A stretch of DNA of 64,000 nucleotides from a virus. Lineage: Duplodnaviria; Caudoviricetes. The DNA is taken from positions 1 through 64,000 of the IMG/VR virus record IMGVR_UViG_3300017784_005363; one strand, written 5' to 3'. A program made the translations under genes and the position numbers. The notes beneath the pieces are model-generated. The model had not been told where the DNA came from and did no database searches. It worked only from the letters and a program-made list of their open reading frames with translations. Positions 1-64,000 of this stretch are shown here, one piece after another. Position 1 is the stretch's first letter. Each line of letters opens with the position of its first letter.

Positions 1-121
1 CTTCTGGTAAATCAACTAATGGTTGATACTTAGTAATTATACTTTTAGCCATTATGACACCTATCATAATACTGCCAAGGATTACTGTAAATATAACAGT
101 AAGATAATAAAATGTTTTCAT
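1..121 (-). CDS. Small membrane protein, N-terminal part (runs off the window edge)
   Basis: Not in the ORF track. ATG at 121 reads MKTFYYLTVIFTVILGSIMIGVIMAKSIITKYQPLVDLPE, open to position 1. It has a hydrophobic N-terminus and carries the same upstream motif as the neighbouring genes. Confidence 0.6.
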   Translation of the reverse strand, partial: MKTFYYLTVIFTVILGSIMIGVIMAKSIITKYQPLVDLPE

Positions 122-126
122 AATTT

Positions 127-141
127 AAGTTTTAGCTATTA
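127..141 (-). repeat. Motif A proximal box, copy 1 (+ strand AAGTTTTAGCTATTA)
   Basis: Identical to 1603-1617 and one mismatch from 1231-1245; 5 nt upstream of the ATG at 121. Confidence 0.8.
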
Positions 142-450
142 TAAAAGTTAATAAATATAATAAGACTCTCAGCAGGTTTTTCAACCAATAATATAAATAT
201 TATCTAGCAGGACTGAGAGTCTATTATGCACCTATGTCAAGATGTAATGGGATATAATGAATAAAGGTCCTATCATATAAATATCAGCTTATATGAAAAG
301 ATTCTAGGCAAATGCTCAACTCCTTAAAATGGTGTACACTACAAATGAATGAAGTGTAACCCAGAGACTACTGATATGTAATAGATACATTTTGTATGAC
401 CCTCTTTTGTCAGGTTTATTCATTATAAATTGTTTATACTTAATAGTATA

Positions 451-642
451 TTAGTAGCATTGAGAGGATTCACACCTCCAACTTAGGCTGATGTTTTGGA
501 TGCCCACGTTATAATATTTAACTACAATGCTTATATGGTAAACAGCACTTCTCCTCTTATTTTTGTAGTTGTCGAGGATATAGAAGTACTGTTTGTGTAG
601 TTGTATTAAGTTACCTGCACACTCATGAGTAACAGACATCAT
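451..642 (-). CDS. Hypothetical protein (63 aa)
   Basis: ATG-initiated ORF on the same strand as its neighbours; no recognisable motif. Confidence 0.35.
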   Translation of the reverse strand: MMSVTHECAGNLIQLHKQYFYILDNYKNKRRSAVYHISIVVKYYNVGIQNISLSWRCESSQCY

Positions 643-887
643 TTTAAGTGAACCAAATATATACCTCCAGCGCTGAACTGAGTATATAACAAAGGGCTGA
701 TGACTTAGGGGTTGTACTATAATTATTCAATATAATTGCCCACTGACAATTAACAACTTTGTTGTGTAAATTCTTGAATATAATAGTATTATAATGATTT
801 AATGTAAATTATTAGTTTACTGAATAAACTCTTCTTTTTTGTATTATTAAATACAATAAGGCTTGGTAAATAGTATGGTGTCATAAT

Positions 888-1217
888 CTATTTTATTAAA
901 TTAAATGATTTTTCTAATGCAACTTCTAATGCATCTTCATATGTTTTGAATGCTGTATTAGCTATCCAATTACTAAATAATTCAGCAAATCCATCATGTT
1001 TAGAAGATAATGTATCAAAATGAATATCATTTAATTTCTTCTTAGTAATATAATAGTAAGCTACATTTAAGCCATAACCATTTGATAACTGAATATCTAC
1101 AATAATATGAATATTATGTTGTTCTCTAAACCATTTTTGAAGACCTGATTGAGTAATAATATTATAGATGTTATGTTTTTTAGCTAACATATCTGAGGTT
1201 TTTGTTGTAAGTACCAT
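888..1217 (-). CDS. Hypothetical phage protein (109 aa)
   Basis: Contains LQKWFREQHNIHI and C-terminal TYEDALEVALEKSFNLI, a pattern I associate with small Bacteroidota-phage proteins; motif A lies upstream. Confidence 0.75.
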   Translation of the reverse strand: MVLTTKTSDMLAKKHNIYNIITQSGLQKWFREQHNIHIIVDIQLSNGYGLNVAYYYITKKKLNDIHFDTLSSKHDGFAELFSNWIANTAFKTYEDALEVALEKSFNLIK

Positions 1218-1230
1218 AATGTATGATTTA

Positions 1231-1302
1231 AAGTTTTGGCTATTAATAAATATGTTATTGGATTTTAGGTAATTTGGTAATAGGTTAAAAGCTGGGTTTG
1301 TG
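1231..1302 (-). repeat. Motif A, 72-bp bipartite upstream element, copy 2
   Basis: Aligns without gaps to 1603-1674 at 50/72 identity, counted by hand; matches are concentrated at both ends. Confidence 0.8.
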
Positions 1303-1316
1303 ATATAATTAACTGA

Positions 1317-1595
1317 TTACCAACCATTTACTAGTTTTGTAAACCCTAAATCTAATAACATTTCAATGACTATTTCAGTTTCATCAGGTATTCCTGCATC
1401 ACCATAACAGTAGTCCATGTCTATACATGTAACATCACTAAATATATAATGATTAATACTCTTAATTTCAAATTCTTTTAACCAATCATCATCTAAACTA
1501 ATTAAAGAATCTTTAGTAGGTATATATGGTAACTTAATACGTTTCATATAAACCACATGGTTAGTTATGAAAACATGTAATGTAATATCATGCAT
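1317..1595 (-). CDS. Hypothetical protein (92 aa)
   Basis: ATG-initiated ORF with motif A upstream; no recognised domain. Confidence 0.7.
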   Translation of the reverse strand: MHDITLHVFITNHVVYMKRIKLPYIPTKDSLISLDDDWLKEFEIKSINHYIFSDVTCIDMDYCYGDAGIPDETEIVIEMLLDLGFTKLVNGW

Positions 1596-1602
1596 AGTTT
1601 GT

Positions 1603-1674
1603 AAGTTTTAGCTATTATATAATATGTAATGTAAATTTGCCTAAACTGAATAGATGGTAAAAGCTAGGTTGGTG
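1603..1674 (-). repeat. Motif A, 72-bp bipartite upstream element, copy 3
   Basis: AAGTTTTAGCTATTA-N41-AAAAGCTAGGTTGGTG; the 41-nt spacer is the same as in copy 2. Confidence 0.8.
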
Positions 1675-1967
1675 TAGTGGCACACTCTCTTCTCAATAAA
1701 ACACATCATATAATATGTCATAATACAATTTATAATCAGACTTCACAAATTCATTGTAATAATCCACTATAATATGCTCTATAATGAGAGTAATTAACTT
1801 CTTTAATATTACTATACTTTAAAATATCTTAATACTACACCATAACCCAGCTCTTTTATATCTACCTAATTCATTCTATTTCATCAATCTTATAATCTAA
1901 CATATATAGATAGATATTAGATATTAATTAACTAAGACTAAATAAAAAAATAATCAGTGTTTACTAA

Positions 1968-1994
1968 TTCCAAAAATTAGTGAGGGTTTTTAAG
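1968..1994 (-). repeat. Motif B, 27-bp repeat, copy 1 (TTCCAAAAATTAGTGAGGGTTTTTAAG)
   Basis: Ungapped match to 2426-2452 and 2854-2880. Confidence 0.85.
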
Positions 1995-2009
1995 AAGAGA
2001 TTAATAAAG

Positions 2010-2040
2010 AAAAGAATAAAGGGGAACACTAATGCTCCCC
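2010..2040 (-). terminator. Intrinsic terminator after the 113-aa gene
   Basis: GGGGAGCA-TTAG-TGTTCCCC hairpin followed by TTTATTCTTTT on the minus strand, 10 nt after the stop codon. Confidence 0.75.
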
Positions 2041-2049
2041 AATATATAT

Positions 2050-2391
2050 TTAGAATAAATCCTCAACAGATAATCTTTCTGTAGAAGTTCCAACTAATTT
2101 CATTCTTTTTTCTCCATCTGCATTTTCAACTTCAGCAATTTGAAGTTTAGAGAAGAAGCCTTTGACAATCAAATCACCAGCTTTCTGAGTTTCACCAGAA
2201 GCTTTAGAGAAATAGATATTTTCAGCAACATTCTTGTCATCAATGAATGTTACATAAGGATAGCCATTAGCATTGGCTCTTACTGCTTTATGAACTGATA
2301 CAAAGTTTCTTTGTTTCATAAAGTTTTGAACTGGAATTGTTACTAAAGTGTTAGTTAATTCTTGTTTTGCAATAGTGTTTTCTGTTGACAT
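2050..2391 (-). CDS. Conserved-looking crAss-like protein, possibly ssDNA-binding (113 aa)
   Basis: Beta-rich, with NGYPYVTF and NIYFSK motifs. It has its own upstream repeat and terminator. The SSB-like call is from recollection of small crAss-like SSB candidates and is unverified. Confidence 0.5.
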   Translation of the reverse strand: MSTENTIAKQELTNTLVTIPVQNFMKQRNFVSVHKAVRANANGYPYVTFIDDKNVAENIYFSKASGETQKAGDLIVKGFFSKLQIAEVENADGEKRMKLVGTSTERLSVEDLF

Positions 2392-2425
2392 GATAAATGT
2401 GATTTAGTTAAATGGAATACTATTA

Positions 2426-2452
2426 TTCCCAACATTAGTGTGGGTTTTTAAG
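2426..2452 (-). repeat. Motif B, copy 2 (TTCCCAACATTAGTGTGGGTTTTTAAG)
   Basis: 34 nt upstream of the ATG at 2391. Confidence 0.85.
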
Positions 2453-2572
2453 ATAGCTTAATGGATTTAAAGAAAAGCTAATTGCTCTTCTTTGTTAATG
2501 TTGAGTAGATGAACTCATCCATCTTCTCTTCATCAAGTCTAATAAACTGTGCTAATGACATAGGTAGTATAT

Positions 2573-2806
2573 TTATTGGTTAGTATTCAGTTGTTGCCTA
2601 ATGTAATAGATGCCTAATAGGCTAATGCCTAATATGATTATAATATTACATGAGTTGTATATCATCATTTCTTCTTGTGTCAGAGGAAGACAATCAATAC
2701 AATCATTACATGATGATGTAGAATTGAATAGATATAGTATCAATGATGAGTAGAACATAGCAATTGATAGGATAGAGACAGACAATATTTTTAAGTATTT
2801 ATACAT
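2573..2806 (-). CDS. Small two-TM membrane protein with a Cys-rich loop (77 aa)
   Basis: Two hydrophobic segments flank SCNDCIDC. Confidence 0.65.
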   Translation of the reverse strand: MYKYLKILSVSILSIAMFYSSLILYLFNSTSSCNDCIDCLPLTQEEMMIYNSCNIIIILGISLLGIYYIRQQLNTNQ

Positions 2807-2853
2807 GGCTGGACAATTTTAGTTAGTATTAGATTAGCTGGGGGGTACTTCCC

Positions 2854-2880
2854 TTCCAAAAATCAGTGGGGGTATTTGAG
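2854..2880 (-). repeat. Motif B, copy 3 (TTCCAAAAATCAGTGGGGGTATTTGAG)
   Basis: 47 nt upstream of the ATG at 2806. Confidence 0.85.
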
Positions 2881-2943
2881 TAGGGTAGGTCACACTTTTA
2901 TTATATTTCACTAAAAAAATTTTCCAGGAAAAAAATTCTACAT

Positions 2944-2967
2944 AAAAAAACCCTTAGAGATAAGGGT
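2944..2967 (-). terminator. Intrinsic terminator in the divergent intergenic region
   Basis: ACCCTTA-TCTC-TAAGGGT (7-bp stem) followed directly by a T run on the minus strand. Confidence 0.7.
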
Positions 2968-3092
2968 GGGAAAATAGAGTTCAACTAAACTCTTAAAAAG
3001 AAAAGTAACCAAAAGAAAAACTATATAGTTATCCTATTTCACTGAAGTGATATTGTATTACTGTGTCTGCAAAGCAGCATAGTAAAACTATG
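2944..3092 (-). ncRNA. Candidate small RNA of about 150 nt
   Basis: Bounded by a TTG-N20-TAACTTTG promoter (3097-3127) and the 2944-2967 terminator. It has several short hairpins and only a 13-codon ORF. Confidence 0.4.
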
Positions 3093-3096
3093 TTAG

Positions 3097-3127
3097 CAAA
3101 GTTAGGCTTTTTTTCTGACAGTTGCAA
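3097..3127 (-). promoter_or_regulatory. Bacteroidota-type sigma promoter, leftward
   Basis: TTG (3127-3125), 20-nt spacer, TAACTTTG (3104-3097). Confidence 0.6.
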
Positions 3128-3203
3128 TAATTTAAATGTTAAAGTTTCATAAAGTTATTAACATTAGTATTTTCCTGGTATTATAAAATAAATTAAAATA
3201 GTA

Positions 3204-3233
3204 TTGTTTATATTAATTTTTTTATTAACTTTG
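3204..3233 (+). promoter_or_regulatory. Bacteroidota-type sigma promoter for the virion operon
   Basis: TTG (3204-3206), 19-nt spacer, TAACTTTG (3226-3233), 20 nt before the first + strand ATG. Confidence 0.75.
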
Positions 3234-3253
3234 CTTCAAATAAAAATGAATAT

Positions 3254-3589
3254 ATGATAATTAAATTTAAAACATCTAAGTCTTGTTTATTGGAAGATTG
3301 GGAGAGAAACATGCAGAAGGAATTATCAGGACCAACCAGTTTAGATTTTTATAGGACTAGTGATTACATTGGTACTGTAGCAGTAGAGATGGATAATGTA
3401 GTTGACTATGAAGTTGGCAGGGTTTGGGTAAACCAGGAAAGGTTTGAATGTGTTTATGCAAAGATGGGAATCGAAGATGATAAGTACACCAGGAATTTAA
3501 TAATTAGTGGAGATGACTTTGAAGCATTATTAATGAAGTTAAGAGATAAAGAGGTGCAAACACCAGAACAAGTATTAAATAGTATATGA
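3254..3589 (+). CDS. Hypothetical protein (111 aa)
   Basis: First ORF after the promoter; tightly coupled to the next gene. Confidence 0.75.
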   Translation: MIIKFKTSKSCLLEDWERNMQKELSGPTSLDFYRTSDYIGTVAVEMDNVVDYEVGRVWVNQERFECVYAKMGIEDDKYTRNLIISGDDFEALLMKLRDKEVQTPEQVLNSI

Positions 3590-3590
3590 A

Positions 3591-3944
3591 ATGAAAATTA
3601 TTCAAAAGGCATTTAAGCTAGACAATGATAAGTATTATGAACTACATCTACAAATTGTCAATTCAGTCTTACCAGTTAGACTAAGTGAAAAAGAACTGGA
3701 AGTATTGTCTTCATTTATGGCACTAGAAAAGAATATTATTAAGATTGATAATTTCAATTCTTTTGCAAGGAAACAAGTGAAGATTAAATTGGGTTTAACC
3801 TCAGCAGGACTGAGTAACCATTTAAGGTCGATGATTGATAAAGGATTTTTATCTAAAGATGAGATGAGTGGATTAATTACGATAAAGCATTTTTTAATCC
3901 CAGAAGAAGATGGGCAAGGTTATCAATTTAAAATAGTGAAATAA
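3591..3944 (+). CDS. Winged-helix DNA-binding protein (117 aa)
   Basis: LSEKELEVLSSF...KLGLTSAGLSNHLRSMIDKGFL fits an HTH plus wing pattern. Confidence 0.65.
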   Translation: MKIIQKAFKLDNDKYYELHLQIVNSVLPVRLSEKELEVLSSFMALEKNIIKIDNFNSFARKQVKIKLGLTSAGLSNHLRSMIDKGFLSKDEMSGLITIKHFLIPEEDGQGYQFKIVK

Positions 3945-4162
3945 TGGCAAATGAAAAAACAGAAAAACCGATGATTATTTATGATATGGTTTCTTTACCA
4001 GATTTAGACCCAGCAGATTTTATTACTATTAGAGATTTATTCAGAGCTTTTCAAAAAGAAAAATTAGTATTATGGGACAGTTCAAAAGGTGGAAATGAAC
4101 CACAAGTTATTCCACCAGGAGATTATAAAATTAAAGATGTGAATAATGAAGAAGATAAGTAA
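3944..4162 (+). CDS. Hypothetical protein (72 aa)
   Basis: TAATG overlap with the upstream gene. Confidence 0.7.
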   Translation: MANEKTEKPMIIYDMVSLPDLDPADFITIRDLFRAFQKEKLVLWDSSKGGNEPQVIPPGDYKIKDVNNEEDK

Positions 4163-4469
4163 TGAAGATTTGATAACTGAGTTTCACGCTAAATCTACAA
4201 ATAGTTATCCTGGTATTACTTTTGAACAAGGGAAAGATATTTGTATGACTCCTTGGAAATTTTTAAAAGAAGAAATGGAAAATGGTGAATTATCAGAAGT
4301 TAGATTTAAATACTTTGGTACATTTCAAGTTTATTGTGGTAGAGCTGAAATAATGTTGAGCAACTTAAAGGAAAGGTTTAAGATAAACAAAATTAAAAGA
4401 GAAGAGTTTTTTAGGATAAAAGACATGTTAGATAATTTTTTAAAAAAACAAAAAAATGGCACAAATTAA
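4146..4469 (+). CDS. IHF/HU-like DNA-binding protein (107 aa)
   Basis: Helical N-terminus followed by EVRFKYFGTFQV, resembling the HU/IHF beta-arm motif; IHF-like genes are typical of crAss-like virion modules. Confidence 0.65.
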   Translation: MKKISNEDLITEFHAKSTNSYPGITFEQGKDICMTPWKFLKEEMENGELSEVRFKYFGTFQVYCGRAEIMLSNLKERFKINKIKREEFFRIKDMLDNFLKKQKNGTN

Positions 4470-4800
4470 TTTAAAAAACATTATAGCTTTTATTCAAGGA
4501 AATTTTAGGTACAAATTTTATTATACAAATTATAATTTTTTTATTCCACTACATATTAGGGAACAAATAGATTTGAGAATAGAATGCATGAACCAGGAAT
4601 GTTTTGAGAATGGAAGTTGTAAAGAATGTGGTTGTAGGACAACTCATTTACAAATGGCTAATAAGAAATGTGATGGAGATTGTTACCCTCATATGGTGGG
4701 AAGAAGTAAATGGAAATATATGAAAGGTGGAAATATTACATTAGTAGAAGGAGAATTATGGATGATAAAACATGGAGTATTTAAAAAATTATCAAAATGA
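4456..4800 (+). CDS. Cys-rich, probably metal-binding protein (114 aa)
   Basis: ECMNQEC...GSCKECGC...KKCDGDCYP. Confidence 0.7.
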   Translation: MAQINLKNIIAFIQGNFRYKFYYTNYNFFIPLHIREQIDLRIECMNQECFENGSCKECGCRTTHLQMANKKCDGDCYPHMVGRSKWKYMKGGNITLVEGELWMIKHGVFKKLSK

Positions 4801-5093
4801 GTTGGAAATTAAAACATATAAAAGTTCAAAATGCAATAGTGCATAAAAAATTAAATATTACTTTTAATTATATTGGTGAATTAGATGAGATTAAATCGAT
4901 GAGTTCATCATGTGGATGTAGTATCCCAAAACAAGTTGGCAATAATATTGTAGTTACATTTAATCCTGGTCCAGTGCCAGTTCATTTACACAGTGTTGGA
5001 CAATATGTTACAACAGGTAGAATCTTTATTAATTATGTAAATGGTGTTAAAGATACATTGAGTTTTACAGCAGTAGTAAAAAATAAAAATTAG
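4797..5093 (+). CDS. Small Ig-like protein resembling DUF1573 (98 aa)
   Basis: Beta-rich with the SSSCGCS motif characteristic of DUF1573. Confidence 0.6.
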   Translation: MSWKLKHIKVQNAIVHKKLNITFNYIGELDEIKSMSSSCGCSIPKQVGNNIVVTFNPGPVPVHLHSVGQYVTTGRIFINYVNGVKDTLSFTAVVKNKN

Positions 5094-5096
5094 ATT

Positions 5097-5639
5097 ATGG
5101 CAGATGTTAGAATATTAGCACCATTCATTTTAAAATGGGAAGGTGGATTTGTAAATCATCCAAGTGACCCAGGTGGGGCAACAAACAAAGGAGTAACAAT
5201 AGCAGTGTGGAAAAAGCAGGGATATGATAAAGATGGTGATGGAGATATTGATGTAGCTGACTTAAAGTTAATTACAAAAGAAGATGCCACTAAAATCTTA
5301 AAATCGAATTATTGGGGTAGATGGTTTGCGGACCAAATCAAATCACAAGCAGTAGCAAATACGTTAGTTGACTGGGTTTGGGGTTCTGGAGCATGGGGAA
5401 TTAAAATTCCACAAAGAATATTAGGTTTAAAAGAAGATGGTATTGTAGGATATGTAACTTTAAATAAACTTAATGAAGCTATTAGAGCTGACAAACAAAA
5501 GTTTTTAGATGATTTATATAAAGCTAGATTCAAATATTTAGCAGATATTATTAGAGCCAATCCTAAGTTAAAAGACTTTGAAAAAGGTTGGGATAATAGA
5601 ATGAAAGATTTAGTAAACTTTAATAAAACATATAAATAA
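5097..5639 (+). CDS. Endolysin, glycoside hydrolase family 108 with a C-terminal peptidoglycan-binding region (180 aa)
   Basis: [20 protein letters not shown] catalytic motif; LQRI-like region with DGIVG; C-terminal GWDNR. Confidence 0.9.
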
Positions 5640-5640
5640 T

Positions 5641-6213
5641 ATGGCATTTTTATTTGAAATAAATGGGAAAGCAATTTTTCCACAACCAGAAACCTTACTC
5701 ATATATCCTTTCAAAGATATATGGGAAAGGGATTTGAGTGTAGAAAAAGAAAATGCAATACAAGAATTTGCTTACATAGAGTTTATGACTTCTATGTTAA
5801 AGTCAAATCCTTATAGAGAATACCCAGAAGTAAAGAAAGACGAAATTATTAGAAAGGATGTAATTACACAAATTGATTGGAATCCTGATGAGTTAGTATT
5901 GAAAGGAATGGAGTATATTGTAAATCTACAAATGGATGGTTCAATTACTTATACATACTGGATGTCTAATAAATCAGCTATTGAAAAGATGATTCAATTT
6001 TTTAATAATTTTGATATTGATGAAAGAAATTTCAAATCAGGTATGCCAATCTATAAACCAAAAGATATAACAAGTGCAGTAGCAGATGCTGAAAAAACAT
6101 TAACAACTTTAAATGCTTTAAAAACAAAAGTAGATGAAGAAGTGTATGAAAGCAGTAGAAATAGAAGTGATAAAGTTATTAGTCCTTTTGCAAATCCAAA
6201 TAGTTTAAAATAA
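5641..6213 (+). CDS. Conserved-looking protein upstream of TerL (190 aa)
   Basis: Well-coupled ORF with a helical C-terminus; function not recognised. Confidence 0.8.
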   Translation: MAFLFEINGKAIFPQPETLLIYPFKDIWERDLSVEKENAIQEFAYIEFMTSMLKSNPYREYPEVKKDEIIRKDVITQIDWNPDELVLKGMEYIVNLQMDGSITYTYWMSNKSAIEKMIQFFNNFDIDERNFKSGMPIYKPKDITSAVADAEKTLTTLNALKTKVDEEVYESSRNRSDKVISPFANPNSLK

Positions 6214-6452
6214 TGATAAAAATAATTCAAGACCAAGAAAAAAATATTAATACTAAAAATTTACAAAGAGGTGTTTTTAAAGAAGTAGTAATATTATCAG
6301 AAAATGATTTGAAATTTAATGATATATTACGTGGAGTTTCATGTGATATAATAATTGTACCAAGACAGATAACAGAAGAAGAGAGAGAATGGCTTAATTA
6401 TTCAATATCTGATGGTGTAAATATAATAGGTAAAATATTAGTATTAAAATGA
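6213..6452 (+). CDS. Hypothetical protein (79 aa)
   Basis: Overlaps the stop and start codons of both neighbours. Confidence 0.65.
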   Translation: MIKIIQDQEKNINTKNLQRGVFKEVVILSENDLKFNDILRGVSCDIIIVPRQITEEEREWLNYSISDGVNIIGKILVLK

Positions 6453-8605
6453 GTCAAGTAAATTCAGTAAGAAATCCAGATGGTATATGGGTTAATAGTC
6501 AAGCATTTAGAGAAGAAGGGAATAGATTTAAGAAGTTAGGTTATTATATTGCAGACCCTTGGGGTTCACCTGCATGGTATGATTATTGGATGGAACAAAG
6601 AAGAAGATGTATTCATGGTTATATTACAGGTGGTGTAAAAATCACAGGTGAACATTATTTTTATTTAAATTTTACACCTATTCAAAAAGTAGATAACATT
6701 AGTGGAAACAGAGCAGATAAAGTAGAAGGATTCCCTGATTTCTGGGATGGAGATTATAACTATTTCTGGTCCAGAGAAATTGCAAAGAATGGAATTGTTA
6801 GAGCATTAGGATTAGAAGATTCTGAATATAAGGATATGGTAGTCCTGAATGTAAAAACATTACCTGAAGCTGAAGCACAAAAGAAAGTTTTACAAAAGTT
6901 ATTTGATGGATTACAATTAGAAGTTAGAATTGAGGTAGATTATCTTAATGGTGGATATAATTTAATTGTAGGTAAATCAAGAAGAAAGGGTTACTCACTT
7001 AAAAATCAAGCAATTGCAGCTAATAATTATCAAACAATACCTAAGAGCTATACAGCTTTTGGAGCTTATGAGAAGAGATTCTTATATCCAGGGGCTATTT
7101 TTTCTTATACAATGGACACCATTAACTTTGTTAATACTAACACTGCTTGGGCAATGCCATCAGATGTTCTTAAAAAAGCTGACCATATTAAGTCAAGTTA
7201 TATTGAATATAAAAATGGTATTAAGTTAGAAAGTGGATTTAAATCAGAAATACAAGCAGTAACATTTAAAGATAACCCTGATGCTTTGAGGGGTAAAAAT
7301 GCAAAGGATATTTTCTTTGAGGAATCTGGAGCATTTGGTACACCAGGATTATTAAAAAGTTCTTATGCTGCATCACAGGACTGTGTAATGGCAGGAGCTG
7401 TAAAAACAGGAATGATTACAATATTTGGAACATCTGGAGATATGGAAGGTGGTACTTATGATTATGCTGATATGTTCTCAAGACCAGAAGCATTTGATTT
7501 AATGCCATTCTTGAACATATGGGATGAAGGTACAGAAAAAGATAAAGTAGGATTCTTTCATCCAATCAATTGGAACATGGAAGGATTTTATGATGAACAA
7601 GGTAACTCAAATAAAAAAGCAGCAAAAGATTTAGAATTAGCAGCTAGAAAGAAACTTATAGATAATGGTGCAACTTCAACTGAGATTCAACAAAGAATGC
7701 AAGAGAAACCTCTTGGTCCAGCAGAAGCATTTTCATCAGTATCAAATAATACATTCCCAGTTGTAGAGCTTAATGCACAACTTACTAAAGTAAAAGCAAA
7801 TGGATGGCAGTTAACAAAAGGAACACCAGTAGATTTATTATTGGAAGATGGTGTAGTAGTAGCTAAACCTATTCTTAATGGAAGTAAAATTCCAATTACA
7901 AGTTATCATAATACACCTACAAATAAAAGAGGGTGTCCAATGATATATGAACTACCAGTTCCTAATGCACCAAAAGGTTTATATAAAATAGGTTATGACC
8001 CTATTAGACAAGAAGAAGGTACATCATTAGCTTCAATTTGTGTTTATAAAGGAGTACATATTGGAACAGTATATCATAGTATTTTAGTAGCAGAGTATAT
8101 TGGTAGATATGAAGACCCAGATGATATAGATAGAATAGCAGAAATGTTTGCTGATTTATATAATACTACTATCATGTATGAGAATGAGGTAACTGGAGTA
8201 AAAAATTATTTTAGAAGAATTAAGAGATTAGGTTTATTAGCATTACAACCTGATTCAGTTATTTCAAAAAATGTAAAAAATAGTAAAGTAGCAAGGGTTT
8301 ATGGTTGTCACATGAATGTACAACTTAAAGATGCAGGAGAAAGATATGTAAAAACTTGGTTACTTACTACATTAGATTATGATGAAAATGGTAATCCAAT
8401 TAAAGTAATTGATAGAATTTATTCTATTAGATTATTAGAAGAACTAATTGCTTACAATAGAAAAGGTAACTTTGACCTTGTGTCTTCTTTATTTATGTGT
8501 ATGTTTCAAGTACAAGAAGAAGTCTTAGGAAAAGAATATAATGAGAAGAAAGAAAATAAAAGTGCAAAAATGTTGTTAGAAATGATGCATGAAATGTACA
8601 AATAA
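6449..8605 (+). CDS. terL: Terminase large subunit (718 aa)
   Basis: Walker A-like GKSRRKGYS, Walker B IFFEESG, RNase-H nuclease motifs IGYDP, YENE and GNFDLVSS; directly upstream of the portal. Confidence 0.93.
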   Translation: MSQVNSVRNPDGIWVNSQAFREEGNRFKKLGYYIADPWGSPAWYDYWMEQRRRCIHGYITGGVKITGEHYFYLNFTPIQKVDNISGNRADKVEGFPDFWDGDYNYFWSREIAKNGIVRALGLEDSEYKDMVVLNVKTLPEAEAQKKVLQKLFDGLQLEVRIEVDYLNGGYNLIVGKSRRKGYSLKNQAIAANNYQTIPKSYTAFGAYEKRFLYPGAIFSYTMDTINFVNTNTAWAMPSDVLKKADHIKSSYIEYKNGIKLESGFKSEIQAVTFKDNPDALRGKNAKDIFFEESGAFGTPGLLKSSYAASQDCVMAGAVKTGMITIFGTSGDMEGGTYDYADMFSRPEAFDLMPFLNIWDEGTEKDKVGFFHPINWNMEGFYDEQGNSNKKAAKDLELAARKKLIDNGATSTEIQQRMQEKPLGPAEAFSSVSNNTFPVVELNAQLTKVKANGWQLTKGTPVDLLLEDGVVVAKPILNGSKIPITSYHNTPTNKRGCPMIYELPVPNAPKGLYKIGYDPIRQEEGTSLASICVYKGVHIGTVYHSILVAEYIGRYEDPDDIDRIAEMFADLYNTTIMYENEVTGVKNYFRRIKRLGLLALQPDSVISKNVKNSKVARVYGCHMNVQLKDAGERYVKTWLLTTLDYDENGNPIKVIDRIYSIRLLEELIAYNRKGNFDLVSSLFMCMFQVQEEVLGKEYNEKKENKSAKMLLEMMHEMYK

Positions 8606-8619
8606 TTAATAATTAGTTG

Positions 8620-8627
8620 TATATTTG
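8620..8627 (+). promoter_or_regulatory. -7 box TATATTTG upstream of the portal gene
   Basis: Matches TAnnTTTG in the short intergenic gap. Confidence 0.6.
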
Positions 8628-8675
8628 TCGGAATTTTATATTACAATAAAATTTATTATTAAAACAAGATATGAA

Positions 8676-11108
8676 ATGTCAACAGTAAAACAAAATCAAA
8701 GAATCTCTTATACTGAGAAAAATGCTGACAATAAAGCCTGGTATAGACAAAAGGCAGATATGATTGATAATCAGCACACCATGAGTAACTACATTAGTGG
8801 AGAGGTTTCTGAATATAAAAGAATGAAAGTAAATTATGATTTATTTAATAATAAATTAGATTTAAAAGATTTTGAATATGTTTGTAAACCATTTGGTTCA
8901 GAAGTAGGAGAATTACCAGCTAGAATGGTTAACAGAGATATTGTTTCTGGTAAAGTAAAATCTATGCTTGGAATGGAAATGAAAAGACCATTCTCATGGA
9001 ATGTTATTGCAACAAATCCAGAAGCAACTACAAGAAAAGAACAAGAAGAATTTAAAAGAATTCAAGAATATGTTATTGCAGAAGTTTTAAAACCTATTAG
9101 GTTAGAAATAGAACAAAAGGAACAAGCTAAAGCTCAAGGAAGAGAATTAACTCCTGATGAACAACAACAAATTCAACAAAGAATTGAAGAAGAATTACAA
9201 GCACAAACACCAGAAGAAGTAAAAAAATATATGCAGAGGGAACATCAAGACCCTGCTGAAGTTATGTCACAACAATTACTTGAATACTTAATTCAAAAAT
9301 GTGACTTAAAAAGAAAATTTACTAATACATTTAAGCATGGTTTATTATCAGCTAAAGGTATTATGTATGTTGGTATTTTAAATGGTGAACCAGAAGCTTG
9401 GAATACAAACTCAATGAGATTCAATTGTGATAAGTCACCTGACTTACAGTTTGTAGAAGATGGAGAATATGCAAGTTGTGAATATCCAATGACACCTTCA
9501 GAGATTGTTAAATATCTTGGAGATGAACTTAAACCAGAAGAAATAGATAGAATTTATAGTTCATGGTCAGGTAATAGAAGTGGCTATAATGAAGAAGATT
9601 TATTTAGAGTTACTGAAATGACAGATGAACATGATAATGGTAATTCATTAATTGTGATTCACACTACTTGGAAATCTTTGAGAAAAGTAGGTTTCTTATC
9701 TTATAAAGATAGAGCTACTGGAAAGATACAAGAAAAAATGGTTGATGAAAGTTATAGATTAAATAAAGATGCTGGTGATATTAAGATAGAGTGGGAATGG
9801 CTTCCAGAAGCTTATGAAACTTGGAAAATTAAAACTACTGAGCCTATTTATTTAAAAATGCAACCAATACCAGGACAATTTAAAGATTTAGATAATTTAT
9901 ATTACTGTAAGCTCCCTTATTATGGAGTTATATATGATAATATGAACTCTCAGGAAACTTCTTTTATGGATAGATTAAAATCCTATCAATACTATTACAA
10001 TATATTAAATTATAGATTTGAATTATTAGCTGCTTCTGATAAAGGTAAAAAAGTATTAATGAATATTAATATGATTCCAGATTCAGCAGGTATCAATATA
10101 AAACAGTGGCAATACTACATGGAGTCAAGTCCATATATGTGGTATGACCCAAGTGAAGAAGGTGCAGGTTATTCAGATGCTAATACAGTAGCAAAAGTTA
10201 TTGATTTAAGTTATGCTGGACAAATGAACCAATATATTGAGATGATGGAATACATCAGAACTCAATGTGGAAGAAGTATTGGTATGACTGACCAAGTTGA
10301 AGGACAAATTGGAGGTAATGATAGTGTGGGTGGTACAAGAACTGCTTTACAACAATCATCTCATATCCTTGAGCCTTATTTTGAGTTACATAATTATGTA
10401 AAGAGAAATGTACTACAAGCTTTACTTGAAACAGCTAAGATAGCTTATTCTGGTACTGAGAAAAGAAAATTAACCTATTTTCTTGATGATATGTCAAGAA
10501 GAATAATTGATTTAGATATTGGATTATTAGATAATTGTACATTAGGTTTATTTATTTCTAATTCAGCTAAAGCTGAAGAAGCTAAAGATTTAATTAGACA
10601 GTTGGCACATGCAGCTTTACAAAATCAAAAAGTAGAATTATCTGATGTTATTTCAGTAATTAGACAAGAAGGAATTGTTGAAGCAGAAGAAACTCTTAAA
10701 GCAGCTGAAGCTAAAAGACAAGAATTTGAGCAAAGTACTAATGAATCTAATAATAAAGCTAAAGCTGAGTCTGAGGAAAAAGCTAGAGAATTTAAAAGAG
10801 AGGAATGGGCAAATGAAGCTGATATGATTGTTCTTAAAGAAACAGAGAGAAGAAAAACTGAAGTTATTAAAGGAACTTTAGTAGGTGCTTCTTTCAATCC
10901 AGACCAAGATGCTGATAATGATGGTGAAAATGATTTTATAGAATTGGCTAAACATGGTTTGGATGCTGAAGTTAAAAGAAGTGTTAATCAATTAAATAGA
11001 GAAAAATTTGAACATCAAAAAGTTGTTGATGATAAAAAAATAAAACAAGTTGATAAAAAACTGAGTATTGATGAAAAGAAAATTAATGTAAAGAAGTCTA
11101 GTAGCTAA
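8676..11108 (+). CDS. Portal protein (about 810 aa; ATG at 8676 preferred over the TTG at 8625)
   Basis: Position between TerL and the capsid genes, size, and crAss-like portal features (YDLFNNKLD, DPAE, coiled-coil C-terminus). The TTG start lies inside the promoter box. Confidence 0.88.
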   Translation: MSTVKQNQRISYTEKNADNKAWYRQKADMIDNQHTMSNYISGEVSEYKRMKVNYDLFNNKLDLKDFEYVCKPFGSEVGELPARMVNRDIVSGKVKSMLGMEMKRPFSWNVIATNPEATTRKEQEEFKRIQEYVIAEVLKPIRLEIEQKEQAKAQGRELTPDEQQQIQQRIEEELQAQTPEEVKKYMQREHQDPAEVMSQQLLEYLIQKCDLKRKFTNTFKHGLLSAKGIMYVGILNGEPEAWNTNSMRFNCDKSPDLQFVEDGEYASCEYPMTPSEIVKYLGDELKPEEIDRIYSSWSGNRSGYNEEDLFRVTEMTDEHDNGNSLIVIHTTWKSLRKVGFLSYKDRATGKIQEKMVDESYRLNKDAGDIKIEWEWLPEAYETWKIKTTEPIYLKMQPIPGQFKDLDNLYYCKLPYYGVIYDNMNSQETSFMDRLKSYQYYYNILNYRFELLAASDKGKKVLMNINMIPDSAGINIKQWQYYMESSPYMWYDPSEEGAGYSDANTVAKVIDLSYAGQMNQYIEMMEYIRTQCGRSIGMTDQVEGQIGGNDSVGGTRTALQQSSHILEPYFELHNYVKRNVLQALLETAKIAYSGTEKRKLTYFLDDMSRRIIDLDIGLLDNCTLGLFISNSAKAEEAKDLIRQLAHAALQNQKVELSDVISVIRQEGIVEAEETLKAAEAKRQEFEQSTNESNNKAKAESEEKAREFKREEWANEADMIVLKETERRKTEVIKGTLVGASFNPDQDADNDGENDFIELAKHGLDAEVKRSVNQLNREKFEHQKVVDDKKIKQVDKKLSIDEKKINVKKSSS

Positions 11109-11174
11109 AAAAAGCTATTAGACATTATTTTGAAAAATTAATTTTAAAAATGTAGTTTTATTAATTTTTAATCT

Positions 11175-11182
11175 TAAATTTG
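11175..11182 (+). promoter_or_regulatory. -7 box TAAATTTG, 4 nt before the ATG at 11187
   Basis: TAAATTTG-TAGA-ATG. Confidence 0.65.
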
Positions 11183-11186
11183 TAGA

Positions 11187-12344
11187 ATGGAAATAGGAAA
11201 TGAAAATAGTTTATCTGGTTTTGGAGGTTTTGAAGAGTCTTCAGCAGATGTAGATTTCTTTAATCTTCCAGTGGAAGATGACAATAAAGAAGTCAAGACA
11301 GATGCAAAGTCTGTTATAGAAGAAATATCAAAAGATGATATTACTGAAAAAGGAGAAAAAAATAAAACTCCTGAAGTAAAAGAAGAAGATTTATTCTTAA
11401 AAGAAGAAAGTCTTGAAAATAATGAAAAAGAGGAAGAAGATGAGGATGAAAAACCTACTGGTACTCACATTGCTACTTTAAATATTTTAAAAGGAAAAGG
11501 TTATATTGACTTTGAATTGGAAGAAGGAGTAGAAATGACAGAGGAATTAGCAGAAGAATTACTTGAAGAAAAATATGAAGAAAGTGTTGATTCAAAAGTA
11601 AAAGAAGTCCTTAATGAACTTCCTGATTTAGCTCAACAAATTATAAAATACACTTTAGGTGGTGGTAGAATTGAAGATTTTCTTGAAACCATAATTGATG
11701 TAGATGTTGATTTAGATGCTGATTTAGATAAAGAAGACAATCAAATTGCTGTTATGAAAGACCTTTTAGCTCTTGAAGATAAGGATGATGAAGAGATTGA
11801 AACAGAAATAGAATTCTTAAAAGATTCTGGTAAATTAAAAGTTATGGCAGAAAAGAAATTAGCTAAATATAAAGCTGATTATGATAACAGACAGAAACAA
11901 TTAATCAAAGACCAGGAAGCTAAAAGAGAAGCTGATAAATTAGCCTTAAAAGAAACTAAAGCTAAGATGGCTGATTTCTTAACTAAAAATGCAGAAGTAG
12001 ATGGTATTACATTTACTAAAGAAGATAAAAAATCTTTACCTTCTTATGTTAATGATAAAAATATTAAATTGCAAAATGGTACACTAATTACACAAATGCA
12101 AAAAGAATTATTTTATGATATACCAAAAAATGAAAAAGCAATGATGCAATTAGCAACATTACTGAAAAATAGAAATGAGGATGGCACATTTAATTTTAGT
12201 AGTATTGCAAAAGATGCTCAAACAAAAATAGCAAAAGAAGTTAAAGGTAATCTTAGAAGAGATAACAAACAGAGTTTTAGTGGAAATTCAACAAATAAAA
12301 GTGGAGTATCAGGAAAAAGTTTAGCTGAATACTTTACCAAATAA
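11187..12344 (+). CDS. Acidic scaffolding-like protein (385 aa)
   Basis: Very Glu/Asp-rich N-terminal half with coiled coils, located between portal and MCP. Confidence 0.7.
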   Translation: MEIGNENSLSGFGGFEESSADVDFFNLPVEDDNKEVKTDAKSVIEEISKDDITEKGEKNKTPEVKEEDLFLKEESLENNEKEEEDEDEKPTGTHIATLNILKGKGYIDFELEEGVEMTEELAEELLEEKYEESVDSKVKEVLNELPDLAQQIIKYTLGGGRIEDFLETIIDVDVDLDADLDKEDNQIAVMKDLLALEDKDDEEIETEIEFLKDSGKLKVMAEKKLAKYKADYDNRQKQLIKDQEAKREADKLALKETKAKMADFLTKNAEVDGITFTKEDKKSLPSYVNDKNIKLQNGTLITQMQKELFYDIPKNEKAMMQLATLLKNRNEDGTFNFSSIAKDAQTKIAKEVKGNLRRDNKQSFSGNSTNKSGVSGKSLAEYFTK

Positions 12345-12360
12345 TTAAATTTAAAAAACT

Positions 12361-13839
12361 ATGGCACAAAACATTAACAAATTGCAAGTTAGACAAGCAA
12401 GATTTGATTCTACAAGAATGACTGATTTAAATCATTGGAGTAAGAATCTGGCAATTAAACCAACTGTATTTGAAGCACCTCAGAGAGCCTTATTTGCTTC
12501 AAAGACCAACAGTTTGAATTTATCAACTGGTAACATCTTAGAGGGTGTTTTTGGTTTAGGTAAAACCAAATATATTGATGACTTAAATTGGTCATGGAAA
12601 ATGAATGTACAAGGTTACAGACCTATTACTATTTTAGAAAACAGAACAGCAGGTTCAACACCAGGAAAATTTAGAGGTAAAATCAAAGTCTTAGTTGATG
12701 TAGATTTAGCTGCTATTGGTGAATCTTGGGGTCCAGGTTCTTCTGACAAATCACAAGTAGTAACTGTGGTTGATAAGAAAAAAGATGGTAGAGGTTTTGA
12801 ATACACTTTACAAACATACACTGAAGGTGCTGAACATTTCATTAAACCAGCTTATTTAGAGCCAGGTACAAAATGGACAAGAATGTTCACAATGAGAGGT
12901 GAAGCTGCTGAATCAGGTGGACACACTGAAGCATACACTAATATTGAATACAAAAATTCATTAGTTAAATTGAGAAAACAATTCAAAGTTACTGACTTTG
13001 CAGCTCAAGCTGTTTTAGATATTGCTTTCCAAGATGAGAATGGAAAAGTTCATAGAGCATGGATGGATATGCAAGAAGCACAATATCATATGGCTATGAA
13101 TAAAGAATTGTGTACTCATGCAATGTATTCAAGATTAGGAGACCAACCATTATTTGACCCAGATTCAGGTTATCCAATTAATCCTGGTGCAGGTATGGAA
13201 CAACAAATTGAATTTGGTGGAAACAATGAAAGATACACTACTTTAAGTGCAGAATTAATTGAAGCATTCTTTGATAGAATTGTTTATTCAAGAATTAGTC
13301 CTGGAGACTTAGGTGATGTAATTGGATTATCTGGACACTATGGTATGAAAGAGTTTGCAAAAGCTTTAGATACTTGGACAGGTGGTAAATCAATTGTTAG
13401 AGAAAGTTCTACTTTCATTAGCAAAGATGGAAGTGGTGTTCATAATAACTCATTAAGAGTTGGTTATCAATTTACACATTATGACTTACCTAATGGTGGT
13501 TCATTCAAATTGATTCATAACCCATTAAATGATGACAAGTCTATCCACAGAGATATTGACCCATTAACAGGATACCCTTTACAATCTCAAAGAATTACAA
13601 TTCTTGATGTAACTGGTGGTAATGGACAATCAATTAATCAAAAAGATAATATTTGTCTTGTTAGAAAAAATAAAGTATTTGGTACTACTGTTATTGATGG
13701 TAGAGTTGGACCAGGTGGTGAAATTTCTAAAAACCCTAAACACTCTGGAGATTATTACAGAGTAGATATTTCTGACTCAGTAGGTATTGAAATCAAAGAC
13801 CCAACTGTAACAGGAGAATTAATCAAAACAGTAAACTAA
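12361..13839 (+). CDS. Major capsid protein, crAss-like HK97 fold (492 aa)
   Basis: N-terminal MTDLNHWS pattern, size and gene order match crAss-like MCPs. Confidence 0.88.
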   Translation: MAQNINKLQVRQARFDSTRMTDLNHWSKNLAIKPTVFEAPQRALFASKTNSLNLSTGNILEGVFGLGKTKYIDDLNWSWKMNVQGYRPITILENRTAGSTPGKFRGKIKVLVDVDLAAIGESWGPGSSDKSQVVTVVDKKKDGRGFEYTLQTYTEGAEHFIKPAYLEPGTKWTRMFTMRGEAAESGGHTEAYTNIEYKNSLVKLRKQFKVTDFAAQAVLDIAFQDENGKVHRAWMDMQEAQYHMAMNKELCTHAMYSRLGDQPLFDPDSGYPINPGAGMEQQIEFGGNNERYTTLSAELIEAFFDRIVYSRISPGDLGDVIGLSGHYGMKEFAKALDTWTGGKSIVRESSTFISKDGSGVHNNSLRVGYQFTHYDLPNGGSFKLIHNPLNDDKSIHRDIDPLTGYPLQSQRITILDVTGGNGQSINQKDNICLVRKNKVFGTTVIDGRVGPGGEISKNPKHSGDYYRVDISDSVGIEIKDPTVTGELIKTVN

Positions 13840-13843
13840 TTTT

Positions 13844-14668
13844 ATGACAATAAGCGAAAATTTAAAAATAGAAATTAGACCAATCCCAAATAGAAATGGT
13901 ATAAGACAATTTTCTGATAACTTGGAGTATTTTTCTCAATCTAATATTATTGCCGCTTTTGTGAACCCTGTCTCATTGAAATATGAGACAGGTCTTTCAC
14001 AAGAAGACAAAGAATATTTAAAAGAAAAAGGTTTCCCATATGATGTTTCAGATAATTATACTAAAGGTGTTCCACACCCATTCTGGGAAAGTTCTATGGC
14101 AAAGGTAGAATTGAAAAATAGTCCATCATTTTTATTCCCTGGTAAAAGTCTAGTTGACTTTGTAAAATATAAATATTTATTAGTAAATAATTATATCTAT
14201 AAATCAGAAGAAGAAATGTTGAGTGGTGTAAAATCACAAGCTACACATTACATTTATAATGAGAGTGAAGCAATATCAGCTAAGGCAGGTAAATTAGATA
14301 TTAAAAATGCTTTAGTGAGAAAAGTTACAGACTTATCATTAAAAAGAAAAAGAGATATTGTACTAATCATTTTAAATGAAGATACAGACAATAAGAATGA
14401 AGAATATTTAACTGTTAAATTTGATTCTATCATGAATGATAAAGAACAATCAGAACAATTATCTGAATTGTTATTAAGAGATGTAGATGACATTACTTTA
14501 GCAGCTGAAATTAAATCAGCATTACAAAAAAATATTTTAAGAAAAACAAAACAAGGTATTTTCTTCTTTGAAAATAATATTGGTTTTTCTGAAGAAGATG
14601 TAAAAGAGTTTTTAATTAAACCTGAAAATCAGGAAATTTTATTAAATATTAAATCTAAAATTCAATAA
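13844..14668 (+). CDS. Conserved crAss-like protein downstream of MCP (274 aa)
   Basis: Position and size; ends ENQEILLNIKSKI. Confidence 0.75.
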   Translation: MTISENLKIEIRPIPNRNGIRQFSDNLEYFSQSNIIAAFVNPVSLKYETGLSQEDKEYLKEKGFPYDVSDNYTKGVPHPFWESSMAKVELKNSPSFLFPGKSLVDFVKYKYLLVNNYIYKSEEEMLSGVKSQATHYIYNESEAISAKAGKLDIKNALVRKVTDLSLKRKRDIVLIILNEDTDNKNEEYLTVKFDSIMNDKEQSEQLSELLLRDVDDITLAAEIKSALQKNILRKTKQGIFFFENNIGFSEEDVKEFLIKPENQEILLNIKSKIQ

Positions 14669-14670
14669 TT

Positions 14671-15879
14671 ATGAAGAGTACATTAGCAGACATCAAGCAA
14701 CTTTTTAATGTTAAAGACATTGCTTATAGCACTAATATAAATGCTTTGGCAGAAGGGCAAATTGCTATCTTTGAAGAAGGTAATGATGTAAGTGTTGCAT
14801 CAGGTACAACTTTTTCAACATTACCAGACAAGGTTAGAATTGTTTCTAAACTAAATGGAAAAATTTATTACAGTTTTGACACAATTGAAAAAACAAGAAT
14901 TTTCAATCAAATGTCAGCAGAATATGCACCAGAACAAATTAATATCTGGGAAGGATTAGTTGAACATTGCAATTGTATTGATGGAGTACAATTAAATCTT
15001 AATCTTGATGAACATTCATTGATTCAAAGAGATGGATTGACTTGGACACACAATGATTTTGTAGTGATTGTTTCACCACAAGAATTACAATGTTACTGTT
15101 CTTGTGATGGTTCAAAACCAGCATATGAAAATAACATCTTAACTAAATTATTAGCTGAGAAAATTAATGCAAATGCTTCAGCATTCTATGAAGCAGAAGT
15201 TAAAGTAGATGTATCAGGTTTAACAACTTATGCAAATCAAGGAGCTTTAGATATAGCAGTACCAGCACCAGTTCAAGGTGATATGGCAATTGTTACTGGA
15301 GCAGGATTGAAAGTATATAATGGTACAGCTTGGGTTGTAGTAGGAACTGTTTTAGGTGTCCTTACAGATATTGATGCTTTAATTGCAGTGTTCAAAGATG
15401 TGAATGTTGATACTAACTTAACTAATGATGGAGTTTACTTTACTTTAGTTATTAAAGGTAAATTACAAGGTGGTAAAATCTATAGAGATTTAGATGTGAA
15501 TTATGTTTATCCAAGAGGAGTAAGATTGAATCCTGTATTAGTTATCAATGGTGGAGATAAAACTGTTGAGTTTACAGAAACACAATCATTAGCCTATGAA
15601 ATTGGAGCTGGATATGATTTAAAAGCTGAGGAATTTGAATCAATGTCATTATACACTAACTTAAACTTCTACCCAAGATTATCTGATGGTATTGCAAGTA
15701 ATGATTTAGTTTATCAATTTGAAAATTCTACTGATTATAACACTTTAACTTTTGAATTTGGTTCTAAGAAAAGTGGATTAGAAGATGTTCCAGAAGGTGA
15801 TTACAAAAAATTCATGATTCTATTTGGAATTGAGGATGACACTTTATGGGATGAAATGGTAGATATATTTATCCCTTAA
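14671..15879 (+). CDS. Structural protein, probably auxiliary capsid or head decoration (402 aa)
   Basis: Two genes after MCP, beta-rich, with Cys pairs and a fibre-like insert. Confidence 0.6.
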   Translation: MKSTLADIKQLFNVKDIAYSTNINALAEGQIAIFEEGNDVSVASGTTFSTLPDKVRIVSKLNGKIYYSFDTIEKTRIFNQMSAEYAPEQINIWEGLVEHCNCIDGVQLNLNLDEHSLIQRDGLTWTHNDFVVIVSPQELQCYCSCDGSKPAYENNILTKLLAEKINANASAFYEAEVKVDVSGLTTYANQGALDIAVPAPVQGDMAIVTGAGLKVYNGTAWVVVGTVLGVLTDIDALIAVFKDVNVDTNLTNDGVYFTLVIKGKLQGGKIYRDLDVNYVYPRGVRLNPVLVINGGDKTVEFTETQSLAYEIGAGYDLKAEEFESMSLYTNLNFYPRLSDGIASNDLVYQFENSTDYNTLTFEFGSKKSGLEDVPEGDYKKFMILFGIEDDTLWDEMVDIFIP

Positions 15880-15894
15880 TAAAAACTTATAGAT

Positions 15895-16596
15895 ATGACT
15901 ATTAAAGATATGCACTATGACTTTAAAAAGAAATTAAATAAAGTTGATAGTCAGCAAAATAGAAATCTCTTAGTACCAGAAATTGATTGGGCAATCAATG
16001 AAGCACATGAATTATTTGTGAAAATGATTGCTCAACCAAGAATGAAGTCATATCTAGGTTTTGAATTAAGTCAAAGAAATATTGATGATATTAGGACAAT
16101 TGTGGTAAAAAACAATTGTCTTAATGTTGTTGATAATACTGCTTCACTACCTGATAACTACTGGCACTATGTAAAAGGACATGTAGAAATGTCTAAAGGT
16201 CCATGTAAAAATGTAAGAGGTAAATTTCATTTAAAACAACATGATGATGAATTTGAAGAAAGTCCTTTTGACAATTCAAATTTTGAATGGAGAAATGTAA
16301 ATGGAGTCTTTTATGAAGATGGAATTAAAGTACATACAGATGGAACTTTTACTGTTGATAAACTTTGTATTGATTATATAAGAAAGTTATCTTATATACA
16401 CAATGCTGAAGATTTTAGACCTGATGGATATAGATTACCTTCTGGTACTTTATTAACTGGTTCAGTAAATAGTGAACTTCCTGAGCACACTCATAGAGAA
16501 ATTATTGATATAGCTGTTGCAATTGTAACAGGTGAGATTCAAGGTGGAGATTATGAGATAAAAATGAACAAGTTAAAATTTAATCAAAATACTTAA
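15895..16596 (+). CDS. Head-tail connector / ring protein (233 aa)
   Basis: MTIKDMHYDFKKKLNKVDS...PEIDWAINEA and C-terminal ELPEHTHREIIDIAV resemble crAss-like ring proteins. Confidence 0.72.
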   Translation: MTIKDMHYDFKKKLNKVDSQQNRNLLVPEIDWAINEAHELFVKMIAQPRMKSYLGFELSQRNIDDIRTIVVKNNCLNVVDNTASLPDNYWHYVKGHVEMSKGPCKNVRGKFHLKQHDDEFEESPFDNSNFEWRNVNGVFYEDGIKVHTDGTFTVDKLCIDYIRKLSYIHNAEDFRPDGYRLPSGTLLTGSVNSELPEHTHREIIDIAVAIVTGEIQGGDYEIKMNKLKFNQNT

Positions 16597-16599
16597 AAG

Positions 16600-17625
16600 A
16601 TGCCAATAAATTATATTTACAAAAAATATAAAGATGTTCATACAATTGAAAATACTGGATTGACATCTCTTCAGTATAGAATAAATATTGTTGAATGTGA
16701 TAGCACTACTTTATACAAAGAAGGTGTTATTCAACCTGATGTTATATTTATATTACCTATCTTATTTTCTGATGCTATCTATAGTATAACATTAACAAAT
16801 GATTTAGATGAAACTGAAACTCTCTCAGATATACTTCAATATAGTAATCTTTTATGCTCTTTTATAGAGGGTGTAGAAGAAACATTATGTGGTTGTAAAA
16901 AATGTAAGGATTGTGAAGAATGTAATGAATGCCAAAATTATCTTAATACATTAGCATATGGATTAGGATTTTTACATGTTAATACACCAAGATATAATGA
17001 TTACTTAACTAACATTTCTGAGAGTCTTAGATGTAATTACTCTCAAGAAATTTTATGTATGATTTCAAATGAAAGTGTAAATGGAGTTATAGAAACAAAA
17101 AAACTAACACTTTTAAACATAGCATTATTATACTTAACATTTTATCAGTTTGATTTAGTACAAGCTTTTGATTTAGAAGAAGCTGATTATATAAAAAAGA
17201 AATACAAATCTGCTAAGATTTTAAAATGTGTTCAAAAATTAGGAATTAATGTTGATGATTTTAATGAAGAATTATTTACAGATATGCAAGTATATTACTG
17301 GCAATTAGATAATCCAATTGATGATATTAGTAATGTTATTCCTTTAATTAATAGTACTTACCTTAATGATAAACCTGTATTACCATTTGAATCTTTTGAA
17401 GATGGAGAAAATGTTACATATTCATCAATAGGTAGAGCAGTATTTGCAATTAAAGAAACAGACATTCTTAACTTTTTAATTTTTGATTCACTAAATAATG
17501 ATGTTACAGATGAGTTTGATATTGATTATAATGCAACTTTTAAAACAATATTATTTGTTTCTAAAGTACATTATAGTTTCAGTACTATGTACTTTAAATT
17601 TAAAAAGAATCTATTCAATGAATAA
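16600..17625 (+). CDS. Tail-associated structural protein with a Cys array (341 aa)
   Basis: Contains CGCKKCKDCEECNEC; lies in the structural operon. Confidence 0.65.
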   Translation: MPINYIYKKYKDVHTIENTGLTSLQYRINIVECDSTTLYKEGVIQPDVIFILPILFSDAIYSITLTNDLDETETLSDILQYSNLLCSFIEGVEETLCGCKKCKDCEECNECQNYLNTLAYGLGFLHVNTPRYNDYLTNISESLRCNYSQEILCMISNESVNGVIETKKLTLLNIALLYLTFYQFDLVQAFDLEEADYIKKKYKSAKILKCVQKLGINVDDFNEELFTDMQVYYWQLDNPIDDISNVIPLINSTYLNDKPVLPFESFEDGENVTYSSIGRAVFAIKETDILNFLIFDSLNNDVTDEFDIDYNATFKTILFVSKVHYSFSTMYFKFKKNLFNE

Positions 17626-19600
17626 TATACCAACAAATTTAAGTGTAGCTTCTATGCTACCAAATGACCCAAAAGTTTGGGTTAAGTCAAAAACTCAATT
17701 AGCATCATTGGGTGTAGCTAATAATTTAGCTTACACTTATTATGATACAATGAGAGTTATTTGTGCTGATGAAAAAGAAATCTATGAGTGGAGAGAAGAA
17801 AAAACAGTTGGAGAAACTGGAGGTTTAGTTGCCACTAGTTTTACTTATCCTCCTGGTTTAATTGTCAATGGAGTAGATTACAGTAATAGAGTATTTAATT
17901 TTTTTAAAGTATTATTACCTGAAGATGTATTAGCAGAATTAGAAGACCTTGCAGTGAACTTAGTGTCTTACCAAGCTGGTAATGTTGGAGATGGAAAAGG
18001 AGTATATAGAGATACAACTAACCCTTCTGCATTAGTTAATAGATTTAATTTTAAATCTGTTAAATTGGAAAATGCTGAAGATACAGGTACTTCTATCATA
18101 CAAGGAATAACATCTTCAACAGATGAGTTATCTTTTAAAATGAAAACTTTAGATTCTGATACATTAGTGTTTGATTCTACTGTACCAGGAAAGTTAAAAA
18201 TTAATATGCCATCTACTTCAAGTCTTTTAGACTTTTATGTTAGACATGATGCAACAGTTACTTATTTTGATTGGTTAGCAGCTAATACACTTGTTAATGG
18301 AGGAACTCCTGTTATAGGTTATCAGTATAAAGGTTTTGGTACTATTGCTAAACCTTTTGTAAATACTATAGTTTATACTTTAGGAAGTCCATTAGTTGCA
18401 GGTGTGCAGACACCTAACACAGCTTTAGTAAATGCTAAAACAGCATATATTGGTATAGGTAGTATTTTTAATCCTCAATATGGTGGAAGAAGAATGAGAG
18501 TTCAAGCTACATCTACATCACATATTACAGATGGTAATTTTAATATTAATGGTTTAATATTAACTTTAGAAACTGGAGCTTCTATTTATCATGTTCCTGT
18601 TGCATCAACAGGTGAAGATTCTTGGTTTGTTAATTTAGACCATAGTGGAATTGGAGTAGATACAATATTTGGTGTAACATTTGAATTAGAAACTGGTAGC
18701 TCAATTACTGTATCAAAAAATGGATTTAAAAATAAAGGTACTTCTATTGGTACTTTTCTTTACACAACTTCAAAATCAATTGTCATTAAAAGTGAAGGTC
18801 TTATTTATCAAAATCGTAGAATTGAAGATGGAGATACTCCAGGAGATTATTTAATGTTTGATATGAATTCAGTTTCTACTGTTGGACATATTAATGATGG
18901 TAATGCTTTAGTATCTGTAGTAGGAGGAAGATTGTTTTCTCTTATTAATCCTATAATTAAAGCTGGAAGACATATATCTGATTTTACTAATGTTGAATTT
19001 AGTTATGGTAATACAGGAAGTAATATTGACCCAAATATTGTTCCATTTTTAGAATCAACTACTAATTTATATGTTAGATTAGAAAAATGTAGTTTTTATG
19101 CTAATGGTAATCAAAATCCTAAAACTTACTTTAAAGTTACTGGTGATAATTCTACAATATTATTGATTGAACCATTAATTAATGGAACTGCTGAATCTTT
19201 AGTGACAGTTGTACCTCATGCAAGTAATGCAGATTCAGATGGTTCATTTATAATGTATAATGGAACAAATAAAGATGGATTTTCAGCAACAGTTACCTTA
19301 TTTAAAAAAGAAGGTGTTAGAGTTGCAAGATGGAAAAAAGTTTATTTTAATAATAATTATATAACTAGAGGTGATATTGATGAAACTAAAATTGATATGA
19401 CTAATGGTAATTACCAAGGTGTAGTTAATTTTATAGGAATACCTGCTGATAGTAGTAAACAAATAATGTATCACTTACCTAGATTTGGTTCAAGAGTAGC
19501 AGCTGCCACTTTATTACCAAAAGGAAGTTCTTTTATAAATACAAATGGTTTACCTATTACAACATCAGACCCTTCTTGGAGAATGGATATAGTAATTTAA
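17618..19600 (+). CDS. Tail fibre/spike-like protein (660 aa; start corrected to ATG 17618)
   Basis: Gly/Thr/Ser/Asn-rich beta composition; ATGAATAA overlap with the upstream stop. The track's first 40 codons are out-of-frame overlap. Confidence 0.65.
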   Translation: MNNIPTNLSVASMLPNDPKVWVKSKTQLASLGVANNLAYTYYDTMRVICADEKEIYEWREEKTVGETGGLVATSFTYPPGLIVNGVDYSNRVFNFFKVLLPEDVLAELEDLAVNLVSYQAGNVGDGKGVYRDTTNPSALVNRFNFKSVKLENAEDTGTSIIQGITSSTDELSFKMKTLDSDTLVFDSTVPGKLKINMPSTSSLLDFYVRHDATVTYFDWLAANTLVNGGTPVIGYQYKGFGTIAKPFVNTIVYTLGSPLVAGVQTPNTALVNAKTAYIGIGSIFNPQYGGRRMRVQATSTSHITDGNFNINGLILTLETGASIYHVPVASTGEDSWFVNLDHSGIGVDTIFGVTFELETGSSITVSKNGFKNKGTSIGTFLYTTSKSIVIKSEGLIYQNRRIEDGDTPGDYLMFDMNSVSTVGHINDGNALVSVVGGRLFSLINPIIKAGRHISDFTNVEFSYGNTGSNIDPNIVPFLESTTNLYVRLEKCSFYANGNQNPKTYFKVTGDNSTILLIEPLINGTAESLVTVVPHASNADSDGSFIMYNGTNKDGFSATVTLFKKEGVRVARWKKVYFNNNYITRGDIDETKIDMTNGNYQGVVNFIGIPADSSKQIMYHLPRFGSRVAAATLLPKGSSFINTNGLPITTSDPSWRMDIVI

Positions 19601-19612
19601 TAAAAATAATAT

Positions 19613-20968
19613 ATGATGAATTTAATACAACAAGTACATGCTGAATATAATGAGAATGTACTTACAGATAATTATAAAAATGTAAATGGTATTCTTTGGA
19701 CTGCAACTAATTTAACAGGTGCTACTATGGTAGAATCTGAAGATTATACATATGAAGAAGGTAAATGTCTGCATTTACATATTGATGGATTCGATGTTGA
19801 TGAAACTGAATTTGCTCCAATTGTAACTGACAACTTTAATTTTGAAATATTTAAAACAGGTAAATATTTATTTTCTGTTAGGGCTTTATTACCTAACCAA
19901 GGTGTATGGTTTCCTGAAGTAGTGGGAAGATTCTTTTTAAATAGTGTAGGAGGACCTCCAACTTCAATTCCTTTAGAGTTTAAAATTGGTAATAATACTG
20001 AACCTGAGTTTACTTTCGAGTACAATAAATTTCAGACTTTTTATGCAGAGGTAGAATTAAATGCAGGAGAAACTTGGACTTTATCAGGAGAGATAGATGA
20101 ACTACCTTTTTGGTCTCCTGGGATTTTAGATATTTATTTTGCAGGATTTAAGTTAGAGTATATAGAAGATAAAGCTTATAACATCCCAACTTATTATACA
20201 AAACCTACAACAAGTGGTTCTACTTTAACTACGTATAGAGAAATATCTGCAATGACTTTGTTAGAGCCTTATGATTCTACAGTGGTAGTTACAGCTAATG
20301 CTTTTAATGTAGTACTTCCACCAGCATTACCTTGTAAAGGTAAAAGTGTAGAAGTAGTAAATAAAGGTACAGGTATTACAACTTTAATGGGTTTTGGAAT
20401 AGATACTATTGATGGTTCAACTAGTAAATTAGTTTCACCTGGATGTGGAATTAAAGTTAAAAGTAATGGTGTTAATTGGAAAATAATTGATTTTTTTAGA
20501 TTAGAAACATTTAATAGAACTCAATGGATTCAGAATATTGCATTAACAACTGTTAATAATGCAACAAGTTTAAATTTAATTACTTTAATTCCAAATGCTT
20601 CTAAGTTTGCAAATGGTACTGATGGTGGTGTTAACACTTTAGATATTGTAAGTAATGGTATTAAAACTAATTGGAAAGGTGCAGTAATGTCTCATTACAT
20701 TAGATTAGGTTTAACTATAGCAGTTGGGACAGACCAATATTATACACTTACTCTCAGAAGAGTAGTTGATAATTCTATTGTAGCTTCTACTTTATTGAAT
20801 AGAAATGCAGATACAGGATTTACTTCTGCTGAATTTTTAACTTATACTTATGGAGCATTAGACCCTTTTGTAACAGGAGGATTTTATTTATCTTTTGATA
20901 ATAATTCTGGTGCAACAGTAGATTTAATTACAAGTATTAACTTATTAATAACAACTTATTTTAAATAA
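19613..20968 (+). CDS. Multi-domain tail appendage / receptor-binding protein (451 aa)
   Basis: N-terminal beta-sandwich, a central VLPPA...GKSVEVVNKG...TIDG...SNGVNW module typical of phage fibres, and a C-terminal beta domain. Confidence 0.6.
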   Translation: MMNLIQQVHAEYNENVLTDNYKNVNGILWTATNLTGATMVESEDYTYEEGKCLHLHIDGFDVDETEFAPIVTDNFNFEIFKTGKYLFSVRALLPNQGVWFPEVVGRFFLNSVGGPPTSIPLEFKIGNNTEPEFTFEYNKFQTFYAEVELNAGETWTLSGEIDELPFWSPGILDIYFAGFKLEYIEDKAYNIPTYYTKPTTSGSTLTTYREISAMTLLEPYDSTVVVTANAFNVVLPPALPCKGKSVEVVNKGTGITTLMGFGIDTIDGSTSKLVSPGCGIKVKSNGVNWKIIDFFRLETFNRTQWIQNIALTTVNNATSLNLITLIPNASKFANGTDGGVNTLDIVSNGIKTNWKGAVMSHYIRLGLTIAVGTDQYYTLTLRRVVDNSIVASTLLNRNADTGFTSAEFLTYTYGALDPFVTGGFYLSFDNNSGATVDLITSINLLITTYFK

Positions 20969-20975
20969 TAAAATT

Positions 20976-22031
20976 ATGAAAAAACAAACATTTGATGTAA
21001 ATAATACAAATAACTATCCTAAGTTGTTTAGTTATATATTACAATTTTTAAAAAAACTTAGTGGTAAAATTGATGATTTAGAAGAGTCTGGAGGTCCTGC
21101 ACCTGTTCCTAATTTACAAGAGGTAATGACTACTGGGAATCAAAGTACTTTACCTGTTATAATTTATGATGCATTTGATACAACAGGAGCACAAATAACT
21201 CCAAGTGGAACTCTTATATTATTAAAATCTAATAGTGAATTTGTAACTCTTAAACATGATTTAATAACAGCATTAAGAATTTTACAACTTCCAGATGAAG
21301 ATGGAACATTAGCTACACAAGGTTATGTAACAGCTAATGTAACTCCAAGTCAATTACAAAGATTAACTGAAGGAACTACAGGTTGGAGATTATTAAATAA
21401 GAACCCTCTTAATTATGGTAACATAGGAACTAATGCAGTTGATTTTTCAGAAAGTGATGGAGCAAGTTCAACTAGAGGAGCAACAGCACCTTTATCTTTT
21501 GCATGTAATTATAGAACAACTGCTAGTGGAAATTTTGCTTTTGCTTCTGGTTCTTCTACTACTGCTTCAGGATTTGGAGCCTTTGCTACTGGACAGAATG
21601 GTACAGCATCTGGAAATTCTTCTACTGTAACTGGTTTTACTTGTATTGCTTCAGGTGATGGTTCTTTTGCAACTGGTAATGGTAATACTTCTCCATCAGG
21701 TTATGAAACAGTTGTAGGTATGTTTGCTACTAATTATTCTCCAGCTAGTACAAATGGATATAGTGCTTTAGATAGAGTATTTAATATTGGTAATGGAACT
21801 GTTGCTGGGGCAAGAAGTGATGCTTTTACAGTTCTTAAAAATGGTACATCTATTTTTGGTGGTCCTGCAAGATTAAAAACTTATACAGTAGTTACATTAC
21901 CTGCTGGTGTTTTAGGAGATACAGCAATTGTAACAGATGCTACAGCTCCTACATATCTAGGTGCTTTAGTTGGTGGAGGTGCAGTAGTATGTCCAGTATT
22001 CTATAATGGAACAGCTTGGGTTAGTCATTAA
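20976..22031 (+). CDS. Tail fibre with YadA-head-like repeats (351 aa)
   Basis: About 14-aa repeats ASGNFAFASGSSTT/ASGFGAFATGQNGT/ASGNSSTVTGFTCI/ASGDGSFATGNGNT; LQLPDEDGTLAT; C-terminal YNGTAW. Confidence 0.75.
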   Translation: MKKQTFDVNNTNNYPKLFSYILQFLKKLSGKIDDLEESGGPAPVPNLQEVMTTGNQSTLPVIIYDAFDTTGAQITPSGTLILLKSNSEFVTLKHDLITALRILQLPDEDGTLATQGYVTANVTPSQLQRLTEGTTGWRLLNKNPLNYGNIGTNAVDFSESDGASSTRGATAPLSFACNYRTTASGNFAFASGSSTTASGFGAFATGQNGTASGNSSTVTGFTCIASGDGSFATGNGNTSPSGYETVVGMFATNYSPASTNGYSALDRVFNIGNGTVAGARSDAFTVLKNGTSIFGGPARLKTYTVVTLPAGVLGDTAIVTDATAPTYLGALVGGGAVVCPVFYNGTAWVSH

Positions 22032-22051
22032 TATTAACATTATTATAATCA

Positions 22052-22099
22052 TTTATTCAAAACTTTTAATTAAATTTGCAGTTAAAAGTTTTGAATAAA
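22052..22099. repeat. Perfect 18-bp inverted repeat enclosing a -7 promoter box
   Basis: TTTATTCAAAACTTTTAA (22052-22069) and TTAAAAGTTTTGAATAAA (22082-22099); the 12-nt loop contains TAAATTTG (22071-22078). Confidence 0.9.
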
Positions 22100-22127
22100 A
22101 AATAAAATATCTTAAATTTTAAATTAC

Positions 22128-22520
22128 ATGGGAGAAATTAAACAAATTATTATAGATAATTTTCCAGCAATTTTCAGTTGCTTATTTGGTGGAGGAGGTT
22201 TATTCTTATTCTTTTTAGAAAGAAAGAAAAATAGAGCTTTCACAAGTCAAGAAGTAGCTAAAGCAGGACAGGAAGAAGCTACAGCTTTGTCAAATATGAG
22301 ACAAGCCTACAAAGAGTTTACAGAAGATATGACACAAAGGTATGAAGTGTTAAGTGAAGAAGTGAAAGATTTAAAAAAAAAGCTGTTAACTGTTACAACC
22401 CAAGTTAAAGAAGAAGAAGAAAAGTATGACATTTTAAAAACATCATATGACAAATTAAAAATATCATATGACAATCTTAAAAAAGAGTTTGATAATTATA
22501 AGAAAAAACATTCAAAATAA
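22128..22520 (+). CDS. N-terminal TM plus coiled-coil protein, holin/lysis-associated candidate (130 aa)
   Basis: Hydrophobic AIFSCLFGGGGLFLFFL, then a basic stretch and a long heptad coiled coil. Confidence 0.55.
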   Translation: MGEIKQIIIDNFPAIFSCLFGGGGLFLFFLERKKNRAFTSQEVAKAGQEEATALSNMRQAYKEFTEDMTQRYEVLSEEVKDLKKKLLTVTTQVKEEEEKYDILKTSYDKLKISYDNLKKEFDNYKKKHSK

Positions 22521-22524
22521 TTAA

Positions 22525-23841
22525 ATGATAAGAAAACAAATCATAGATTACCTACTATCTAAATCAGGAAATTTAGATAGTGGGGAAACTTGGTACACAA
22601 TTGGTATCAAATTTGGTATAGAGCCACAAGATAAACAAAGAGCTGAAACTGATGAAGCATACAAAAAAAGGTCAATACAAACACAAGCCAATGATATTTG
22701 GAGATTGTATTTAAAACAAAAAAACAAATTAGAAGTAGTAAAAGAGACTTATAAAAATGGTAAGTTACAATTTGAGACTTTAAAAGAAAGACCAAAGAAT
22801 GTTGAAGTAAATCATGAAGATTTCGACATAGATAGAATGACCACTAACCCTTATGGTGGAGCTTGGATAAAGCTAAAAAGAAAAGAGAAAATTTATGAAG
22901 ATGACCACCTTGATAAATTAAAAGAACTACTCACAAAAGAAATTACCCCAACATTATACACTGAACCAACTACAACCAATGATAAAGGATTATTTATTTA
23001 TGGTTCAGATAAACATATAGGAGCATTAACTAAAGAAGACTCTAATTTTACAAATAAATATGACAGAGATGAAATGAGAAAAAGAATTGTCATTTTTACT
23101 TTAAGTCATATATTTAAAAATGTAGCTCTTCATGGTAAATTTGAATCATTATTTATAATGGATTTAGGTGATGCTTTGGATGGTTTTAATCAAAAAACAA
23201 CTGGAGGTCTTAGAGGAACATCTTCACATACATTACCACAACAATTAAACAACAGAGAACAACATGACTTTTATGTAGAATTACATAAGGAATTATTTGA
23301 TAGTATAATGGCAAACTCTTTAGCAAAAGATGTTTACTTTATATCTACAAGTAATAGTAACCATGGAGGTGATTTTGAATATGGAGCAATGAGAAATCTG
23401 GAAACATATCTTAATATTAAACATCCTGGTATTAAGACATATGTATCATATAAACCATTTAATCATTTTATTTATGGTAATCACTGTGTAATTTTTGGTC
23501 ATGGTAAAGATGATGAAGATATGAAAAATGGATTACCATTAGTCTTAAATGATAAAGTATCAAACTTAATATCTGATTATATTAGAGTTAATAAACTTGA
23601 AGATTATAATGTAAGCTTTATTAGTGGAGATTTACATCAATCTGCTGAAACTTATGCTAAAAATTTTAGATATAAGAAAGTATTATCTCAATATGGAAGT
23701 TCTAAATGGATGCACACTAACTTTGGTTCAGGTGCACCAGGATTGTCTTCTGAAGTATATGAGAAAAATTCAGCAGAAATTCTTAAAGGAGATATATTTT
23801 TTACTATTGATAATGAATCTAATACAGGAATTCACTTCTAA
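22525..23841 (+). CDS. Calcineurin-like metallophosphoesterase with an N-terminal extension (438 aa)
   Basis: Ordered motifs GSDKHIG, DLGDALDG, SNSNHG, FGHG and GDLHQ. Confidence 0.82.
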   Translation: MIRKQIIDYLLSKSGNLDSGETWYTIGIKFGIEPQDKQRAETDEAYKKRSIQTQANDIWRLYLKQKNKLEVVKETYKNGKLQFETLKERPKNVEVNHEDFDIDRMTTNPYGGAWIKLKRKEKIYEDDHLDKLKELLTKEITPTLYTEPTTTNDKGLFIYGSDKHIGALTKEDSNFTNKYDRDEMRKRIVIFTLSHIFKNVALHGKFESLFIMDLGDALDGFNQKTTGGLRGTSSHTLPQQLNNREQHDFYVELHKELFDSIMANSLAKDVYFISTSNSNHGGDFEYGAMRNLETYLNIKHPGIKTYVSYKPFNHFIYGNHCVIFGHGKDDEDMKNGLPLVLNDKVSNLISDYIRVNKLEDYNVSFISGDLHQSAETYAKNFRYKKVLSQYGSSKWMHTNFGSGAPGLSSEVYEKNSAEILKGDIFFTIDNESNTGIHF

Positions 23842-23855
23842 TTAAAAATAATTTG

Positions 23856-23863
23856 TATCTTTG
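23856..23863 (+). promoter_or_regulatory. -7 box TATCTTTG, 4 nt before the ATG at 23868
   Basis: TATCTTTG-CTTC-ATG. Confidence 0.6.
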
Positions 23864-23867
23864 CTTC

Positions 23868-24587
23868 ATGGAAGAATTAAAAATACAAATATTGGAATGT
23901 TTTAAGGGTTTAGACTTTGAAGAAAGAACACATAAATATCTTTATCAAACTAAACCCATTAAAATTTCTGTCTCTGGTTTAATTAAAAATTTTTATGAAC
24001 CATTTGATGCATATCAAATTAGTTTAAGAATAGCAAAAAGAGATGGAATAACACAAGAAGAAGTTCTTAAAGGTTGGAGTGATGAAGGTAAAAAAGGAAT
24101 AGATAAAGGTAATAAAGCACATTTATTTGGAGAAATATTTCCCTTTAATAAACATTTAGAACCTAGTGATAATTATGAATTAGCAATTACAAAGTTTTGG
24201 AATGACCTTCCTGAACATATTGTACCTGTTATAATGGAATTAAGAATGTTCCATAAAGATTATATGTTTGCTGGTACAGCAGATATTTTGTTGTATAATA
24301 CAATTACTAAAATGTTTATAATTGGAGATTATAAAACTAATAAAGATTTATTTAAAAACTTTAAAAATAAAAAAATGTTAGCTCCATTTGATAGTATGTA
24401 TGATACACCATTTGGTCATTATCAATTACAATTATCCTTTTATCAAATGTTATTTGAACAAACTGGATTTAGAGTAGAAGCAAGAAAATTAATATGGTTA
24501 CTTCCTGATGGTACATATAATATGTATGATATGGATGATTTAACTGGAGTTTTAAAAGAACAATTAAAAAATAAAATTAAAATTTAA
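23868..24587 (+). CDS. PD-(D/E)xK (RecB/lambda-exonuclease-like) nuclease (about 239 aa)
   Basis: ISVSGLI, KGNKAHLFGE, FAGTADIL, IGDYKTNK and QLSFYQ motifs. Confidence 0.85.
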   Translation: MEELKIQILECFKGLDFEERTHKYLYQTKPIKISVSGLIKNFYEPFDAYQISLRIAKRDGITQEEVLKGWSDEGKKGIDKGNKAHLFGEIFPFNKHLEPSDNYELAITKFWNDLPEHIVPVIMELRMFHKDYMFAGTADILLYNTITKMFIIGDYKTNKDLFKNFKNKKMLAPFDSMYDTPFGHYQLQLSFYQMLFEQTGFRVEARKLIWLLPDGTYNMYDMDDLTGVLKEQLKNKIKI

Positions 24588-24593
24588 ACTATT

Positions 24594-25046
24594 ATGGGAC
24601 AGCCATCATTAAAATTAATCACAGATAAAAATCTGAAAAAAATATTAGAATATATTCTAAAACAATTAAAACATTTATTAATTTTATCAGAGTCTTCTGG
24701 TAATCCATTTTACAAATCATATTCAGCATTATTGACACAAACAGGAGTAGATGCACCTACTGCATTAGTAAAACAACCTTTAACAGGTGTAACTGTAACT
24801 TACTCATATGTTTCTCCTGCTGTTTATAAGATTATTTTCTCAGAACCTATATTAACAGAGACAAATCATAGAGTAATACAAGGAGCAGGAAATCAAAGTT
24901 CATTAGTTTCTATATGGGCATATTATGATTCACCAACAGAACTTACAATAGAATGTTATGATTTAGGAAATACTAATATAACTATTCCTACTTCTGATGA
25001 TATATTATTAAATCAATATATCGAAATACAAATAGATAATGATTAA
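24594..25046 (+). CDS. Small structural/fibre-associated protein (150 aa)
   Basis: YSALLTQTG..AP and YVSPAVYKI beta module; N-terminal helix resembles that of the 351-aa fibre. Confidence 0.65.
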   Translation: MGQPSLKLITDKNLKKILEYILKQLKHLLILSESSGNPFYKSYSALLTQTGVDAPTALVKQPLTGVTVTYSYVSPAVYKIIFSEPILTETNHRVIQGAGNQSSLVSIWAYYDSPTELTIECYDLGNTNITIPTSDDILLNQYIEIQIDND

Positions 25047-25048
25047 TT

Positions 25049-25159
25049 ATGAAAAAATTAACTAAAAAACAAACATTACAATTGTGTAAAGAGAAAAAGT
25101 CTTTACCTAGTAAATTAAAACAAAAGTATTGTAAATGTTTATGTTGTAATGAAGAATAA
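25049..25159 (+). CDS. Small basic Cys-rich peptide (36 aa), missing from the ORF track
   Basis: MKKLTKKQTLQLCKEKKSLPSKLKQKYCKCLCCNEE fills the gap between two genes with 2-nt and 7-nt spacers. Confidence 0.55.
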   Translation: MKKLTKKQTLQLCKEKKSLPSKLKQKYCKCLCCNEE

Positions 25160-25166
25160 ATAAGAT

Positions 25167-25868
25167 ATGACTTATAGAGATATTATACAAAGAATACTAT
25201 CACTTTACTCAAAAGGTGTTCAATCCCAATCTATTAGATTGGCAGATAGACATGTAGCTAATAAAATGACTACTGTGAGAAGTAAGTTAGTTTCTCAAGA
25301 AGCCAAGAAAAAACAGAAAATTAATCAGTGGAGTTATCAAACATTAAATTGTGTAGAGTTAATAAAAGCTCAACCCAATGAGTGTCCTTGTATAGCTCCT
25401 CCTGGTTGTGAGATACTTAGAAGTAAATATCCTATTCCAAAACCATTAACAGATTTAAATAAACATTTAATTCAATCTGTTACTACTTTAGATGGAGATA
25501 TTATTTTTTCTGAAATTACTTGGACTGAAAAGAAATATAAAAAATATAGTAAATATACAGCAAATAAACCTGATTATTTTATTAGAAATAATTATTTGTA
25601 TATTACAAGTAGAATTGGTTTAAAAGTTATTACAGTAACTGGATTATTTGATGACCCATTAGCAGCATATAACTTTCCTTCAATGTGTAAAGATTGTGTA
25701 GATTGTCATGATTGTACTAGTCCATTAGATATGGAATTTCCAATTGATAATGATATGGTTGATACATTAATTGACATGTGTAAAGATGAATTAATAGCTC
25801 AATTTTCACAGATGCCAGAAGATTTAAGAAATAATGCAATTGATAGTTTGCCAGAAAATAGTAAATAA
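25167..25868 (+). CDS. Ring / tail tubular-type structural protein (233 aa)
   Basis: Ends MEFPIDNDMVDTLIDM...EDLRNNA; contains CKDCVDCHDC; located in the tail module. Confidence 0.68.
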   Translation: MTYRDIIQRILSLYSKGVQSQSIRLADRHVANKMTTVRSKLVSQEAKKKQKINQWSYQTLNCVELIKAQPNECPCIAPPGCEILRSKYPIPKPLTDLNKHLIQSVTTLDGDIIFSEITWTEKKYKKYSKYTANKPDYFIRNNYLYITSRIGLKVITVTGLFDDPLAAYNFPSMCKDCVDCHDCTSPLDMEFPIDNDMVDTLIDMCKDELIAQFSQMPEDLRNNAIDSLPENSK

Positions 25869-26335
25869 TGGGTTGTAAGAATGTAAGAGATAGTTATAAA
25901 CTATATAAAAAATCAGTAGAAAATCCAGTTGATATTCAAACTTATATTAAATATGTTAATGATTATCATAAATTTTTAATGAATAAAGTATTTGAAGGAA
26001 ATGAAATTACATTACCAGCAAGAATGGGAACATTATGTATTGTAGGTAAAAAACAAAAAGTATCATTTGATGAAGATGGTAAAGTAAAAGGATTAGCTCC
26101 AGATTGGGTTAAAACAAAACAATTATGGAATAGTAATTCAGAAGCAAAAGAAAGAAAGCAATTACTGTATCACACTAATAGTCATACAGATAATACAAGA
26201 TATAGATTTGCATGGTCTAAAATTAATATTTTAGCAAAGAATAAAATTCTTTATTCATTAAGAATGACTAGAGATAATAAAAGAGCTGTGCATGATTTAA
26301 TATTACAAGGAAAACAATTTATAACTAAATATTAA
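25868..26335 (+). CDS. Second IHF/HU-like protein (155 aa)
   Basis: EITLPARMGTLCIVGKK arm motif and APDWVKTKQLW; TAATG coupling. Confidence 0.65.
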   Translation: MGCKNVRDSYKLYKKSVENPVDIQTYIKYVNDYHKFLMNKVFEGNEITLPARMGTLCIVGKKQKVSFDEDGKVKGLAPDWVKTKQLWNSNSEAKERKQLLYHTNSHTDNTRYRFAWSKINILAKNKILYSLRMTRDNKRAVHDLILQGKQFITKY

Positions 26336-26339
26336 TATT

Positions 26340-26609
26340 ATGGGAGAAGCATTATCAAGAGCAACCTTTAAACAAAAAGAGATTGACACTATTCCTAAAG
26401 GAGCAAAAGTCTTATCTAAAGATGTGTCAATAACAGTAGAAGAAATTGAAAATGGATTTTTAGTTTCTAAATCTACTGAAGTAAAATATCAATATGATAA
26501 AAGAACAGATTATTCTTATCATACAAAGAAATATTTTGCAAAGGAGAATCCATTAGAATTAGATATGGATAAAATATCAGATAAATCATTAGCAGATAAT
26601 TTTGAATAA
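26340..26609 (+). CDS. Hypothetical protein (89 aa)
   Basis: Contains VEEIENGFLV; lies inside the operon. Confidence 0.7.
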   Translation: MGEALSRATFKQKEIDTIPKGAKVLSKDVSITVEEIENGFLVSKSTEVKYQYDKRTDYSYHTKKYFAKENPLELDMDKISDKSLADNFE

Positions 26610-26610
26610 T

Positions 26611-27549
26611 ATGTCAGAAATGCAATATACATCAATCAATACAGTACTTGGTAAATTTTATAGAGATTTAAGAGGTAATGAAATTAGTGAGTCAGACCTT
26701 ATAGAATGGACTGGTGAAGCTTTAGAATTTCTAAAGGTGAATCAGATTCAGGAACAAGCTATTGCCTTTCTTGAAGTAAAAGATTTTCATGCTGAGATAC
26801 CAAAAGGATTTCAAATGGTATTACAAATTGCCAGAAATAATAGATGGGTAGAAGAAGAAAAAGAAAGCTGTACTCCATGTGTGGTAATTGATGCAATAGA
26901 AGAAGAAGTTCCTGGTTGTTGTACTGGCACTATAGTTACAGATTGTAATGGATTTGTAATTGAAAATAATAACATAGTTGATTATAAACCTTATTTTGAT
27001 TTAAGATTTAATTATCAACCTTGGATTAATAGTTACTATTATAGAAGTAATTATACACCTGTAAGATTAAGTAATCATACTTTATTCAATTCAATTGTTT
27101 GCAAAGAAAAAGTTGATGAATGTATAGGATGTGTAGATGAATATACTATTGTAGGTTTACAAGAAAAAAGAATTAGAACTTCATTTCAAAATGGTTCTAT
27201 TGCAATGGCATATTTAAAAAATGCTATTGATGATGAAACAGGTTATCCTTTAATCCCAGACCAAATATCATATATTACTGCTATTGTTTATTATATACAA
27301 TGGAAAATAGCACAAATGTATGACTGGAATGGTAGAGAAGGTTATGCTAGAATATCTCAAGATAAAGAAAGACTTTGGACTAGATATGCTAAACAAGCTA
27401 AGAACTATGCTAAGATGCCTAAATCATTAGATGATTATCAAGACCTTTTAGAACAGTCACATTATTTAATTCCTAACCATAAAAAATACTATGGTTTCTT
27501 TGGTAATCTTTCAAGAACAGAACATTTACCTTTTAAATATAATACTTAA
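26611..27549 (+). CDS. Tail tubular / ring protein (about 312 aa)
   Basis: ISESDLIEWTGEAL and DDETGYPLIPD motifs; immediately upstream of the stabilisation protein as in crAss-like phages. Confidence 0.72.
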   Translation: MSEMQYTSINTVLGKFYRDLRGNEISESDLIEWTGEALEFLKVNQIQEQAIAFLEVKDFHAEIPKGFQMVLQIARNNRWVEEEKESCTPCVVIDAIEEEVPGCCTGTIVTDCNGFVIENNNIVDYKPYFDLRFNYQPWINSYYYRSNYTPVRLSNHTLFNSIVCKEKVDECIGCVDEYTIVGLQEKRIRTSFQNGSIAMAYLKNAIDDETGYPLIPDQISYITAIVYYIQWKIAQMYDWNGREGYARISQDKERLWTRYAKQAKNYAKMPKSLDDYQDLLEQSHYLIPNHKKYYGFFGNLSRTEHLPFKYNT

Positions 27550-27551
27550 TA

Positions 27552-30500
27552 ATGGAAGTAAATAATAATATTTCAGAAAATATTGGTGGATTGCATTCAG
27601 ATGCTTCACCACAAAATCAACCTAAAGGTTCTCAAAGATTTGCATTAAATGTAGTCAATGAATCTGAACATGGTGATGAACCTTATAGAAGTAATGAAGA
27701 AAGTAATGAAGTATGTACTTATTTAAAAGAAGATTTCATTCCTCTTGATAAATGTTACATTGGTAATAAAGAGGTTATTGTTTTCTCTGTAAAAAAAGAT
27801 AATAGTATTTCAGAAATTGGAATTCTAAGTAATTCTTGTGTATATACTGTACATGTAAATGATGAATTTTCTACAGATAAATTAGGTTTTACTGTAGAAC
27901 ATCAAATTAATTCTACTTATAGATTAAGAAGAGGATGTGAAAGAACTGTTTATTGGACAGATGATAATGAGAAACCAAGATACTACAATTTTGATAAACC
28001 AGAAGATTTTAAAGATAAACTTAGTGGTGAATGGGAAGCAACAAAATTTAACTTATTTAAAGAGTATAGTAAAATTCCTGAATTTAGAGCTGTTGAAGTT
28101 TTAGATTCTGGGGGTAACTTAAAATCAGGTAGTTATAACATGTCAATTAGATATGTAGATGAAGGTTTAAATCCTTCTGAATGGATTATAACTTCACCTA
28201 TTATTAATATTTATAATGATTTAAAATCAGAAGCTTTTCTTAATATTAGAGGAAGTATTACTTCTGATGTAGATTATCTTAATTTTCCAATATCATCTAA
28301 AGCAATTAGAGTGGAATTTGATAACTTAGATGACAATTATCCATTCTATCAAATTGCATTTATAGAAGCTACTAATGGAAGTGGAATGGTTTCAGATGTT
28401 AAATACACTGATACTATACCAACTTCTAAAGACTTCTATATTTATACTGGAGATAATATTACAGTTAATGGAACTGAAGAAGAAATTTTATTCTTTAATG
28501 AGATTATTTATAGAGCAAATTCTATTGAACAAATAGAAAATAGATTATTACTTGCAAATACAGAAGGTAAAAATGTTGATTTTTGTAAACTTCAAAAATA
28601 TGCAAGTAGAATAAAAGCTGATGTTGTAACTAAAAAAGTTATTGTAAATGATATAAATGACCCTAGGAATACTAAGAATCCTACTATGCATTTTGGAGAT
28701 ATGATTACAGGAGGTACAGGTTATATGCCAGGTGAGATATATTCATTTGGTATTAATTATGTATTTACTGATGGCTCTATGAGTCCAACTTATCATATAC
28801 CAGGAAAGAATCCTTCTATACATCCTTCAACTATATTTACTTCTGGTCCAGCTACATATCCAATGAGTCAGAATAATGAGAGTCAAAACAATACTTATAT
28901 TGATAATGACAATTGTTCTTCTAATGACTACTGGGGATTAGATTCAGAAGGTGATAGTTTATCAGGGAGACCTGTTAGACATCATAGATTTCCTTTAAGA
29001 AGTGAAATAGGTTTATCATTAATAACTGAAGAAGCAGCTACACCTCAAACATTTCCATATTTTAAATTACAATTTAATGCTAATGGAACAACTCCATTAC
29101 CTTGTACACAAGATATGATTGATGCTGGAGAATGTGGTGCTATTGTTGTAGCTCCTCCTTTTCAAGCTAGAGTTAGTTTCACTGTTGATGGAAGTCCAGA
29201 AACATTAGTAATGAATATTGATACTAATATAATTTCTAATCCAGTTAATGTAACTGTATTATCAAATTTATATAGTTCAAATGCAATTGTTATTACAGGT
29301 ATTGAAGAGTCTGATGGTGCAGGAGGTTTCTATGATGTACTTTCTTATCCTTCAGCTAAAGGTTTAACTTATTCAACCAATGTTATTCCAGCTGATTTTA
29401 CTACAGAAGGTAAAATATTTTCAACAGAAATTCTAGGTATTAAATTTTCTGGTGTTGATTTACCTAGTTTAGTAGATACTAATGGTAATGAAGTTATTGG
29501 TTATTATATTGTAAGAAATGATAGAGTTGAAAATGAAAAGACTATTTTAGATAGTGCTGTTTTAACTCCAAGTTTAAAAAATAATAAATATATATCACAT
29601 GGATTACTACAACCAGTAGTTGACCCAAATAGAATAAGTAAAGATGTATTTGGAATGATACATCCAGAACATAAATTTAATGAAAGAGAATATACTAATT
29701 ATACAAGTATTATACAAGAAGGTAATTTCCAAATTGTAAAAAGAAATTATAGTAAGATTAGATATAATGATTGTTTTGATGGTTCATCTTATGATAGTAG
29801 TATTCATAAAGAAGGTAATGATGATGGTAATAATTTAGATGGATGGGGTGTAACTAGTTTCAATAGAGACCAATATACTCATTTTGTTCCTAGAACTAAT
29901 TTTGAAATAGACCAAACTCAAATAAAAGAAAAATTTTATTTAAAAGCTTTACAAAGTAGAGATATAAATGATGGTGCAAATGCTGTATATAATATTGCAG
30001 GTGATAATAGAGTAGGAATGATTCAATTAAAAGCAAACAATTTAATTAATCCTATAACAGAAAACTTACCTTATGTATTATTAAAAAGAGATATTGCTGA
30101 TTCATATTCAACATTTAGAACTTTACCTTATTATAAAGATAGTATCAATATGGAAACAGCTGATACTGCTAGTATTTTTAGTGGTGATACTTATGTAGCA
30201 CCTATGAGATATACTAATTCAATTTGGTGGGATAATAGACCAGCAGAAAGAGCTGGTAAAACTTCTGTATGGAATTATATCATTGGTGGTATTTTAATTG
30301 TTATTGGAGCTATCTTATTAATTTTTGGAGGTTCTGGTGCAATTGTTATTGGAGCAGGTATTGCTATTATTGGTGGTGGAGCTTTATTCATTTCTTCAGG
30401 TATTGAAAGAGATGCTTTAGTAAAAGCTTATCAAGAAGAATATTCTAAAGGTTTAAGGGAAACAGCATTAGATAATATTACTCAATTAATCTATAGAGAT

Positions 30501-33275
30501 AATGTTTCTCTATGGGGAACTGTTGGTGAACCTTATACAACTAATGGACCTTCAGATGATGAGATACAATGGATTGGAGATACTGTTACAGACCTTTGGT
30601 TTGAATCACAAGTTAATATTTCATTAAGACATAAAATGACTTCTGATGTACCTACATTTTTAGATGCACCAGGAGTAATGGAAACAGGTAATTCAGACCC
30701 TTATATTGGTTGGGAATTTTTTGGTAAGTGGTATGAAAATTCAGTATCAAGATACCCAATATCTAAAATGGATAATCATATGGCTAAGAAATTACTTGCT
30801 TACAATTCTAATAGAAAAGATAATAGACAATATATTGGACATTCATTAGGAGAGTGGTATAAAGTAAATCCTGATTTTCATAGAAAAAATACTCAAAAAA
30901 TATTCTATCATTTACCATTAGAATATGATTGTTGTTCAGATTGTAAAGAAGACTTTCCACATAGATGGCATTGGTCAGAACAATCTTTCCAAGAAGAATT
31001 GACTGATAATTATAGAACATTTTTACCTAATAATTATAAAGATTTAGAAGGTGAGACTGGTGAAATTACTAATGTATTTAAAATTGGTAATAATTTATTT
31101 ATGCACACACAGGAAGCACTATGGCAAATTCCTAGAAATTATCAAGAAAGAGTAACAGACCAAATTGTATCTTTTATTGGTACAGGTTCTTATGGAGAAA
31201 TTCCAGCTCAGAAAGTATTAGATGATGATACAGGTAGTAGTGCAGGTTCACAACATAAATGGGGAATGATTAAAACTCCTAATGGTGTATTTTTTCCTAG
31301 TGAAAGTCAAAGAAAAATATATCAATTTGATGGTAAACAATTAAAACCTATTAGTAATATAGGAATATCAAATTGGTTTCAAAATAATATGAAATTAGCT
31401 GTAGATGAACAATACTACAATGCTAAACAAACATTATATCCATATAGAAATAATCCATCTAACCCATTTGGTTCTGGTTTTATTTCAACATATGACACAA
31501 CTAAAGAAAGAATTATATTTACTAAAAAAGATTTCTTATTAAGTCAAGAAGTAGTGGGTAATGAAGATTTTGAGATTTGTGTGAATAGTGGACAGATGAC
31601 AATATTTCCTGATTTTGGTCAAACAATAAATGACCAAGCTTTATTAGGTTGGAATTATGTAGGTATTGAAAATTGTAAATTAAAATTTGAAAAAACAAAA
31701 ATAGTAACAACTACAGAAACAAGACAAATTGTTCTTAATGTTCCTAATAATGCTGACATTATTATATGGTTAGATACATCAGGAAGTTTTGATACTTCAG
31801 CAAGAAATCAAATTAAAAGTGCTGTTAATAGTTGGTTAGTAGGTTTTGGTGCATCTAATCCAAATTGGGTAGGTAATTTACATTTTATTGAAGCTCCTGG
31901 TGCTGGTGGTGGACAAACTGAAAGATGGATGGATGCTTTAAGATATACAAGAGATACTATTTATGGAGGAAATGTAAATGGAAAAAATATCATTTTAGTA
32001 AACTTTGTTAATGAATCTACTCCTGAATATCATACTGCATCATTTGATGGTAATATTGATAATCCTTCTGTAGAATATTTAAATGATTATAATGCTTTTG
32101 TTAATATTCATGATAATGAAATTATAGCTAATGGTGGAAGTTTTATTGGATTATCTTATCCAATTGTATTTACTGCACAAGCTAATTTAACTAGTGAATT
32201 TTTAAAGACAGTATTAGCAGCTGTAAAAGGTATTAGTTATGGTACAACAGCTTTTGGAATATTAACTCCAAATCCTGCTTGTCCAAGTTGGGCTATAATG
32301 GAAACAGCTTTAAAAGGTACAAATCCTTATCCTGATAATGGTATTGGAGGTTTAGACCAATATGGTTGGAATGTTATTACTAATAGATTTTATAATGGTT
32401 CAGGAGCAATTATAACTGCTGAAAATTTTCAAGAAGATATGAAAGTTTTTCTTGAATCTAATTCAACTGTTGAAACTATTGAAGTAGAAGTAAGTAACCA
32501 GGAAACAGAATATATGTATATAGATGGAGTACCAGTTGAAGACCCATTAGAATTGGAAAATTCTTGGACTATTAGTTTCTCGTTGAAACAAAACACTTGG
32601 GTATCTTGGCATTCTTATTTACCTAATTTCTATATCAATGTTCCAGATAAATTTTATTCTTGGAAATATGGTAGTGATGCAATTTGGAAACATAATAAGA
32701 AAGGTCATTATCAAACTTTTTATGGAAAATTATATCCTTTTATTTTAGAATATGTTTCTTTATCAAATCTATTAAGTACAAGAATTTGGGATTACTTAAC
32801 ATTTTTAGTAGAAAGTAAAAGATTTGATTTTACTACAAATGAATTTGTAGATGTTAATGATGTATTTTTTAACAAGTTGATAGCTTATAATTCAAGACAA
32901 TGTACTGGATTATTAAATACTAAACTTAAAAATAACTATTTAACAGAAAATTATTTATATCAACAAGTTGAAAATTTAACTGGTAATGAAATATTAGTTG
33001 ACAGAAATGAAAGAAATTGGAGTCTTAATGAGCTGAGAGATGTGAGAACAGATTACAGTAAACCAATATTTATTTCTGAATTAAGTTCATTACAAAATGA
33101 ATACTTTATTGATAAAATTGTAAATACTGCAACAATTAACTTTGACAAGGATTGGACACAGCTTGAAAGTTTTAGAGATAAATATTTGGTAGTTAGATTA
33201 ATATTTGATAAATTTGCTGATACTAAAATGATAATGAATTTTTCAGTTGAAAATGAAACACAATCTTTTAGATAA
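27552..33275 (+). CDS. Tail stabilisation / muzzle protein with inserted domains (1907 aa)
   Basis: Beta-propeller-type N-terminus (VYWTDDNEKPRY), FPHRWHWSE, DLEGETGEIT, GSQHKWGMIKTPNG, WVSWHSYLP and RDKY motifs; position before the cargo genes. Confidence 0.82.
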   Translation: MEVNNNISENIGGLHSDASPQNQPKGSQRFALNVVNESEHGDEPYRSNEESNEVCTYLKEDFIPLDKCYIGNKEVIVFSVKKDNSISEIGILSNSCVYTVHVNDEFSTDKLGFTVEHQINSTYRLRRGCERTVYWTDDNEKPRYYNFDKPEDFKDKLSGEWEATKFNLFKEYSKIPEFRAVEVLDSGGNLKSGSYNMSIRYVDEGLNPSEWIITSPIINIYNDLKSEAFLNIRGSITSDVDYLNFPISSKAIRVEFDNLDDNYPFYQIAFIEATNGSGMVSDVKYTDTIPTSKDFYIYTGDNITVNGTEEEILFFNEIIYRANSIEQIENRLLLANTEGKNVDFCKLQKYASRIKADVVTKKVIVNDINDPRNTKNPTMHFGDMITGGTGYMPGEIYSFGINYVFTDGSMSPTYHIPGKNPSIHPSTIFTSGPATYPMSQNNESQNNTYIDNDNCSSNDYWGLDSEGDSLSGRPVRHHRFPLRSEIGLSLITEEAATPQTFPYFKLQFNANGTTPLPCTQDMIDAGECGAIVVAPPFQARVSFTVDGSPETLVMNIDTNIISNPVNVTVLSNLYSSNAIVITGIEESDGAGGFYDVLSYPSAKGLTYSTNVIPADFTTEGKIFSTEILGIKFSGVDLPSLVDTNGNEVIGYYIVRNDRVENEKTILDSAVLTPSLKNNKYISHGLLQPVVDPNRISKDVFGMIHPEHKFNEREYTNYTSIIQEGNFQIVKRNYSKIRYNDCFDGSSYDSSIHKEGNDDGNNLDGWGVTSFNRDQYTHFVPRTNFEIDQTQIKEKFYLKALQSRDINDGANAVYNIAGDNRVGMIQLKANNLINPITENLPYVLLKRDIADSYSTFRTLPYYKDSINMETADTASIFSGDTYVAPMRYTNSIWWDNRPAERAGKTSVWNYIIGGILIVIGAILLIFGGSGAIVIGAGIAIIGGGALFISSGIERDALVKAYQEEYSKGLRETALDNITQLIYRDNVSLWGTVGEPYTTNGPSDDEIQWIGDTVTDLWFESQVNISLRHKMTSDVPTFLDAPGVMETGNSDPYIGWEFFGKWYENSVSRYPISKMDNHMAKKLLAYNSNRKDNRQYIGHSLGEWYKVNPDFHRKNTQKIFYHLPLEYDCCSDCKEDFPHRWHWSEQSFQEELTDNYRTFLPNNYKDLEGETGEITNVFKIGNNLFMHTQEALWQIPRNYQERVTDQIVSFIGTGSYGEIPAQKVLDDDTGSSAGSQHKWGMIKTPNGVFFPSESQRKIYQFDGKQLKPISNIGISNWFQNNMKLAVDEQYYNAKQTLYPYRNNPSNPFGSGFISTYDTTKERIIFTKKDFLLSQEVVGNEDFEICVNSGQMTIFPDFGQTINDQALLGWNYVGIENCKLKFEKTKIVTTTETRQIVLNVPNNADIIIWLDTSGSFDTSARNQIKSAVNSWLVGFGASNPNWVGNLHFIEAPGAGGGQTERWMDALRYTRDTIYGGNVNGKNIILVNFVNESTPEYHTASFDGNIDNPSVEYLNDYNAFVNIHDNEIIANGGSFIGLSYPIVFTAQANLTSEFLKTVLAAVKGISYGTTAFGILTPNPACPSWAIMETALKGTNPYPDNGIGGLDQYGWNVITNRFYNGSGAIITAENFQEDMKVFLESNSTVETIEVEVSNQETEYMYIDGVPVEDPLELENSWTISFSLKQNTWVSWHSYLPNFYINVPDKFYSWKYGSDAIWKHNKKGHYQTFYGKLYPFILEYVSLSNLLSTRIWDYLTFLVESKRFDFTTNEFVDVNDVFFNKLIAYNSRQCTGLLNTKLKNNYLTENYLYQQVENLTGNEILVDRNERNWSLNELRDVRTDYSKPIFISELSSLQNEYFIDKIVNTATINFDKDWTQLESFRDKYLVVRLIFDKFADTKMIMNFSVENETQSFR

Positions 33276-33303
33276 AGATTAATCTGAACCAATAAAGATT
33301 AAA

Positions 33304-35130
33304 ATGAAAAGAAAAAAAATTAAATCTAAATTACCAAAATATGAATTTGGTACTTATATAGAAAATCCAAACACTACTCTTGCAGAGAATCAAATAGCAA
33401 TGGTTAGAGCAAAACAAAAAGCAGCGTCTAATCCCTGGGTTAAGGGGTTAGATGTTTTTGGTAATCTAGCTATGCAAGTTGGAACATCAATGATGAACAA
33501 AGGTGCAGCTAATGGTGAAGGTGCTGATGGTAAAGGTGTAGCTGGTTTCTTATCTGAGAACAATGGTCTTATGAATGGAATGCTAGGTGCAACTACAGCT
33601 ATGGGTAATACAGGTGGATTTGCTTATGGTGGTAAAGTTCCAGTAGAAGTTGAAGGACAGGAAGTTGGTGAAACTCCTTCTGGAGAACTAATGGAATTTA
33701 ATGGACCTTCTCATGAAGCTGGTGGTATTCCAATAGGTTTACCAGAAGGTACAGAAATCTATTCTAAAAGAATCAAGGTTGATGGTGTATCTATGGCAGA
33801 TAGAAAAAAGAAAAGAGAAAATAAAGCTGTTTCATTAGAATCATTACTTGAAAAGAATAAGACAGATAATTTAGTTAAAAATTCTTTAGAGAGAACAAAA
33901 GAAGTTAATGCTTTTGAAGAAGATGCTGATAATAAAATACAACAAGTTGTAAAACAATTATTAGATTCTCAAGAAGCTCCAAAAACTAAATTTAAACAAC
34001 ATGCTTATGGTAATACTGTTGGTGGTGGAGATGACCCATTTGCTAAAGTTAAATATTATGATAAGTTAAGTACTAATGAATTTGGACCTTACTTTCAAAA
34101 ATATATGACTGAAGTTGGTAAATCAGATTTAGATTGGAGTAATCCTCAAACTATGAAAGATTATCAATCTCATATTGGATTAACAGGTGAACAAGTAGAT
34201 GGTATGCCAGGCACAATAACTTTTGGAAATTCAATTGGGAAGTATGGTAAAACTCCTGGATTCAATCCTGGTTCTACTACACCTAATCCTGATATTAATT
34301 TTGATGCAATAAATAATAAATTTAATACTTTACCAATCAGTGATGATGCTAGATTAGGTGAAGTTACAAATAGAGCTTATAATCCTAGTCCTGTGGCTGG
34401 TGGAGGAACAGGTGTTGATGATGGAAGTGATGGCACTACCTCCACCCCTACAGGTAAAAGTTTTGATGATATGTTTGGAATGACTGCTGGAGATGCAGTA
34501 GGTATCTTTGGAAATTTATATCAAGCTTTTGCACCAGCAAAAGAAACTGAGAGAAATAGAGCAGGTGATACTCCTAACATAAATGCTTTTAAAGATTATG
34601 GTAAAGAAGGTTTAGAAACTTTAGATTCTACAAAACAATATGTTAATCAAGTTAGAGATGAAAAATTAACTGATTTAGAATTATCAAGAACTGCTGGAAT
34701 TAAAAGAGGAAGAAATTCTGCTAGAGGTGTTAATACATTAAGAGCTTTAGATTTAGCAACTGATGCAAATGTTAATAATACTAAAGCAGATACATATAGT
34801 CAGTTTGCTCAAGAGATGATGTCAATTCTTGGACAAGAAGCTGGAATGGAAAATCAAAGAGATAGAGTTGTAATGGAAGGTGAACAACTTAGAGATGAAA
34901 ATGATAGAAAAGATAGAGATAATTATTTTTCTCAAAGAGCAACTGATAAAGCAGCTATTGGAGAAGGACTTACAAAAACTGGTGGCTCTATGAATGAAAT
35001 CAAACAAAGAAATATGACAGAAAATTTGATTAATCAATTATCAAATTATGGTATCACAATTGATGAGCATGGTAATTTACAAGATAAAAAATCAGCTCCT
35101 AAAAAATTAACTAAAAAGAAAAAGAGATAA
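33304..35130 (+). CDS. Virion cargo / ejection protein 1 (608 aa)
   Basis: FAYGG...VEVEGQE...GPSHEAGGI motif typical of crAss-like cargo proteins; Gly-rich and coiled-coil regions. Confidence 0.72.
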   Translation: MKRKKIKSKLPKYEFGTYIENPNTTLAENQIAMVRAKQKAASNPWVKGLDVFGNLAMQVGTSMMNKGAANGEGADGKGVAGFLSENNGLMNGMLGATTAMGNTGGFAYGGKVPVEVEGQEVGETPSGELMEFNGPSHEAGGIPIGLPEGTEIYSKRIKVDGVSMADRKKKRENKAVSLESLLEKNKTDNLVKNSLERTKEVNAFEEDADNKIQQVVKQLLDSQEAPKTKFKQHAYGNTVGGGDDPFAKVKYYDKLSTNEFGPYFQKYMTEVGKSDLDWSNPQTMKDYQSHIGLTGEQVDGMPGTITFGNSIGKYGKTPGFNPGSTTPNPDINFDAINNKFNTLPISDDARLGEVTNRAYNPSPVAGGGTGVDDGSDGTTSTPTGKSFDDMFGMTAGDAVGIFGNLYQAFAPAKETERNRAGDTPNINAFKDYGKEGLETLDSTKQYVNQVRDEKLTDLELSRTAGIKRGRNSARGVNTLRALDLATDANVNNTKADTYSQFAQEMMSILGQEAGMENQRDRVVMEGEQLRDENDRKDRDNYFSQRATDKAAIGEGLTKTGGSMNEIKQRNMTENLINQLSNYGITIDEHGNLQDKKSAPKKLTKKKKR

Positions 35131-36728
35131 TGGGAAGATTTTATCAAACAGCAAAAAGAGAGTTTGTAGATAATTTCATTTATCAACCTCCAGTAGAACT
35201 GATGGCAAAAGTAATAGGTAATGCAGATAAACAAGTATTAGATACTGAGACTGAAGCATTAGCTATATATGATAAATTAAAAGCTCAAGGTTTAAAAGCA
35301 GATGAACCAAGATTACAAGAAATTATACAAGGTTATCAATCTCAGATTGAAGACCTTTCTGGTGTTATGCAAAAAAGTCCTTTAGAATTTAGAAAGGAAA
35401 TTGGTAAGATTAGAAATCTAAGTAGAACTATTGGTAATGATTGGAGTAGTCAAGGTGAAGTTGGAAAAATTCAAGAACAGTATGCAGCTAGAAATGCTTA
35501 TGCAAAAGAATTACAAGATGGTGTTGAAAAAGGTAAAATTTTACAAGAAAATGCTACACAAGCTTTACAAAAATTTGATAACGAGTATCAGGGTGTAAAT
35601 TATAAAAGTGCAAGTGAATATAATAGATACAATTCTGAAAATTTAAATGAATATGTAGATGCAGATAAAATTGCAGATGAAATAGGTGAAGGCTGGAAAG
35701 CTGATGTAAAATCTAAAGGTTATGATTATGCAGATGGACAATGGGTTAGAACAGTAAATGGAAAAAGAGAAGTAGCTGATGAAACAGAAATTCAAGATTC
35801 TATTCAAAGAACTTTATTAAAAAATGAAAAAGTAAGAGCTTACTATGACCAGCAACAAAGATTAGGTTTTATGTCTCCTGAACAATTTGCACAAAAAATT
35901 GGAAATACAGCTAGTGTTTATTCTAAGAAACATGGATATGTTAAACAAGAAGATGAAACTAGAATGAAAGAAAATAGTAATTATTGGGCAGAACTTAGTT
36001 GGAATAAAGCTATACAAGAAGAAGAAATGTTAAAAGCTTTAGAAACAAATAAAGAAACTGGAGAAATATATGGTAATAGTGTAGCACAAGATATGGCTGA
36101 AGAAGAATGGTTAACTAAATTAGGAAGTGGAGTTACTAATTCTATTTCTGGTAAACCTTATAAGTTTAACGATGTAAGTCATGCTATAGATATTTTACAA
36201 AAATCTTATGATAAAAAACCTTCTCCTGCTTTATTAGCCAAATTAAATGAAGCTAAAGGAATTAAAGCTAAAACATTAAGTATGTCTAAAGCTACTTGGG
36301 CTCCTTTATATGAAAAAGGTTTCTCTGTAGCTGCTGTAGATAAATTAAAAGAAAAAGTTGATGAAGATTTTCTTGCAAATGGTTTAAGTTATAAATATAG
36401 ATTACCTAAATTACAAATTATGGATGTAAATAATAAATTATATAATTCAAAATTAAAAGATGACTATCAAGAATTTACACCAAAAAATCTAGTTAATAAA
36501 AAAATGATATTACCTTCTGGGCAACAAGTAACAATTACTAATGTAAGACTTGTACCTAAATCAATAAAACCTATTCTTATTAATGGTATAGTAAATAATA
36601 AATCTATTAATAATAATGATGCTCACTCTACATTACAATTTGTATATATGGATGGAGAAGAAGAAAAAACATTTAATCAAACAGCATTCTATAACATGCA
36701 ACAATCACAAGGTTTTGCATTTGACTAA
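35130..36728 (+). CDS. Virion cargo / ejection protein 2 (532 aa)
   Basis: MGRFYQT...YQPPVELM N-terminus, helical composition, position between cargo 1 and RNAP; TAATG coupling. Confidence 0.68.
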   Translation: MGRFYQTAKREFVDNFIYQPPVELMAKVIGNADKQVLDTETEALAIYDKLKAQGLKADEPRLQEIIQGYQSQIEDLSGVMQKSPLEFRKEIGKIRNLSRTIGNDWSSQGEVGKIQEQYAARNAYAKELQDGVEKGKILQENATQALQKFDNEYQGVNYKSASEYNRYNSENLNEYVDADKIADEIGEGWKADVKSKGYDYADGQWVRTVNGKREVADETEIQDSIQRTLLKNEKVRAYYDQQQRLGFMSPEQFAQKIGNTASVYSKKHGYVKQEDETRMKENSNYWAELSWNKAIQEEEMLKALETNKETGEIYGNSVAQDMAEEEWLTKLGSGVTNSISGKPYKFNDVSHAIDILQKSYDKKPSPALLAKLNEAKGIKAKTLSMSKATWAPLYEKGFSVAAVDKLKEKVDEDFLANGLSYKYRLPKLQIMDVNNKLYNSKLKDDYQEFTPKNLVNKKMILPSGQQVTITNVRLVPKSIKPILINGIVNNKSINNNDAHSTLQFVYMDGEEEKTFNQTAFYNMQQSQGFAFD

Positions 36729-36749
36729 AAATAATTATAAAAACTAAAT

Positions 36750-39700
36750 ATGGGAAAGAAAGTCTTTGAAGATGGAAATGGGTATGACCCAATGAAAAAC
36801 AAATATATTGTTTCAAACAATCCACTTAAACAAGCAAAATTTGTAAGAGAGCATAATGAAGCTGAACATAAAAGAGTATCTACAGGTATTGTTTTACAAA
36901 AGAAAAAAGAAAAAGAAGGTAAATTATCTACAGTTGATGAATTAATATTACAAGAAACAATTGGTCAAGAAATAGCTGAAGCTGAAGCTGAAAATCAATT
37001 AAGAAAAGTTATTGAAAAAGAAGCTAAAGAAGCTGAATATGCACCTGCTGATGAGGTAGAAAAAGAATTTAAATCTTCTGTGGAAGAAAGTCAATATAAT
37101 TCTTTTAAAGACATTCAAAAAAGATATGATGAATTATCAGCTAAAACTTATTCTGGTGTTCAACAAAAATTATTTAAAAAAGGTCAAGAACAAAACATGA
37201 AACCAGAAGTTGATGATAATTGGTTAGAGTCTGCTGGTAAAAATGTAAGTAATACACTTTTTAGTGCTTTAGATATTGTTGGCTCTCACATAGGAGCTGC
37301 TGGTAGTCAATTTTCTGATAAGAATAAATTCACAGAAAAAGAAGAACAAGAATATGAAGTTCTTAAAAAACAAATAGCTCAAGTTAGAAATCCTATTTTA
37401 ACTAAGCAAAAAACTGCATTAGAAGAAAAGAAAAAACAATTAGAAAGTAAATTAGGAACTGTTAAAGGTATAGGGCAATTATCACCATTTATGAATGATA
37501 AAAAAAGTACTCAAATGGCTATTGTAGCTTATGAAGATGCTATTGAATTATATCAAGATGCCATTGATAATGGTGGATTTATATCAGGACTTAATAATGA
37601 TTTAACAGGTTCTTTGACTTTAAATATTTCAAGTATAGAAGAAACAAGAAGAGCTAAAGAATTAACTGAAAAGAAATTAAATGGAGAAGAATTAAATGAA
37701 ATTGAAAATGATTTCATGGAGTCTTATGAAATATTAGGAAAAGCAAAACAATCAAGTTTAAATAAAAACATGTCTTATAAACTTGGAGAAGGTATAAAAG
37801 AAACTGGTAAATTTATTGGTGAAATAATTGTTACTAATAAAATTATTGGTAATGTTATTCCAAAGTTAAATGTTCAACCAGGGATGAATGCTGCAACTGT
37901 TGTTAAACAACCTATTGGTGCAGCTATAAGTCCATCAACTTTAATTAAAACTGATGAAAAATACATTCAAAAATACTATGAAAATGAATCTAATTTAAAG
38001 ACAATAAATAATAGTATCAAAGTATTAGATAGTAAAGTTAATAATTTATTATCTAAAGAATCTTTATCTAAAGATGAAGAAGTTGAATTAAGTAAATTAA
38101 AAATTAAAAAAGAATTATTTCAAGAACAAAAAGATGAGTTAGTTAGTTATAGTGATTCATTTGTTTATGGTATGTCTGAAAATTTAAAAGAAAGATACTC
38201 TGAAATTTTTGTAGGGGGTGCTGTAGATAAAGTAGGTAAATCATTTTTACCAGCTCTAGGTAGTGCTTTAAATAAAAGTAAAGTTGGTTCAGCTTTAGTT
38301 AAAACTTCTACTAAAGTAGATGATGTATTAACTAAAAAATTAAGAACAGGTAGAGAGCTTTTAGATAGAAAATTATTTGACAATACTCCTGGTAAATTAA
38401 GTAAAGCTTTAGTAAACCATACAGGTTCAGCTAAAGTTATGCACAGTTTACCTGCTGAGATGATTGAAGAAATTGCTGTACAATTAACTCCTACATATCA
38501 AGAAGATTACCAGGAACAATTTAAAGAATTAGGAAAAGCTGATTTCTATACTATGGTTGCAGCTCAAACTTTAATTCTTGGTGGATTTAATGGAACTGTT
38601 GGTGGAGCTAATCACTTTTATAATATGAAGACTGATTCAAATTATAGAGATGACTATAATGCAAATCAAAAAAATAAAAAACAATTAAAAGAAGTATATA
38701 ATAGAATTGATGAAGCTACTACTGATGAACAATTAGCACAAGATGTTGCTATGAGTACTATGGGTACTATCTTTCAAATCAATGATTATAATGGTAGAAT
38801 TGCTGAATTAAGAAATCCTAAAGTGGACCACAAAGATGGATTAACTGCTGAAGAAAGAATTAAAAAAGCTGACATGATGGAAAGAAATTCTTTCTATAAC
38901 CTTGGTGTGCAATCTATTGAAACAGGTACTAGTACTGAGTTTAAGAAATCTTTAAGTATGCTTTCAAGAAATGAAAAAGTATCTGAAGAAACAAGAGCTA
39001 ATGCTGCTTTAGGTTTAGCTAAATTAAGTCAATTAGAAGACATTAGTGAAAAGCATAAAAACAAAGTAAATTATTCTTCTGTTATGGATTTATCTATAAG
39101 AGAAAATTTAAACAATGAAACTATTAATGATTTAGATACTAAAATCCAAGCTGTTAAAAAAGTTGCAGATTTAGAAGTTCAAAAATTTAATAAACAAAAT
39201 GATTTAAATGAATACTTTAATCTTGATAAATTATTATTAAAAATTGAAAGTGAAGAAGAACAAGGTGAATATAATAACTACTTAGCTCAATTGAGAAAAG
39301 AAGATATTCCTGAAGTTAATCAATACTTAGATTTATTATTAAATAAAGAATTACTTGAAAAAGAAAATAATGAAGTTTCTAAAAAATTAAGATATGAAAC
39401 AAATCCTAATAATGCAGAAGCAATCAGAACTAGAGAGTATGACAAAGTAAAAAAACAATTAACTTCAAATGTTAATGTAAATAATGTAGATGATGTTAAA
39501 GCTGAATTGACAGAAAAAGAAATTGCAACTCCTGAAGTAGTTCAAGAGATAAACAATAAAGCAATTGAAGATTCAAATAAAGCTCCAGAAGTAAGTAAAG
39601 AAGCTACTGTAAGAGAATTTGATACTCAAATTACTTCTGAACAGATTAAAGAAGCTTTACCATTTGATGATTTATTTGGACCACAAGAAACTATTATAAA

Positions 39701-42700
39701 TAAAATTGCACCAGTTGAAGATACCCCAGAGCAAAAAGCAATCAGAAAAGATAAATTAAATAAATTTACTTTAGAAGCTGCTAGAAAAAAAGAACTTGAA
39801 GATAATGATGTAGTAGATATTATTAAATTAGGAGAAGAACTTCCTACTGAAGAAGAAGCTGCAAGAAGAGCTAAATTACAAAAAACTATTAATGATAAAT
39901 ATGATGCATTAATAAAAGCAAAAGAAGAAGAAACTACTGGTAGTCAAGCTGCTAAAGAAGCACATGTATTTAATCAAGGTTCATTATTCTCTCCAATAGA
40001 GTATGATGCAAATAATGATGAGCATGTAGAAAAAGTTAAAAAGTTTGAGAAAGGATTTGCTCAACTTATTTCTAATAATCCTGGTTTGACTTTCCAAGGT
40101 CTTATGGGTAATGTAATTAGAGATGCTGGTGAATTGAGAGTTAGTAATAACTTTGAAATCATGGCTAAAGCATGGAATAATGTTAGTGCAGAAAAAATAT
40201 CTCCTACTGAAAAAGATTCTTTTTATGAAAGAAACTTTGGAAGTAAGGATGCAGCTTCTGTATTATTTGGTACTGAAGTTCAAACTCAAGTGTCTAAACC
40301 AGTTACAGAATCAGTTGCTGTTGAACAATCAGTGACTCCAGAAGTTACTGCTTTATCATTAGTGACAGGACAACCTGTGAAATTATATAAAGGAAGAAAG
40401 TTTGCAGAAGTTGGCTTAAAAGCTGGTTTCTTAGGATTGAATTATGTTGAGAATGATACTGAAAAAGTAACTGTTGATACTTCAGTAAATGCTAATGCTT
40501 TACCATTTATTGACTACAGAAACTTTCAAGTAGGAGATGAAGTTGAATTAACTTTTAATTATGAATATTTATTAAATCCTGAAAATAAAGTTTCTAAATG
40601 GGAAAATGTAAATGATGTTCCAACTAAAACTTCTATTACTGTTGGACAGTTATTAGAAGATTTATTTCCTGGAAAATCATATGCAGAATTAACTCAAATT
40701 TTAAGAACTAATCCAGAAACACTTTTAAGTAATGAAGAATTCTTAAAAGCAGTTCCTGTTGGAATTAAAAATAATGGATTGTCTGACAATGGACAAGATA
40801 TTATTACAGGTGGATTAAATGATTATTACTGGTTCAATGTATCTAATGTTGCATTAAAAGAAAATGCAGAAGGTGAGAAATTAATTGGAGAACAAAGAGA
40901 AAGAATTGAAAATAATAGAAAGCTTAACTTAGAAACTAGAAAACAAATATTACAAAATGGTAGTGTTACTACAAAAGTAACTAGTAGAAGTCAAGGTGAA
41001 AGTAATAAATTATTGATGCTTACTAATGAAGAAAAAGCACAAGGCTTTTCTGAACAATTCCAGTCAATCTCTGATGCTTTTAAAGATGGAACAATGGAAG
41101 AAGCTCAAAAGCATTCAGCTCTTGGTGTAATTAAAGGAAAACAGATTGTATCAAAAGGAAAACCAGGAGAAGAAAAATTAATATCAGTGAATGGTAAAGA
41201 AGTTAATACTGACCAAATCACTAACTGGGAATCTTTTACTGATGAAATTGCTGTAAGAGAAGGTAGTAAACAAAATGTGACTGGTAAAATAGTTATGGTT
41301 GTTCAAAGTGGTATTGATGAATTAGGAAATCCTACTTATGTTTTACACAATGTAATTAACAATCATAAAAATAAACAAGAACAATTTAAAGTAATAAATG
41401 AAATAAAATATAAATTAATTAACTACTCAGATATATTATCTGGTAAAAAAGTTGGTACACCTACTGAAGTAGAGAAAGCTAACAAAATTAAAACTAATAT
41501 TAAAAATAACTTTGGTATTGACATTACATCAAAAGATGTATTGAATACAATTTTAGATTTTTATCCAGAACAAAATAAAGATAAGAATGGAAAAGTTACT
41601 CAAGAATTTAGACAAGATATGAATCCTAAATTAGCTGATTTAAAAAGGGCTAATAATATTCCTAACTTAACTATTTTTGAATCTGTTGCAGAATTTGAAT
41701 CAGCATTTTTAACTAATAATATAGGTACAACTACTTATAGTGATATATTATATAGTAATATGCATACTCAATATATCTATACAGGTATTGAAAATAAAGG
41801 TAAAAAGATTTGGACTAATGAAGTTCAACCAGTAATCATGTTTAGTAATGAACACTTAGATTCTAAAGTTGTTGAAAATATTACTGAACAAAAAGAAGAA
41901 CAAATAATTGCACAAGAAGTAGAAATTACAAATAAACAAATTGCATTTAAACAACAATTATTAGCTGAAGAAGAAGACACTGATGTAAAACAAGAATTAA
42001 CAAATGAAATTGAAGAATTAAAAGCTAAAGTAGAATCTATTCCAACAGTTAGACCAACAGTTAAAAAAGAATTTGATAATACAGATACTTTTCAAGTAGT
42101 TGAGCATATTGTATTTAAAGCATTATCTCAATTAGATGTAACTGGAAAAATTACTAAAGAACAAATCTATAAAGAAGTTAGTAATACTTTTGACAATTTA
42201 GTTAAAGAGTTGAAAGCAAAAGGATTAGAAGCTGAAGCTAACTTTGTATTAGAAAATAAAGCAGAAATTCTTGGTGAAGGTTATTATGATAATAGTATAA
42301 AAGAAGTTATTTATGCAGTATTTAATTTAACAGAAGATGGTGATGTTACAGATTTAACTGGTGAGAATATTAAATCTCATTCAAAAGAATCTTATGAAAA
42401 TAATATTGCTGATTCATTAAGTTTAAAGGTTAAGATATTACTTTCTGGTATTGTAGATACTAGATTAGATAATGTTAATAACTTTGCAGGTTTACAATCT
42501 ACTATGTCATTCAATGATGCATTGGATGCTTTACAACAAATTATGTCAGAGGTTAATAATAATACAATTGCTGATGTGAAGAAAGCTATTCAAGCTAAAA
42601 TTGAATTGAATGAAAAAGAATTTGAATTCTATAATCAATTATTAACTAGATTAAATGATATTGAAAAAATAGACAATTCAATTATCAATGAAATATTATA

Positions 42701-45700
42701 CAGTCTGTACCAACCTAAAGTTAGTATGGCATTTGTATTGTATCATAAAAACAGTGATGGAAGTTATAGTATGGAAACTTATGATGCCAATACTAAAAAT
42801 CCTTTATTTGTTAAAAGAGCTAAATGGCAAGAAAATTTTAAAAACTCTTCTATTGTAACAAAATTTGAAGAAGGTTTTTACAAAATCAATGAAGAAGAAT
42901 ATAATAAATTAAATGAATTATACAATGATATAATTGCAAATGAAAATATTTCAGATGTTAAAGCATATCTTGAAGCTGTTGGTGTTAAATTAAATAGTAA
43001 AATTTATGAAATATTAGAAGATAAAAATCATTCATCTAATAGTAGTTTAAATACTTTAGTTCTTTCTACTACAGGTATTATTAAAAACATAAATGATAAT
43101 CTTAAAACTGCTTTTGAAAGTAAAAAAGTATTAGCATTTAGTAATAATGTAATTACTGATAGAAAATTACAACAACAATTCAATGTATTAACATTTAATA
43201 ATTCAAGATTAAATGATTTAATTCATGCTGACAATAATGTATCATTCATTTCTATGAACATGATGTATATTGGTGGTAAGATGATTAATGTATATGAGCA
43301 ACCTAAAAGAATTAGTAACATCCTTAAAAAATTAAAGAATGATACTAACTTTAGAAATCAATTAAAAAGCTCTCAAATCTCATCTGATAACTTCTTATTG
43401 AACTTATTGGAAGATGATGAAAAATTAAATGAGTATATTGATGTTGTAATGGTATCTTTAGAATCTTTAAAAGAAAGAGGTTCTGCTTCAAGTGATAAAA
43501 TGTCTGTAACAAACTTATCTAACAAAGATGCTTTTGTAACATTGTTTAATTTATTTGCTAGTAGTGAAGGTGCTTATGCAAATGAGGAAATGAAAGAAAA
43601 AGGAATTAAGTTGAGAAAAGGTATGGTTAATTTCCCTACACTTTCAGATTCATCTCAATTACCTTTATTCAAAACTATTTTAGTTGATGTACAGAAAGAA
43701 AATGTATTAGGTAATACTTTATCTGAAGATATGTCTGATGTATTAATCAATCAATTATTAAAAGGTGATTTAAAAAGAATTGGTGCTTTCATTTCTTCTG
43801 GTGTTTCAACAAACATTAAAGGTCATGATGCAGGTGCATTATTTATAACAAGTATGTCTTCTTTAAATTCATTAGCTGTTGATTTCGTTTATGAAAGTAA
43901 TGGTAAAGAAGTTAAAACTAAAAGAACTTTAGTTGAAGTATTTAGAAATAATCCTGAGTATCATACTGAAGAAGGTGTACAAAGATTTATTGATGATTAC
44001 AAATCAGATATAGTTGAAGAAATTAATAGAAATGTTAACTATGAAGTAAATCAATATATTAGTGAAGATGGTTTAACTGGCTTATTTAAAGACAATGAAA
44101 TATTTGCTGGAGATAAATTATTGTTTATTGATAAAAAATATCTTGATGGAAAAGGTGAAATGACTCCTTTAGAACAAGCTAGATTAGTTGCTTATGATTA
44201 TGTTATTAACAATTTAATTCAACAAAAAGAAATTCAAACAACTTTTGCTGGAGATATTGCTAATTACTTTAAAGATAATATGGCAAAAGATTTAATTAAT
44301 GGACACTCAGTTACTAATACTCAAGATATTATAAATTTCTATTATCCTGGTATGGACCAACAAATTAAGGATTTAGTAGCAGATAAAAACTATCAATTGT
44401 TATTTGAAAGATTTCCTAAATTAAAATTTAGTAATGAATACATTTCATCTGACATTTCACATGAAGAGCAGTATCAAGAATTTATTCCTGTGATTCAAAT
44501 GAAAACTAAAAAGATGTTTGAAGATGTGCAAAATAACTTATCTAAAAGATTGAAAGCTTTAATCTCTCCAGGAAATCAATTTCCAAATAGTAGAGGTAAT
44601 AAGGTTTACAAACAAATTATGACACAAGATGTTGAAAATTCATCTGAAGTGTTAGAAAATTTAGTTGAGTTATATCACCCAGAATTATACAGTGAAGTAG
44701 TAAATGATTTAAGAGAATTTAAAGTCTTAGATAACATTTATGAAAATAATAGAACAGAACAAGAAGGTAAAAGACATAAAGCTTTGTATAATGACTTGAC
44801 AGGTAAGTTACCTATGATTAGTGGTTTCTTTAAGACTGCATCTACAGATGCTCAGGAATATACTTCATGGACTGACAACCTTAATCAATTATTAGAACAA
44901 GGTAGAATAACAACTAATGAATATAATAACTTAAAAGACAAATTAACTAAACAAGAAAAAGATTTAGATACAACTGGTACTATCAAAGAAGAAAATAAAT
45001 TAACTAAAGAGGAAAGAAAACTTGCAATGATGCAACCTACAAAACCTTTATACTCTGGATTACATTTTGAAAATCATAATGGTTATCAATTACAAAGAGA
45101 TATTTATGTTAAGTCTTCTTCATTTGCTATCACACCAGAATTAGCATCAATGTTTCCTAAGTTTAACAGTTTAAGAAAAGTAATTAATGCTTTAGAAAAT
45201 GGTTCAGAGAATACAGTAGTTAGAATTTCTTATGACTCAGCTAATAAAGTTGGAGCTGTTAAGAATGCAATACCTATGTCTGAATTGTACAGAGAAGATT
45301 TTGATTTAAATAGAATCAATTCTTCTATAGTAGAGTTAGACAGAGAAAACTTTTATATTCAACAAGATAAACCTTTCAAGTCAGATAAAAATGCTGAAAA
45401 AGGATTAGTTGATACTGTAACAAGAGCTACTCAGTTTGAAAAAATATTATTAGGTGATGGAATTAATCAAATTAAAAACCATGTATTCCCTAATATGTTT
45501 GATGCTGAATTAATTTCTGAGTTAAGTATTGAAGTGGTTGATGGTAAAGTTAATGGACCAGCTTTAAAATTATTATATAATGAAATTTATAAAAAAGAAC
45601 AAAAGTTATTCAAAGAAAACTTATTTAGAAAATTAGGAATTACTGACTATTCAGATTTAATGAATGGTAATGTAGCTTCAATGGAAAAATTAGCTGAATT

Positions 45701-48700
45701 GTTATCTAAAAGATTAACTAATAAACAAGATAAAAAAGGTTTAGAATTAACTTATCATGTAAAAGGTTATAATCAAACTTTCTCTAAAAAAGAAATCATT
45801 GATAAAAACTTAATACCTGAAAAAGCTGAATTTAAAATTCCTATTTTCATGACACCTAACTCAAGAAAATTTGAGTCTGTGTTGAATAGTGTTGTTAATA
45901 AGAACAGCATCAATTTATCACTTCCTGGTTTCTCATCTCCTGTTGCATCTCAAGAGGGATTTGATTTCAAAGGATATGAAGGGGCTAGTTCATTAGAAGA
46001 TTTAAAAGCTAAAGGTTTAGTTACAACTAAAAACTTTGATGCTAAAAAAGGACTACAGGCAACTAGAAATGAAGATGGAAGTTTAAAATATGCTCAAGTA
46101 TTTATTGCTAATAAATATAAAGTGTTTGATGAAACCACTGGACAATACAATTATATTGACTTGAAAGAGTTTATTGATGAAAATGGTCAGATAGATTCAA
46201 CTAAATTACCAGAAGAATTATTAAGTATGTTCTCATTTAGAATCCCAACTTCATCTCACCAATCAGGTGTAATGATTGAAGTAGCAGGTTTCTTACCACA
46301 TACTGTTGGAGATTTAATGATTGTACCAAAAGACCATACTGTCCAACTTGGAGAGGATTATGATATTGATACAAGATATGTTTACAATTATAATTATAAG
46401 CAAGATGCTAATGGTAACTTAAAGAAATTGGAATATGCTGATTTAAATACACTTGGAGAAGATTTAGAAAGTGTTAAGCAAGAATATGAAGCATATAAAA
46501 AAGAATTATTTGATGAGTACTTTAAAACAAATGTTAATACAAATAAACCATTAGGTAAAAATACATTTGTAAATAATACTTATTGGAATTCAAATAGAGA
46601 AACTTTATTAGAAATTGCAATACTAGAAGATTCATTAGAAAATTATAATGAAGATAAAGTATTACATGCAATATTCCAGGACCAATATGACTTTGCTCCA
46701 GTTGCATCTAAAGAAGAAATGAAAGATAAAATTGATGAGCTTAAAGCAAAATTACTTCCTAGTGATTTAGTTAAGTCTAAAGCTACTGAAATGAAAAAAG
46801 AATATAATAGTATTTTAAAAGATTTGAAAGATGCTTATAAAAATGAAGCTAAACAATTAAGAAAGTCACACTACAAATATGCAAACTCTGTTAGAGGTAA
46901 AAAAGATGTAGAAAAAGTGTTACAAAACAATTTAGTTTCATTATATAAAGCTGTTTTTTCAGCTGAAGATAAAGAAGTTCAATCATTGATTAACAAAACT
47001 TTATCAACTGATTTTGCTGAAAATACAGCTAAAGAAATGGATAAAAAATTAAATACTAATACAAATAATATTTACAACATTTATTCACCTTTAACTCAAA
47101 GTAAAATTATGGCATTGGGTGCTGATGGTAAAATGGGTATTGGAGTTCACTCTAATGCAGTAACTATGAACTCATTATTACAACAAACTAATGCTGATAT
47201 TAAATTTGTTAAGAACTATAATCAAGATACTGGAGCACCAGAATTCTATAAAATGTTATTTGGAGATTTAGTGTTTGATGGTACTTTAGGTAAAGTGACT
47301 AATAGAAACTTTAGAATTTCAGAAAGTGGAATGGAGTCTCAAAACTCTGCTACAGATAATCAAAAATTACAGATTATGGGTAGAAGAAATGAGAATGCTG
47401 AAACTATTAATGTGTTCACAATCTTACAGGCAACTGGATTAGATAATGATGGATTAAAGATTAAAGGACAGGAGATGTCTTATGCTTCTTTATTTATTAA
47501 TCAACCTATATTAAGAGAGTACACTACTTTAGTTAAAAAGTATAAATCATCTACTAATGATAAAAAAGGGAATCCTGAAAAGTTAGCTATAAAAGAATTA
47601 ACTCAAAAGTATAATGCAAAAGTTAATAAAGATAATTGGATATTAGATGATAAAAAGAAACCTGTTGTAGGTATCTTTAAACCAGAAGTATTACAAAGAT
47701 TAGGTAGTAACCTGACATCAGAGAAATTATATAATGATTTAATTATGACAGAAGCAGACATTTTGTCACAACTATATGTATTAAAAAGATTTAATGAATT
47801 AAAAGAACCTGCAAAAGAATACAATAGATTACAAAAATTTGTGAATATTGAAAATGGTGGTTTAGGTATTTCATATTTTGACACAATTGAATTGATGGAA
47901 GAAATGATAGATATTGCTTCTGGTGATATTGCTATTACAAATTCTGCTAATATGATTGGAGATTTAATTTATGTAGAATCTGAAGAAGTTAGAAAAGATA
48001 AAGAAGCTAAAGGATATATATTTGTTAAAGTTTCTGATGCAGGAAGTTTAGTGATGATTAAACCATCAAACCATTATTCTCATAAAATTGTCAATTCAAT
48101 TGCTGATGGATATAATTTATGGTCATCTATGTTTCCTTATGAATCAAGATTTATTAATGAGCAAATTGGAGAAATTACTGCTATTAGTAGTGTAATTAAT
48201 GATAATGAAAAGAAAGAATTAAAATATAAAGTTATTTCAGAACTTAAAGATTATATTTACTCAAACAGTCCTACTTTGTTCAATAACAATGTATTAGGAA
48301 AAAGTAATGAATTGTTCTTTGATAATAATGAAACTGGAAATACTTCATTGGCAAGTTACTTGTTAGAATTATCTAACAATCCACAATTCAATTATTTATT
48401 TAATCTACCATTTTTTAAAGATTTACAATTTGATATAAATGAAGGAACTTATCCATCAACTGTTAAGTATAATAATAATGATATTTCTAAATTAAGTAAT
48501 ATCAACACTTATAATACACTAAACAAATTAGTTAATTCTAATAAAAAGTTATTGGATAAAAATGGAGTAGCTTATACTGAAGCAGATTTAATGAAAGATT
48601 TATTGATGTATTCATTATTAAGTAATCAAGAGAATGGAGCAATTGGATTTAGACACTTATTACCTATTGAATTATTTGATAAGTATAAAGTAACTGAAAA

Positions 48701-50390
48701 TTTAAGAGGTAAGTCAGATTTTAAAAATCCTAACATACAAAATTTATTGTATAATGGTTTAAGTAAATCTGTTGAATCTTTATTAGGTAATCAAATTGAT
48801 AACACTGGTGTTGTAAGTAATATTAACAATGTACCTGTTTCAGAAATTTACACATTAGTAAGTTACATTAACAGACAATTAAACTTTGATAATAAGACTA
48901 CAGATAACACTTATGTTAAAGTAGTTGATGATAAAGGAACTGTAGTATTTAATAACTACTCTGGTGAATACCAAAACAGTAATTTTGTTAGACAGTTCTT
49001 ACAACATAATCCAGAATTATCAAATGAAATTCCATTTGTTGTAAATAATTTAGATGAACCAAATGCAAAAATGTCTGAATTTCAAACATTATTGAGAAGT
49101 AACAGTATATTATTAGAAGATTTTGATAAAGGATTAATGACTTCTTTCTATAAAAATCCATATTATTATGCAGTTAAATACAAAAATGATAAAATTGTTT
49201 CTAAAAGAAAAATTAAAAGTATTGGAGATTTAAATATTAATGAATCATTATTAGAAGACAGTCCTAAATTTATTTCATTAAGAGATAAAAATGGAAATGT
49301 TAAATTATATGAATTAAAAGAAGAAAACTATTATGAGCAAATTACAACATTAGGTACATTTGGGTTTAATGAATACCAAGCTGGTAGAGTAATTAATAGG
49401 TCTTTAGTTGATAAGAATAATGTTAAAAAGTTTTTAGTTACTAAAATTGTTCCTACTGAAACAGCTGAGTTTATTAATGCAAATGATATTATGACTGTTA
49501 TTGAAGAAACTTTCAAGGATAAAAATCATCCTTATAAAGCACTTTTAGATATGTTCTTACCATTAGTAGATATATCAAAAGTAGAAATTGAAGTTGTTCC
49601 TACATTACCTGGAAAGGCAGTGTACTATAATAATAAAATTAGTGTGAGTCAAGCTTATTTAGATACTTTACCAACTAATAAAGATTTAAGTGATACTTTA
49701 ATAGAAGAAATTTTACACAGTATTACAGTTAAAGCAGTTGGTAGATATGTAGATATTAGTGATATTGATGATTCTGGTAAAATTGTTTACAAATTAAAAG
49801 AAGGAATGACAATTCCAGCTTCATTGAGAACAATGTTAACTATATACCAGAAAGGTATTGATGTTATTAAGAATGAACAAGGATTAGAAACATTATTATC
49901 TAGTGTTAGAAAATTTAGAGGTATATCAAATGCTAATAATTCTGAACAAGGTTCATTAGTAACTAATAGTGCTCAAGAGTATGATGCATATAGAGTTATG
50001 GATATTCATGAATTTATAGCTGGTATATTCAGAAAAGATAGTAACTTTGCAACTAAGATGGCAAAAACTTCTTATTTGGAATCTGGGTTAAGTATATTGA
50101 AAAAATATGCTGAAACACTTGTAAGATTACTTTATAATATAGTACCTTCAAAAAGATTAGATAGCATCTCAGCTAATATGGCTTTGAATTTATATGATTT
50201 CTTAGTAGAAGATAAAAACTATTTAGAAGAAAGATACCAAGCTAGTGCTTATAATAATGAAGCAAATGATGCTATTCTTGCAGAAGCTCAAAAACTTTTA
50301 TTAGATATGGAAGCATCTGAAAACATTGGAGATACTGGAAATAATTCTCCAATAGAAAATGTAATAAACACAATAAAAACTAAATGTTAA
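36750..50390 (+). CDS. Giant virion-packaged RNA polymerase polyprotein with a C-terminal zincin-like domain (4546 aa)
   Basis: FRIPTSSHQSG followed by GEDYDID (DxDxD at 46356-46370, residues 3203-3207), the double-psi beta-barrel catalytic motif. Also KRLKALISPG, and EEILH plus HEFIAG near the C-terminus. Confidence 0.88.
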   Translation: MGKKVFEDGNGYDPMKNKYIVSNNPLKQAKFVREHNEAEHKRVSTGIVLQKKKEKEGKLSTVDELILQETIGQEIAEAEAENQLRKVIEKEAKEAEYAPADEVEKEFKSSVEESQYNSFKDIQKRYDELSAKTYSGVQQKLFKKGQEQNMKPEVDDNWLESAGKNVSNTLFSALDIVGSHIGAAGSQFSDKNKFTEKEEQEYEVLKKQIAQVRNPILTKQKTALEEKKKQLESKLGTVKGIGQLSPFMNDKKSTQMAIVAYEDAIELYQDAIDNGGFISGLNNDLTGSLTLNISSIEETRRAKELTEKKLNGEELNEIENDFMESYEILGKAKQSSLNKNMSYKLGEGIKETGKFIGEIIVTNKIIGNVIPKLNVQPGMNAATVVKQPIGAAISPSTLIKTDEKYIQKYYENESNLKTINNSIKVLDSKVNNLLSKESLSKDEEVELSKLKIKKELFQEQKDELVSYSDSFVYGMSENLKERYSEIFVGGAVDKVGKSFLPALGSALNKSKVGSALVKTSTKVDDVLTKKLRTGRELLDRKLFDNTPGKLSKALVNHTGSAKVMHSLPAEMIEEIAVQLTPTYQEDYQEQFKELGKADFYTMVAAQTLILGGFNGTVGGANHFYNMKTDSNYRDDYNANQKNKKQLKEVYNRIDEATTDEQLAQDVAMSTMGTIFQINDYNGRIAELRNPKVDHKDGLTAEERIKKADMMERNSFYNLGVQSIETGTSTEFKKSLSMLSRNEKVSEETRANAALGLAKLSQLEDISEKHKNKVNYSSVMDLSIRENLNNETINDLDTKIQAVKKVADLEVQKFNKQNDLNEYFNLDKLLLKIESEEEQGEYNNYLAQLRKEDIPEVNQYLDLLLNKELLEKENNEVSKKLRYETNPNNAEAIRTREYDKVKKQLTSNVNVNNVDDVKAELTEKEIATPEVVQEINNKAIEDSNKAPEVSKEATVREFDTQITSEQIKEALPFDDLFGPQETIINKIAPVEDTPEQKAIRKDKLNKFTLEAARKKELEDNDVVDIIKLGEELPTEEEAARRAKLQKTINDKYDALIKAKEEETTGSQAAKEAHVFNQGSLFSPIEYDANNDEHVEKVKKFEKGFAQLISNNPGLTFQGLMGNVIRDAGELRVSNNFEIMAKAWNNVSAEKISPTEKDSFYERNFGSKDAASVLFGTEVQTQVSKPVTESVAVEQSVTPEVTALSLVTGQPVKLYKGRKFAEVGLKAGFLGLNYVENDTEKVTVDTSVNANALPFIDYRNFQVGDEVELTFNYEYLLNPENKVSKWENVNDVPTKTSITVGQLLEDLFPGKSYAELTQILRTNPETLLSNEEFLKAVPVGIKNNGLSDNGQDIITGGLNDYYWFNVSNVALKENAEGEKLIGEQRERIENNRKLNLETRKQILQNGSVTTKVTSRSQGESNKLLMLTNEEKAQGFSEQFQSISDAFKDGTMEEAQKHSALGVIKGKQIVSKGKPGEEKLISVNGKEVNTDQITNWESFTDEIAVREGSKQNVTGKIVMVVQSGIDELGNPTYVLHNVINNHKNKQEQFKVINEIKYKLINYSDILSGKKVGTPTEVEKANKIKTNIKNNFGIDITSKDVLNTILDFYPEQNKDKNGKVTQEFRQDMNPKLADLKRANNIPNLTIFESVAEFESAFLTNNIGTTTYSDILYSNMHTQYIYTGIENKGKKIWTNEVQPVIMFSNEHLDSKVVENITEQKEEQIIAQEVEITNKQIAFKQQLLAEEEDTDVKQELTNEIEELKAKVESIPTVRPTVKKEFDNTDTFQVVEHIVFKALSQLDVTGKITKEQIYKEVSNTFDNLVKELKAKGLEAEANFVLENKAEILGEGYYDNSIKEVIYAVFNLTEDGDVTDLTGENIKSHSKESYENNIADSLSLKVKILLSGIVDTRLDNVNNFAGLQSTMSFNDALDALQQIMSEVNNNTIADVKKAIQAKIELNEKEFEFYNQLLTRLNDIEKIDNSIINEILYSLYQPKVSMAFVLYHKNSDGSYSMETYDANTKNPLFVKRAKWQENFKNSSIVTKFEEGFYKINEEEYNKLNELYNDIIANENISDVKAYLEAVGVKLNSKIYEILEDKNHSSNSSLNTLVLSTTGIIKNINDNLKTAFESKKVLAFSNNVITDRKLQQQFNVLTFNNSRLNDLIHADNNVSFISMNMMYIGGKMINVYEQPKRISNILKKLKNDTNFRNQLKSSQISSDNFLLNLLEDDEKLNEYIDVVMVSLESLKERGSASSDKMSVTNLSNKDAFVTLFNLFASSEGAYANEEMKEKGIKLRKGMVNFPTLSDSSQLPLFKTILVDVQKENVLGNTLSEDMSDVLINQLLKGDLKRIGAFISSGVSTNIKGHDAGALFITSMSSLNSLAVDFVYESNGKEVKTKRTLVEVFRNNPEYHTEEGVQRFIDDYKSDIVEEINRNVNYEVNQYISEDGLTGLFKDNEIFAGDKLLFIDKKYLDGKGEMTPLEQARLVAYDYVINNLIQQKEIQTTFAGDIANYFKDNMAKDLINGHSVTNTQDIINFYYPGMDQQIKDLVADKNYQLLFERFPKLKFSNEYISSDISHEEQYQEFIPVIQMKTKKMFEDVQNNLSKRLKALISPGNQFPNSRGNKVYKQIMTQDVENSSEVLENLVELYHPELYSEVVNDLREFKVLDNIYENNRTEQEGKRHKALYNDLTGKLPMISGFFKTASTDAQEYTSWTDNLNQLLEQGRITTNEYNNLKDKLTKQEKDLDTTGTIKEENKLTKEERKLAMMQPTKPLYSGLHFENHNGYQLQRDIYVKSSSFAITPELASMFPKFNSLRKVINALENGSENTVVRISYDSANKVGAVKNAIPMSELYREDFDLNRINSSIVELDRENFYIQQDKPFKSDKNAEKGLVDTVTRATQFEKILLGDGINQIKNHVFPNMFDAELISELSIEVVDGKVNGPALKLLYNEIYKKEQKLFKENLFRKLGITDYSDLMNGNVASMEKLAELLSKRLTNKQDKKGLELTYHVKGYNQTFSKKEIIDKNLIPEKAEFKIPIFMTPNSRKFESVLNSVVNKNSINLSLPGFSSPVASQEGFDFKGYEGASSLEDLKAKGLVTTKNFDAKKGLQATRNEDGSLKYAQVFIANKYKVFDETTGQYNYIDLKEFIDENGQIDSTKLPEELLSMFSFRIPTSSHQSGVMIEVAGFLPHTVGDLMIVPKDHTVQLGEDYDIDTRYVYNYNYKQDANGNLKKLEYADLNTLGEDLESVKQEYEAYKKELFDEYFKTNVNTNKPLGKNTFVNNTYWNSNRETLLEIAILEDSLENYNEDKVLHAIFQDQYDFAPVASKEEMKDKIDELKAKLLPSDLVKSKATEMKKEYNSILKDLKDAYKNEAKQLRKSHYKYANSVRGKKDVEKVLQNNLVSLYKAVFSAEDKEVQSLINKTLSTDFAENTAKEMDKKLNTNTNNIYNIYSPLTQSKIMALGADGKMGIGVHSNAVTMNSLLQQTNADIKFVKNYNQDTGAPEFYKMLFGDLVFDGTLGKVTNRNFRISESGMESQNSATDNQKLQIMGRRNENAETINVFTILQATGLDNDGLKIKGQEMSYASLFINQPILREYTTLVKKYKSSTNDKKGNPEKLAIKELTQKYNAKVNKDNWILDDKKKPVVGIFKPEVLQRLGSNLTSEKLYNDLIMTEADILSQLYVLKRFNELKEPAKEYNRLQKFVNIENGGLGISYFDTIELMEEMIDIASGDIAITNSANMIGDLIYVESEEVRKDKEAKGYIFVKVSDAGSLVMIKPSNHYSHKIVNSIADGYNLWSSMFPYESRFINEQIGEITAISSVINDNEKKELKYKVISELKDYIYSNSPTLFNNNVLGKSNELFFDNNETGNTSLASYLLELSNNPQFNYLFNLPFFKDLQFDINEGTYPSTVKYNNNDISKLSNINTYNTLNKLVNSNKKLLDKNGVAYTEADLMKDLLMYSLLSNQENGAIGFRHLLPIELFDKYKVTENLRGKSDFKNPNIQNLLYNGLSKSVESLLGNQIDNTGVVSNINNVPVSEIYTLVSYINRQLNFDNKTTDNTYVKVVDDKGTVVFNNYSGEYQNSNFVRQFLQHNPELSNEIPFVVNNLDEPNAKMSEFQTLLRSNSILLEDFDKGLMTSFYKNPYYYAVKYKNDKIVSKRKIKSIGDLNINESLLEDSPKFISLRDKNGNVKLYELKEENYYEQITTLGTFGFNEYQAGRVINRSLVDKNNVKKFLVTKIVPTETAEFINANDIMTVIEETFKDKNHPYKALLDMFLPLVDISKVEIEVVPTLPGKAVYYNNKISVSQAYLDTLPTNKDLSDTLIEEILHSITVKAVGRYVDISDIDDSGKIVYKLKEGMTIPASLRTMLTIYQKGIDVIKNEQGLETLLSSVRKFRGISNANNSEQGSLVTNSAQEYDAYRVMDIHEFIAGIFRKDSNFATKMAKTSYLESGLSILKKYAETLVRLLYNIVPSKRLDSISANMALNLYDFLVEDKNYLEERYQASAYNNEANDAILAEAQKLLLDMEASENIGDTGNNSPIENVINTIKTKC

Positions 50391-50394
50391 TAAT

Positions 50395-53300
50395 ATGAGT
50401 TGTACATTAAAAGAACAATTTAAACAAGAATTCGGGATTGACCTTCAAAATGGAAGGTTAATTCCTGAATTAATGAAAGTAAGAGTTTCAAGTTGGATAC
50501 ATAATAATGCATCTGTAATGAAAGAAATGTCATTTAATGATGAGGTTTTAGGTATTGAATATAGAAAGAGTAATTCTGACCATGGAGGTACAGATTACTT
50601 TATTAAATATGATGAGAAAGCTGAAGAACAATGGGAAGCTTATAAATATCATCAATCATCTCAAGATGCTCTTGAATCAATACAAGAAACACTTAACTTT
50701 AATCAATATTATAATTATGCTATAAATGAAAACCATGAAGATGATAATGTTCAAGGTGATTATTTATTTGAAGATATTGATGTTGTAGATAACCCAGTTA
50801 ATTTTATTGAATGGAAAAACAATAGAAAAGCTTTAAAAGAAAAGTTGGAGAGACAAGCTATTCAATATAGAAAACATAATAATGACAGAAGAAAATTAAA
50901 ATTAGTTAATAAGGCAATTGCTGAAATTGATAAACAATTAACTAAATTTAATGAGAATGATATGTTTATTGTTCATGAAACTTTAATGCAGGAAATTAAT
51001 GTGTTAGATAAATTATTAAAAGATATTACAACAAATGTTATTGATGCAGCTATTATACTTGAATCAAATAGAGTAAAAGAAAGAATTAATGAACTTTCTA
51101 TATATTTTAATGGAATTGATTTAATTAATATTAATAGCCCTGTAAATAATTCATTAAGAGAATTATTAGAAAATACTTTTGAAGATGATAAATTATATAA
51201 AGTACAAAAAGGTGTATCAAATTTATATGAAAAATATAATAAAAATTTATTCACTATTATAGAGAGTACTTTTGCTAATGATTCATTAGTAATAGAACAT
51301 AAAAAGAATATGTCTCCTGAAGAATTTAAAAATTTTTATACCACATCTATTGAATTAATTAAAAGTAGAGAAGTTTTTATTGGAGAGACTCAAAGAGATG
51401 CATCTAAAGTTTTAGGAGCAGCTTCTGTAGATTCTGTATTAGCTGATTTATTATTTTCTGGTAGAGAGAACTATTATAATCAGGAAGTAGGTCAGACTCA
51501 AATTTTGATTCAAAACTTTACTGATTCATGGAAAAAAATAAAAGATAAAGTTGATGCTAATAAAGATTATATTACAACTCAATTATATCAAAAAGATAAG
51601 TTAGGAGTAAGAACTAATAAATTAATTAGTCCATTTACAACTGCTTTTTATAAGTTATTGAAAGATGTTAATAGTGCAAAATTTGCTTTCTTTGGAAATA
51701 AAAGTCTTCAATCATATAAGACTTGGATGAATATATTAAAGAATAATGCAGATTTTATACAACCTTATAAATTAAAAGTTTACCAGGAATTGTATAAAGA
51801 TAATGCTATGTTTAAAAGTTTCTTTACTTATTCTGACCAGGAAATGTTAGATTATGAAAATGAACTTAAATCAAAATTAGGTGTAGCTTTATATGAAATT
51901 GAATTAAATAAACAACAAGAAATGATTAAGAATTATATAAATGAGCAAGAAAATGGATTATTCTCATCTGCTTCATTTGTATATTCTAAAAATCCATTCA
52001 GTTTTATTAATAATTTCTATTCTGATAATTTTAATAAGCCAGATAACACAACTTCTGAATATTTAGAACCAGCTTATACTCAAATGATTCCTAAAATGGA
52101 TAAAACTGATGAGTATAATCCTGAAGAATATTACAATACAGAATTAAAAAAAATGGAAAGTGGGGAATTTGGTCAGGAATTGATGGATGTTTATAAACAT
52201 GCTTATAATTTACTTACTGAATATATTAATCCTTCCTTACAGGCTGAAGATGTCAATGTGACATCATTAGAATTAATGAATCAAGTGGATATTTTAGATA
52301 GAGAAGTAATTAAAAATTTATCTTTCTTTCAAAAAGTTCCATTACAATTAAAAAATTTATGGAATTCTATACTTGAGAATTATACTACTAATAATGTCCA
52401 AGATAAAGAAGATAAAAATAAATTAAAAAGTAAATACAGTAGTTATGGTAAAAATAAAACTAAGATATTACAGCAAATTTATAATAATAAATCACAAATA
52501 GAATTAATCAATCTTTTAAGTAAAGAAGGTGTTGATGTAAACTCAAGTGCAGTAGTTAAAGCATCTAAAAGACAATTAGTTAATTCATTAGTTCAATTAG
52601 AACTAAATAAATATTCTTCTACTAACCTATTTAATTCAATCACAGAATCAACTGAGATTGTAAGAAATATGAATGCTAGAAAGAATACTATGAATATGTT
52701 TGATTTATTTGAAGACTATGTAAAAAATAAAGATAGGCAAAATGATAGGGAATTAAATTATTTAGAAGATTGGAGTAGATTAAATTTACAAAAAGAAAAA
52801 TATTTAAAAGATAGTCCAGACCCTAAAATAATGCATGGAAATATAGGTAAAACTTATTTTAGTCTTGATAGAAATATTAAAAGATTATTAGATTTAGAAA
52901 AAGATAATTTAAATTATAATTACTCTTTTAAATTAGATGATGATAATTATACCACTGAAAATGGTACATTTTATAAAAATGAACAAGAAATTTCTAAAGA
53001 AGAAATAGACATAAAATATAATGAATACACTCAAGAATTATTAAAGTTACTTGGTGTTGATTTTACAGTAGGTGCAATTGCAAATGGGTTTCTTGCAGGT
53101 ATTTATAAAAGAGCTATGAAATCTTTAGGTCCTGGTAGATATTTCTTAAACAGATTTGCAGGTTTAAATCAGAATATGTCAGCAGCTGCTTCAAAAGAAT
53201 TTGGATTTGATATGAAAAACTTATTAATTTCAAGAAGATTTTTAAGAGGTGATATTTTAAGAAAGATGACTCATTGGGATTCTGCAAGAAAATTACTTGG

Positions 53301-55056
53301 TTTACAAGAAACTAATAGATTAAAGAATATGAAAACTCTTTTGTCATTAGCTGAATCATTAAGAATTTTAGAAACTTCTATGGAAACTGTAAAACAAGAA
53401 GGTGAATTTGGTGATAAAGGTTTACTTAAAAAAATTAATATATCTTTAACTAATATTACTACAAATTATCCAGAATGGAAAAATCAAATGGAAAGTTTAT
53501 TAAGTATATTACAAACTGTTGAAATAGAAACTATTAATGGAGAAAAGAAAAAGGTATTTGATGGTAATAATTTTATTTACATTCCTGGTACTTTACAATT
53601 GAAAGATGAATTTAGAACAGAAGCTAATGTAGAAAATTGGGAAAAGTTTAAAGAAGATACTGATGGTAATTCACCACAGAATTTAATTTTTGCCTTGTCT
53701 AAACAAGCAAAAAGAAAAACTCAAGGTAATTACTCAGGGGAAGATAAAGTTCCTATATTAGGGTCTGAAATTGGTAAACTTGGTAGTGTATTTACAAGAT
53801 ATTTATATGAGAATACAAATAGACAATATGGTTCAAAGAAATCAGATTTAGCTACTGGACAATTAAATGTAAAAGGTAATAAACTTATTTTAGCAGAACA
53901 TGCTCCAACATTTTTAACTCACTTATTATTAGGAAATGGATGGGTAAATACTTTAGGTGGTATGGTTATAGGAACTTCAGCTTTATCTGCTGGTGCTTTT
54001 GTAAGTGCAGCTGCTATTGTACCTATTGTTATTATAGGTGGTTTAGTTATTGCAAATAGAAAAGTAATTAAAATGAATCATCTTAACAAAGATGAAATGA
54101 AATTAGCTTTAAATTATGCAAAAGAAGTGGCATTTAGGTCTATAAATATTATACCTAATTATCTTCAAATGAGTCTAATTCCAGAAGATAAAATCCATGC
54201 AATTAAATTTGTTCCAACAGGAATGACAGCTAAAGACAGAGATATTTTATCTGCTTCTGCACAAGAACTATCTCAAAAAATGGGAATGTTTATTGGTAGT
54301 GCCATGACATCTTTAATACTTTCTGGTATTTATACATTATTAGCAGTGGATGACGATGATGAAGAAAAGAAACAGAAGATGGCTTCCTTAGAAGTGAAAT
54401 TAAATACTTTAATTAATTTAAAAAATTCATTATATGCTGATATTGAAAAATATACTAACCCTAATATATTTGCTGATAATTCTACAACATTAATATATTT
54501 TACAATGCTTCAGAGAAATTGGAATAAACTAAATAAAACAATTGATGATTATGGGACTGATAAGATTGAAGAAGGTGAATTAACTTCTGAACTATCTAAG
54601 TCTTTAGGGTTTTTAGTTGGTTTACCAAAGGCTGTTAATGAAATTACAGAACCAGGAACATTAATAAATAGTGAAAGAGTCTATGAAGAAGGAGATTGGT
54701 TTGATGAATTAATTGATAATAAGACTAAACCTGCTGAACAAAACTATAAAGAAGCTACTCAAGAACTGAGAGAACCAATGAGAAATAAATTGGTTAATCA
54801 AATTAGAGATGCTTATAGAGATTCAGATAAGGAAATGTCAGAAGAAACTATCAAAGAGTTGGCTACAGCTTGGTTAAGACAACATGATTTAACCAAAGAT
54901 AAAGGTGAAACTTATGAGTCATTATTCAATGATAAAAAGAAATGGAGTGATGCTGAGAAAGAGATTGAAAAAATCAATTCAAGTAATGTACATCAAATCC
55001 AGAAAACTAAAAGAAAACAAAAAAGCTCTGATGAGAGTTCTTCAGTAGCTAAATAA
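50395..55056 (+). CDS. Large virion cargo protein with TM segments (1553 aa)
   Basis: Mostly helical; hydrophobic GGMVIGTSALSAGAFVSAAAIVPIVIIGGLVIA and MFIGSAMTSLILSGIYTLLAV; last gene of the virion operon. Confidence 0.72.
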   Translation: MSCTLKEQFKQEFGIDLQNGRLIPELMKVRVSSWIHNNASVMKEMSFNDEVLGIEYRKSNSDHGGTDYFIKYDEKAEEQWEAYKYHQSSQDALESIQETLNFNQYYNYAINENHEDDNVQGDYLFEDIDVVDNPVNFIEWKNNRKALKEKLERQAIQYRKHNNDRRKLKLVNKAIAEIDKQLTKFNENDMFIVHETLMQEINVLDKLLKDITTNVIDAAIILESNRVKERINELSIYFNGIDLININSPVNNSLRELLENTFEDDKLYKVQKGVSNLYEKYNKNLFTIIESTFANDSLVIEHKKNMSPEEFKNFYTTSIELIKSREVFIGETQRDASKVLGAASVDSVLADLLFSGRENYYNQEVGQTQILIQNFTDSWKKIKDKVDANKDYITTQLYQKDKLGVRTNKLISPFTTAFYKLLKDVNSAKFAFFGNKSLQSYKTWMNILKNNADFIQPYKLKVYQELYKDNAMFKSFFTYSDQEMLDYENELKSKLGVALYEIELNKQQEMIKNYINEQENGLFSSASFVYSKNPFSFINNFYSDNFNKPDNTTSEYLEPAYTQMIPKMDKTDEYNPEEYYNTELKKMESGEFGQELMDVYKHAYNLLTEYINPSLQAEDVNVTSLELMNQVDILDREVIKNLSFFQKVPLQLKNLWNSILENYTTNNVQDKEDKNKLKSKYSSYGKNKTKILQQIYNNKSQIELINLLSKEGVDVNSSAVVKASKRQLVNSLVQLELNKYSSTNLFNSITESTEIVRNMNARKNTMNMFDLFEDYVKNKDRQNDRELNYLEDWSRLNLQKEKYLKDSPDPKIMHGNIGKTYFSLDRNIKRLLDLEKDNLNYNYSFKLDDDNYTTENGTFYKNEQEISKEEIDIKYNEYTQELLKLLGVDFTVGAIANGFLAGIYKRAMKSLGPGRYFLNRFAGLNQNMSAAASKEFGFDMKNLLISRRFLRGDILRKMTHWDSARKLLGLQETNRLKNMKTLLSLAESLRILETSMETVKQEGEFGDKGLLKKINISLTNITTNYPEWKNQMESLLSILQTVEIETINGEKKKVFDGNNFIYIPGTLQLKDEFRTEANVENWEKFKEDTDGNSPQNLIFALSKQAKRKTQGNYSGEDKVPILGSEIGKLGSVFTRYLYENTNRQYGSKKSDLATGQLNVKGNKLILAEHAPTFLTHLLLGNGWVNTLGGMVIGTSALSAGAFVSAAAIVPIVIIGGLVIANRKVIKMNHLNKDEMKLALNYAKEVAFRSINIIPNYLQMSLIPEDKIHAIKFVPTGMTAKDRDILSASAQELSQKMGMFIGSAMTSLILSGIYTLLAVDDDDEEKKQKMASLEVKLNTLINLKNSLYADIEKYTNPNIFADNSTTLIYFTMLQRNWNKLNKTIDDYGTDKIEEGELTSELSKSLGFLVGLPKAVNEITEPGTLINSERVYEEGDWFDELIDNKTKPAEQNYKEATQELREPMRNKLVNQIRDAYRDSDKEMSEETIKELATAWLRQHDLTKDKGETYESLFNDKKKWSDAEKEIEKINSSNVHQIQKTKRKQKSSDESSSVAK

Positions 55057-55087
55057 AAAAATTAGAAAGTGAGGGTTTTTAAATAAT

Positions 55088-55121
55088 AAAGCCAGTAAGA
55101 AATTAATCTTACTGGCTTTTT
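55088..55121. terminator. Bidirectional intrinsic terminator where the two operons converge
   Basis: Perfect 13-bp stem AAAGCCAGTAAGA-AATTAA-TCTTACTGGCTTT with T tracts available on both strands. Confidence 0.9.
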
Positions 55122-55122
55122 G

Positions 55123-55195
55123 TAGTGCTAGAGGGGATTGAACCCTCATGGACAGGTTGAAAACCTGCAATCCTAACCAATTAGATGATAGCACC
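55123..55195 (-). tRNA. tRNA-Glu (TTC)
   Basis: GGTGCTA/TAGCACT acceptor, GCAGG-TTTTCAA-CCTGT anticodon arm, GGTTCAATCC T arm; CCA not encoded. Confidence 0.95.
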
Positions 55196-55200
55196 ATTTG

Positions 55201-55273
55201 TGGAAATGCCTGGATTTGAACCAGGGACACCTAGATTTTCAGTCTAGTGCTCTACCAACTGAGCTACACTTCC
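55201..55273 (-). tRNA. tRNA-Phe (GAA)
   Basis: GGAAGTG/CATTTCC acceptor, CTAGA-CTGAAAA-TCTAG arm, GGTTCAAATCC; CCA not encoded. Confidence 0.95.
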
Positions 55274-55512
55274 AAATTACTTAATAATGACATAGGAATA
55301 CCTATGTCAAATCCTATAAAATTTGTAATTCTCTTTTCTTTTACTACTTGTAATTCATCACATAATTTTTCATACTTTTTTTCCAATATATCATATTCAT
55401 AATCTGAAATAATTGATATATCTACTAAAAGAATATCTTTACATTCATAATAAAAATATCTATATTTTCTAAGATTTTTATGAATTACATCTAATTCTTC
55501 TATTGTTGTCAT
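55264..55512 (-). CDS. Stand-alone protein resembling NAD-dependent DNA ligase subdomain Ia (82 aa)
   Basis: LRKYRYFYYE...ISDYEYDILEKKYEKL parallels the LigA Ia signature (YY...I[S/P]DxEYDxL); there is no adenylation domain. Confidence 0.65.
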   Translation of the reverse strand: MTTIEELDVIHKNLRKYRYFYYECKDILLVDISIISDYEYDILEKKYEKLCDELQVVKEKRITNFIGFDIGIPMSLLSNLEV

Positions 55513-55525
55513 AATTTATATTTAG

Positions 55526-55596
55526 TTGACCTAAAAGGACTCGAACCTCTAATGACTGCACCAAAAACAGTAGTGTTACCATTACACTATAGGTCA
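55526..55596 (-). tRNA. tRNA-Gln (TTG)
   Basis: TGACCTA/TAGGTCA acceptor, ACTGT-TTTTGGT-GCAGT arm, GGTTCGAGTCC. Confidence 0.95.
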
Positions 55597-55663
55597 TTTT
55601 CATTGTGGGTATAACATATTGATACACACTCAATCCTTAATCAAATTGTCATTAAGGCAATTG

Positions 55664-55747
55664 CAGAGAGTATAGGATTTGAACCTATGTGGGTGTTACC
55701 CCTTCTGATTAGCAGTCAGATGCTTTTAGCCACTCAGCCAACTCTCT
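55664..55747 (-). tRNA. tRNA-Ser (GCT)
   Basis: AGAGAGT/ACTCTCT acceptor, G discriminator, TCTGA-CTGCTAA-TCAGA arm, long variable arm, GGTTCAAATCC. Confidence 0.95.
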
Positions 55748-55749
55748 AG

Positions 55750-56082
55750 TTATTCACTATGTTCTATCATATGACAATTAGCACATAATATTTCAAGATT
55801 TTCTCTTTTATTATTATCTCTATTCCTATCTATATGATGAACTTGAAGTGCTTTTATATTTTCAAAACCACATTTTTCACAAACAGAATCTTCTTTAATT
55901 ATATTTCTATAAGATGCTTTACCTGTTGTATAGTTTGGATGATTTTCACCACTTTTAAATAAACTATTATTTACAGTATTAGAACAACTTCTTGAACAAT
56001 AACAGTTTCCTGTTTTTGACTTTTTTATTTGTGCTGGAGACCTATTAATCTCTTCACCACAATTTGCACAATTTACTTTCAT
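55750..56082 (-). CDS. Free-standing HNH homing endonuclease (110 aa; start corrected to ATG 56082)
   Basis: CANC...CSRSC zinc ribbon, GENHPNY, and CEKC...VHHIDRNRDNNKRENLEILCANCHMIEH HNH motif. Confidence 0.88.
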   Translation of the reverse strand: MKVNCANCGEEINRSPAQIKKSKTGNCYCSRSCSNTVNNSLFKSGENHPNYTTGKASYRNIIKEDSVCEKCGFENIKALQVHHIDRNRDNNKRENLEILCANCHMIEHSE

Positions 56083-56086
56083 ATTA

Positions 56087-56117
56087 CAAATGTACAAACT
56101 TATATTGGGAATACCAA
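56087..56117 (-). promoter_or_regulatory. Complete Bacteroidota promoter of the HNH cassette
   Basis: TTTG (56117-56114), 19-nt spacer, TACATTTG (56094-56087), then TAAT-ATG. Confidence 0.75.
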
Positions 56118-56125
56118 AACTTTTT

Positions 56126-56163
56126 TCCCAAAGCAGACCTTCTACCAATTGAAATACATCCCT
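56126..56163 (-). pseudogene. 5' half of tRNA-Pro (TGG), truncated after anticodon-loop position 38
   Basis: AGGGATG-TA-TTTC-AATTGGTA-GAAG-G-TCTGC-TTTGGGA, followed by AAAAA instead of the expected GCAGA; no T arm or 3' acceptor strand nearby. Confidence 0.8.
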
Positions 56164-56200
56164 AAATAAAAAAATCCCTCTATTATTAGTAGAGGGATTT
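56164..56200 (-). terminator. Intrinsic terminator downstream of groEL
   Basis: 10-bp stem AAATCCCTCT-ACTAATAAT-AGAGGGATTT followed by TTTTATTT on the minus strand. Confidence 0.85.
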
Positions 56201-56222
56201 GATTTGTTTTTAATTTATTTGA

Positions 56223-56297
56223 CTAAATTCCATCATAATCTTCCCTCAATGTAAATTGTGGTTCTTGAAATAATGGATAGCTGAATAAATTTTTCAT
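56223..56297 (-). CDS. Possible mini-protein (24 aa)
   Basis: MKNLFSYPLFQEPQFTLREDYDGI, preceded by TACATTTG (56324-56317) and followed by the terminator. Confidence 0.35.
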   Translation of the reverse strand: MKNLFSYPLFQEPQFTLREDYDGI

Positions 56298-56349
56298 ATT
56301 GGATTGATTTATACTGCAAATGTAAACAAAATATTTACATAAACAAATT

Positions 56350-57978
<1,629 letters not shown>

Positions 57979-57981
57979 TTA

Positions 57982-58416
57982 TTAATCAAAAAGTCCATAT
58001 CCAATTGTTATATTTAATGTATCAACTGGGTTGTTAATCACATTATATTCTAAATCAGGTAATGATAATTTTACAAAACTCATAAATAAAATTACTAATT
58101 CATCCACATATAAATCATGAAATCTTAAAATACCATGTGCTTCTAAAATAGTATTTGCTAATTCAGAAACTTCACTACTTTGATATTCTACACAAATATT
58201 TCTATCGTCATATTCATCATCTTCCCAAGAAATTTTATGTCCATCTACTATAATATCACTATTTGAAGTAAATGTTAATCCAGTTAATAAACAAGATTTT
58301 TCATAAGCTTCTTTTACTTCTTCTTTTGTTTTATTACATTCAATAGTTGTATAATCACATTTACCATGCCCATCATCTGATGGGTCTCCTACTGGTATTC
58401 TAAATATATTTTTCAT
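57982..58416 (-). CDS. Hypothetical protein between groES and groEL (144 aa)
   Basis: Acidic ORF with an N-terminal GDPSDDGHGKCD motif. Confidence 0.8.
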   Translation of the reverse strand: MKNIFRIPVGDPSDDGHGKCDYTTIECNKTKEEVKEAYEKSCLLTGLTFTSNSDIIVDGHKISWEDDEYDDRNICVEYQSSEVSELANTILEAHGILRFHDLYVDELVILFMSFVKLSLPDLEYNVINNPVDTLNITIGYGLFD

Positions 58417-58418
58417 AA

Positions 58419-58694
58419 TTATTTATTTACTATCATAAAAATGTCTTCTTGTCTCATTAAAAGATAATCTTTACCTTCTAATTTAACTTCTATTCCAGAA
58501 TACTTTCCAAATAATACTAAATTATCTGATTTAAGCTTCATTTCTACATCTTTCTTTCCTGGTCCAACTGCTACTACTCTTCCTTTCATAGGTTTTTCTT
58601 TGGCAGTATCAGGAATAATAATTCCTGATGCAGTAACTGTTTCTGTAATAGTTTCAATTAAAACTCTGTCTTCTAATAATTCAATTCCTTCCAT
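58419..58694 (-). CDS. groES: Co-chaperonin GroES (91 aa)
   Basis: LEDRVLI, TASGIIIPDTAKEKP mobile loop, GRVVAVGPG, VLFGKYSGIEV and LLMRQEDI. Confidence 0.96.
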   Translation of the reverse strand: MEGIELLEDRVLIETITETVTASGIIIPDTAKEKPMKGRVVAVGPGKKDVEMKLKSDNLVLFGKYSGIEVKLEGKDYLLMRQEDIFMIVNK

Positions 58695-58737
58695 GTTTTC
58701 TTGTTTTTAAGGGATGTATAAATTTGTTGGGTGCTCA

Positions 58738-59487
58738 TTATTTTGCAATTTGAAAACCTATATATCCACCTAATATAAAACTAGCTGGAACTAAGATTTT
58801 TGTTAATACACTTTTTGTTTTTAATTTAGATACTTGCTTTTCAAGATTGTTGATATTATCTTCAGCTGAAGCATTTAAATCTTTGTTCAATTTAACATCC
58901 TGTTCTGCTGACATTAATTTGGTATTAATATCTTGTTTATCTTTCTCTAAATTAGTGATTAAGTATTGTTGATTATCAATTATTTTATCTTTCAAAGGTA
59001 ATACTTCTTTTACTCTATCACCTTCTTCTAATTCATAACTAACATCATAAGCTGTAAACTCAGCTAATCCAACTTTATCTTCTACAACTTTATTCTCTTT
59101 AGTTTTATACCTTTCATTGAAATATTTAGTTAAACCAATTACATCTTTAGGGACATTGATTGGTTTAGATTTGATTTTTTCAATATTTGATATGACTTTT
59201 TTGGTATCTGCAACAAGCTCTTTGTTTTCAGTTTCCCTTCTTTTGATTTCACTATTAAGAGAATCTTTTTCTCTTTTTCTGGTTTCTTCAAATACTTTAA
59301 CACCATCTTTTTGTTTTAAATAATCTTTTTCTAAGATATTATACTCACCTTTTAGTCTATTATACTTTTGACTATTACAAGTAAGTAATCCCATCATAAT
59401 AAAACCAAAAATTACTATTACAGCTATATAAACTTTTTTTAATTTTTTTATGTCTTCTTTGAAGACTAATCTTTCTTGTTCTGTCAT
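58738..59487 (-). CDS. Membrane-anchored coiled-coil protein, spanin-like candidate (249 aa)
   Basis: N-terminal TM (VYIAVIVIFGFIMMGLL), long coiled coil, and a C-terminal hydrophobic tail. Confidence 0.55.
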   Translation of the reverse strand: MTEQERLVFKEDIKKLKKVYIAVIVIFGFIMMGLLTCNSQKYNRLKGEYNILEKDYLKQKDGVKVFEETRKREKDSLNSEIKRRETENKELVADTKKVISNIEKIKSKPINVPKDVIGLTKYFNERYKTKENKVVEDKVGLAEFTAYDVSYELEEGDRVKEVLPLKDKIIDNQQYLITNLEKDKQDINTKLMSAEQDVKLNKDLNASAEDNINNLEKQVSKLKTKSVLTKILVPASFILGGYIGFQIAK

Positions 59488-59510
59488 AATATTAGATTTT
59501 AAAGAGAGGA

Positions 59511-59750
59511 CTAATTGTCCTCTCTATCTGCAAATTTATCAATTTGCTCATTAGTAAATGTGTTAGAAAAGTCAACTGTAAAACCATTTCTATCAATAAG
59601 AGTGATAATTTTACTGTTAAAATCAACTTTAATTTGATTTCCTTTTTTGTTTACATAATACTTTTTTTCAGTATCAGTTTCTTTAAATTGAAATCCCATC
59701 ATTGTAATATAATCTGCAAATGCTTTATTTGCTTCAAAAAATTTAGCCAT
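59511..59750 (-). CDS. Hypothetical protein (79 aa)
   Basis: ORF in the minus-strand operon. Confidence 0.7.
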   Translation of the reverse strand: MAKFFEANKAFADYITMMGFQFKETDTEKKYYVNKKGNQIKVDFNSKIITLIDRNGFTVDFSNTFTNEQIDKFADREDN

Positions 59751-59786
59751 AATAATATGATATTATTAATTAATAATTAAAAAAAC

Positions 59787-60308
59787 TTATTTTATATCAG
59801 TAGTACCAGTACTCCCAAATCCTCCAGAACCTCTATCAGTTATAGATGCTTCTTCAGTATTCTCAATAACTAATTTTGGTGCAAAAGATGATACTAATTG
59901 AGCTATTTTTTCTCCTTTAGTAACTTGATTTAAGAATGGTGTAGAATTATAAATAATAACTCCAACTTCACCTCTATAATCAGAATCTACTGTACCAGGA
60001 GAATTAGCAACTAATAATCCTCTTTTTAAAGAAACTCCACTTCTACTTCTTACTTGAAGTTCAAATCCTTGTGCTAATTCAGCAACAGTTAAGCCAGTTC
60101 CAAAAAGAATTCTTTCAAAAGGTCTTAATTTAATATAACCTCTTTCTCTAAATCCTTCTTTCATTTTTTCAAACTTTTCACCAGTAATTTCTACATCACC
60201 TTTGTAAGCTTTAATAATTGAATTGGCAGTAACATCCATTCCTGCTGAACCTTCTGTTTCATATTTAGGTAAATTAATACCTTCTTCTAGTTTGAATCTT
60301 ACTAACAT
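59787..60308 (-). CDS. dut: Trimeric dUTPase (173 aa)
   Basis: All five motifs: SAGMDV, RSRSGVS, NSPGTVDSDYRGEV, KIAQLV and RGSGGFGSTG. Confidence 0.96.
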   Translation of the reverse strand: MLVRFKLEEGINLPKYETEGSAGMDVTANSIIKAYKGDVEITGEKFEKMKEGFRERGYIKLRPFERILFGTGLTVAELAQGFELQVRSRSGVSLKRGLLVANSPGTVDSDYRGEVGVIIYNSTPFLNQVTKGEKIAQLVSSFAPKLVIENTEEASITDRGSGGFGSTGTTDIK

Positions 60309-60372
60309 TTATTTTTTTGTTTTATGTATAGACTATAAATCCAACAAGTTGTTCCTAAATAACTATACATGA

Positions 60373-61255
60373 TTAATTAAAATTTATTTCACAAGCTCCA
60401 CCTGAACAACTAGCTCCAGACATTTCATCTGCTTGTAGATACTTTTCAGTATAATTAATTTTTGTAAAATCAACTGGTTTGTTTTTCAATACTCTGTTTA
60501 TTTTTACCCATTTATGATATAAATGAATATCTTTTAAACAATCAATTGCTTTTATTGCATTACCTTTAAAGTAATTTTTAGCAAATTTCTTGATTCTTGC
60601 AATAATATCTTTCTTTACCATTACAGTGATTCTATCTCCAGTTAACTTGAAATCTCTGTCAGTAACAGCAGAACAAGCATCCCATAAATCATCACCAAAA
60701 CAATGTAAAGCATCAACTATTAAACCAGAAGCAAATACTGTAGCATTATCATATTTAGAAATTAATTGTTCTAAAGTTAGAACTTCTACAAATGGAGATT
60801 GCTTATAGACTTTATCTCCTGAATCAGATAAGAAAGAAAGACCACAGAAGTATTCTTTATTTTCAAATATATAATCAAAAGTTTTATCCCAATCTTTTAC
60901 AGATACAGTGTTACTTACATTATGTGTAATTGTCTTACTATAACCTAAGTCTTTATTTGTCCCAGGTAATACCCAATACTTATAAACAGTCTGTACTGCT
61001 TTAAGAAAATCAATTTCATCTACTTGAGATTTTACTACAGTTTCTGCTGTTTCTTCCATAGGAATAAAACATGCATAATCTGAGTTAGTTGGACTCCAAA
61101 CTCCTTCTTCTAATAATTCAGGATAATTTTCATTAAGATACTTTGCCATTGGTGTATCTTTATTCAATTGTACAGTTCTAAAATATTTATGAGCATGTGC
61201 AGGGTGAATTCCTGAAGCTGTCTTTGCCAATACTGAAGCATTACCTGATGGTTTT
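60373..61255 (-). CDS. nrdJ: Class II ribonucleotide reductase, exon 2
   Basis: Starts A-AAA-CCA-TCA-GGT (KPSGNASVLAKTASGIHP) directly after the intron's terminal G; ends ASCSGGACEINF. Confidence 0.88.
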
Positions 61256-62080
61256 CATTTATATTCACTTAACTTCGTTAATTGTTAAGTCGTTTTTTAA
61301 TCTATAATAATGAGTAGTAGAAATTCCAAATTGTTTTTTAGCTTCTTTATGAGTAAGATGTTTCATATCTTCCCATTTATAAGTTTTTTGAGTTTCCCAA
61401 TATTCTTTTGAAACTTTTTTAAACAATTCTTTATTTTCTTTTGTATGTATTATACCTAATGCAGGTTTTCTGTTTTTTCTTTTAATAGATAATTTTCTTT
61501 TCCATTCTTCTATATTTGAAACAACAAATCCTCCATTACCTCCTTTTGCCATATTATAATATCCTATTTCTTTAATAGTATTTATCTCTGCTTTTTCACA
61601 AGATTTTCTATCTTTAAAATTTTCTATTAATAATATCTCAAAATTATTAATTCCATAACTTCTCATTGCATCATATAAAATAGTTTTCTTTTTCAAATTA
61701 TTTACACAATTTTTATGTTGTGAAAATCTTTTTTCTAAAGTTTGTTTAGTCATACCAATATAGATATGATTATTAATTTTATTTACTATTTTATATAATT
61801 TATACATTATTTACTGCTTTAGTTTTCACTAAAGATTGGACTATATCATCATCTTATTTTTAATATAAGATGGAATGCACTTCCACTCACTTGAGTGTAC
61901 TCCCTCCCCAGGGATAGTCTCTGAACCTTTAATTTGCAAATATAATAAGAAATAATAATATTTCCTAATGGTTTTACAAAAAACTTGGCTGCTGATTGGC
62001 ATGGGAATTAAATCCTTTAGCTTTCCAGCAATTCACATTCTTATCACTTAATTATTACTAATTAAGGGTGCAAACACTTT
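61256..62080 (-). mobile_element. Group I intron, subgroup IA2-like (825 nt), carrying a homing endonuclease
   Basis: P1 GUGU/GCAC with a U-G pair at the splice site; P AAUUGCUGGAAA, Q AAUCAGCAG, R GUUCAGAGACUA, S GAUAUAGUCC; P3, P7, P7.1/P7.2, P8 and P9 all pair; terminal G at 61256. Removal restores TCVKPSG. Confidence 0.93.
61265..61807 (-). CDS. Intron-encoded GIY-YIG homing endonuclease (180 aa)
   Basis: KLYKIVNKINNHIYIGMT...RFSQH, conserved E in KAE, YNMAKGG, and a NUMOD3-like HTKENK region. Confidence 0.9.
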   Translation of the reverse strand: MYKLYKIVNKINNHIYIGMTKQTLEKRFSQHKNCVNNLKKKTILYDAMRSYGINNFEILLIENFKDRKSCEKAEINTIKEIGYYNMAKGGNGGFVVSNIEEWKRKLSIKRKNRKPALGIIHTKENKELFKKVSKEYWETQKTYKWEDMKHLTHKEAKKQFGISTTHYYRLKNDLTINEVK

Positions 62081-63393
62081 ACACAGGTAGTTCTTGCTGA
62101 TTGATTAATACCAATTAAATCTGCAATAAGTTTATTGTAATGTTTTACAATTTCAGCTCCTCTTGTAAGAACTTTTGGACTTAATAATACTTCTGGATTA
62201 TTCATAATACCTGTAATAGATACTCCTAATAAAGCTTCCCATCTTACTAATTCTTCAGTTTCTGGTCCAAGAAATGAGAAATCTGTATAACTTGCTTGAA
62301 AAGTTCCTATAATTGCTGCATTTTTACATGCTATATAGAATCTTTCAGGTGTTGTACATTTAGACCCAATAATTTCATTAAGATTACAGAATGACCAACA
62401 TGATTTTCCTGTTCTTGGATTTCTTGGTATAAAACCAATTTCCACACAAGGATTACACATCATATCAATATCATCTACTAATAGTATTCCTGGTTCACCA
62501 AATTCCATGATAAACTTCTTGTAATTATCAAGTTCTTCTTTTGTCAGAGAACCTTTTAATATTTTAGCAGAGTTGTTAGCTCTACCTCTCCAAGGTGTAT
62601 CAATAAACCAATTTCCTGTTTTACAAGATAACATTAATGTATCATCTTTATCAAACAATGAAATTAATGCACTTCTTCTTACTCCACCAGATAAAACTGC
62701 ATCAGATAATATACATATAATATCATGACAGTCTAATGAAGTCAATGTGTAATCACTCTCTTGAACTTTACTTTGAAGTAATTTTCTAATAAGTTCATGA
62801 GATTTTTTTAATCCTTCAGGACCAGGAGCTAAAAATTCACCTGCAATTAATGTACCTCTTTCTCTGATTTGAGAATAGTCAAAGACAATTCTATTTTGTC
62901 CAGTGAAATAAGATGTCATTAAAGCATCAATTGAATTTGCCCAACCTTCTATACTATCTTCAACAACATGTAGAGTTGATTCTCCTGTAAGGTATTTTAA
63001 TTTAGGCATTTTTTCTATAAATCTGTTTTCTACAGAAAATCCTACACCAGCTCCACATAATAGAACCCACATAATCTCTTTAAATACTTCTGGTCTATCT
63101 ACATAAGTAACAGAACAATTGTATAATTTAGCATTATGTTTACTAATACTTCTTTCTCTGAATTGTAAATTTCTTTGAGAAGCTAATATTTCTTGGTTTA
63201 TGTAAGCTTGTTGTGCATCATTAAAATAAGGTTCAATTTCTTTCCAATTAGGAAGAATACTAAACTTATTATAATGCATTTTCATTACATCTTCACAGGC
63301 TTCTTGCCATGTTTCTAATCTACTTTCTGCTTTGTTATACTTTGCATAAGATTCATTAAATTTTAAGTTAGATACTAAGTCTTTACCAATCAT
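62081..63393 (-). CDS. nrdJ: Class II (AdoCbl-dependent, monomeric RTPR-like) ribonucleotide reductase, exon 1; spliced product 731 aa
   Basis: YNCS, GAGVGFS, SGGVRRSA, GEPG, CNPCVEI, CNLNE and ARTTCV. Exons of 1313 + 883 nt give 732 codons in frame. Confidence 0.88.
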
Positions 63394-63569
63394 TATTTAT
63401 TCATTTTAAATAGTTCAAAAAACTCTCTACTATAAGTGTTATAATTACTCTTTATAGTATAAAAAACTAAAAAACTTTTATAACAATCAGTTTCAACTGT
63501 CTCTATCCTGGGTTTGAATTTTATCTCTAATACCACAGATATTAGGATAATTAATAATATGTATTCCAT
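63393..63569 (-). CDS. Small membrane-anchored protein (58 aa), missing from the ORF track
   Basis: MEYILLIILISVVLEIKFKPRIETVETDCYK...FKMNK; its TAA overlaps the nrdJ ATG (TAATG); TAAATTTG box upstream at 63597-63590. Confidence 0.6.
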   Translation of the reverse strand: MEYILLIILISVVLEIKFKPRIETVETDCYKSFLVFYTIKSNYNTYSREFFELFKMNK

Positions 63570-63609
63570 ATTTTTTATTTTGAGGGGTACAAATTTACCA
63601 CAAAACTCT

Positions 63610-64000
63610 TTATAAAACTAACTTATTGTCAACAATAAATCTATAAGGAATAAAACCTTTTAAATTAGTACACCAACCAAATCCTTTATTTTGCATACTT
63701 GTGTCAGTATAGATATTAAATTCATCTTGGTCAGTAATACTACTTTCTCCTCTAAAGTAAGAGTAATATTCTGTATTATCCATAGCTCTTGCAGTATGCT
63801 CAAAAGGTGAACTATGTGGAGGGTCTTGAGTCAACAATCTATCATGCAAAGCAATCATAGCTTCATAATCAACTTTTGTTTCTCCAGCTACAACTGTATA
63901 AGAAGTTCTAGCTGCCATAGCTACTGAAATTTCTATCTTAGCTTTATTTGCAGCATAATACATAGTATCAAAATCTCCAGTTTCAATGATTGAAGGTAAT
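63610..64000 (-). CDS. thyX: Flavin-dependent thymidylate synthase ThyX-like, C-terminal part (5' end outside the window)
   Basis: Frame is open to the window edge; MAARTSY and HDRLL...HSSPFEH motifs; sits next to nrdJ and dut. Confidence 0.75.
   Translation of the reverse strand, partial: LPSIIETGDFDTMYYAANKAKIEISVAMAARTSYTVVAGETKVDYEAMIALHDRLLTQDPPHSSPFEHTARAMDNTEYYSYFRGESSITDQDEFNIYTDTSMQNKGFGWCTNLKGFIPYRFIVDNKLVL

Follow-up and report, generated by a model that had tools for sequence, protein, structure and literature searches.

How does a tRNA gene in a phage come to end at its anticodon loop, with a nuclease gene standing in front of the next tRNA? The question is raised by the tRNA array in the window analyzed here, a 64,000-nucleotide stretch that makes up the first 64 kb of an 85,418-bp record of an uncultured virus. 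The window is AT-rich and contains Bacteroidota-type promoter motifs, and its GroEL is similar to GroEL from phages of Flavobacterium and Cellulophaga. Read along the minus strand, the gene order is GroES, a 144-aa open reading frame (ORF), GroEL (57960-56350), an upstream promoter (P1), a 24-codon ORF, a terminator, a tRNA-Pro stump, a spacer carrying a second promoter (P2), an HNH gene, and tRNA-Ser(GCT), followed by tRNA-Gln, an 82-aa ORF, tRNA-Phe, tRNA-Glu, and a closing terminator (Table 1). As detailed below, comparison with related loci suggests that the tRNA array of this Bacteroidota-type phage has received a copy of a free-standing HNH homing-endonuclease cassette that targets tRNA-Pro, a reading to which we assign a probability of about 0.75.

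Table 1. Features of the tRNA-Pro stump, the HNH cassette, and the surrounding tRNA array in the window
Feature	Position	Strand	Basis
Upstream promoter P1 (TTTG, 19-nt spacer, TACATTTG), ahead of the 24-codon ORF	56317..56347	-	Pattern match
Small ORF of 24 codons, between GroEL and the terminator	56223..56297	-	Read from the sequence
Intrinsic-terminator-like hairpin and T run, abutting the tRNA-Pro stump	56165..56200	-	11-13 pairs
tRNA-Pro(UGG) stump, positions 1-38, last base at the end of the anticodon loop	56126..56163	-	38/38 identity with L001 and L006; truncated Rfam tRNA match
Inserted cassette, 377 bp (43 nt promoter/spacer, 333 nt HNH ORF, 1 nt)	55749..56125	-	Borders from the HNH-less X1 allele
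Cassette promoter P2 (TTTG 56118-56115, 20-nt spacer, TACATTTG 56094-56087)	56087..56118	-	Pattern match and conservation
Inverted repeat TTGGGAA (56131-56125)/TTCCCAA (56111-56105), 13-nt loop with the -33 element	56105..56131	-	Sequence and predicted fold
HNH endonuclease gene, 110 aa, N-terminal Cys4 zinc ribbon and C-terminal HNH/Cys4 motif	55750..56082	-	Pfam, PHROG
tRNA-Ser(GCT), resident, right-hand border of the cassette	55663..55747	-	tRNA calls; X1 allele
tRNA-Gln(TTG)	55525..55596	-	tRNA calls
tRNA-Phe(GAA) and tRNA-Glu(TTC), end of the array	55122..55273	-	tRNA calls
Array-closing terminator, common to the convergent 1553-aa gene	55088..55119	-	Terminator scan

The stump comprises the acceptor strand, the D-arm, the 5' strand of the anticodon stem, and a 7-nt loop with TGG. 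The Rfam tRNA model matches it as a 3'-truncated tRNA covering positions 1 to 38, with only 13.5 bits, and on this score alone the stump would be weak; comparison with L001, a contig from an 89,359-bp record, nonetheless establishes that the half tRNA is real. All 38 of its nucleotides are identical to the first 38 of an intact tRNA-Pro(TGG) called by ARAGORN in L001 (blastn-short, E = 5e-17), and the two sequences diverge exactly between tRNA positions 38 and 39, where the original prediction had placed the end of a tRNA-Pro 5' half. From position 39 on, L001 supplies the remaining (3') strand of the anticodon stem, then the T-arm and the closing acceptor strand. L001 was the only other IMG/VR contig recovered in an exact-match scan with the stump, and the same pattern gave 0 matches in JGI metagenome contigs and in 185,579 prokaryote genomes, with neither a host tRNA nor a prophage copy among them. 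The whole 85-kb record holds no second tRNA-Pro. The window phage is without any tRNA-Pro, and the function has been lost, not replaced.

A break in or beside the anticodon loop is also where bacterial tRNA group I introns reside, and one related locus, L017, has both halves of a tRNA-Pro around its HNH gene. Both facts would fit a split or intron-containing tRNA-Pro that still functions, whether through a group I intron, trans-splicing, or a permuted gene. However, neither a group I intron nor another RNA family was detected at the locus at E <= 10 in Rfam, where only the four intact tRNAs and chance matches appeared, and the insert is almost entirely ORF. Moreover, the tRNA-Ser gene begins 2 nt past the HNH stop, and no tRNA-Pro 3' half is present in the window or in the 85,418-bp record (estimated to be 91% complete), which we searched throughout, as had been advised, with a 3' acceptor/T-arm pattern allowing up to 3 mismatches. 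A functional split gene is thus highly improbable, in agreement with the earlier conclusion, drawn from the missing group I core and 3' half, that the insert is not an intron. We also considered and rejected an integrase-type insertion at the tRNA gene: no integrase lies nearby, the fragment left is the 5' and not the 3' one, and no duplicated att-like 3' end is seen.

The ORF following the stump encodes an HNH protein. It matches Pfam HNH (PF01844) with 27.6 bits against a cutoff of 21.4 and PHROG HNH families with E values down to 4e-14, and the Pfam matches are of the HNH and zinc-ribbon types only, with no GIY-YIG domain of the SegB family. The motif is intact in its catalytic and zinc-binding residues: across 14 homologues, His82-His83, the Asn residues, and Cys68/71/100/103 never vary, and neither does the N-terminal Cys4 ribbon. 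To judge from dN/dS values of 0.17 to 0.39 across the five closest genes, the HNH gene is under purifying selection. It is present as a single copy in the record, lies outside any self-splicing intron or intein (no intron model matches, and the ORF has its own promoter and start), and stops 2 nt before the tRNA-Ser start at 55747, as originally described. The AlphaFold model of the protein is mediocre (pLDDT of 66); Foldseek against the PDB retrieved no structural homologue at E <= 0.001, and phmmer against PDB sequences gave nothing significant. Among cultured phages, tblastn recovered only distant HNH genes (<41% identity) in unrelated contexts. Gene callers tend to run the ORF upstream through the stump, producing a 132-aa, TTG-start ORF at 55750-56148 (-) in the window and, in relatives, 129- and 135-aa products (P0004/P0010); annotators should beware of such spurious N-terminal extensions of the HNH ORF through the tRNA stump.

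Two alleles are without the cassette. In L001, the order is GroES, GroEL, a small ORF, the same terminator, and the intact tRNA-Pro(TGG), followed by 7 more tRNAs, and no homologue of the window HNH gene occurs in the whole 89-kb record. L001 is the HNH-less relative with an intact tRNA-Pro at the site that was to be looked for. A second allele emerged when contigs from public sequencing runs were compared with the window over positions 55100-56400. In run X1, from a wastewater metagenome, a contig of 776 nt agrees with 56351-56126 (226 nt) apart from one change and with 55748-55551 (198 nt), again apart from one change, and between these segments it has 172 other nucleotides where the window has exactly the 377 nt from 55749 to 56125. 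By this comparison, the cassette extends from the base after tRNA-Pro position 38 to one base short of the base preceding tRNA-Ser. Since the X1 allele shares the tRNA-Ser side, tRNA-Ser is a resident gene and not cargo. By analogy with L001, the 172 nt should contain the 36-nt tRNA-Pro 3' half plus about 136 nt more, so that the X1 strain would carry an intact tRNA-Pro. The first 180 nt of the X1 contig do not match the window; either the X1 strain is mosaic upstream or the contig is composite. A scan of viral contigs with the C terminus of the convergent 1553-aa protein gave no relatives. Altogether, nuclease presence and absence at a single site among close relatives, as in L001 and X1, is the pattern of a free-standing homing endonuclease.

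Because k-mers shared among tRNA genes can lead to wrongly joined metagenomic contigs, we considered whether the stump might mark a chimeric contig joined within a tRNA gene. However, the left junction is identical in L006, which was assembled independently; the right junction is bridged by contigs from run X2, which span the HNH/tRNA-Ser boundary at about 97% identity; and homologous junctions occur in many loci. The probability of an assembly artifact is therefore very small.

We then examined how often this arrangement recurs. A protein search yielded 45 HNH homologues, and the DNA around nine of them was retrieved and the junctions were read; a profile scan of IMG/VR added 58 further loci, and a census was made of the 46 loci with full-length matches. 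The layout of tRNA-Pro stump, promoter, HNH gene, and next tRNA was found in at least nine other metagenomic loci, and the acceptor sequences of the stumps vary between phage backbones. Homologues with 61 to 81% identity stand behind tRNA-Pro stumps in L006, L008, L012, L013, L015, L016, and L017. The closest, L006 (81% identical HNH, same backbone type), has the identical stump with the same break, and tRNA-Gln lies 2 nt past the stop. L012 has a different stump that breaks after position 38 and is followed by tRNA-Tyr, and L013 has a drifted stump, with the anticodon changed and the D-loop GG lost, followed by tRNA-Gln. L008, L015, and L016 have stumps with another acceptor sequence (with the whole anticodon arm kept in L015 and an internal deletion in L016), and in all three the HNH stop is either overlapped by the start of an intact tRNA-Pro(TGG) or followed by it within 2 nt. 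L014 has a Leu-like stump and then an intact tRNA-Pro, and in L007 the cassette is preceded by an intact but unrelated tRNA-Pro. In L017 (2435-2880), the HNH gene lies between the two halves of a single tRNA-Pro: the 5' half is kept to the end of the anticodon arm, and 2 nt past the stop come the T-arm and an acceptor strand complementary to that of the stump. This clean split is likely a picture of a primary insertion.

In the census, members with at least 40% identity are almost all located within tRNA arrays, and an intact tRNA-Pro(TGG) within a few nucleotides of, or overlapping, the HNH stop occurs in L008, L014, L015, L016, L018/19, L021, L022, and L033. The blastn-short screen for stumps in the more distant loci was insensitive. 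In the HNH tree, the window groups with L006, L007, L012, and L013 in a supported subclade (98/92), which is nested within a supported 12-member clade whose other members carry a spare tRNA-Pro or split a tRNA-Pro. This nesting indicates that the window is a derived form that has lost the spare. In the window, the stump of the presumed target tRNA stands immediately in front of the nuclease gene, but the gene right behind the latter is tRNA-Ser(GCT) and not an intact tRNA with the same anticodon, as is present in L008, L014, L015, and L016. Distant family members with 32 to 42% identity (L027, L040, L044, L048, and L053 to L056) adjoin tRNA-Ala(TGC), not tRNA-Pro, which suggests that branches of the HNH family may be aimed at different tRNA genes.

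These recurrent junctions bear on whether the stump is merely a passive scar, the tRNA-Pro having been truncated by illegitimate or tRNA-tRNA recombination and the HNH gene being a passenger (a moron) or serving another role, such as packaging. Small HNH proteins do have other roles in phages, for example, in association with terminase. In addition, tRNA arrays are prone to recombination, array content differs between the window, L006, and L001, and a second, unrelated indel, that of the 82-aa ORF, is present in the same array. However, the HNH gene is not near terminase, and its clade often comes with a spare tRNA-Pro. Furthermore, one HNH clade is joined to tRNA-Pro stumps that are broken at positions 38 to 43 and unrelated in sequence, which is hard to obtain by chance. 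We thus consider a passive scar unlikely. Taken together, the intact gene at the site in L001, an X1 strain without exactly the cassette, and HNH relatives at stumps in many other phage backbones uphold the original proposal that an HNH cassette replaced the 3' half of tRNA-Pro.

How could a homing cassette have produced this arrangement? In a mixed infection, a cassette-free phage would have its intact tRNA-Pro(UGG) gene cut or nicked by the enzyme, either within the anticodon arm or immediately 3' to it, and repair of the break would draw on the cassette-bearing genome. The tRNA-Pro 5' part together with the terminator would serve as the left homology arm and the next tRNA gene as the right arm, and the sequence between them would be overwritten, here the tRNA-Pro 3' half and about 136 further bases. 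The carrier would be immune, as the target would no longer be present in its genome. In sister branches of the HNH clade, the cassette brings an intact spare tRNA-Pro behind the nuclease gene, and the window branch has lost this spare. Two observations count against this scheme. First, the intact downstream tRNA-Pro of L014 has the same anticodon arm as the L015 stump, so immunity is not explicable by the anticodon stem alone. Second, simple co-conversion of the flanks predicts that they diverge like the HNH gene (88% nucleotide identity), yet the flanks are identical.

The conservation of the left flank is pronounced. The window, L006, and L001 share all 38 nt of the stump, and their terminators differ by about one change, forming an identity island of 75 nt at the left junction in genomes that are otherwise 60 to 70% identical. 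Elsewhere in the same genomes, the 3' end of GroEL is 62 to 71% identical, the small-ORF region 59 to 61%, and tRNAs with the same anticodon 61 to 84% (20 to 31 of the first 38 nt). With a dS of 0.28 between the HNH genes of the window and L006, the chance of zero changes in 38 neutral sites is about e^-10. The identity would reflect either selection or repeated renewal by gene conversion with intact alleles, and a localized, repeated conversion would produce just such an island at the junction. We favor nuclease-stimulated conversion because stumps decay in L013 and L016 and because filled and empty alleles both circulate. More speculatively, the stump and terminator could be no dead scar but the left homology arm on which a tRNA-gene "knock-out drive" relies, and which it preserves, after shedding its spare tRNA; as a hairpin, in RNA or DNA form, they might also regulate the cassette promoter. 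We think this idea rather unlikely; if true, a kept homology arm would explain why 75 nt are identical while the other tRNAs are 61 to 84% alike.

Alternatively, the stump itself might be a selected functional element, either a 5' tRNA half or hairpin RNA that acts as a decoy or regulator or a DNA operator with an inverted repeat around the -33 box. Such a role is suggested by the identity of the stump in three genomes in which other tRNAs and the HNH genes have diverged, and by the inverted repeat. As had been noted from the sequence, TTGGGAA, from the anticodon loop, is complementary to TTCCCAA about 13 nt downstream; the two enclose a 13-nt loop and pair in the predicted minimum-free-energy fold, and the repeat recurs in L006, L008, and L016 (12 bp and z = -2.6 in L016). 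Also in favor of a role, the two loci that retain the 3' strand of the anticodon stem are without the repeat; in all, it is absent in L007, L012, L014, L015, and L017. Against a functional stump, the fold of the window stump plus spacer is ordinary (z = -0.84), the L013 stump has drifted and that of L016 carries an internal deletion, and L012, L014, and L007 are without the repeat. In addition, transcripts from P2 would begin downstream of the stump, with a strong terminator just upstream of it, and recent or repeated conversion from intact alleles explains the identity equally well. A functional stump is therefore very unlikely, and the earlier suggestion of a decoy for anticodon nucleases or a stable tRNA-half RNA finds no support in stumps that decay or carry deletions elsewhere.

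The cassette promoter P2 matches the Bacteroidota consensus, and the ATG at 56082 lies 4 nt past the -7 box. Both boxes of the promoter that had been described as TTTG-N19-TACATTTG are present, although the spacer is 20 nt rather than 19. Matches to the full consensus are not enriched in the window as a whole (6 against 4.7 expected), and 2 of the 6 fall in this locus. In 9 of 10 homologous loci, the distance from the -7 box to the start codon is exactly 4 nt, and 6 of 10 have a TTTG -33 box at 19 to 20 nt. Since this geometry is conserved in relatives, P2 is probably a real promoter, and the HNH mRNA is probably leaderless or nearly so. Most likely, transcription from P2 would read on from HNH, whose stop abuts the tRNAs, and co-transcribe tRNA-Ser, -Gln, -Phe, and -Glu. 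A strong terminator does lie right upstream of the stump, as had been observed (hairpin 56200-56172 plus a T run, 11 to 13 pairs). It had been deduced from this terminator that the HNH promoter is the only evident one for the four intact tRNAs and makes the cassette hard to lose. Both points are weakened by the HNH-less alleles. In L001, this terminator borders directly on tRNA-Pro, leaving no promoter between the two, and such arrays are evidently read from P1 by read-through of the hairpin. Likewise, the existence of the near-identical, HNH-less X1 strain indicates that the cassette is dispensable. A module with a Bacteroidota-type promoter, an ORF of 16 to 32 codons, and a terminator abutting the tRNA is conserved 5' of the first tRNA of the array in the window (56165-56347 (-)) and in L001, L006, L007, L008, L012, and L013. 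The small-ORF sequences are poorly conserved among relatives (59 to 61% at the nucleotide level), and the module resembles a tRNA-array leader or attenuator.

We next compared the cassette with known systems. Full-text searches turned up no published account of HNH cassettes truncating a tRNA gene or bringing along a spare one, and T4 SegB is the closest case. The free-standing GIY-YIG homing endonuclease SegB of T4 and T6 is encoded in a tRNA cluster and cuts inside tRNA genes, and its gene and flanks are preferentially inherited in coinfection (PMC2330249); it also drives rearrangement of the array (PMC13096335). Like the window HNH gene, segB is an intron-less nuclease gene within a phage tRNA array that is missing in close relatives. 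In contrast, SegB is a GIY-YIG and not an HNH enzyme, its gene lies between intact tRNA genes, and its preferred site is a T-arm motif of tRNA-Asn, whereas the window nuclease overwrote half a tRNA gene and left a stump. Group I introns with homing endonuclease genes in tRNA anticodon loops (PMC3984707) interrupt the gene at the same place (the loop or stem) and also have an endonuclease ORF in the insert; the window differs from them in that no ribozyme core (P3-P8) or 3' exon is found and the insertion is not phenotypically neutral. T4 mobE offers another system for comparison (PMC2790892), and an association of HNH genes with tRNA arrays is on record for cyanobacteria and phages (PMC8421152). 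As a precedent, nuclease genes are described as marking the boundaries of genetic exchange between phages (PMC10448857).

Nearest to the window are the sister cassettes with a stump, an HNH gene, and an intact tRNA (L008, L014, L015, L016, and L018/19), which belong to the same HNH clade (61 to 68% identity) and share the conserved promoter and spacer and a tRNA-Pro stump broken at positions 38 to 43. Unlike them, the window has no spare tRNA-Pro, and the resident tRNA-Ser is directly behind HNH. The tRNA gene region of phage T5 encodes HNH nicking endonucleases, with small HNH genes interspersed among the tRNA genes; these are not known to truncate tRNA genes. In Aeromonas phage Aeh1, insertion of mobE reportedly splits nrdA into two genes whose protein halves assemble into a working enzyme. 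There, the two halves still work together, whereas in the window the other tRNA half is gone and nothing can complement the stump.

Free-standing homing endonucleases are thought to persist beside their targets, or inside them with the gene kept working. Here, the presumed target has been destroyed outright by the nuclease cassette, and near-identical strains are in circulation with either the filled or the empty allele. Alongside the sister cassettes and their spare tRNA-Pro, the locus completes a natural series graded from "cut and replace" to "cut and delete," which can be used to test how selfish nucleases remodel phage tRNA arrays. Such arrays matter as counter-defense cargo (PMC13096335). 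The family also offers small (110-aa) nucleases whose target is likely long and specific to a tRNA gene.

Two further elements of the window deserve mention. At 455-531 (-), an element with an Rfam tRNA score of 45.4 bits was missed by ARAGORN; its arms are regular, but its anticodon loop, at 13 nt, exceeds the usual 7, so that it may be either a pseudo-tRNA or a tRNA carrying a 6-nt insertion. Within the array itself, the 82-aa ORF at 55264-55512 (-) lies between tRNA-Gln and tRNA-Phe, with its stop within tRNA-Phe, and matches only the N-terminal (Ia-like) part of an NAD-dependent DNA ligase (phrog_3869, E = 1.4e-5). In a relative of about 97% identity from run X1, exactly 55279-55524 is absent and 6 nt are found in its place; by this comparison, the segment is a second present/absent cassette in the same array.
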